Positions 1-32,000 of a stretch of 32,000 nt of DNA are shown piece by piece. Within the stretch, counting starts at the first letter, position 1, and every line of letters starts with the position of its first letter. The position numbers and the translations under genes were made by a program. The notes below the pieces were generated by a model. The model saw only the letters and a list, made by a program, of their open reading frames with translations. It made no database searches and was not told where the DNA came from. This DNA is from Candidatus Kuenenia stuttgartensis (GTDB taxonomy: Bacteria > Planctomycetota > Brocadiia > Brocadiales > Brocadiaceae): the NCBI RefSeq assembly GCF_900232105.1, contig NZ_LT934425.1, positions 690,001-722,000 on the forward strand. The letters run 5' to 3'.

Positions 1-1
1 C

Positions 2-142
2 GTCAGAAGACTGCAAATGCGTATCGCAAAGGCTGTAAAGGAAGGAAGACCAGGCAAGGTGAAAGCTTTGCAATGGCTCCTTACCCACTCTTTCCACGCC
101 AAGCTCCTGGCTGTTAAAAGAGTGACCTCAAAATCGAGGTAA
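2..142 (+). pseudogene. Group II intron reverse transcriptase/maturase, N-terminal fragment only (46 codons then TAA)
   Basis: Frame-2 translation is [46 protein letters not shown]. It matches the conserved RVT_N / RT-0 region (..LQ.RI.KA...G...KVK.LQ.LLT.S..AK.LAV.RVT..). The RT palm, X and En parts are absent. Confidence 0.75.
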
Positions 143-184
143 AACAGTCTGGTTGTCCTACAAGGGCAGCTTATTGAAATACTT

Positions 185-218
185 GAGCTGTATGGTGGGA
201 AACTATCACGTACAGTTC
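185..218 (+). ncRNA. Group II intron domain V
   Basis: 34 nt, GAGCUGUAU-GGUGG-GAAA-CUAUC-AC-GUACAGUUC. It has a 9-bp lower helix with the AGC triad (186-188), a 5-bp upper helix, a GAAA tetraloop and the 2-nt AC bulge (208-209). Confidence 0.85.
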
Positions 219-221
219 TTA

Positions 222-256
222 GGAGGGTATCGGGCAGCAATGCCCGTGACCTATCC
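222..256 (+). ncRNA. Group II intron domain VI with candidate branch-point A253
   Basis: Inner helix CGGGCA/UGCCCG (231-236/241-246) closes a GCAA tetraloop. The basal helix 222-228/249-256 leaves A253 unpaired, a few nt from the inferred 3' splice site. Confidence 0.6.
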
Positions 257-273
257 GATTCCGTTGAAAGGAA

Positions 274-317
274 GTGAGGACGACCTCACCGCTCCAATAT
301 ACATAGGGGACGACCTC
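274..317 (+). promoter_or_regulatory. Guanidine-II (mini-ykkC) riboswitch
   Basis: Two hairpins each have an ACGA tetraloop closed by G-C pairs: GUGAGG-ACGA-CCUCAC (274-289) and GGGG-ACGA-CCUC (306-317). A 16-nt linker separates them. They lie directly upstream of a sugE/gdx gene, whose SD (GAAGG) is at 327-331. Confidence 0.8.
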
Positions 318-338
318 AGCATTTGTGAAGGCAAATAT

Positions 339-659
339 ATGGCGTGGATCATTCTTGTTATTGCGGGACTGTTTGAGACTGGCTGGGCGATCGGGTTGAA
401 GTACACCGAGGGGTTCACCCGATTGTGGCCTACGGTCTGGACAGTCTTGGCGATGATTATCAGTCTTTGGTTACTGGGCATTGCCTTGAAGTCGCTTCCG
501 ATTGGCACCGCTTACGCCATTTTGGTAGGAGTTGGAACCGTCGGAACCGTTGCGCTAGGCATCGTACTGTTTGGAGAATCTACGAATACTGCCCGGCTCA
601 TCAGCATTGCTCTGATTATTGCCGGTATCGTCGGGCTTAAGCTTGCGACACCGGCCTAA
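339..659 (+). CDS. sugE: SMR-family guanidinium exporter (SugE/Gdx)
   Basis: 106 aa counted from ATG339 ([26 protein letters not shown]...), with four TM segments and the membrane-embedded Glu in LFETGW. This is typical SugE. The tracked ORF start at 153 is an artefact. Confidence 0.9.
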
Positions 660-813
660 CAACGTGTTCAACCCTGACGAGCAAAAACATCGCTTCTCTC
701 TGCTTTTGCTAGTCGGTTAATATGAACATTACCCCAAAAAACAATACTTCTATTATTCATGTGACGTGCTATACTAATAAAAACAATAACCTTGAATTTG
801 AGGGAAGAACAGT

Positions 814-1014
814 ATGTCAACTGTAAGCAAAATCAAAGAAGCGATAGAAACCCTTCCAGAAAATGAGTATGTCCAATTGAGGCAGTGGTTTTTGGAAAAA
901 GACTGGGAAAAATGGGATAATCAGATTTTAGCGGATTCAGAAGCAGGAACGCTGGATCCCCTGATCAAGGAAGCCTTTGAAGAAAAATCGAAGGGAAAGC
1001 TTAAAGAACTATAA
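814..1014 (+). CDS. Type II antitoxin (partner of a ParE/RelE-like toxin)
   Basis: 66 aa. The pattern IKEAIETLPENEYVQLRQWFLEKDWEKWDNQI..DSEAG.LD.LI.EA is typical of small antitoxins encoded 5' of ParE-like toxins. SD GAGGGA lies upstream, and the stop TAA abuts the next ATG. Confidence 0.7.
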   Translation: MSTVSKIKEAIETLPENEYVQLRQWFLEKDWEKWDNQILADSEAGTLDPLIKEAFEEKSKGKLKEL

Positions 1015-1275
1015 ATGCATCGGACAACAAATCGATCCTGAAAATATTTTGAGAATCTTCCACCACTTGTTCAAAAGAGAGCTAAGAAGAATTTTGAGCT
1101 TCTCAAAAAGAACCATTCGCATCCATCTCTTCATTTTAAAAAAGTTGGAGAGCTTTGGTCAGCCAGAGTCGGAATGAATCATAGGACACTTTCTGTTGAA
1201 AATGGTAAAGATTATATTTGGGTTTGGATAGGTACTCACGATGAGTACGAGTGTATGATTAATAAAAAGGTCTAA
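1015..1275 (+). pseudogene. ParE/RelE-like toxin interrupted by an in-frame TGA at codon 9
   Basis: Translation is MHRTTNRS*KYFENLPPLVQKRAKKNFELLKKNHSHPSLHFKKVGELWSARVGMNHRTLSVENGKDYIWVWIGTHDEYECMINKKV*. It carries the HPSLHFKK..WS.R....R.L......W.WIGTH.EY signature. The TGA is at 1039-1041, in the same frame as ATG1015. Confidence 0.7.
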
Positions 1276-1436
1276 CAAGCGCATTAAGCTAACCACCAAT
1301 ACTATATGCGATTTAATATTTATTGAGGCTGCCGCTTCAAGCCTTTCTTGCAAGCATTACGTACAGGCGGTGGTTGCTTATACGAGACATCAGCAGCAAG
1401 TATTGGCAATAAATCAATCTGTACATCGGGGTTAAT

Positions 1437-1913
1437 ATGAGTGGAATAAAAGATATATCCGACCGAATGGGGCGAGTTGTTTATGGCCTAATTAGTTTAA
1501 GCCTAGGGCTTATAAGTTTCGCAATGATGGTGGTTGCCTTATGGGGCATTTGGGTCTCAGTACACGAAAAAACCCTTCTTGAGAAAGCTCTTCTTGATGC
1601 AATTGGTTTGATTGTGATTGGAATGGCAGTCTTTGATGTTTCCAAGTTTTTGGCGGAGGAAGAGGTCTTTAACAGTGGTGGCGCGAAATCGCCCACAAAA
1701 CAGAGAGAGAGCTTATTAAAGTTTCTCGCCATCATTGCCATCGCTGTAAGTCTGGAAGCCCTGGTGTTCATTTTTGATGCCGGGAAAAAAGAAATTAGTA
1801 GTTTGATTTATCCAACATTTTTGTTAATCGCTGCGGTTTCGGTGGTGGTCGGTCTTGGTGTGTATCAAAAACTGACTCGGAATGATGGGGATTCATCGCA
1901 AAACAACCTATAG
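1437..1913 (+). CDS. Hypothetical integral membrane protein (about 4 TM)
   Basis: 158-aa ORF with clear hydrophobic helices. I recognised no family. Confidence 0.5.
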   Translation: MSGIKDISDRMGRVVYGLISLSLGLISFAMMVVALWGIWVSVHEKTLLEKALLDAIGLIVIGMAVFDVSKFLAEEEVFNSGGAKSPTKQRESLLKFLAIIAIAVSLEALVFIFDAGKKEISSLIYPTFLLIAAVSVVVGLGVYQKLTRNDGDSSQNNL

Positions 1914-2191
1914 TCGCGATGACAGTTCGAATGTAACGGTAGCGTATTTTTGTAGATGGTATATGTTCGATGTTTAAGAGCAAATGCATGGCTACTAACA
2001 ACTGGGGCAAGTTGACGCCAAAAGACGGCACAACTTACCCAAAACGTTAGTCATATATACTCTAAACGGTTGAGATTTTAACTTTTTACAAAAGACTTAA
2101 ATTTCACATCCACAAAGCTTTACAGCCGGAATTATGCCAAAAATAAAAGTTAATTTTTAACCCGTTTGGGGTATAGAGAAGGAGAATTGAC

Positions 2192-3814
2192 ATGAAAGAT
2201 ATGGCGTTCACCCCAGTGCTTCGCGCGGATCACGCTCTGCCGGAGCAGTATCGCATTTCAAAACCAATGGATCAGCGAGAATACCTCTGCAATGGTACAA
2301 TCAAGAACTGGACAGGACCACGGCAAGATGTGCTGTCCCCGATCTGCGATATGCACAACGGTACCATTCAGCAGAGACGTATCGGCAGCTATCCTTTGCT
2401 CACGGAGCAACAAGCAATCGAGACCCTTGAGGCCGCCTGCCAGGCGTATGATCACGGGCGGGGTACATGGCCAACCATGTCGATTGCGGAACGGATCACG
2501 CATGTGAAGGGGTTTACCGGACGGATGAAGGAGCGAAGAGCTGATGTTGTCAAACTTCTGATGTGGGAGATTGGAAAGACACTTCCTGATGCGCAGAAGG
2601 AATTCGATAGGACGGTTGACTACATAACGGACACCATTGATGCGCTGAAAGACCTGGATCGTGTTTCATCGCGGTTTGTTATTGAGCAGGGAGTGATCGG
2701 CCAGATCCGCCGTGTGCCACTTGGCGTGGTGCTTTGCATGGGGCCTTTCAACTACCCGCTCAATGAAACATTCACAACCCTGATACCTGCCCTCATCATG
2801 GGCAATGTGGTTATTTTCAAACCGCCGAAACTAGGCGTCTTACTCCATCACCCACTTCTTGAGGCATTCCGGGATTCCTTCCCCAAAGGCGTGGTTAATA
2901 CCGTCTATGGTAAAGGGCAGAGAGTTATTGGCCCCATTATGAAATCCGGCAAAGTCGATGTGCTCGCCTTCATTGGGAGCAGCCGGGTTGCCGATATTCT
3001 CAAACAGCAACATCCAAAACCGCATCGCCTGCGCTGCGTGCTCGGTCTTGAGGCCAAGAACGCCGGAATTGTCTTGAAGGACGCTGACCTGGACCTCGCT
3101 GTGAAAGAATGTGTATTGGGATCTCTCTCCTTCAATGGTCAACGTTGCACAGCCCTCAAGATGCTCTTCGTTCATAAAGAGATTGCCGATGCGTTCATAA
3201 CGAAGTTCAGCGACGCTGTTGATAGGCTCAAGAGTGGAATGCCGTGGGATGAAGGCGTTCAGATCACGCCGCTGCCTGAACCCAACAAAACGACCTACCT
3301 CACGGAACTGATAGAGGACGCTTGCAGCAAAGGAGCACGAGTAGTCAATAAGGATGGCGGCGTCGTAAGGCAGACCTTCATTGTTCCAGCCGTTGTATTC
3401 CCCGTAGGCCCTGGCATGAGATTGTTTTCCGAGGAGCAGTTCGGCCCGGTTGTACCGATTGCTACGTTCAGCAACATCGAAGAGCCAATGAACTACGTAA
3501 TTCAATCAGACTACGGTCAGCAAGTCAGCCTATTCGGGAGCAATACGAATCTTATTGGCGAAATCATAGACACTATGGTGAATCAAGTATGCCGGGTAAA
3601 CATAAACAGTCAGTGTCAGCGTGGCCCTGACACATTTCCCTTCACAGGCAGGAAGGATTCCGCAGAAGGAACGCTATCCGTTTCGGATGCGCTGAGGGTC
3701 TTTACCATTCGGACGCTTGTAGCAGCGAAAGAGACCGAAGCAAACAGGCAAATCCTAAAGACCATTGTCACGGAGCGGAAATCACGATTTCTCTCGACGG
3801 ACTTTATCCTCTGA
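2192..3814 (+). CDS. Aldehyde dehydrogenase family protein, GapN-like (non-phosphorylating, probably NADP-dependent)
   Basis: 540 aa with ALDH motifs: GPFNYPLNE, FKPP, catalytic Cys in FNGQRCTALK, EEQFGPV, and a RGPDTFPFTGRKDSAEG tail as in GapN-type enzymes. SD AAGGAG is at 2178-2183. Confidence 0.85.
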   Translation: MKDMAFTPVLRADHALPEQYRISKPMDQREYLCNGTIKNWTGPRQDVLSPICDMHNGTIQQRRIGSYPLLTEQQAIETLEAACQAYDHGRGTWPTMSIAERITHVKGFTGRMKERRADVVKLLMWEIGKTLPDAQKEFDRTVDYITDTIDALKDLDRVSSRFVIEQGVIGQIRRVPLGVVLCMGPFNYPLNETFTTLIPALIMGNVVIFKPPKLGVLLHHPLLEAFRDSFPKGVVNTVYGKGQRVIGPIMKSGKVDVLAFIGSSRVADILKQQHPKPHRLRCVLGLEAKNAGIVLKDADLDLAVKECVLGSLSFNGQRCTALKMLFVHKEIADAFITKFSDAVDRLKSGMPWDEGVQITPLPEPNKTTYLTELIEDACSKGARVVNKDGGVVRQTFIVPAVVFPVGPGMRLFSEEQFGPVVPIATFSNIEEPMNYVIQSDYGQQVSLFGSNTNLIGEIIDTMVNQVCRVNINSQCQRGPDTFPFTGRKDSAEGTLSVSDALRVFTIRTLVAAKETEANRQILKTIVTERKSRFLSTDFIL

Positions 3815-3855
3815 TCAATACGGGTCGATTTTGAACAATATCATTGAGATAAATC

Positions 3856-4128
3856 ATGATAGAATATTACACTAAACGTCCTTTAAATCGCCCACCGATT
3901 CATCCCGGTGAAATTCTGTGTGAAGATGTGCTTTCAGCGCTTGGAATTTCTATAAGCGAAGCCGCACGAAAATCAGGTATTTCCAGACAACAGTTGCACC
4001 GTGTCCTATCCTGCACTCATCCCATTACAACGGAGATGACGCTTAGTATCGGAAAGTTTGCCGGCAACAGCCATGGGCTTTGGTTGCGCATGCAGCAAGC
4101 ATATGATTTGTGGTATGCGCAACAATGA
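3856..4128 (+). CDS. higA: HigA-family antitoxin (XRE-type HTH), no adjacent HigB
   Basis: 90 aa with IHPGEIL.EDVL, the HTH ISISEAARKSGISRQQLHRVLS, and the LWLRMQQAYDLW C-terminal motif. Confidence 0.8.
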   Translation: MIEYYTKRPLNRPPIHPGEILCEDVLSALGISISEAARKSGISRQQLHRVLSCTHPITTEMTLSIGKFAGNSHGLWLRMQQAYDLWYAQQ

Positions 4129-4497
4129 ATGAAAGACGGGCTAGCTGAAATTGGGACAGTTGTATCGGCAGATTCCGGCTCCTAACCATGCTCTTGCAGC
4201 GGATAGCAAAAAACCGCACCTGCTGAATAACAGTGTTAGATCAATACCACGTACAAAAGAATAATTCTTTTTTACAACGGAGCAGAAAGCGGACATCATG
4301 ACTTCAAATATTCCCTTTATTGAGGAGATGCTATTTACAAGGAAAATGCTCCCTACACGAAGCTTCGCTTACTTGCTAAATGGAAGCGAAAACTTCCAAT
4401 GCAATTACGTTCCCAAGCCGGGGGTGCATTCCCGATTTTTTGTAAATATAGTCAAAAAACAAGGTTTTCGGAAGATGAATAATAAAATTTATTGCAA

Positions 4498-4553
4498 GGG
4501 TGGTACGGGCATTCCTGCCTGTATTCTGCACAGGCAAAATGCCTGTGCCACCC
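4498..4553. other. Long near-perfect hairpin inside the MITE-like element
   Basis: GGGTGGTACGGGCATTCCTGCCTGT-ATTCTGC-ACAGGCAAAATGCCTGTGCCACCC forms about 23 bp of pairing with one small internal loop. Confidence 0.6.
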
Positions 4554-4589
4554 GTATAGACAGGCAGCTTGTGTATTAAATATCACAAG

Positions 4590-4698
4590 CAGTCATCATG
4601 TTTCATTCGCAACACCCAGAAACGATGAAAATGGTTTTATAACCATATCGTGTGGTAGTATCTGTGCCTAAACTATTTTTTGTAGTCTTACTTCCGAG
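4590..4698 (+). repeat. 109-bp direct repeat, copy 1
   Basis: Aligns without gaps to 5019-5127 with 14 mismatches (about 87% identity). Confidence 0.85.
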
Positions 4699-4795
4699 TT
4701 GGAAACATCTGGCATTTCTGTTTCTGTACCGATTCAAATGTATAATGGCCATCCAAAAGGTATCAGCTTGTAATCGCGAGGGTCTTTTTCAGCTC

Positions 4796-4986
4796 GTCAT
4801 TGCGAGGGTCTTTTCTGAAGCAATCAATATACTACGAGATATTTCGTGACGTAAGAAACGCCATATCGCGGGAGAAACAAATTAAGGGTGGCTCAAGGGC
4901 TAAAAAAACAGAATTAATTAATGGAATGAATGCAGGGGTCTATGACGGTTTATGAGATTGCTTCGGAAAAAGACCCTCGCAATGAC
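4796..4986. repeat. ~30-bp inverted repeat pair bracketing the GIY-YIG remnant
   Basis: GTCATTGCGAGGGTCTTTTCTGAAGCAATC (4796-4825) matches the reverse complement of 4956-4986 with one indel. A partial extra copy of the left arm lies at 4775-4795. Confidence 0.8.
4830..4955 (+). pseudogene. GIY-YIG (UPF0213-type) nuclease, C-terminal remnant only
   Basis: Translation YYEIFRDVRNAISREKQIKGGSRAKKTELINGMNAGVYDGL* matches the C-terminal ..A..REKQIKGWSR.KK..LI...N motif of small GIY-YIG proteins. The N-terminal GIY/YIG part is missing. Confidence 0.7.
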
Positions 4987-5018
4987 AAGCTGATGCCTCG
5001 TAATGACAAAATAAGTCT

Positions 5019-5127
5019 CAGTCATCATGTTGTATTAGCAACACCCAGAAACGAGAAAAATGGGTTTATAGCCATATCGTGTTGTAGTATTTGTACTTAA
5101 ACTATTTTTTATAGTCTTATTTTCGAG
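5019..5127 (+). repeat. 109-bp direct repeat, copy 2
   Basis: See copy 1 (4590-4698). Confidence 0.85.
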
Positions 5128-5237
5128 CCAGGATGCTTGTGTTACATTGTGCAGATAATTACAAAAAATCGGGAATGCACCCCAAGCCGGAGTTTGGAAG
5201 TAAGCATTTTTATTTTTTCAATATTTCTTTTTAAAAA

Positions 5238-6191
5238 ATGACAATAACATACATATATAAAACAATAGAAAAGGCATTGTCTTTCAGAAAAGGTTACATA
5301 GATAACGCTCATACCAATGTGTATCGTTTACTAAATTCTTATGGCGACAATCTGCCGGAGGCAACGATTGATATCTATGACAACACTGTCCTTGTGCAAT
5401 ATTTTAAAACACACGAAGACCGCACAAAAAAGGAAATTTATGAAGCGGTACAAAAACTAATATCTCCCGAATGTATAATAGAAAAGGAAAGATTAAAGGG
5501 AAGAGACGTTGTCACCCGCTTAATATCGGGGAAAGAAATCCCAGATAATTATGTTGTCATTGAAAATGGAATACAGTTTTGCACTTCTTTTAATGATGGA
5601 GGCGGAACCGGGCTATATTTAGACCAGCGGGATAACAGGAAAAAGGTGCAATCTTTTGCTCGCGGCAAAGAGATTTTGAACTGTTTTTGTTATACATCGT
5701 CATTTTCCGTTTACGCATGCGCAGGAGGTGCAGCAAAAACAACAAATATCGATCTATCCGGAAAGGCAATAGCGTGGAGCAAAAATAATTACGTATTGAA
5801 TCAAATTGATGTCAATAATCATGATTTTATTGCCGGAGACGTGTGGGAATATTTTAAAATATTCCAAAAAAGGGGGAAAGAATTTGATGTGATAATTCTG
5901 GACCCGCCCAGCTTCTCGACAAGCAAGTTGAGGACATTTACTGTGGAAAAAGATTTTCCTGAATTGGTTGGTTTGGGACTCAACATTCTTAGAGAAAACG
6001 GAATCCTTGTATTTTCAACAAATATTGCCAAAATGACTCTATCGAGGCTATTTCAGTCGTTGCCAAAAATTAAGTCCCATACTAAGAAGTTATTTAAAGT
6101 CATTAATGTTTCATCGCAAGGACTTGATTTTCCTGTTGATGGCATTTATGTAAATGAACCCTACTTGAAATTTATTATGTTCTCCTGTTAA
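5238..6191 (+). CDS. Class I SAM-dependent methyltransferase, RlmI/RlmK-like (no PUA domain)
   Basis: 317 aa with GLYLDQRDNRKKV, NCFCYTSSFSVYA and ILDPPSFS motifs, as in rRNA m5C/m2G methyltransferases of the RlmI family. Confidence 0.8.
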   Translation: MTITYIYKTIEKALSFRKGYIDNAHTNVYRLLNSYGDNLPEATIDIYDNTVLVQYFKTHEDRTKKEIYEAVQKLISPECIIEKERLKGRDVVTRLISGKEIPDNYVVIENGIQFCTSFNDGGGTGLYLDQRDNRKKVQSFARGKEILNCFCYTSSFSVYACAGGAAKTTNIDLSGKAIAWSKNNYVLNQIDVNNHDFIAGDVWEYFKIFQKRGKEFDVIILDPPSFSTSKLRTFTVEKDFPELVGLGLNILRENGILVFSTNIAKMTLSRLFQSLPKIKSHTKKLFKVINVSSQGLDFPVDGIYVNEPYLKFIMFSC

Positions 6192-6338
6192 CCATTGACC
6201 GTAACAGGAAAACCATGGAAAAGTATGACATATTCAAGGGGTTCACAAAATGTGATTTTAGAAATGTTATAACTATTTATATCAACAAAAGTTTAAATCT
6301 AATTTAGAAATCTCTATTTATGAACCCTTACAGTATAA

Positions 6339-6653
6339 TCACTGTTTTTTGTTTTTCTTTTTAATAAGATACGTGGAATACAGAGAAACGCCCAGCAATA
6401 TGATTATACCCGATATGCCAAAGTATATCCTTTTGTCAAATCCTTTTTTCAGGTCCTGCAAAGTAAGGTCATGGCGAGGAGAATACTTTTCCATGTGAAA
6501 ATCATCCCGTTTTGTAAACCCCAATGTGCTATCAGGAATTTCTTTGGTAAAACTAGGTTTTTTCACCATCGGTGGAACGACAAAAAATATAATGCCAATC
6601 AAAAAAGTAATACCAAAAACAATATACATTAATACATTATTTTTTTGCTTCAT
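6339..6653 (-). CDS. Hypothetical small membrane protein (2 TM)
   Basis: 104-aa ORF with SD AGGAGAG upstream of the ATG and two hydrophobic helices. Confidence 0.55.
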   Translation of the reverse strand: MKQKNNVLMYIVFGITFLIGIIFFVVPPMVKKPSFTKEIPDSTLGFTKRDDFHMEKYSPRHDLTLQDLKKGFDKRIYFGISGIIILLGVSLYSTYLIKKKNKKQ

Positions 6654-7020
6654 TATATATCACTCTCCTATTTTCTCTATAAATTATACTCATTTCCCAA
6701 AATACTATTGTACCGCCGACGAAAATTAATTCTATAAATAAACCGGAGGTTGTCAATATAATAAAGGGAATGGTTCCGCCCCTTCCTCTAAACCATAACA
6801 AGAATGAGATGTAACATCCATCAACTCTTAGGAGATGCTTTAGTTGGCCGGGTTTATTGCCCGAAAATCCCGGCGGGTTTGTAACGTGATCCGGCAAATG
6901 TATCGTGACTTCCGTCCATCTAAATAGGTATTGCCGTGTTCATTGTAAACATTGTATATTTTATTATCGGCAAAAGTCCTTTTTATTTTTTAATCAAATC
7001 GATTCATATGAGGAGGTTTT

Positions 7021-7614
7021 GTGAACAAATCGACCGTAATTATTGCCTTTATCATTTGTCTTCTGTGTTTTGGCTGCAAAACAATTTCTAAAACAAATAT
7101 TATTGTCGATAGCAATGATGCTTCCCGCAGTATAAAAACCATTGCCGTTATGCATTTTAACGACCAATTACTGCCAAAAAAGGGAGTAACAGGCACATTG
7201 GTAAAAACGATCAGCACTGCAAATGCAGGTGAGATGCTTGCCTCTATAATGTCACGGGAACTTTCAGGGTTGGGCATATACGAGGTTCGCTCCCGTACAG
7301 ACATTGCCAAAATTATCAACAAATCGAAGGCCAATGAAAAAGAACTTGTAGAGCGCAGAGATTATGATCGTTTGGGAAAACTGCTGGGCGTGGACTCGGT
7401 GGTCATCGGAAAAATTTTAGAATTTAAACTATCAAGCTCCTTAATCTATGAGCGGGGTACGGTTTCTTTTGTGGCCGAGTGCATTGATACAAAGAATGGT
7501 AACATTCTTTGGACTATTGATGTAAATGAAAGCGCCGCTTACGAAGATGAGATTGAATTGGCCGGCAAAGCTATGCGAACAGCCATTGAAAAACTAAAAA
7601 AAGAGCTAAGGTAG
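7021..7614 (+). CDS. Putative lipoprotein
   Basis: GTG start 5 nt downstream of GAGGAGG (7011-7017). Signal peptide with lipobox LLCFGC. The body weakly resembles CsgG/LpoB-type periplasmic alpha/beta lipoproteins (..LGVDSVVIGKI..). Confidence 0.6.
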   Translation: MNKSTVIIAFIICLLCFGCKTISKTNIIVDSNDASRSIKTIAVMHFNDQLLPKKGVTGTLVKTISTANAGEMLASIMSRELSGLGIYEVRSRTDIAKIINKSKANEKELVERRDYDRLGKLLGVDSVVIGKILEFKLSSSLIYERGTVSFVAECIDTKNGNILWTIDVNESAAYEDEIELAGKAMRTAIEKLKKELR

Positions 7615-7680
7615 AATATCATAAAAACCTCAACTTATTCAGAAGTTACATTGAAAACAACTAGAGTATTTGTTTCCTTT

Positions 7681-7708
7681 TTGACTTTCGTTTGTGAAGC
7701 TATATAAT
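7681..7708 (+). promoter_or_regulatory. Sigma70-type promoter for the RNase HII-like gene
   Basis: TTGACT (7681-7686), a 16-nt spacer, then TATAAT (7703-7708). SD GAGGG is at 7721-7725 and the ATG at 7734. Confidence 0.5.
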
Positions 7709-7733
7709 ACTGCAAAAATTGAGGGTTTTTTAA

Positions 7734-8693
7734 ATGACAATAATTGCCGGTATTGATGAAGCGGGATACGGACCAGTGCTTGGCCCCTTGGTAATCAGTG
7801 TTGTGGCACTTGACGTACCTGACGACAAAGCTAATTGTTCATTATGGGATTTGTTAAAAGATGCTATTTCTGATGGACTTCATGGCAGAAAACAACGGCT
7901 GGCGGTATGTGACAGCAAAAAACTGTACAGCACACGAAACGGCGTTAAACCGTTGGAAGATGCGGTTCTGTCATTTTTGGGAGTAAAGGGTGTTAAAATT
8001 GCCTCTTTTTATCAGTTATTGAATTCCTTATCATGTTTCGACAGGGAAGTAATAGATGGTTATCCCTGGTACACTCAAAAAGATTATGCATTGCCTTTCG
8101 CCACAAGCGAGGCTGTTTTTGTAAATTATATTGATTTGCTGCAGCACAGCCTTGCAAAACACGGTATCAGATTTTCTCATGCGGCAAGCTGTGTTGTTGC
8201 CGTTCGCGAGTTCAATGAACAAGTGCGGTCATGCGGGAACAAATCTACTGTTTTATTCAATAATAGTATCAAACATGTGGCAAAGTTGCTGAAAGAAAGC
8301 AATGGCAATGTAGAATTGCTCATCGATAAACAGGGCGGACGAAATACGTATTCACATTTACTGCAAAAATATTTTCCGGGAAAAGAGATAAAGATTTTGG
8401 GAGAAAGCAGTGAAGTTTCTTCATATGTAATAAGCGGGAAAAAACGGAGTATAAAAATATCTTTTGCGGAAAAAGGGGAAACCGTAAGCCTTGCGGCTGC
8501 CCTTGCTTCGATATTCAGCAAATACATCAGGGAATTGTTTATGGTTTTAGAAAATCGGTATTGGCTTCAATTGCTGCCGGGCCTGAAGCCAACGGCAGGA
8601 TATTATACGGACGCACAAAGGTATTTATCGCAAATAGAACAGGTGAGACGGGAAAAAGGTATTTGCGATGACATTCTTATAAGAATAAAATAG
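7734..8693 (+). CDS. Divergent RNase HII-like protein
   Basis: 319 aa. RNase HII motifs appear in the correct order: IAGIDEAGYGPVLGPLV, CDSKKL, LLIDKQGG, KGE..AAALASIFSKYIRE, AGYYTD. The segment between motifs 2 and 3 is much longer than in canonical RNase HII. Confidence 0.55.
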   Translation: MTIIAGIDEAGYGPVLGPLVISVVALDVPDDKANCSLWDLLKDAISDGLHGRKQRLAVCDSKKLYSTRNGVKPLEDAVLSFLGVKGVKIASFYQLLNSLSCFDREVIDGYPWYTQKDYALPFATSEAVFVNYIDLLQHSLAKHGIRFSHAASCVVAVREFNEQVRSCGNKSTVLFNNSIKHVAKLLKESNGNVELLIDKQGGRNTYSHLLQKYFPGKEIKILGESSEVSSYVISGKKRSIKISFAEKGETVSLAAALASIFSKYIRELFMVLENRYWLQLLPGLKPTAGYYTDAQRYLSQIEQVRREKGICDDILIRIK

Positions 8694-8765
8694 GGCGCGT
8701 GTTTTACATTTTATCAAACGGGAAATGGCCGTTTGCAGGAACCGGGAAAGGAGTTAGAAGCAAAA

Positions 8766-9773
8766 ATGTCTGTTAACATTGCAATAGTCGGGGCTACAGG
8801 CGCAGTTGGCAAGGAATTTTTAAGCATTCTGGAAAGCAGGAAATTTCCGTTGAATGAACTGAGATTGTTGGCGTCAGGGCGCTCGGCGGGAAAAAAAATA
8901 CTGTTTTGCGGAAAAGATTACATCGTGCAGGAATTAACAAAAAATTCATTTAAAGGCATTAAGATTGCCCTTTTCAGCGCCGGCGCGGATATCAGCAAGG
9001 AATATGCGCCTTATGCCATTGAAAGCGGCGCTGTCTGTGTGGATAATTCCAGCGCGTTTCGAATGGATGATGACGTCCCTCTGGTAGTGCCGGAAGTAAA
9101 CCCATACGATATTCCGAAACATCATGGTATAATTGCGAATCCCAATTGTTCAACAATTCAAATGGTGGTTGCGTTAAAACCTATCCATGACGCCGTAAAA
9201 ATCAAAAGAGTGGTGGTCTCTACCTATCAGGCGGTATCAGGCGCGGGCCTGAAGGCGATTGATGAGCTTAAAAAGGAGGCAATGAGTATTTTAGAAGGCA
9301 AAGAGGGTTTTCAGCGAAAATTATTTCCTCATCAAATAGCATTTAACGTGCTTCCTCAAATTCCCCAGAGCAAAGCATTTTTACCCAATGGCTATACTTC
9401 GGAAGAAATGAAGATGGTGAATGAGACCCAGAAGATCATGGGAGACCATTCGATTCGGGTAACTGCGACAACGGTGCGGGTGCCGGTTATTCGCGGCCAT
9501 AGCGAGTCGGTAAATATAGAAACGGTGAAAAAAATAACGGCAGCGGAGGTGAAAAGACTCCTTTCCACGGCGCCTGGGGTTAAGGTAATCGACGACCCTG
9601 CCAATCAGCTCTATCCATTAGCCTCAGAAACGGCAGGAAGGGATGAAGTCTTTGTGGGGCGTATTCGCGAAGACATATCCATTGACAATGGCATCGATAT
9701 GTGGATTGTAAGTGATAATATTCGCAAGGGCGCCGCCCTCAACGCAATTCAGATTGCAGAGAAGTTGTTGTAA
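8766..9773 (+). CDS. asd: Aspartate-semialdehyde dehydrogenase
   Basis: MSVNIAIVGATGAVG Rossmann N-terminus, active-site NPNCSTI, and full-length similarity pattern. ATG8766 is preferred over TTG8733 because of the SD AAAGGAG at 8748-8754. Confidence 0.9.
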   Translation: MSVNIAIVGATGAVGKEFLSILESRKFPLNELRLLASGRSAGKKILFCGKDYIVQELTKNSFKGIKIALFSAGADISKEYAPYAIESGAVCVDNSSAFRMDDDVPLVVPEVNPYDIPKHHGIIANPNCSTIQMVVALKPIHDAVKIKRVVVSTYQAVSGAGLKAIDELKKEAMSILEGKEGFQRKLFPHQIAFNVLPQIPQSKAFLPNGYTSEEMKMVNETQKIMGDHSIRVTATTVRVPVIRGHSESVNIETVKKITAAEVKRLLSTAPGVKVIDDPANQLYPLASETAGRDEVFVGRIREDISIDNGIDMWIVSDNIRKGAALNAIQIAEKLL

Positions 9774-9861
9774 TGATTTTAATCTTTTGAGAAAACAGGC
9801 AAATGTCCGGAATCCCATAAGCGCCAGGTTGTTTTTGATATTTTTTACACGGAGGCCAATA

Positions 9862-9917
9862 TCGGCAGTCGGCAATCTACAGTCAGCAATCGGCAAATTG
9901 TAGACTGTAGACTGTGG
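9862..9917. repeat. Heptanucleotide tandem repeat block (8 units) with internal dyad symmetry
   Basis: TCGGCAG TCGGCAA TCTACAG TCAGCAA TCGGCAA ATTGTAG ACTGTAG ACTGTGG. ATCTACAGTC (9875-9884) pairs with GACTGTAGAC (9903-9912) at 9 of 10 positions. The block lies between the convergent asd and GGDEF-EAL genes. Confidence 0.7.
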
Positions 9918-9919
9918 CG

Positions 9920-12900
9920 CTAATTAAATACTTCACTAACTGACCGTGGTTTACCGATGTAATTTCCCTGTGCGTAATTTACCCCTAATTTACGCAGCAA
10001 TTGCAGTGTATCCCCGGAGTCTGCAAATTCCGCAACAGTTCTTTTTTTTAAACCATGCGCCAACTCAACTATTGCCTTTACCATGTGCTGATCTACCGGA
10101 TTGTTTGGCAAGTCATTAATAAAGCTGCCGTCAATCTTTAAATAATCAACCGTTAAATGCCTGAGATAATTGAAAGAAGAAAATCCACTGCCAAAATCAT
10201 CAAGAGAAAAGCGACAATCCATATGCTTAAGCGCTGCAAGAAAGTCCTGCGCTGCAATCATATTTTCCATCATAGCTGTTTCGGTCATCTCAAAAACAAT
10301 ACTTCCCGGCTTAGTGCCACTGGTATTAAACTGATGCTTTATGATCCCTAACAATTCGGTATCGGCAAATGCCTTGCCGGAAAGATTAATATCAAGGAAT
10401 ATACCTCTGTCAGAAAATTGCTGCTCCGCAGCAAGACGGATAGCGCTACAAACGACCCAGCGGTCGATATCACGGATAAGTCCAAAACGTTCTGCAATAC
10501 TAAGAAATTCTGCGGGGAATATCAATTCATCTTTCTCGCCAAGCATGCGTAGTAATGCCTCATATCCGATAATATTTTTATTTGACAGATCAATCACGGG
10601 TTGTAAATGTAATACAAAACGGTCATTGTCCAATGCATTCCTGATCCTCTTTTCCCAGTTTATTTGGGCTTCAATATGTGTTTTTTGTTCCTGGGAAAAC
10701 ACGCAAAACCGGTTACGCCCGCTCTCTTTTGCACGATACATTGCTAAATCAGCATTAACAAGCAATGTTTCAGCATCACGTCCATGTTCGGGGAATATCA
10801 CAATGCCAATGCTAAACGTCACTTTAGAATGCTCAAAGGTATGTTCTCTGGTCAATTCAAGAATTTCGTTTGCAATTAATCCGGCTTTCTCCCTGTCAGT
10901 ATAAGGCAATAGTATGGCGAATTCATCTCCGCCAAATCTGGCAAAAATATCGGTATCACGTAAACGGGAACGAAGCATTTCTGCCAGGCGAATAAGAAGT
11001 TCGTCTCCAGCCTGGTGTCCGAGGGTATCGTTTACGTATTTAAAATTATCAAGATCGAGAAACAGGAGCGCCCCGGTTGCCCCATACCGTAAGGTCTGGG
11101 CAATCCAATACTGCAATTCCTCCTGAAAACGCCTGCGATTAAAGAGATTTGTCAGGGGATCCCGGGTTGCCATGTTCAAAAGTTGGGTCTCGAATTTCTT
11201 ATGTTCTGTAATATCTTCTTTAATCGCAAGATAATTGGTCACATGACCCTTGTGATTTCTTATGGGGGAAATATGCACGTGTTCCCAGTACAATTCTCCC
11301 GTCTTCTTTTTATTCAACAGCTCGCCTTGCCATTCCTTACCCGAAATAATGGTATTCCATAAATTCCTGTATGTTTCATTTGATGTTTTCCCCGATTTTA
11401 ACATCCGCGGGGTTCGCCCAATAATTTCATCCCCGGTATATCCTGTTAGTTCGGCAAGCTTTGGGTTAACGTATTCAATAATCCCCTCCTTGTCGGTAAT
11501 AAGAATTGATGCCGGACTTTGTTCTACTACCTGTGACAATTTGCGAATCCTTTCGTCCGCTCTTTTCCGCTCAATCAAACGCCCGAGCTGTAGGGCAAGA
11601 TTATCCACTACTTCAAAGAATATTGCCTGTGGTTTTTCTTCTTTTCGTGAGAAAAACTCAAATATATACAGTATCTTATCACCTTCTTTTATGGGAAACG
11701 CAAATGCTCCCCGTACTCCAATAGCAGCACTTTTTACAATGGCGTGTTGCGCTCTGATACAATTACTATCTTTGGTAACATCCGGAATCCATTCCATTTT
11801 CCTGCTGCTAAAGACCTTCCCCGGCAAATCTTCTCCTGGTTTTAAAATAGTATTCTCACCTATCTTTCTCAACAGACTGAACTCTTTGGTGTTTTCAAAA
11901 TACCATAGCCTTGTAGATTCCAGCCTTATTGCACCATTTACCGTATATATTACCTTACAAATATGACCGACGGGCCATCCTAAATATCTGCACATTTTTT
12001 TAAGATATAATCTCATAGTACTGTCAACGGTCAACAAATCATGCGCAGTATCAAACACTTCGTTAATTAATTGCAGGATGGCCTGTTTTTTTCTTTTCTC
12101 ATCGTCTTTTTTTCTCCGTTCACTAATATCGCGAAAAATAGCAATGATATGTATTTGTCTCCCTATTTGTAGTGTTGAAAATGAAGCCTCCAGAGGGAAT
12201 TCACTCTTGTTTTTTTTAACGCCTGTAATCTCAATTGTTTCATTAATAATGCACCCCGCTTTAATATTGTTAAAAAAACGCATCTCTGGTTCTGTGTGTT
12301 CTGCGCCGCCGATAACGTTGAGGATATTTTTCCCTTTCATTTCTTCTTCCGAATATCCAAATATTTTTTCGGCAGCAGGATTCCAATGCGTAATATGCCC
12401 GTTCTCATTTAATACAACAATTCCATCATTTATCACGGACGCTAAATTTGCAAATTTTAGCTCATTTTCCTCTAGTCCGATGTTTTCACCCTCAGAATCT
12501 AACAACTGCCTTTCAAGTTTCCTGATTAAATATTCGTTATAATTCCGGCAAAATTCCGTTTCATCTTTTCCGGAAAATGCACTGATAGGGTGTGGAAGAT
12601 ATTTTTTATACCCGTTCAATGTGCTCATCACGGCATCAATAAAAATATCAGCAGGCATCGGTTTCACTAATAATCTATCCGCCCCTAAACTCATGGCATA
12701 TTCCCTGGCCCTTCTCCCGGTAAATGCCGTAGTGTAAAAGATAAAAGGGATATTTCTCAAATATTTATTTGTTTTACATTTCCGGCAGAATTGAAAACCA
12801 TCCATATGTGGCATAAGAATATCACAAATTATTAAATCAAACCTGTTATTTTGCAACGTCTCAAATGCCGTCAATCCATTTGTAGCAGAAGTGACTTCTC

Positions 12901-12973
12901 CGCCGTGCTTTTCCAGCATACGTTCCAGAAAGCGCAAGTCATCTTCTGAATAATTAGCGATAAGTATCTTCAT
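9920..12973 (-). CDS. Response-regulator receiver / PAS / GAF / PAS / GGDEF / EAL c-di-GMP turnover protein
   Basis: REC domain starts at MKILIANYSEDD..ICDILMPHMDG..LVKP. The two PAS segments each carry a DITE[HR]K-type end. The GGDEF motif is intact (RFGGDEFAILL). EAL motifs are present (YEALLR, DDFGSGFSS, LKIDGSFI). The start is moved to ATG12973 because the upstream extension runs through a repeat element. Confidence 0.9.
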   Translation of the reverse strand: MKILIANYSEDDLRFLERMLEKHGGEVTSATNGLTAFETLQNNRFDLIICDILMPHMDGFQFCRKCKTNKYLRNIPFIFYTTAFTGRRAREYAMSLGADRLLVKPMPADIFIDAVMSTLNGYKKYLPHPISAFSGKDETEFCRNYNEYLIRKLERQLLDSEGENIGLEENELKFANLASVINDGIVVLNENGHITHWNPAAEKIFGYSEEEMKGKNILNVIGGAEHTEPEMRFFNNIKAGCIINETIEITGVKKNKSEFPLEASFSTLQIGRQIHIIAIFRDISERRKKDDEKRKKQAILQLINEVFDTAHDLLTVDSTMRLYLKKMCRYLGWPVGHICKVIYTVNGAIRLESTRLWYFENTKEFSLLRKIGENTILKPGEDLPGKVFSSRKMEWIPDVTKDSNCIRAQHAIVKSAAIGVRGAFAFPIKEGDKILYIFEFFSRKEEKPQAIFFEVVDNLALQLGRLIERKRADERIRKLSQVVEQSPASILITDKEGIIEYVNPKLAELTGYTGDEIIGRTPRMLKSGKTSNETYRNLWNTIISGKEWQGELLNKKKTGELYWEHVHISPIRNHKGHVTNYLAIKEDITEHKKFETQLLNMATRDPLTNLFNRRRFQEELQYWIAQTLRYGATGALLFLDLDNFKYVNDTLGHQAGDELLIRLAEMLRSRLRDTDIFARFGGDEFAILLPYTDREKAGLIANEILELTREHTFEHSKVTFSIGIVIFPEHGRDAETLLVNADLAMYRAKESGRNRFCVFSQEQKTHIEAQINWEKRIRNALDNDRFVLHLQPVIDLSNKNIIGYEALLRMLGEKDELIFPAEFLSIAERFGLIRDIDRWVVCSAIRLAAEQQFSDRGIFLDINLSGKAFADTELLGIIKHQFNTSGTKPGSIVFEMTETAMMENMIAAQDFLAALKHMDCRFSLDDFGSGFSSFNYLRHLTVDYLKIDGSFINDLPNNPVDQHMVKAIVELAHGLKKRTVAEFADSGDTLQLLRKLGVNYAQGNYIGKPRSVSEVFN

Positions 12974-13083
12974 GGTAGTATCGGTTTTTAAATAATGTGC
13001 CTTTGCAGCTTCAGGTTTACAACGCAAACCCATACAGTTTATACGGGTAATTGCGCCATATATCTCCTCTTTATCAAAAGTAA

Positions 13084-13200
13084 GGGCGAAACATTTGCTG
13101 CAAATTGGCATAAATGCGTTCATGCCCAAACTGGCAAATGCTTCGCCCCTACACTATGCGGCAGACACCGGTATTATTGGAATTTCTCTAAAAACTAAAT
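13084..13200 (-). repeat. Structured intergenic repeat, copy A (family shared with 22430-22553 and 30368-30432)
   Basis: On the minus strand it has a conserved 5' module, TTTAGTTTTTAGAGAAATTCCAATAATACCGGTGTCTGCCGCATAGTGTAG. This is followed by the 15-bp arm GGGCGAAGCATTTGC, a 35-nt loop, and the arm GCAAATGTTTCGCCC. About 90% identical to copy B outside the loop. Confidence 0.8.
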
Positions 13201-13225
13201 TGTTATCAAAAAATTATCCCCGTTT

Positions 13226-13456
13226 TTAAAAAAGCGTCTTGTTCCCGATGTGGCACTTTTTCTTTCTTAGCCGGCGCACAATGACAAGTACCATCCCCAC
13301 AATGAGAAAATACAAACATTTTGCAATATCCGATTGAACAAATCCCCCTCCGCCATTTTCATATCCGGCATATACAACACCTCCACATGCAAATAAAACC
13401 AAAATTACTATCACCACAGTAGATTTTAATTGTATAAGAAGCTTTTTCTTTTCCAT
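13226..13456 (-). CDS. Hypothetical small membrane protein
   Basis: 76 aa with two hydrophobic helices, a Gly-rich linker and an RRLRKKK tail. GGAAAGGA lies upstream. Confidence 0.45.
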   Translation of the reverse strand: MEKKKLLIQLKSTVVIVILVLFACGGVVYAGYENGGGGFVQSDIAKCLYFLIVGMVLVIVRRLRKKKCHIGNKTLF

Positions 13457-13565
13457 AATTATCTAGTCCTTTCCCTGGCATAAAAACCTATAATTAATCT
13501 TGTGAACAATTCCATACATCAGCCTTCTTCATATACTTACGGACGAGAAGATATGTGCCTTCATT

Positions 13566-13817
13566 TTATTCTTGAATCCATTTCACCATTGTCAGGACAG
13601 GCTTGCTTTCTTCATGTGAGTCCACAACCGGAATACGAACAACAATAGCAAAACCCTGTTGTGGTGCTTTCGCCCTAGTCCTGATTTTCATTCCCTTACG
13701 GCTCACATCTATAATTTCAGTCTCATGAAGCAATGTCCTTGAATAATCACGGACTTTTACCAGCCATGACAAATAACTACGCTTACTTTTCCGCTTTTCT
13801 AATGTTTTGCACTTCAT
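13566..13817 (-). CDS. PilZ-domain protein (putative c-di-GMP receptor)
   Basis: 83 aa with an RxxxR motif (RKSKR) and D.S..G (DVSRKG) at PilZ-like spacing. It is co-oriented with the GGDEF-EAL gene. Confidence 0.6.
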   Translation of the reverse strand: MKCKTLEKRKSKRSYLSWLVKVRDYSRTLLHETEIIDVSRKGMKIRTRAKAPQQGFAIVVRIPVVDSHEESKPVLTMVKWIQE

Positions 13818-13846
13818 ACGGTTAATTTATACAATTTTGAAGTTAT

Positions 13847-13977
13847 GTAAATACCCTAAAAAGAGTACATCCCTACGGATACGCCCATAAGTATGTGTAA
13901 GGCAGAAGGCGGAAAAAAATTGCCATAAACAACCTACATTTTATAGACTTATTTCAACAAGTAAATACCCTAAAAAG
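13847..13977. repeat. Two perfect 17-bp direct repeats, GTAAATACCCTAAAAAG
   Basis: Copies are at 13847-13863 and 13961-13977, in the divergent intergenic region upstream of the PilZ gene. Confidence 0.75.
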
Positions 13978-14286
13978 GATATACCCTTTTGGGTCTATAG
14001 ATAGCATTTGAAGTAATGGTGTAAATGCTATTTAATTCACTCCCTTACCCTTTAGTAGTTGTTTAAATGAGAAATAGATTGTATTATTTATCTGTTCTGA
14101 AATGATAAAACATTGCTTAAACACAGAGTCACAACTGGGAATGAAAATGACGTTTCGACCACTGGTGAGATTACAGATTTAATGTAGAGACACATGCAAC
14201 CGGAACCAAACAAGCAAAAAATAGAAAATACGAAATTCCAAAGTACGAAATGCGAGAACGGAAATTTATTTTAGGACGAAAAACAA

Positions 14287-15144
14287 ATGACCGGAAAAAA
14301 TAACCAATTGTTAGAACCATCAAAATATCCTCACCCTCATACCCGTACAAAATCATGGCATCGGATGGTTGCAAATTTCTGCATTTTTTTTCTGGTAATA
14401 TCCTTAGTCATGCTTTATTTCAGCTATACCGGCAAGCCGCAAGCCGGCCTTTTAGAAATAGGTATTTCCGCTTTTCTTTTTTGCATATTGTTCCATCTCG
14501 TCATGAAGTTCTTCCCGCTAATATCTAAGATTATTACCTCACTGCTAATAATTGGATTTGCCGTCTCGCTAGTCTGTATAAACTATCATTTTTTAAAGGT
14601 GGAAAAAAAGGATGCGTCCATTGAGGAACTATTGGTGGGTGATTTATTTGTAAATAAAATCATGAAAACATTCAGGAAAGAACCTGTCTCGCCCGCGTTA
14701 AAAGGCGGAGTACCAGAACAAATTTTTGCACAAACGGATAGCGTCCCATTAGCAATACCATCCCTTGATCAACTAAAAATGACATTATCCAATCCGATAT
14801 CCTCGAAGTTTACATCAAAATACAGCGTTGCTCTTTCGCCCGCTATGAAAGAAGGAACACTATTTTTAAAGGCATCATATAAGGGAGATATTGACAGCAA
14901 ATACATTCTGCCAGGCATTTCCGGCATTCTTGCCGCTACAACAGAAAGCGGCCCCCCTATGTATGAACCTATTGACAAAGGTGATTTCGTCTCTTTCTCT
15001 CTTTCTGCATGTAATAAGGAAAAACTCCTTACTGCATCAGATATGCGTATCATTCAACTGCCAATATCTATAGGCGTCGGCGCAGCAACTCATGAAATAA
15101 AACTATGCAACCCTATAAGAGAAAACCGTGTGCCAATCGATTAA
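14287..15144 (+). CDS. Hypothetical membrane protein (N-terminal TM helices, C-terminal soluble domain)
   Basis: 285-aa ORF with a weak SD. An alternative start at ATG14365 is possible. No family recognised. Confidence 0.45.
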   Translation: MTGKNNQLLEPSKYPHPHTRTKSWHRMVANFCIFFLVISLVMLYFSYTGKPQAGLLEIGISAFLFCILFHLVMKFFPLISKIITSLLIIGFAVSLVCINYHFLKVEKKDASIEELLVGDLFVNKIMKTFRKEPVSPALKGGVPEQIFAQTDSVPLAIPSLDQLKMTLSNPISSKFTSKYSVALSPAMKEGTLFLKASYKGDIDSKYILPGISGILAATTESGPPMYEPIDKGDFVSFSLSACNKEKLLTASDMRIIQLPISIGVGAATHEIKLCNPIRENRVPID

Positions 15145-15170
15145 ATTATACATACAGAAAGGAACAAGCC

Positions 15171-15875
15171 ATGAAAACAACTATTATTACAATTATTATT
15201 GTTTTTGCTTTAACAACAATCAGTTATTGCCAGAACAAAGAACAGGAAGACCCTACAGATGCTTCCATCAATGCCTTTAAACAGGCAATTGCAGCAAATC
15301 CGGAATTTGTTGAGGCGCATTATAACCTTGGAGTGCTTTATGATGAAAAGGGCATGACCGAAGAAGCTATTGGTGCGTATATTAAAACAATCGAAACAGA
15401 TGCGAATTTTGTGAAGGCGTATAATAATCTTAGTGTAATTTATTACAAACTGAAGCAGACGGACAAGGCGATTGAAACCATAAAAAAGGCCATTGCCATA
15501 TCGCCAAAGTATTCAGAAGCGCTCTATAACCTTGGAATTTATTATTATGAGAAAACACAATACAATGAAGCGATAAAGGCTTTTAAAGATGCCGTAAAAC
15601 GAAACACAAGGTTTGACATGGGCTTTTATAATTTAGGAGTCGCTTACGCGGCTATTGATGCCACAGATGAATCTATTGCCGCATTTAAACGGGTGATAGA
15701 ACTGAATCCTAAATACCCTGACGCATACTATAATCTGGGTGTTGCTTATTCAAAGAAGAATCAGTTTGATGAGGCAATTCAACTGCTTAAAAAAGCTTTG
15801 GAAATCAACCCGAAAGACTCGAAGACGCATTTTGCCCTGGGAATCATTTATACGGTCAAAGATAAGGCAAAATAA
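15171..15875 (+). CDS. Secreted TPR-repeat protein
   Basis: Signal-like N-terminus MKTTIITIIIVFALTTISYC, then about six tandem 34-aa TPR units (A.YNLG..Y...G...EAI..Y.KAIE..P). ATG15171 is preceded by GAAAGGA. Confidence 0.8.
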   Translation: MKTTIITIIIVFALTTISYCQNKEQEDPTDASINAFKQAIAANPEFVEAHYNLGVLYDEKGMTEEAIGAYIKTIETDANFVKAYNNLSVIYYKLKQTDKAIETIKKAIAISPKYSEALYNLGIYYYEKTQYNEAIKAFKDAVKRNTRFDMGFYNLGVAYAAIDATDESIAAFKRVIELNPKYPDAYYNLGVAYSKKNQFDEAIQLLKKALEINPKDSKTHFALGIIYTVKDKAK

Positions 15876-15926
15876 TCTTTTGCGGCATGAATAGTAAGAA
15901 TACCGTACCACAATGGCGGGCCTACA

Positions 15927-17270
15927 TCAGGTGCATTTTGTGAATTCATTCACCAGGTGGTCAATAGATTCTTTCGTTTTTGTCTCTGTTACACACAGAA
16001 GCATACAATTCACCATTCCCGGATAGTATTGAGAAATATCTATTCCACAATGAATGCCTTTTTCCTGCATACGCCTGATAATTGAAGCAATGCGAAAGTC
16101 GTTCTTCGCCTTTAAAACAAATTCATTAAAAAAAGGGTTGTGAAAAACAGGTTCAAAAATATCCAGATTACAGAGTCGTTCAAATGCATAATGGCTTTTC
16201 TGAATATTCAAATTACCAATTTCAGCGATCCCCTTTTTCCCCAGCGCACAAAGGTAAATACATGCCCGAAGGGCAAGCAGCGCCTGATTTGTACAAATGT
16301 TAGAGGTCGCCTTTTCCCGCCGGATATGTTGTTCTCTTGGCTGCAACGTCAGCACAATACACCGTCTCCCGGCCTTATCAACAGTCTCTCCGGCTATCCT
16401 CCCAGGCATTTTTCTCAGTAGCTCATTTTTTACAGTAAAAAATCCCAGGTAAGGCCCTCCGTAATTTAAATAGTTCCCCAAAACCTGCCCCTCTCCTACG
16501 GCAATATCGGCATTGTATTCTCCGGGAGGCATAAGAATGCCTAGAGATATGGGATTTACGCATGCAACAAAAAGTGCGTCATGTTTATGCGCTATTGCAG
16601 AAATCTCCTGCATATCTTCAACGCACCCAAAAAAATTCGGGCTTTGTACCAATACGGCGGCGGTATTATCTGCCAGCGATGCCTCTAATTGATGCATATC
16701 GGTCGTTCCTTCAGGACAATTGATTTCAACAATTTCTGTGTTAAAACCTTTTAAATAGGTTTTCATTACCTGACGATATTCAGGGTGAATCGCACTGGAA
16801 CAAACAATTTTATTTTTTTCCTTATGCCGTATAGAAAGCAATGCCGCCTCCGCCAATGCGGTTGAGCCGTCATACATAGATGCGTTTGCTACGTCCATTG
16901 CGGTCAATTCGCACATGAGGGTCTGAAATTCATACATCACCTGAAGCGTGCCCTGGCTGACTTCCGGTTGGTAAGGCGTGTAGCAGGTATAAAATTCACT
17001 ACGTGACGCCAGATGGTTAACAACAGAAGGAATAAAATGGTCATAGGCGCCTGCGCCTAAAAACGAAGAATAATCATCCGTTGTTTTATTCTTTTTGCTT
17101 AATTTTTTTATGGCATGCAGCACCTCCGGTTCTGATAAACCGGGTGGGAGTGACAGGGAAAAGTTTCTTAATGCTTCGGGGATTTCACCAAGAAGTGCAT
17201 CCAGGGAGGATATGCCCATATCTTCAAGCATCTTTTTTTTATCGGATTCTGTATTTGAAATATAATCCAT
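15927..17270 (-). CDS. gcvPA: Glycine dehydrogenase (aminomethyl-transferring) subunit 1
   Basis: N-terminus MDYISNTESDKKKMLEDMGISSLDAL.. and full-length P-protein alpha-subunit pattern (YTPYQPE.SQG.LQ). Start trimmed to ATG17270. Confidence 0.9.
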   Translation of the reverse strand: MDYISNTESDKKKMLEDMGISSLDALLGEIPEALRNFSLSLPPGLSEPEVLHAIKKLSKKNKTTDDYSSFLGAGAYDHFIPSVVNHLASRSEFYTCYTPYQPEVSQGTLQVMYEFQTLMCELTAMDVANASMYDGSTALAEAALLSIRHKEKNKIVCSSAIHPEYRQVMKTYLKGFNTEIVEINCPEGTTDMHQLEASLADNTAAVLVQSPNFFGCVEDMQEISAIAHKHDALFVACVNPISLGILMPPGEYNADIAVGEGQVLGNYLNYGGPYLGFFTVKNELLRKMPGRIAGETVDKAGRRCIVLTLQPREQHIRREKATSNICTNQALLALRACIYLCALGKKGIAEIGNLNIQKSHYAFERLCNLDIFEPVFHNPFFNEFVLKAKNDFRIASIIRRMQEKGIHCGIDISQYYPGMVNCMLLCVTETKTKESIDHLVNEFTKCT

Positions 17271-17368
17271 ACATACTGCCTCAACAAACAAAAATGACCG
17301 ATTCGGCCGTTTGTTTCACATTGAAATATAACCGGACGGAATGGTATTTTCTCTGCCACAAAAAATAA

Positions 17369-20300
17369 TTACCGTTGATGATACTCCTGGATCGACCTTA
17401 CATCAAGGGTTCCGCTTTTTAATGCCTCTATCGCTCTTACGGCTGCTACAGCGCCGGCAACGGTAGTAAAATAAGGAATTTGATAGGTAAGAGCAGTTCT
17501 TCTGATGGAGAAAGACGCCTCCTGCGCAGCCTTTCCCTCTGCCGTGTTTATGACGAGTTGTACTTCATTATTCTTTATATGGTCAACGATATTCGGGCGC
17601 CCTTCTATTACTTTTAAAACGGGCGTAACAGAAATATTTTCTTCTGAGAGTGCCGCTGCAGTGCCCTTTGTAGCCGTTATTTTAAATCCCATTTGGAGCA
17701 GCTTTTTTGCTATTTGCACGATAGGTTTCTTATCCTTATCCCTTACACTTATAAAAACGGAGCCGACTAATGGGAGGCAGTAATTGGCAGACATCTGCGC
17801 CTTTGCGTATGCGCGCCCGAAATCTTTATCCAGTCCCATAACTTCTCCAGTCGATTTCATTTCAGGCCCCAGCAATGTATCAACCCCTTTAAACTTTAAA
17901 AAGGGGAAAACCGCCTCTTTTACGGCAGTGTGTCTCATCGTGATATTTTCGGGCATATTTAACCCACGAAGCTTTTCCCCTGCAATTACTTTAGCCGCAA
18001 TCTTAGCCATCGGCACGCCTATCGCCTTGCTTACAAAGGGTATTGTCCTTGAAGCGCGCGGATTCACCTCCAGCACATATATCACCTTATCTTTTACCGC
18101 ATATTGAATGTTAATAAGGCCTATGACGTTCAGTGCAAGCGCTATTATCCGTGTTTCCTTCTTTAATTCTTCTATAATTTCATTATTCACTGAATAAGGT
18201 GGGAGCGAGCAGGCACTGTCTCCGGAATGAACACCTGCTTCCTCTATATGTTCCATTACTCCCCCGATAAATACTTCTTCTCCGTCACTGATTGCATCAA
18301 CATCAATTTCTATTGCGTCCTGCAAAAAGCTGTCTATTAAAACGGGATGTTCATGCGATACTTCCACCGCATGGGAAATATAATGCTCCAGACCCTGTTC
18401 ATCGTATACAATACGCATTGCACTTCCGCCCAAAACATACGATGGGCGTAATAAAACCGGATATCCTATCCTTTTTGCTATCATCTTCGCATCTTCCGCA
18501 GAGTTTGCACAGCCATTTTCCGGCTGCTTTAGTCCTAACCGGTTCATAAGCAACGCAAACCGTTCACGGTCTTCGGCAACATCAATATTCTCAGGAGAAG
18601 TGCCCAGAATTTTCACCCCTTCTTTTTCCAGGGGAACCGCGAGCTTCAGCGGAGTCTGCCCTCCAAATTGAACAATTACGCCCTCGGGTTTCTCCTTGTG
18701 AATTATCTCCAGAACATCTTCCATGGTTAGAGGTTCAAAGTAGAGCCTGTCAGAAGTGTCGTAATCCGTGCTTACCGTTTCCGGATTACAATTCACCATA
18801 ATGGTTTCATACCCCAGCTCTTTTAAGGCGTAAACTCCATGCACACAACAGTAATCGAACTCAATTCCTTGTCCTATCCGATTAGGGCCGCTCCCCAAAA
18901 TAATAATCTTTCTCTTTGTAGTGGGATCCGCTTCACACGAAGTTTCGTACGTTGAATATAAATAAGGGGTAAATGCTTTAAACTCTGCGGCACATGTATC
19001 CACATGTTTAAATACCGGCCTCACAGACGTCCGGTACCGGTATTCCCTTATTGTCTTCTCATCGGAACCGCATAACCTGGCTAAAAATATATCAGAAAAC
19101 CCATATTGTTTTGCTTTTGCAAGCAATTCAGCATTCATAACAAAATCCCTGTTTTTTTGTGATGCGTCATTGTCCTTTAACTTTACCATTAAATGTCTTT
19201 GTTTAATCTCATTTTCAAGGTCTGTTATTTGTTTAATGTTATAAAGAAACCATTTGTCAATACGGGAATAGGTATAAATTTCGTCAAGGGTCATGCCCAG
19301 ACGAAAAGCGTCCGCAATATGCCATAACCTGTCGGGGGTTGGCGTAATCAGTTTCATTTGTAAATATTCCGATTTTTGTTCAGCCGTCCAGTCATCGATT
19401 CCAGAAGGCAGGAGGGGGTCAAAACCGCTTCGCCCGGTTTCGAGAGAACGAATCGCCTTGCCTACCGCTTCTTTAAAAGTACGGCCAATCGCCATAACCT
19501 CACCGACTGATTTCATATGAATAGTAAGCTCCTGGATAGTATCAGGGAATTTGTCAAAATTGAACCGCGGAATTTTGACTACACAATAATCTATGGCCGG
19601 TTCAAAGCAGGCGGGGGTGTAGCGGGTAATGTCATTAGGGATTTCATCGAGCGTATACCCGATTGCAAGTTTTGCGGCGATCTTTGCGATAGGGAATCCT
19701 GTGGCTTTTGAAGCCAATGCAGAACTCCTTGAGACCCTTGGATTCATTTCAATCGCAAGCATCTCGCCATTTTCAGGGTTGACGGCAAACTGAATATTTG
19801 AACCTCCGGTTTCAACGCCTATTTCCCTGATGATTCTGACCGCGGCATCACGCATTTTCTGATACTCCATGTCAGTAAGCGTCTGCGCAGGCGCCACAGT
19901 GATACTGTCGCCCGTATGGACTCCCATTGGGTCAAAATTTTCAATAGAGCATATGATGACGACATTATCTTTTAAGTCACGCATAACTTCCAGTTCATAC
20001 TCTTTCCACCCAAGAACTGAACGTTCTACTAAAACTTCATGAATGGGGCTTGTCTCCAGCCCTGTAGTTATATACTCTTTATATTCTTCAATGTTATACG
20101 CCGTACTGCCTCCTGACCCTCCAAGCGTGAAAGATGCACGGATAATGGCAGGGAAACCGATGGCGTCTATAATCTTCAGCGCAGTGTCTAAAGAATTGAC
20201 ATACACACTTTCAGGCACTTGTACGCCAATACGCCCCATCGCCGCCTTAAATTGCGAACGGTCTTCAGCCATTTTTATGGCTTTTAGTTTTGCGCCTATA

Positions 20301-20644
20301 AGCTCTACATTAAACTTATCCAATACGCCTTTTTCTGCAAGGGACACAGCGGCATTTAGCCCTGTCTGCCCCCCAAGCGTCGGCAATATCGCCTGCGGGC
20401 GTTCCTTTTCAATGATTTTTGTAATTATTTCCGTTGTGATGGGTTCAATATACGTTTTGTCCGCCACCTCCGGGTCAGTCATAATCGTCGCCGGGTTGCT
20501 GTTTACCAGGATAACCGTATATCCCTCTTCCCTTAAGGCGTGGCATGCCTGGGTGCCGGAATAATCAAATTCGCACGCCTGGCCAATGACAATAGGGCCA
20601 GAGCCAATAATCAGGATTTTTTCAATATCATTTCGTTTGGGCAT
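17369..20644 (-). CDS. carB: Carbamoyl-phosphate synthase large subunit
   Basis: 1091 aa starting [30 protein letters not shown], with duplicated ATP-grasp halves and an MGS-like C-terminus. Confidence 0.95.
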
Positions 20645-20777
20645 TTTATATATAGCTAAAAGTATCTATTCCCCGAAAAATTTAATGTAGCATCTTAATA
20701 TCGATAGGGTTGGTTGGCACGAACAAACTTATTAGTCCCTAAGCTGGTATAGCTGGAACATAACAAGCACAATATAA

Positions 20778-20900
20778 AAAATCCGAAATGCGAAGCACGA
20801 AATCCGAAACAAATTTCAAAATACAAAATCTCAATGAAAAAAACGGGTTTTGAACATTTTGAAATTAAAATTTAGCATTTATTTCGTATTTCGAATTTGG
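20778..20900. repeat. CGAAAT/ATTTCG-rich imperfect palindromic repeat (family copy 2)
   Basis: AAATCCGAAATGCGAAGCACGAAATCCGAAACAAATTTCAAAATACAAAATC ... GAACATTTTGAAATT...ATTTCGTATTTCGAATTTGG. It is related to 14222-14265 and 25940-26115 and lies inside the carA-carB spacer. Confidence 0.65.
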
Positions 20901-20963
20901 TTGCAGCCAAAGGCCGCGCCAAGAAATCTGTGGTTTCCTTTTTGCTCATATCTCTCCAAAGCA

Positions 20964-22085
20964 TCAACTTTTCATCGTCTGCAAAAATCTATCAAACAAA
21001 TAATCTGCATCGTGAGGCCCTGGGGAGGCTTCCGGGTGGTATTGCACGGAAAAGGCAGGCACAGAATGGCATTTCAACCCCTCTACGGATTTATCATTTA
21101 AGTTCAGATGTGTAATTTCCACATCCCCATAAGTGCTTTTATGCAACATGCCCTGCGATGGTATTTCCACGGCAAAACAGTGATTCTGGGCAGTGATTTC
21201 CACCTTTTTAGTCGATAAATCCATGACGGGTTGGTTTCCGCCATGATGCCCAAACTTGAGTTTGGACGTTTTCAGCCCCAATGCGAGCGCCAGCAACTGA
21301 TGTCCCAGGCATATCCCAAATATTGGCCTTTTCCCTAACAGGCCTTTAATGTTCTCAATCATATATGAAACGACCGAAGGGTCTCCAGGTCCGTTGGAAA
21401 GAACAATGCCGTCAGGATTCATCTCCAATACCGTTTCAAATGAGGTTTTTGCAGGAACGACGTGTACAGAACAACCGGCATGCGCCAATTTTCTTAAAAT
21501 AGAGTATTTTACGCCACAATCATAAACAATAACCTTGTATTTACGGGATAAGTGAGGTGTGCCTTTTTTATTTACCCAGTCATACGGTTTTTCACAGGTC
21601 ACCTTTGCAACCAAATCTCTTCCGGTAAGACCAGGCGCTGATTTTGCTTTTTCCTGCAACCGTGTCCTATCAAAATCTATGGTTGAAATAATGCCCTGCT
21701 GCGATCCAAAATCACGGATCTGGCATGTAAGTGCCCTGGTATCAATACCTTGAATACCAACGATCCCCTTTTTCACAAGAAATTCTGATAAATCTATTTT
21801 TGACCGCCAATTACTGGAGAATGGAGAGCATTCTTTAACGATAAATCCTTCCAGAAAAAGTTTGTATGATTCAACGTCCTCTTCATTAATGCCATAATTG
21901 CCTATTAACGGATACGTTAAAGCAACAATCTGACCTGCATATGATGGATCTGTCAGGATTTCCTGATATCCCATCATGCTCGTATTGAAGACAAGTTCCC
22001 CAATTGTCTCTCCGGCAGCCCCTAATGAGCATCCATTGAAACACGTTCCGTCTTCCAGTACCAATATTGCCTTTTTTTCATTCAT
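20964..22085 (-). CDS. carA: Carbamoyl-phosphate synthase small (glutaminase) subunit
   Basis: 373 aa with the GATase triad context GICLGHQLL and HP at ..QYHPE. Confidence 0.95.
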   Translation of the reverse strand: MNEKKAILVLEDGTCFNGCSLGAAGETIGELVFNTSMMGYQEILTDPSYAGQIVALTYPLIGNYGINEEDVESYKLFLEGFIVKECSPFSSNWRSKIDLSEFLVKKGIVGIQGIDTRALTCQIRDFGSQQGIISTIDFDRTRLQEKAKSAPGLTGRDLVAKVTCEKPYDWVNKKGTPHLSRKYKVIVYDCGVKYSILRKLAHAGCSVHVVPAKTSFETVLEMNPDGIVLSNGPGDPSVVSYMIENIKGLLGKRPIFGICLGHQLLALALGLKTSKLKFGHHGGNQPVMDLSTKKVEITAQNHCFAVEIPSQGMLHKSTYGDVEITHLNLNDKSVEGLKCHSVPAFSVQYHPEASPGPHDADYLFDRFLQTMKS

Positions 22086-22119
22086 AATTTATAACACCGG
22101 GGAATTTCAATATTTTTGT

Positions 22120-22198
22120 ATAGACGCATTGCATACGTCTCTGTTTTGTCAACATTTTCATTACATGCAACAGTTTATAGACGCATGCAATGCGTCTA
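22120..22198. repeat. Two copies of a palindromic motif, TATAGACGCAT..ATGCGTCTAT
   Basis: Copy 2 (22176-22198) is a perfect 10-bp dyad with a 3-nt centre, ATAGACGCAT-GCA-ATGCGTCTAT. Copy 1 (22120-22140) is a degenerate version. Confidence 0.75.
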
Positions 22199-22228
22199 TG
22201 CAATTAAACATCAGCAACGGCATAAAGT

Positions 22229-22255
22229 CGCTGCCAAAGGCAGCTTAATTTGTTT
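22229..22255 (+). terminator. Intrinsic-terminator-like hairpin with no obvious upstream gene
   Basis: GCTGCC-AAA-GGCAGC followed by TTAATTTGTTTT. It sits in the carA / ribBA divergent region. Confidence 0.35.
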
Positions 22256-22429
22256 TAATGCAAAGCCTTACGATAGGTTTACCGCAGACATTGCAATAGT
22301 TTTAGGATTTCAAATCGTACAACTAAAAAATAAATGTGTCAAGGCAAATTAAAAAACTTTGCCATGTTAGCTTTTTGCTTGATTAAGACTTTGCCTCTGT
22401 TATAGTTATAGGAAATAATATGCTACTTT

Positions 22430-22553
22430 GTAACACTTTAGTTTTTTGAAAAATTCCAATAATAGCGGTGTTTTGCCGCATAGTGTAAGGGCGAAGTATT
22501 TGCTGTAAATTGTCATAAATGCATTCATACCCAAAGGAGCAAATGTTTCGCCC
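22430..22553 (+). repeat. Structured intergenic repeat, copy B
   Basis: Same 5' module and 15-bp arms as copy A (arms at 22489-22503 and 22539-22553). The 35-nt loop (22504-22538) is the reverse complement of the copy A loop. Confidence 0.8.
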
Positions 22554-22691
22554 ATTCTTTTTAAAAAAACTAAAATGTTACGAAATTATCGTATATTTAT
22601 GTAATATTATTATCTTTAAATAACAGTTCATGCTTGTCCTTTTACAACACGGGCAGTATTTCATAGACAAATCAATTGTGAGGTGTATTCA

Positions 22692-23918
22692 ATGCAATTC
22701 AATTCAATACAAGAAGTAATAGAAGACCTTAGAAATGGGAAAATGACAATATTAATAGACGACGAGAGTCGGGAAAATGAGGGGGATTTAATTCTTGCAG
22801 CGGAAAGGGTTACTCCCGAAGCTATTAACTTTATACTAACACATGCAAGAGGCATTCTTTGCCTTGCGATAAATGCCAAAAGGGCTGAAGAACTGGACTT
22901 TTATCCAATGGTTTCCAATAACACATCAAGCTTTCAGACGCCTTTTACCGTTTCCGTTGACGCCGCAAGAGAAATTTCCACAGGCGTATCTTCCAAAGAC
23001 AGGGCAACGACCATATTAACAGCCATTGATGATAATGCCACTGCGGAAGACTTTGTTCGACCAGGTCACATATTTCCGCTAAAGGCGCATAACGGCGGAG
23101 TTCTTGTCAGAGCCGGCCATACAGAAGGAGCCGTTGACCTAACCCGCATTGCCGGTCTCAAAAATGCCGCAGTCATTTGCGAAATTATGAGGGAAGACGG
23201 AAACATGGCAAAACTTCCGGACCTCAAAAAATTTGCCGAAAAAAACAATCTCAAAATCTGTACAATTGCGGATATCATAAAATACCGCCATGAACAGGAA
23301 CGATTAATTGAGAAACGCGTAACCGCAAAACTCCCCACAATATATGGGGAATTCATCCTTCATCTCTATCGTTCCTTTGTTGATGAGTACCTCCACCTTG
23401 CTTTATGCCTGGAAGTTGGCAGCAAAGACATAAATACTCCTTCCCCAATGCAAAATGAACCGATACTGGTAAGGGTACACGATGAATGTCTGACGAGCGA
23501 TGTTTTCGGTTCTTTGCGTTGTGACTGCGGAGAACAGCTTCATAATGCCCTCAAAATCATAAAGGAAAACGGTAAGGGTGTTTTGCTTTATATGAGGCAG
23601 GAAGGACGAGGGATCGGCTTAGAAAACAAATTGCATGCGTACCACTTACAAGATAAAGGATTGGATACGGTAGAGGCAAATGAGAAACTAGGACTTCCAG
23701 TGGACAAAAGGGACTATGGAATCGGCGCACAAATTTTAAGAGATCTGGGCATTACTAAAATGCGTTTGCTTTCGAACAATCCAAAAAAATTTGCCGCGCT
23801 TGCAGGATATGGACTGGAAATAGTTGAGCGCGTGCCAATCGTTGTTGAACCAAACGCAGAAAATCAAAAATATCTGCGTACGAAAAAGGAAAAACTTGGA
23901 CACATGATAGAGACGTAA
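22692..23918 (+). CDS. ribBA: Bifunctional 3,4-dihydroxy-2-butanone-4-phosphate synthase / GTP cyclohydrolase II
   Basis: RibB half (DDESRENEGDL, HTEG) and RibA half (CLTSDVFGSLRCDCG..QL). ATG22692 is preferred because GAGGTG lies 7 nt upstream. Confidence 0.9.
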   Translation: MQFNSIQEVIEDLRNGKMTILIDDESRENEGDLILAAERVTPEAINFILTHARGILCLAINAKRAEELDFYPMVSNNTSSFQTPFTVSVDAAREISTGVSSKDRATTILTAIDDNATAEDFVRPGHIFPLKAHNGGVLVRAGHTEGAVDLTRIAGLKNAAVICEIMREDGNMAKLPDLKKFAEKNNLKICTIADIIKYRHEQERLIEKRVTAKLPTIYGEFILHLYRSFVDEYLHLALCLEVGSKDINTPSPMQNEPILVRVHDECLTSDVFGSLRCDCGEQLHNALKIIKENGKGVLLYMRQEGRGIGLENKLHAYHLQDKGLDTVEANEKLGLPVDKRDYGIGAQILRDLGITKMRLLSNNPKKFAALAGYGLEIVERVPIVVEPNAENQKYLRTKKEKLGHMIET

Positions 23919-24029
23919 TAATTAACAACCTAAACAGTGTTGGTAAAGCTTCAAAACCGGTAAAAAGATATTGAAACCACAGATCCTCCGTATTACACAT
24001 ATTTTTAAATCAGGCATTTGGCAGTACCA

Positions 24030-24638
24030 TCAGGAGGCAGCAGCCAGCTTATCCAAAATACTCCGTAACATGCGAGGGTCGATGTACCTTATACCTAGCT
24101 TATCCGCCCATTTGACAATGCCGGTATCCGCAGTCATCATTATGCCGTCCATTTCTTTTGCAAGCAGGATTAAATCAACGTCTTCTTTGCTGTCAATAAT
24201 TCCCTCACGCAGCGCCATGCGATATTTTTTCCTGAGATTTGCTATCGCTTCAGGTTCGGTATCGGGCGAGGTTTCCCTGACGGCGGTTTCCGCCACCCTC
24301 AAGCCCTTATCGATCCTCAGCCGTACGTCTTCAATAAGTTCATAGAGCAAAAACGCGGGAACGGTCAACTCGTAACGTTTCGGGGATTTTTGCTGCAATA
24401 ACATTTGCAAATCAACTTGTATATCTTTTATCTCTACAAAGTTTAAAAGCTCCTCATAAATCGTCTGCGGCATATAAAAGGTAGGCCCTTTCAATTTGCT
24501 GATAATTTCAAGAAAAGAACGCAGGGCATCTGTAGGGTCATTGCCAAAGGTCTGATAAACTTCCGGATTGGTAAAGATACTGGTATCGATAATTATCTTT
24601 TCGTTGATGATTTGTTCATGTTTTATGTCTTTTTGCAT
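24030..24638 (-). CDS. HARP-type PIN_5 protein ('RNA ligase partner' / Aquifex protein-only RNase P homolog)
   Basis: 202 aa with [81 protein letters not shown] and [21 protein letters not shown]. From memory, these match the family signature blocks, including the PIN acidic residues. Confidence 0.75.
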
Positions 24639-25870
24639 ATAGTTCTTTCATTTTCAGTAAGCTGAAATATTTTTTTAAAAAGTTCCTCTTCCGCAGCGGA
24701 CATTTTTTTATCCCGTCTTTCCATAGCAAGCCTTGCCACACATAATGCCTTATCCCACTCGTAAACCCTTATCCCATTGACGGTACACCATGAAAACGAA
24801 GGTAGATATTTCGGAGGATAGAGATTGGTGACAATATTGCATGCAAAGCCAATGACACTCCCTGTCATAATCGTCGTATTTATGGCGGTTTTCGTATGAT
24901 CTCCCATCGCCATGCCAAGGGAATTGTGGTTTGTGTTTATGAGGGTATTTCCCATTTGAACTTTTATGAGGCCATAGGTATTAAGTAAATTACTGTTCGT
25001 TGTATCCGCCCCGATGTTGACCCATGAACCAAGATAGGAGTCGCCCAAGAATCCGTCATGTTGTTTGTTGGTAAAGCTGTGGAATATTGTGTTTACGATT
25101 TCTCCCCCTATTTTGCATACTTCTCCGATATTGGTGCCTCCCCGTAACCGCGAATTGGGCAGGATTACAGAATTATCTCCAATGTAAACCGGCCCCTCAA
25201 TGGAGGTATTAGGGGAAATGGTTACATTATTGCCAATATAAACCGGCCCATTCTCTGCGTCGAGTACACAGCAAGGTTTGATCCTGCTGCCCTTTCCAAT
25301 GTATATCTTATCTTTATTGATGAGATAAGTGCCTTCATACACGTTCCCCGCATTCCGTCCCTCCTTAACAAATAAGGAAAAGTCTTCCGCTATTTGATGT
25401 GCATTACGTTTTATAATGTCCCAATAATAACTGAATACCGGCGTATGAATATCAACCCTAGGCAAGGTGTTTTCCCATTTTTCATGATAGTTTTCTTCAA
25501 GAAATGTGTTATACGATATTTTTCCAGGGGAATTTTTTTTGAGACGAAGGTAAACAACCGTATCGCCTTGCATGCCAATTTCCTCAGGGCCTTCCAAAGA
25601 AACAGGACGCGAAAGAATCGCGCGGCCGTTTATAAAAAGACAGCTATCGTTCTGTTTCCGGGGGGCATTCACCTCCAGGGGATAACGTTCCTTTACAATA
25701 TCCGCGAGGGCATCCCTGCAGAAAAGGGTAATGGTAGCACCGGGATAAAGTCTAGATATCCTTTCCCATTGCGTATACAAACCACAACGCAACTCAAACG
25801 TTGCCCTGGTGTATACGAGGGGAGCAAGGCGTGAATAATTGGCGTCTTCGAAAATATAAATATGAGACAA
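24623..25870 (-). CDS. Putative sugar nucleotidyltransferase with left-handed beta-helix (NTP_transf_4 + hexapeptide repeats)
   Basis: TTG start preceded by AGAGGG. N-terminus [30 protein letters not shown] is typical of this family. The C-terminal half has many [LIV]G..[ST]..[LIV] hexapeptide repeats. The 3' end overlaps the HARP gene start by 16 nt. Confidence 0.7.
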
Positions 25871-25939
25871 ATTGAATTACCCTCTTTTCCATGGAAAGAC
25901 CTTAATTTCTTTGCATTTTCAGGCAAAATATTTAACAGT

Positions 25940-26115
25940 AAAATCCGAAAACACGAGATACGAAACAAATTCCAATAACAAAATGATTTGAAATTCTAAA
26001 CAAGTACGTCTTTCGTATCTTGCATTTCGTGCTTCATATTGTTGTATGTTTTGGATTTTATGCTTTGTTATTCGAATTTGTTTCGTATTTCGTACTTCGT
26101 ATTTCGTATTTCTTG
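25940..26115. repeat. CGAAAT/ATTTCG-rich palindromic repeat (family copy 3) with 25-bp inverted arms
   Basis: ATACGAAACAAATTCCAATAACAAA (25958-25982) matches the reverse complement of 26064-26088 at 24 of 25 positions, with an 81-bp spacer. It is flanked by ATTTCGTA tandem units (26081-26110). Confidence 0.7.
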
Positions 26116-26362
26116 CTTGGTTCAGGCTTTGCCAGTTTAGGATACTGAGAGGGTTAAACATTGTCAAGCCAATAACAGATATACTCAAAAGGTTTACAGT
26201 TTAATACAAAGCCATTTACTGGCCAAAAAACCCATTATCATTTTGCTATAATCGTTGACGGAATTTGTTAACTGTGCTAAAATTCCTTACAATGTATTCC
26301 TTTTCACATGAAGGGAGTATCGTCATATTATCACATAGCATCGTACAAATATCGTTATTTAA

Positions 26363-27982
26363 ATGAACAAAACTACGATAAATATACGCTTATTGACCGT
26401 CATCCTGGTACTTTTCCTTTCATTCCTCTTTCTCTTCAATACAGGAAAAAGGGATTTTTGGGCGCCGGATGAACCCCGTTACGCACAGGTCTCCAAAGAA
26501 ATGCGGGATAGCGGCAATTTTATACTTCCGCAGTTAAATAGCGAACCATATCCCCACAAACCCCCCCTTTTATTCTGGATGATTAATCTGTTTTCCGTCC
26601 CGTTCGGTAAAATAACGCACCTGTCCGCGCGTTTGCCTTCTGCCCTCGCAGGTGTGGGATGCTGCCTGATACTGTTTAATTTTGCCAGAAATGTTTTCCA
26701 TAACACCAGAATAGGCTTGCTTTCAGCCCTTATACTCGCCACCAGCATAAAATTCCTTTGGATGACGCACCGTGCTGCCTTTGACGTGCTGCTTACCTTT
26801 TTCGTTATGGCAGCCTTGTTCAGTTTCTATAAAGGCTATAAGGAAGCGGGAAATAAAGGCCGTTATTACACCCTCTTTTATATCTTCATGGCCCTTGGAA
26901 CGCTTACAAAAGGCCCTGTAGGATTTCTTCTTCCATTCCTCGTAGTCGTGGCATATCTTTCTCTGAAAAGAGATATAAAAGTTTTGAAAGAAACAAAACC
27001 CTGGATAGGGGGAGTTCTTTTTGCAATTTTGGTGTTCTCGTGGGTATATCTGGCAGGCATATACGGTGGTAAGGAATATACGCAACAAATATTATTCAAG
27101 CAAAATATCGGACGGTTCGCTGATTCCTTTGCCCATAAACGGCCTCTTTATTACTATTTTATCCATTTCCCCCTGAATTATTTTCCGTGGACAATCTTTA
27201 TCCCAGGCGTTGTCGTGTATCTGTTTTCACGAGAAGGGAGAAAGAGGTTTCAGGAAGTGGTATTCCCTGCGGTTTGGTTTGTCGTTATCTTCTTTTTCTT
27301 TTCTATCGTTTCGGGGAAAAGGGACATCTACGTTCTTCCACTCTATCCTGCCGCCTCTTTAATAATCGCATGGTTTCTGAATGAGTTTGTAGAACAATTC
27401 AGGGATATCCGTTTCAGGAAAACAGGCTATATCCCTTGTTATTTCATAAGCGGACTAACCATATTTCTAGGGTTTCTCTTACCGTTAGGTATATACAAAT
27501 TTCGGCCTGAACACATTCGTCTTACCATACCATTTGTATTGTTACTTTTTGCCGGCGGCATAATTATGCTGCGTTTCATAAAACACTCAAGAATATTGCC
27601 TTTCCTCTTTGTCCTCATCCTGCTTGTTTTCTCTCTATTTACCCTGAGTACACTGCAGGTAATCCCATTATTAAATCAGTACAAATCGGCAAAGGAAATT
27701 TGCGACAAGGCAAATGCTGCAATGAAACCCGGCGATCAACTGGCAATGTATAATTTTCTCAGAGACACATACCTGTTTTATACGAATAGAAATCACATGC
27801 CGGTAATAAATGATTCTGAGGATCTGAAGAAATACATGAATTCAAACGAACGGGTCTTTCTGTTTATCAGAGACAAGGATTTTAAAAAGGTGTCAGAGTC
27901 ACAGGATATACCCATCTTTGTAATTGCCAGGGATTCCGTAGGGCATCGGGAGATGCTTTTTGTGTCAAACAAGGATATTTGA
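26363..27982 (+). CDS. ArnT/PMT-like membrane glycosyltransferase (GT39/GT83-type)
   Basis: 539 aa, polytopic. The first periplasmic loop has the motif FWAPDEPRYAQVSKEM and HKPPLLFW, as in ArnT-like lipid/protein glycosyltransferases. Confidence 0.8.
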   Translation: MNKTTINIRLLTVILVLFLSFLFLFNTGKRDFWAPDEPRYAQVSKEMRDSGNFILPQLNSEPYPHKPPLLFWMINLFSVPFGKITHLSARLPSALAGVGCCLILFNFARNVFHNTRIGLLSALILATSIKFLWMTHRAAFDVLLTFFVMAALFSFYKGYKEAGNKGRYYTLFYIFMALGTLTKGPVGFLLPFLVVVAYLSLKRDIKVLKETKPWIGGVLFAILVFSWVYLAGIYGGKEYTQQILFKQNIGRFADSFAHKRPLYYYFIHFPLNYFPWTIFIPGVVVYLFSREGRKRFQEVVFPAVWFVVIFFFFSIVSGKRDIYVLPLYPAASLIIAWFLNEFVEQFRDIRFRKTGYIPCYFISGLTIFLGFLLPLGIYKFRPEHIRLTIPFVLLLFAGGIIMLRFIKHSRILPFLFVLILLVFSLFTLSTLQVIPLLNQYKSAKEICDKANAAMKPGDQLAMYNFLRDTYLFYTNRNHMPVINDSEDLKKYMNSNERVFLFIRDKDFKKVSESQDIPIFVIARDSVGHREMLFVSNKDI

Positions 27983-28129
27983 CAAGGACAATCGCATAAT
28001 ATCGCATGATAACGACAATACTTTCAGAACATTATACAGACATTCATTATCCCAACCGGCAATTAATCTCTTTTATGAATTTATTCGTTGGATAAAACGT
28101 TAAATCGGATTTTACAGGAGGCGTCAAAA

Positions 28130-28907
28130 ATGAAAAAAAAATCACCCGTAAAAAAATCATTGCCTTAATGGGTATCATTATAATTGCGATTGTTGTACTC
28201 AAATATCTGGACAGAGTAGAGCCGGTTCTTGAAATCGTTCCAATGGAATTAAATTTTGGCGATATTGAAACCAAAAAGTCATTTACCTTACTGAATAAAG
28301 GAAAAGAAAAGTGGAAAATTCTTTCTAATGTAAAGACACTTCAGTATGAAATTGATATCCCTAAAGACATCGAATGGATTTCGCTTCCGCTAAAATCCGG
28401 GATGTGCGAAAAACAAGAAGAAAAAAACGTCACTGTTGTTATTAACAGAGATAAACTTTCCGTAGGGAAGAACATGTGAACAATCGAAGCAAAATCGAAT
28501 GACAACAATAAAACTATTAATATTGTAGCGGAGAGGATAAAAGAAGAAAAATTCATAAAAATAATGCGTCCCCATGCAAGAACGTCATTGTTAATAGACA
28601 ATGAATTCACTATTCAGTGGATAGCAACCGCAAGCATAGGTAATTATGTGGATATTCTTCTTTTACTATACCGTAAGAGTTCGCAAATAGGGATTTCTAA
28701 AATTAGATTTAACTTTTGTTGAAATAAATAGTCATAGTATTTCTGGAATCACATTTTATGTACCCCTTGAGTATAACTGATCCCATAATAGAAACTATCG
28801 TAAAATCTTACAATTACAGAAAAGATGATACAAGCGATGGAAATTATAAATGGATGCCGAAAAGTCCGCTTCGTCCCGGAGAAGAGAAATATACTCAATC
28901 AGACTGA
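28130..28907 (+). pseudogene. Decayed (or slippage-dependent) gene for a membrane-anchored Ig-like-domain protein
   Basis: A strong SD, AGGAGG (28116-28121), precedes ATG28130. An A9 tract (28133-28141) puts the signal-anchor MKKK(ITRKKIIALMGIIIIAIVV) out of frame by one nt. An in-frame TGA at 28477-28479 falls inside a conserved-looking ..LSVGKNM*TIEAKSNDNNKTINIV beta-sandwich motif. A further frame change occurs before the ..DGNYKWMPKSPLRPGEEKY tail, which ends at 28907. Confidence 0.5.
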
Positions 28908-28937
28908 AACCACGGGTTTCAGTCTGATTGAGTATAT
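28889..28937. terminator. Bidirectional terminator hairpin (perfect 23-bp stem, 3-nt loop)
   Basis: ATATACTCAATCAGACTGAAACC-ACG-GGTTTCAGTCTGATTGAGTATAT, between the convergent 28130-28907 locus and murD. AT-rich flanks on both sides. Confidence 0.75.
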
Positions 28938-28943
28938 ATTTAG

Positions 28944-30323
28944 TCATAGTGACAACACCATATTTTTAAATTGTTTGCCGCGTTCTTCATAGTTATTAAA
29001 CATATCATAGCTAGCGCAGGCTGGTGAGAACAATAAAACGCCTCCCGGTGTTGTGAGGGTATTTGCTGTTTGAAAGGCGTCTTTTAAGGTATTTGCAACG
29101 CATACATGGGGGTATTCTTTTTCCCCCTTTTTTAGAGAAATAAGTTCCTCTATTTTGTTTGCAGTTTTTCCAATAAGAACAACAGCTTTACAGTAATTTG
29201 AACAAATTGCGGCAAATTCCTCAAAATCGCTTCCCTTATCGTATCCTCCAGCAATAAGCACAGAGTTCTTAAAACTCATAATTGCGGCAATTGCAGATTC
29301 GGGGGTGGTTGCTTTAGAATCATTATAATACCTGATGCCTTTTGCCTCTCTTACAAATTCCAAACGGTGTTCTAATCCACAAAAAGAAGTAACTGTTTTT
29401 TCAATGGTTTGTTTGTTTGCGCCGTGTAAATATGTTGCACACGATGCTGCAAGTACATTGTGGAGATTGTGGTCTCCAGGAAGTTTGATTTTTGAGACAC
29501 AGGGTATCGAAATGGTATTCCCATCTATGGAAATTACAATATGTTCGTTTTCACGAAATGCGCCATTTTCTACCGGTTGTTGTGTGCTGTACCACAAAAC
29601 ACGGCCATAACATTCTTTTCCCCATGTTCTCAGCTCCGTGTCATCGTAATTCAGAATGGCGGAATCACTCTGCTTCTGATGCAAGATAATATTCTTCTTT
29701 GCATGGATATAAGAATCAATGTCTTTATGCCTGTCCAGATGGTTGGGAGAAATATTTGTTACTATACTTATACAGGGACTCTTTTTAATTGAAGAGAGCG
29801 ATTCCAGTTGAAAACTGGATAGCTCCAGCACCACAATATCCGCCGGCTTCATTTCTTCGAGTTGCAGAAGCAGTGATTTACCGATGTTGCCTCCAACCCA
29901 TATTTTATTGGAGGTTTGTTGCAAAATGTCGCCAATCAGCGTGGTTGTGGTGGATTTCCCGTTGCTGCCGGTTACTCCAATGGTGAAAGCGGGACAAAGT
30001 TTAAAGAATATGTTCATTTCTGTGTCAATAGGAACACCGTTTTCCCTTGCAATTTGTATGAATTTTGAATCCCCGGGAACAGCAGGGCTGACGATGACCA
30101 TATCAGTATTGATAAAATCTACATCTCTGTGTTCGCCCAGCCGGTAAGTAATCTGCAGATTTTCAAGATGCCGCAGGGATTGTGAAAGATCTGTTTTACT
30201 CTTTATATCCGTTACCGTGACATGCGCCCCCTGCCTTGCAAGAAATTGTGTTATGCCAATGCCACCCCCAAATACACCGAGTCCCATAACGGTAACTCTT
30301 TTATTTTTAAATTCCATATACAT
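28944..30323 (-). CDS. murD: UDP-N-acetylmuramoyl-L-alanine--D-glutamate ligase
   Basis: KRVTVMGLGVFGG N-terminal Rossmann motif, P-loop GVTGSNGKSTT, Mur ligase central and C-terminal domains. The start is at ATG30323 or ATG30317. The longer tracked ORF runs into repeat copy C. Confidence 0.9.
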   Translation of the reverse strand: MYMEFKNKRVTVMGLGVFGGGIGITQFLARQGAHVTVTDIKSKTDLSQSLRHLENLQITYRLGEHRDVDFINTDMVIVSPAVPGDSKFIQIARENGVPIDTEMNIFFKLCPAFTIGVTGSNGKSTTTTLIGDILQQTSNKIWVGGNIGKSLLLQLEEMKPADIVVLELSSFQLESLSSIKKSPCISIVTNISPNHLDRHKDIDSYIHAKKNIILHQKQSDSAILNYDDTELRTWGKECYGRVLWYSTQQPVENGAFRENEHIVISIDGNTISIPCVSKIKLPGDHNLHNVLAASCATYLHGANKQTIEKTVTSFCGLEHRLEFVREAKGIRYYNDSKATTPESAIAAIMSFKNSVLIAGGYDKGSDFEEFAAICSNYCKAVVLIGKTANKIEELISLKKGEKEYPHVCVANTLKDAFQTANTLTTPGGVLLFSPACASYDMFNNYEERGKQFKNMVLSL

Positions 30324-30367
30324 TTCACTTGTTTTGTTTATTTCACTCAAAATTAAAAGGAGAAATC

Positions 30368-30432
30368 GTAACACTTTAGTTTTTTGAAAAATTCCAATAA
30401 TAGCGCTGTTTTCCGCACAATGTAGGGACGAT
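30368..30432 (+). repeat. Structured intergenic repeat, truncated copy C (5' module only)
   Basis: GTAACACTTTAGTTTTTTGAAAAATTCCAATAATAGCG is identical to copy B. Similarity fades at ..TGTAGGGACGA, and the hairpin arms and loop are absent. Confidence 0.7.
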
Positions 30433-30433
30433 G

Positions 30434-30457
30434 GATTATGGATTACGGACTACGGAC
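30434..30457 (+). repeat. Heptanucleotide tandem repeat (GATTATG GATTACG GACTACG GAC..)
   Basis: Three and a half 7-nt units immediately follow repeat copy C. Confidence 0.55.
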
Positions 30458-30578
30458 ATCCTTCGTCTTTCGTCTCTAGCTCTTACGTTTTTCAAAAGAC
30501 GCAATTTAAATGATTTTTTTGCGATGCTTTTAACACTCCAACAGGCAGCGTAATGTCTGAATATAACCATTCAATGAT

Positions 30579-31157
30579 TTATTTGCAATAGTGGTGAAGC
30601 CGAAAACAATTGAATGCCTCTATTCCAACTTCTTTTTTTAATCCCGCCAAAATATCTTTCAGGATATCAGGCCCTGATGCATTGCCCCAGAAAATCTTGC
30701 TCTGTTTGGGAAATCCCTCTTCATCAACGGTAAGGGATAGCGTAATTAACGGACAATCATTACGACTCTCTTTTGCTACCCTCAAAATAGGTATTTGTTA
30801 AATCATATAAAATCACCATCTCTTTGAGGGAAAAATATCTCTCGCGCCCGCTTTGATAACCCTTGCTCTATGGCAACATGATTCTCCCACAGCAAAACTG
30901 CCGCGCGATGCAGCGCTTTATCATACAGTTTAACCCCGGAGTCTAACAGCTCTACCACCCCCGCTTGTTTCAGAAAGCCATCGCACGGTATCACGCTCGC
31001 TGCCAGGATGAACCATTCTCCCCACAATGAGCGTCTTGGAACAGGCAATTAGATCCTCTGTAAAATCAAGCCCTTGTAATATTTTATCAAACCCGTATTC
31101 ATTCATTTGGCTTATAGCCATATGCTCGGAGAAGGTAAAGATGTCTCCAAAAAGCAA
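30579..31157 (-). pseudogene. IS1634-type (IS4 superfamily) transposase remnant, N-terminal third with several frame disruptions
   Basis: Three overlapping ORF pieces in different frames. They carry ..LIVGRMVHPGSERDTVRWLSETS.., ..LYDKALHRAAVLL.. and ILYDLTNTYFEGSKRES* (found in a third frame at about 30770-30820). The last piece carries ..RNDCPLITLSLTVDEEGFPKQSKIFWGNASGPDILKDIL... The C-terminal catalytic region is missing. Confidence 0.65.
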
Positions 31158-31228
31158 TCAATTCCCCGCTCAATTTAAGAAAAAAATCGCCGCTTAATTT
31201 TTAACAAAGTAATGTTTTAAAAAGAGAA

Positions 31229-31256
31229 TTGACAAAGTTACAGCAAAAAATATAAT
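31229..31256 (+). promoter_or_regulatory. Consensus sigma70 promoter of lexA
   Basis: TTGACA (31229-31234), a 16-nt spacer, then TATAAT (31251-31256). The ATG lies only 9 nt after the -10 box. Confidence 0.6.
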
Positions 31257-31265
31257 GGTAAACAT

Positions 31266-31916
31266 ATGTCCACCAATGAAGAAAAATTAACGGATACTAT
31301 TTTAACCAAAAAACAGGCGGATTTTCTAGCCTTTTTAAAAGCATCTCTTCAGGAAAAAGGGTATCCACCTACGGTACGCGAGATTATGCGCGGGATGGAT
31401 CTTTCCAGCACCAATATCGTCAAAAAGTATCTTGACATCCTTGCCCGTAAAGGACACATCAAAAAACAATACAACAGTCCCAGGGCTATTGAAATTATAG
31501 AAGCCCCGGCCGGACATGCAGAAACGAATCTCATCCCCATTGTTGGAAGTGTCAAAGCAGGCGCTCCTCATCCGGCAATAGAAGATATTATGGGATATCT
31601 TGCAGTAGATAAAACAATCTGCCGTACCGGAGACGCATTTTTTTTGCGGGTTGAGGGAGACAGCATGATTAATGCTCATATACAGGAAGGCGACCTCGTA
31701 CTGGTGAGGCCGCAACCGGTTGCCAATAACAGGGAAATTGTGGTTGCCCTCATAAATGGTGAGGCCACGGTCAAAAGATTCTACAAGAAGGGAAATACGC
31801 TGGAATTGCACCCGGAACACCCAATGATGAAACCCATTGTGCTCCAGGGAGAACAAGATGAGGTTCGCATCATTGGCAAGGTTACTGCGGTGGTGCGGTT
31901 GTTAGAGAAGTTATAA
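31266..31916 (+). CDS. lexA: LexA repressor
   Basis: 216 aa with a winged-helix N-terminus (GYPPTVREI), the cleavage site VKAG, and the Ser/Lys dyad contexts GDSM and VKRF. Confidence 0.9.
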   Translation: MSTNEEKLTDTILTKKQADFLAFLKASLQEKGYPPTVREIMRGMDLSSTNIVKKYLDILARKGHIKKQYNSPRAIEIIEAPAGHAETNLIPIVGSVKAGAPHPAIEDIMGYLAVDKTICRTGDAFFLRVEGDSMINAHIQEGDLVLVRPQPVANNREIVVALINGEATVKRFYKKGNTLELHPEHPMMKPIVLQGEQDEVRIIGKVTAVVRLLEKL

Positions 31917-31941
31917 CAGTGATTTCCGGGGGGATGACGGT

Positions 31942-32000
31942 ATGATTACTGAAGTTCATGAAGCGATCAAAGTAGGGGCGATTTTTGGTGATAACAAAAA
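31942..32000 (+). CDS. Start of an unidentified ORF downstream of lexA (partial)
   Basis: ATG31942 is preceded by GGGGGGA. Translation begins MITEVHEAIKVGAIFGDNK.. and runs off the window. Confidence 0.3.
   Translation, partial: MITEVHEAIKVGAIFGDNK

Follow-up and report, generated by a model that had tools for sequence, protein, structure and literature searches.

We analysed a 32,000-nucleotide stretch of DNA (hereafter the window) that matches assemblies of Candidatus Kuenenia stuttgartiensis, among them GCA_900232175.1 and CP049055, the complete PacBio genome of strain CSTR1 (PMC7709395). Near its start, an ORF at 153-659 encodes a small multidrug resistance (SMR) protein (PF00893), and upstream of the called start of this ORF, or overlapping it, lie an Rfam match to a group II intron (183-259, 57.5 bits) and then a guanidine-II riboswitch (272-318, 45.4 bits). 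A guanidine-II riboswitch with an SMR gene is a classic pairing; a group II intron-domain match beside the pair is odd. Several kinds of repeat are also present: a cluster of direct and inverted repeats around 4421-5183; a 108-nt inverted pair at 6230-6337 and 28667-28774, 81% complementary and 22 kb apart, which belongs to a family of its own; runs of inverted TTTCGTA/CGAAAT-type short repeats in two intergenic regions (20776-20815 and 20872-20902, and 25949-26122); and a separate palindromic repeat, TTGTATAGACGCATTGCATACGTCT / AGACGCATGCAATGCGTCTATGCAA, at 22116-22203. Sequence similar to this last repeat lies beside the ortholog of copy A (see below) in Kuenenia sp. Bin_40 (L027).

The subject of this report is a different repeat of about 150 bp, a miniature transposable element (MITE) with terminal inverted repeats (TIRs), which occurs in the window as copy A, beside a PAS/response-regulator gene; copy B, upstream of ribBA; and copy C, a sister element. 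Loop orientation is named F when it is that of copy B and R when it is that of copy A, both anchored on a one-sided left module. The features are as follows.

22430-22581, + strand: copy B, a complete 152-bp MITE with the loop in orientation F, the majority type; TIR matches at 22430(+) and 22581(-)
22430-22453, + strand: left TIR (TIR-L) of copy B, GTAACACTTTAGTTTTTTGAAAAA, which pairs with 22558-22584 at 89% complementarity
22454-22484, + strand: asymmetric left module of copy B, which sets the orientation of the element and is kept in all three window copies and about 65 copies of other genomes
22485-22503, + strand: left arm of copy B, GTAAGGGCGAAGTATTTGC, with two changes relative to the consensus
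22504-22538, + strand: 35-nt loop of copy B, orientation F
22539-22557, + strand: right arm of copy B, GCAAATGTTTCGCCCATTC
22558-22581, + strand: right TIR (TIR-R) of copy B, in inverted pairing with TIR-L and with a TIR match
13080-13206, - strand: copy A, the same MITE with the loop in orientation R, its TIR-R lost beside the PAS/response-regulator gene
13183-13206, - strand: TIR-L of copy A, with a TIR match at 13206(-)
13153-13182, - strand: left module of copy A
13134-13152, - strand: left arm of copy A (element orientation), GTAGGGGCGAAGCATTTGC, identical to the consensus
13099-13133, - strand: 35-nt loop of copy A, orientation R, flipped relative to the module
13080-13098, - strand: right arm of copy A (element orientation), GCAAATGTTTCGCCCTTAC
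30368-30516, + strand: copy C, a sister MITE with the same TIR-L and left module and another inner hairpin, built from short GACG.../...CGTC repeats

The hairpin itself lies at 22489-22553 (+) in copy B and at 13084-13148 in copy A, whose element is on the - strand. In K. stuttgartiensis, copy A lacks TIR-R (13056-13079), while its ortholog in Bin_40 (L027) retains it together with about 100 nt of extra sequence, and the difference therefore reflects a deletion or rearrangement at the edge of the element, by the regulator gene. The called start of the PAS/response-regulator ORF falls within the loop of the MITE: a SNP decides between 13111 and 13123, and so between products of 1063 and 1067 aa. 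More plausible as a start is the ATG at 12973, which lies downstream of the element. Sister elements like copy C occur at other sampled loci as well (L022, L024, L029/L061, L085, L089 and L093/L097), where they measure 186-194 bp and their inner hairpin consists of GACGRYG... / ...CTCGTCT short-repeat runs whose number varies by copy.

The repeat is a non-autonomous transposable element of anammox Brocadiaceae, because it has 24-nt TIRs, is bordered by 8-bp target-site duplications and is present in about 65 copies over several genera. The module pattern, scanned for in one genome per species, hit 74 stretches. Real copies account for about 65 of these and come from Kuenenia sp. Bin_40, several Brocadia species, Jettenia and related Planctomycetota MAGs. 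The copies are small, non-coding and dispersed, and occupy 64 distinct loci in pieces sampled from about a dozen genomes. Perfect 8-bp target-site duplications border 24 of 54 complete copies and duplications matching at 7 of 8 positions border 6 more, against fewer than one expected from shuffled pairing. The layout is constant: a 24-nt TIR, the 30-nt one-sided module, a 19-bp arm, a loop of 34-35 nt, the second 19-bp arm and the second 24-nt TIR. In the consensus, TIR-L is GTAACAATTTAGTTTTTTGAAAAA and TIR-R its complement, the module is TTCCAATAATAGCGATGTTTACCGCGCCGT, and the arms, GTAGGGGCGAAGCATTTGC on the left and GCAAATGCTTCGCCCCTAC on the right, form a perfect palindrome, so that the whole consensus element is one long palindrome in which only the module and the loop are asymmetric. 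Folded as a single strand, the whole element makes one hairpin (dG -45 kcal/mol, z = -10.5), and the F and R forms are equally stable. RNA-type covariation in the arms was unsupported, with 2 compensated against 82 uncompensated changes.

Rfam has no family over the element, either for the window at gathering thresholds or for copy B at E<=1, and among about 600 kb of sampled DNA we found no TIR pair around a transposase that could mark a partner IS; a DDE transposase just beyond the window likewise has no such TIR within the 21-kb locus L001. The GTAA ends and the 8-bp duplication are, we presume, reminiscent of the IS66 family. Lone TIRs border other small elements with unrelated interiors. 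The same 24-nt TIRs and 8-bp duplications also surround unrelated interiors at L008:6853-7018, L030:7013-7177, L032:6129-6257, L043:6952-7166 and L039:5353-5511, the last of which holds a diverged version of the hairpin beside a different module. Since the same TIRs enclose unrelated interiors, the hairpin is carried as cargo by a transposon superfamily defined by its TIRs, and there is, to judge from these shared termini, such a MITE superfamily in anammox genomes. Our search of the literature returned no description of this anammox repeat or of its TIR superfamily, and the family and the superfamily, which are common to anammox genera, are apparently new to the literature.

Two other origins for the hairpin were considered and set aside. 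The arms do start with GTAG and end with CTAC, as would suit REP/REPIN units with a RAYT. RAYT-mobilised units are without target-site duplications, however, and here such duplications are present and 63 of the 64 hairpins adjoin the MITE module, a count that takes in L020:5687 after inspection and leaves L032:2314 as the exception. Nor did we find the hairpin free of the MITE framework, as expected of a mobile hairpin unit inserted independently in either orientation; moreover, R copies match F copies of the same genome outside the loop too. The exceptional hairpin, L032:2314-2378, has the same 19-bp arms around an unrelated 37-nt loop and belongs to a partial element that lacks TIR-L and module and keeps only a TIR-R-like flank; on its sequence it looks like a loop replacement, not an inversion. 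A short REP-like GTAG...CTAC palindrome, GTAGRGGCAGGTTTTAAACCTGCCCCTAC, recurs separately in Brocadiaceae MAGs (L032:6129-6257 and the flank of L063).

The first-pass annotation had claimed that the segment between the arms is flipped between copies A and B, and this is borne out. With both elements read in their own orientation (copy B on the + strand, copy A on the -), the two loops match at 8 of 35 positions directly and at 28 of 35 as reverse complements, a level reached by none of 100,000 shuffles, the best of which gave 21. It had also held that the loop is not self-complementary, and indeed the two 35-nt loops pair with themselves at only 6 and 10 of 35 positions. The asymmetry of the arms, on which the claim had partly leaned, contributes little: the arms of A and B match at 29 of 30 positions in element orientation and at 27 of 30 if flipped, which makes them a weak discriminator, and the consensus arms are perfectly palindromic. 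What makes the flip unambiguous is the 30-nt asymmetric module (TTCCAATAATAGCGNTGT...), which is present on one side of the hairpin only and anchors the orientation of the element. The placement of the breakpoints in the inner part of the arms did not hold up, as it rests on arm differences younger than the inversion. The right-arm T common to A and B is missing from the Bin_40 ortholog of copy A, which is already flipped, and the T therefore post-dates the inversion and is uninformative on breakpoints. A right-arm C-to-T change (GCAAATGCTTC to GCAAATGTTTC) recurs at three independent loci (window 13092 in A and 22546 in B; L014, L084), and this position may be a mutational hotspot.

Tabulating loop orientation across genomic copies, as the first-pass annotation had proposed, shows that both orientations occur throughout the family. 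After merging orthologs and duplicates, we count 53 F and 11 R loci (64 in total), a strong departure from 1:1 (binomial p = 1.7e-7), and about one copy in six has a loop inverted base for base. A scan of metagenomes found only 19 stretches; these contributed three further distinct R loci as well as several pairs of orthologs, among which no polymorphism was seen. Kuenenia-type copies are R more often (8/26) than Brocadia-type ones (2/34).

How many events lie behind the R copies bears on whether a single ancient inversion could have founded an R subfamily, with both subfamilies transposing since and no further flips. R copies probably do transpose: the R loops of L045 and L059 are identical at different loci, so some R copies may be transposed descendants of another R copy, and target-site duplications are intact or nearly so in three R copies. 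Yet R loops agree fully with F loops from their own genome and are unlike the R loops of other genera. The loop of L010 is an exact reverse complement (34/34) of at least five F copies in the same Brocadia genome, and the loops of L045 and L059 are exact reverse complements (35/35) of those of L071 and L077 in the same Kuenenia genome (Bin_40). About five positions distinguish the Brocadia-type loop from the Kuenenia-type one, so descent from one old R lineage would require changes to have occurred in parallel in each genus. No diagnostic substitutions were found outside the loop, and R tips do not cluster in neighbour-joining trees built from the whole element, from its non-loop part or from the loop alone, where the F/R state takes 10-11 changes for 12 R tips against a mean of 11.2 for shuffled labels (P = 0.19-0.58). 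Since the R tips are scattered like shuffled labels, the copies are not two old subfamilies, and the flip has recurred. We thus regard a lone ancestral inversion as quite unlikely. At least two to three flips are secure from the exact sequence identities, and there were probably about 10 independent ones, an estimate at the upper end of the range because trees of ~150 nt are noisy. As a check on whether R copies are the older ones, they make up 3 of 27 with intact target-site duplications and 9 of 38 without (p = 0.33, a trend only); the excess among copies with degraded duplications fits accumulation of flips in situ and is not significant.

Recurrent flipping in the family goes together with stability at each locus. 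Locus A is R in at least 10 K. stuttgartiensis assemblies, one of them matched by the window (L001, L002 and L100-L107, of which L100-L107 comprise six NCBI assemblies, including CP049055, and two ENA metagenome assemblies, all eight differing only by a SNP), and it is also R in Kuenenia sp. Bin_40, where the flanks are 92-94% identical. Copy B has the same structure, with its loop in orientation F, in all six assemblies examined (the window, L001, L002, L088, L082 and L014), and the other orthologous pairs agree as well (L077/L086, F/F; L096/L098, R/R). Once made, an orientation is therefore stable per locus at assembly level, that is, in consensus sequences, which cannot show minor orientations. 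The first-pass annotation had named two signs of an ancient one-off event, namely one fixed orientation per locus in all reads and a division of the copies into two old, divergent subfamilies; at the level of assemblies the orientation of each locus is indeed fixed, but the copies do not form such subfamilies, and the flips are recurrent and recent. Contig breaks in Logan (k=31) at window 22506, in the loop of copy B, and at about 22455, in its module, were considered as signs of mixed orientation and rejected as such: a flip of the whole loop keeps the base before 22506, so the break comes from a paralogous copy or from a SNP at 22505.

The same comparison disposes of the idea that loops between inverted repeats were mis-oriented during assembly. 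Inverted repeats longer than k leave the orientation of a loop ambiguous in de Bruijn graphs. The 19-bp arms are shorter than any usual k, however, and a second species shares the orientation of locus A, with a flipped loop that has gained substitutions. As locus A is concordant in at least 10 independent K. stuttgartiensis assemblies, including the complete PacBio genome (PMC7709395), an assembly artefact is effectively refuted.

Per-locus stability also weighs on the possibility that the hairpin is a programmed inverton, in which an invertase encoded elsewhere would flip the loop by way of the 19-bp arms and phase-vary neighbouring genes, such as ribBA downstream of copy B. Inverted repeats do flank the segment, both orientations exist in the family, and the arm/loop junction of the Brocadia type, TGCTATAAT, resembles in sequence only an extended -10 box that a flip would move to the other strand; in most copies the junction is either this or TGCTATAAA, with the same mere resemblance. 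A search for an invertase came back empty, with no serine or tyrosine recombinase among the window ORFs compared with Pfam (some short ORFs had no match or fell outside the search, and a 90-aa ORF carries a sub-threshold Fis-type HTH) or among the Pfam matches already assigned to the genes called in L001 (~20-21 kb). Promoter-like sites in A and B, and terminator-like sites too, are no more frequent than expected by chance, and the 35 nt contain no ORF. Every assembly, across two Kuenenia species, has one orientation per orthologous locus, and because the same TIRs hold unrelated interiors, the hairpin is transposon cargo, not a dedicated switch.

The rate of flipping points the same way. In a star-phylogeny approximation, we obtain 0.175 flips per copy against 0.088 substitutions per site, so flips occur about twice as often as substitutions at a single site. 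This is a mutational frequency far below that of programmed switches: together with the F:R ratio of 53:11, it places the loop orders of magnitude behind known ones. We therefore consider a programmed inverton very unlikely, and the evidence indicates that the flip is an ordinary type of mutation rather than a genetic switch. Of the two mechanisms offered in the first-pass annotation, the template-switch or hairpin-mediated one fits all the findings, while the mini-inverton, or site-specific, half is unsupported, as the window ORFs searched gave no recombinase, promoter signals do not exceed chance, each locus has one orientation in all its assemblies and the rate is mutation-like.

We consider it likely that the best explanation is spontaneous inversion of the loop mediated by the arms, an event that is recurrent, rare and stably inherited at each locus. 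The copies show 19-bp arms, perfect in most of them, that abut the loop directly, and in R copies the whole loop is reverse-complemented with its length kept. As the TIRs and the arms are palindromic in the consensus, the loop can change its orientation with respect to the module only through an event between the arms; if the TIRs recombined, the element would simply be turned round as a whole. For the molecular step itself, we infer either a template switch or recombination within the hairpin. Perfect 19-bp arms would enable the loop to invert spontaneously in two equivalent ways. First, during replication, an inter-strand template switch in one arm could lead to the loop being copied from the other strand, with a return switch in the second arm. 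Second, the arms could recombine with each other in an extruded hairpin or cruciform. In either case, the rare flip, once made, would be passed on stably at its locus. Because the arms are perfect in most copies, no breakpoint or footprint of arm conversion is visible.

The flipped loop could also have come from elsewhere, by ectopic gene conversion, in which an oppositely oriented copy pairs through the palindromic arms and donates its loop reversed relative to the module of the recipient. Palindromic arms and TIRs give opposed copies direct homology on both sides of the loop, each genome has many copies in both orientations, and the outcome would be indistinguishable from that of a flip in situ. 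Against this, the homology is only 19 bp per side, with the module interrupting one flank, and 19 bp is below the length normally needed for RecA-dependent conversion. The arms of one element are just 35 nt apart, which favours an intramolecular event, and none of the 63 module-adjoining hairpins belongs to a chimeric element with two modules (L032:2314, the remaining one, is partial and has an unrelated loop). We judge conversion between copies to be improbable.

Spontaneous inversion by the arms might also continue at a low but measurable level in living Kuenenia and Brocadia, driven by the hairpin and re-aiming an outward extended -10 promoter at the arm/loop junction. We regard this as a long shot; if it were true, the transposon would seed its host genome with dozens of stochastic micro-switches that need no recombinase, for example upstream of ribBA.

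As it stands, spontaneous loop inversion in these elements adds a further instance, in an apparently undescribed MITE family, of a type of mutation already known, and reveals no new regulatory mechanism. It has practical consequences nonetheless. When repeats or intergenic regions are aligned, a loop flip looks like a cluster of about 27 substitutions, and in PhaseFinder-type screens that take inverted repeats as their starting point it risks being counted as an inverton. Gene callers begin ORFs inside the element, as for the PAS/response-regulator gene by copy A. The MITE superfamily is also relevant to the reported plasticity of the Kuenenia genome.

Among known systems, the Correia elements of Neisseria and RUP are bacterial MITEs. 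With these and with MITEAba12 (PMC6382973), the present family shares a length of about 150 bp, TIRs, target-site duplications, many intergenic copies and strong hairpins. For none of the MITE families covered by our literature search did we find a description of a recurrent internal loop flip. Bacterial invertons, such as those of Hin, Gin and FimB/E and the invertible promoters of Bacteroides, resemble the hairpin in that inverted repeats bracket a segment found both ways, and Jiang et al. are said to have surveyed invertons with PhaseFinder in 2019. Those known usually measure at least about 100 bp and contain a promoter or a coding segment; they depend on a recombinase, and their orientations are mixed within populations. 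Unlike these, the MITE loop is a 35-bp segment with an orientation fixed per locus and with no recombinase or promoter detected in the sequences searched.

Closer parallels are found among spontaneous inversions. Template switching inverts spacers between short inverted repeats in yeast, recurrently and reversibly (PMC8604942), and loop inversions occur in rRNA hairpins, including those of bacteria (PMC8794818). Besides template switching, recombination in an extruded hairpin has been described for short inverted repeats (PMC8604942, PMC8794818), and both routes for chloroplast hairpins too (Kim & Lee 2005, cited in PMC12928735). The MITE has in common with these cases a pre-existing perfect inverted repeat, arms that stay perfect while the spacer alone is changed, and events that recur and can be reversed (PMC8604942, PMC8794818). 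Its loop of 34-35 nt, however, exceeds the spacers of 2-8 nt usually ascribed to template switching (PMC8604942, PMC8794818). Here the mechanism is inferred, and no footprint of arm homogenisation was found among the copies.

Minute hairpin-loop inversions in chloroplast non-coding DNA were reportedly described by Kelchner and Wendel in 1996. Such inversions have loops of 5-50 bp and arms of 11-24 bp (Kim & Lee 2005, cited in PMC12928735), ranges that include the 19-bp arms and 34-35-bp loop of the MITE. They share with the MITE flips a reverse-complemented whole loop, recurrence with homoplasy and no dedicated recombinase. They differ in that the chloroplast inversions are described at single-copy plastid loci compared between plant species, whereas the MITE is present as dozens of paralogs with both states in one genome. 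These paralogs serve as replicates, and it is they that allow the rate of flipping to be estimated. The best reading of this likeness is that the MITE flips are a bacterial counterpart of the chloroplast minute inversions, and they provide a clean bacterial case of hairpin-loop inversion with an unusually long loop.

Follow-up and report, generated by a model that had tools for sequence, protein, structure and literature searches.

An RNA-free ribonuclease P (HARP) homolog of Candidatus Kuenenia stuttgartiensis, encoded in a probable two-gene operon with a GlmU-like gene whose order is inherited within Brocadiaceae

Introduction

[quoted passage not shown] PbHARP removes the 5′ leaders of pre-tRNAs in vitro, but weakly, cleaving about 6% within 20 min at 0.05 µM; the D151A, D155A, D173A, R108A, R138A and R146A forms are inactive, and the R116A, R123A and R142A forms are strongly impaired (PMC9051087). 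Five HARPs from bacteria that have both the RNA-free and the RNA-based type of RNase P have also been assayed; only the enzyme of Thermodesulfatator indicus was robustly active, the other four being inactive on pre-tRNA (Gossringer et al., 2023; PMC9945441).

The genomic company of HARP has been described as well. Of the genomes with a HARP gene, 89% also have an RNA ligase of the Rnl3 type, and in bacteria 80% of such pairs are co-localized, mostly in convergent orientation (Seshadri and Gopalan, 2025, mBio; PMC12153264). This HARP-Rnl3 linkage is the source of the family name 'RNA ligase partner'. Table S1 of the same study lists K. stuttgartiensis as HARP-positive, with 'YES' for the ligase and 'No' under 'Co-localized?'; the entries for Brocadia, Scalindua and strain KSU-1 read 'Yes, Convergent' (PMC12153264).

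Here, we describe the HARP locus of K. stuttgartiensis and compare it with HARP loci across sequenced genomes. The account that we favor, and that is very probably correct as a whole, is that this HARP is encoded in an operon with a GlmU-like gene, that it serves as an auxiliary or weak RNase P or as a processor of other RNAs, and that its gene order was inherited within Brocadiaceae.

Results

The HARP gene and its product

The stretch of K. stuttgartiensis DNA analyzed here (32 kb; hereafter the window) has a G+C content of about 41%, as expected for this organism. The features with which we are concerned are the following:

23919..24029, intergenic: HARP/ribBA spacer, 111 nt between the convergent stops of HARP (minus strand) and ribBA (plus strand)
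24030..24638, minus strand: HARP gene, a 202-aa ATG-to-stop ORF; predicted PIN_5 metallonuclease with an inserted helical 'spike-helix' domain
24623..24638, minus strand: 16 nt shared by the GlmU-like gene (at its 3′-end) and HARP (at its start), ATGCAAAAAGACATAA; translational coupling is proposed to take place here
24623..25870, minus strand: GlmU-like gene, 415 aa; NTP_transf_4 plus left-handed beta-helix (hexapeptide) domains; 'alternative bacterial GlmU'
25871..26362, intergenic: divergent region of 492 nt between the GlmU-like gene (minus strand) and a gene for a PMT_2-family glycosyltransferase (plus strand); probable promoter location

A preliminary description of the window had recognized five motif blocks of the PIN_5 'RNA ligase partner' family in the HARP product, and all five are found in the 202-aa ORF (DTSIFTNP at residues 18-25, FYMP at 54-57, and further blocks at 100-117, 144-160 and 169-183). 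Profile searches, proposed there as a check on family membership, bear out the assignment. PF08745 (PIN_5; cut-off 27 bits) matches with 203.2 bits (E = 4e-60) over model positions 2-203 of 205 (Pfam), TIGR03875 (RNA_lig_partner) with 202.6 bits against a cut-off of 95.3, and the equivalog model NF003344 with 242.7 bits against a cut-off of 241 (both NCBIfam). No other PIN subfamily passes: the next best, PIN_12, which is the sole other PIN match in Pfam, scores 17.5 bits, under its 32-bit cut-off. In the PDB, seven different sequences match the protein with E-values from 2e-80 to 7e-48, and every one of them was deposited as 'RNA-free ribonuclease P'; the best is PbHARP (7e8k/7e8o; E = 2.2e-80), which aligns gap-free over residues 3-198 with 67% identity.

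The predicted catalytic residues Asp18, Asp149, Asp153 and Asp171 are invariant in an alignment of 13 HARPs, as are the Arg residues predicted to act in RNA binding or cleavage (Arg106, Arg108, Arg114, Arg136, Arg140 and Arg144), and Arg121 is nearly so (at least 90% conserved). At a constant offset of +2, the Kuenenia residues correspond to D151, D155 and D173, and to R108, R110, R116, R123, R138, R142 and R146, of PbHARP. The insertion that forms the spike helix, or protruding helix, can be placed by sequence between the two halves of the PIN domain, no gap interrupting the helices when the protein is aligned to the solved 7e8k chain. At the level of sequence, the predicted product is thereby established as a bona fide HARP. 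Its fully conserved active site, together with the persistence of the gene throughout Brocadiales, shows that it is under purifying selection; a substrate other than tRNA would fit these data equally well. In a scan of GTDB species genomes (see below), HARP identity tracks taxonomy across Brocadiales, in keeping with vertical inheritance.

The identical protein is encoded in several K. stuttgartiensis assemblies, for example GCA_900232175.1, and it has been named before: its UniRef entry (Q1Q2L1_KUEST) reads 'RNA-free ribonuclease P', and other near-identical entries are called 'hypothetical protein KsCSTR_19720' or 'RNA ligase partner protein'. It is thus an ordinary, already known and annotated member of a well-characterized family, and its identification as such adds little, since the enzyme family is known, the annotation is correct and the organism is a well-studied anammox bacterium.

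The upstream GlmU-like gene and the overlap

The gene upstream of HARP had been described as one for a hexapeptide-repeat sugar nucleotidyltransferase, and the profile matches agree: the 415-aa product matches PF13562 (E = 9.5e-23) and PF00132 (E = 3.9e-14) in Pfam and, over residues 3-402, TIGR03991 (alt_bact_glmU; 367.7 bits against a cut-off of 225.3). The protein is therefore predicted to be a UDP-GlcNAc diphosphorylase and GlcN-1-P acetyltransferase that functions in UDP-GlcNAc synthesis; TIGR03991 is a 'hypothetical equivalog' model, and a literature search on the alternative GlmU family (TIGR03991, PF13562) returned no paper. The designation 'envelope-glycosylation-type gene', which had also been proposed, holds insofar as UDP-GlcNAc synthesis is a step towards cell-envelope precursors. 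It does not hold in the sense of a specialized glycosylation gene, since the full-length match to TIGR03991 points to a housekeeping function.

The HARP ATG (24638) lies 16 nt inside the 3′-end of the GlmU-like gene, just as the preliminary description had it; the stop codon of the latter is a TAA at 24623-24625. This overlap could have been an artefact of gene calling, but we reject that possibility because the HARP ATG is the only canonical start before Asp18, the first catalytic residue (no in-frame ATG, GTG or TTG occurs between the two), and because the start is conserved between species: it reads ATG-G/CAA-AAA and lines up with the HARP starts of 34 other Brocadiaceae species. In addition, the public gene calls of six independent K. 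stuttgartiensis assemblies have both genes with the identical overlap. A purine-rich stretch, GAAAGAA, is found 4-10 nt upstream of the HARP ATG, at a position where relatives carry AAGG or AAGGGG. Together, this weak purine-rich tract and the 16-nt overlap fit translational coupling of the two genes, which we regard as plausible.

The transcription unit

The GlmU-like gene and HARP probably form a two-gene operon. This is the simplest transcription unit because the genes on either side are divergent (the PMT_2-family glycosyltransferase gene, across 492 nt) and convergent (ribBA, across 111 nt), respectively. A sigma-70-like candidate promoter (TTGACA-17-TATCCT, 10/12) is present on the minus strand of the divergent region, at 26167..26139; the number of promoter-like matches in 25871..26362 as a whole is not above the shuffled expectation. 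Downstream, no terminator-like hairpin was found on the minus strand of the HARP/ribBA spacer, whose fold z-score (+0.33) indicates no special structure. The convergent gene, ribBA, encodes the PF00926 and PF00925 domains, and the other neighbors are likewise housekeeping genes (besides ribBA, these are carA, carB and the genes for the PMT_2-family glycosyltransferase and a Mur ligase, and lexA).

HARP neighborhoods and the Rnl3 RNA ligase

The preliminary description had suggested a survey of HARP neighborhoods. A single scan of GTDB species genomes with the HARP alignment gave 80 HARP loci, in which homologs of the window genes were placed by tblastn and the neighboring genes were clustered. 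Among the 76 loci analyzable in this respect, 47 have a convergent Rnl3 gene adjoining HARP (about 374 aa; PF09414 RNA_ligase plus PF18330 Pab1020 Lig_C), and these span Brocadiaceae, Scalinduaceae, a Deltaproteobacteria MAG and Thermococci. The neighbor of HARP that is conserved across phyla is thus the convergent Pab1020/Rnl3 RNA ligase and not the GlmU-like gene. In Brocadiales, Rnl3 is usually followed by a TrkA_N-DHH-DHHA1 gene.

In K. stuttgartiensis, this arrangement is broken. Searched by tblastn against the 32-kb window, Rnl3 gave no match, and ribBA stands in the place that the ligase gene has in most other Brocadiales. The K. stuttgartiensis Rnl3 proteins are SOH04248.1 and KsCSTR_04950 / Q1Q093_KUEST, which belong to one homolog cluster; Rnl3 and HARP are found on different contigs of one K. 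stuttgartiensis assembly, and their locus tags are 04950 and 19720. At its own locus the Rnl3 gene is still beside its TrkA_N-DHH-DHHA1 neighbor, and the same is seen in K. hertensis. Since the ligase gene lies elsewhere with its DHH-family neighbor, and HARP is still beside the GlmU-like gene, a rearrangement in the Kuenenia lineage cut between HARP and Rnl3 and left HARP with the GlmU-like gene. The pairing with Rnl3 has been lost in about 10 of the 35 Brocadiaceae loci; that with the GlmU-like gene never has, despite three decayed Brocadia copies (see below).

The breadth of the linkage to Rnl3 raises the question of whether HARP works together with this Pab1020-type ligase in a pathway unrelated to tRNA, with pre-tRNA cleavage as a side activity; among the functions hypothesized are the trimming of the 5′-ends of small RNAs before circularization and the removal of 5′-adenylated leaders (PMC12153264). 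The recurrence of the convergent pair across phyla, the co-occurrence in genomes cited above and the retention of an Rnl3 gene by K. stuttgartiensis itself all speak for such a role. However, a biochemical link between HARP and Rnl3 has been demonstrated nowhere, and a knockout of the ligase in T. kodakarensis has no growth phenotype (as reported in PMC12153264). For Kuenenia the proposal is weakened further because HARP and the ligase are unlinked there, and we consider it possible but rather unlikely.

Pairing with the GlmU-like gene

The Brocadiaceae-type loci of the survey come from Kuenenia, Jettenia, Brocadia, Wunengus, Loosdrechtia and unnamed genera. In all 35 that hold the upstream DNA, the GlmU-like gene is immediately upstream of HARP and on the same strand. 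Its spacing to HARP is -16 nt in three more Kuenenia-clade species genomes; elsewhere in the family the two genes overlap by 17 to 38 nt or are 9 to 195 nt apart, most often about 9 to 14 nt. None of the roughly 45 HARP loci from outside the family (Scalinduaceae, Nitrospirota, WOR-3, the Deltaproteobacteria MAG and Thermococci) has the GlmU-like neighbor. Scalinduaceae have a divergent PCMT methyltransferase gene upstream of HARP, Nitrospirota a gene for a LapB-like TPR protein beside it and WOR-3 one of the 2-thiouracil desulfurase family. Three Brocadia loci retain only decayed remnants of the GlmU-like gene next to an intact HARP.

Because the pairing is found in 35 of 35 Brocadiaceae loci and in none of the roughly 45 others, it represents synteny within a lineage, not a recurrent functional link: the GlmU-like/HARP order was inherited once within Brocadiaceae, and the comparison, which supports a transcription unit of two genes conserved in this family, gives no support for a shared pathway. 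The preliminary description had called this context unexpected for a tRNA-processing enzyme. The pairing is indeed present and very tight; what falls away is the special link, as the context is a Brocadiaceae-specific synteny with a housekeeping gene.

It might nevertheless be argued that the two genes are a true functional module. The level of HARP could be tied stoichiometrically to the synthesis of UDP-GlcNAc and envelope precursors, HARP could act on RNA 5′-ends derived from nucleotide sugars or on an RNA connected with UDP-GlcNAc or envelope metabolism, or the 'alternative GlmU' could itself modify RNA; these variants are as improbable as the module itself. The persistence of the pairing throughout the Brocadiaceae loci, and its survival of the rearrangement that removed Rnl3 from the Kuenenia locus, would be in line with a module, and an RNA-directed nucleotidyl- or acetyltransferase is conceivable inasmuch as TIGR03991 is only a 'hypothetical equivalog' whose biochemical function is unproven. 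Against this, the pairing never recurs independently outside Brocadiaceae, HARP persists where the GlmU-like gene decays in the three Brocadia species, and bacterial operons often join unrelated housekeeping genes. We therefore hold a functional module to be very unlikely.

Relation to the RNA-based RNase P

A further study (PMC2858038) cites Butler et al. (2007) for an RNase P RNA of K. stuttgartiensis, which it used, and the genome paper of the related anammox bacterium Scalindua profunda reports one RNase P RNA. According to reviews, most HARP-bearing bacteria outside Aquificaceae (and some Nitrospirae) keep both rnpA and rnpB. Whether bacterial HARPs replace, back up or are unrelated to the RNA-based enzyme had been presented as unresolved in the preliminary description; for Kuenenia, this literature largely answers the question. 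Since an RNase P RNA is reported for K. stuttgartiensis, its HARP is probably not the main enzyme of tRNA 5′-maturation, and more likely provides a low, auxiliary RNase P activity or processes other RNAs. The weak activity of PbHARP, and the inactivity on pre-tRNA of four of the five HARPs assayed from bacteria with both enzyme types, point the same way.

Within the window itself, an Rfam scan at gathering thresholds detected no RNase P RNA (RF00010), its matches being a fragment of a group II intron and a guanidine-II riboswitch, and a regular-expression search for the universal rnpB motifs CR-I/CR-V over the window and 88 retrieved loci gave no match. The absence of an RNase P RNA from the window is uninformative because 32 kb is a small part of a genome of about 4.4 Mb. 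It could otherwise be taken to favor the view that Kuenenia depends on HARP as its main or only RNase P, HARP having replaced the RNA enzyme as in Aquificaceae, a view with which the full conservation of the active site, the presence of the gene in all Brocadiales sampled and the constitutive expression suggested by an operon with a predicted housekeeping gene would also agree. But the RNase P RNAs reported for K. stuttgartiensis and S. profunda speak against replacement, reports of bacteria with HARP alone are confined to Aquificae, a few Nitrospirae and some unclassified groups, and PbHARP, the closest assayed homolog, is a weak enzyme. A sole or principal role is thus highly improbable. Hardly any more credible is a role as a PIN toxin of the VapC-like kind within a toxin-antitoxin or defense module: although HARPs are grouped by structure with the VapC-like PIN proteins and have been proposed in the literature to derive from toxin-antitoxin systems, such a role is unlikely because no antitoxin-sized ORF occupies an operonic position (the upstream cistron encodes a 415-aa enzyme, and other nearby ORFs of at least 20 aa overlap real genes or sit in the convergent spacer), a PADLOC scan for defense and toxin-antitoxin families gave no match, and inheritance is vertical, unlike that of mobile toxin-antitoxin loci, to which may be added that the best PIN match other than PIN_5 falls below its cut-off.

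Discussion

Our preferred reading remains that this HARP, encoded in a Brocadiaceae-inherited gene order, has an auxiliary or weak RNase P activity or processes other RNAs. Transcription of the operon would start in the divergent region at 25871-26362, and ribosomes re-initiating at the 16-nt overlap would translate HARP, the distal cistron. By analogy with close homologs of solved structure, the monomer is expected to be built on a PIN-like metallonuclease domain into which a helical domain is inserted; dimers would form through the helical domain, and may in turn assemble into tetramers and up to dodecamers. Arg residues of one dimer would bind the elbow of the tRNA (the T-loop), and the Asp cluster of a neighboring dimer (Asp149, Asp153 and Asp171, plus Asp18) would hold Mg2+ and cleave the 5′ leader.

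Two aspects of the locus appear to be new. The first is that in Brocadiaceae harp follows an alternative-GlmU gene in a conserved unit of two genes; the second is that the HARP-Rnl3 pairing, proposed to be functionally meaningful, has been lost repeatedly in this family, at about 10 of 35 loci, that of Kuenenia among them. With its enrichment culture and its transcriptome and proteome data, Kuenenia would be a reasonable mesophilic system in which to study a HARP that exists beside the ribonucleoprotein RNase P and is unlinked from the ligase.

Comparison with known systems

Kuenenia HARP and PbHARP come from the same phylum and, in addition to their 67% identity, have in common a short basic N-terminal extension, the Asp triad and the six tested Arg residues. 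They differ in a 5-residue insertion (QIINE) before the first beta-strand, which is present in Kuenenia HARP and not in PbHARP. Moreover, PbHARP, unlike Kuenenia HARP, groups with Scalinduaceae-type sequences, whose loci are without the GlmU-like neighbor.

Aq_880, the HARP of Aquifex aeolicus (PDB 7F3E and 8KD9 class), belongs to the same family and has the same catalytic residues; the Aquifex-class PDB sequences match Kuenenia HARP at about E = 1e-55, and the 8kd9 sequence is 47% identical to it. The two settings are nevertheless distinct. Kuenenia is a mesophile, whereas Aquifex is a hyperthermophile. Aquifex HARP is the sole and essential RNase P because both rnpA and rnpB are absent, in contrast to Kuenenia, for which an RNase P RNA is reported. 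The HARPs of bacteria with both types of RNase P, such as T. indicus and Halorhodospira halophila (7OG5), are of the same family as that of Kuenenia, the 7og5 sequence matching it with E = 6.6e-48, and like the latter, given the RNase P RNA reported for K. stuttgartiensis, they occur beside an RNA-based RNase P. As to the convergent HARP-Rnl3 pair described by Seshadri and Gopalan (PMC12153264), Kuenenia carries both genes, but they are not co-localized, and ribBA is beside HARP instead.

More distantly, the VapC-type PIN toxins and the NYN/PIN-like domain of eukaryotic PRORP share with HARP the PIN-like metallonuclease fold and its metal-binding acidic residues. Kuenenia HARP is without an antitoxin partner, unlike the toxins, and PRORP, unlike HARP, has PPR repeats and is regarded in a review as an independent invention. 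What sets HARP apart from both is its spike-helix insertion and the oligomeric recognition of its substrate.

Variation at HARP loci

In about 10 of the 35 Brocadiaceae loci (L007-L009, L019, L020, L022, L024, L027-L029), the gene for HARP, the protein-only RNase P homolog, has no adjoining gene for the RNA ligase Rnl3, its usual convergent neighbour. The gene found beside HARP in place of the ligase varies among these loci, and may be ribBA, a member of one of the neighbour-protein clusters c30, c31 and c20, or another gene; these differing substitutes suggest that the HARP/ligase junction was broken several times independently in the Brocadiaceae.

The protein itself varies in length. HARPs of Candidatus Brocadia spp. 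(L030-L042; proteins P0088 and P0105) have 235-238 residues, and about 35 of these form an insertion within the helical spike-helix domain (columns 131-165 of A1, an alignment of 13 HARP sequences), which partly duplicates the 'IDKGLK..E' helix motif; in the same alignment, the insertion is absent from the HARPs of Kuenenia, Jettenia, Scalindua, Aquifex and Thermococcus. The GlmU-like gene that lies upstream of HARP is reduced to short remnants (HSPs over 37-163 residues), with HARP intact, at L033, L037 and L039, which belong to Brocadia sapporoensis, Brocadia sp. WS118 and an uncultured Brocadia, and is broken into two frames at L038.

One locus, L060, lies on a contig labelled Thermodesulfobacteriota (CAXMPV010000059.1) and encodes a Scalindua-type HARP (68% identity); its neighbours, PCMT and an aldo/keto-reductase-like protein (clusters c5 and c6), are common to Scalindua loci. 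CAXMPV010000059.1 is probably a mis-binned Scalindua contig.

Other features of the window

Additional features in the window, all on the + strand
17-142, +, 41-aa ORF, 5' of the intron match
183-259, +, group II intron domain V/VI match (RF00029, 57.5 bits)
272-318, +, guanidine-II (mini-ykkC) riboswitch (RF01068, 45.4 bits)
153-659, +, SMR/Gdx-type small multidrug-resistance transporter ORF (PF00893 over ORF residues 63-155)
7734-8693, +, 319-aa ORF (RNase HII profile PF01351, residues 5-29)

The RNase HII match is confined to the first 25 or so residues of its ORF, and nothing was found in Pfam for the remainder. Ahead of the RF00029 match, the window holds the 41-aa ORF and no full intron-encoded protein ORF; the segment 17-259 looks like the 3' end of an intron whose remaining part lies outside the window, or else like a remnant left by truncation. 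As PF00893 is limited to residues 63-155 of the transporter ORF, translation probably starts at the ATG near position 339. The guanidine-II riboswitch lies directly 5' of the transporter, and together they form the canonical riboswitch/guanidinium-exporter layout.
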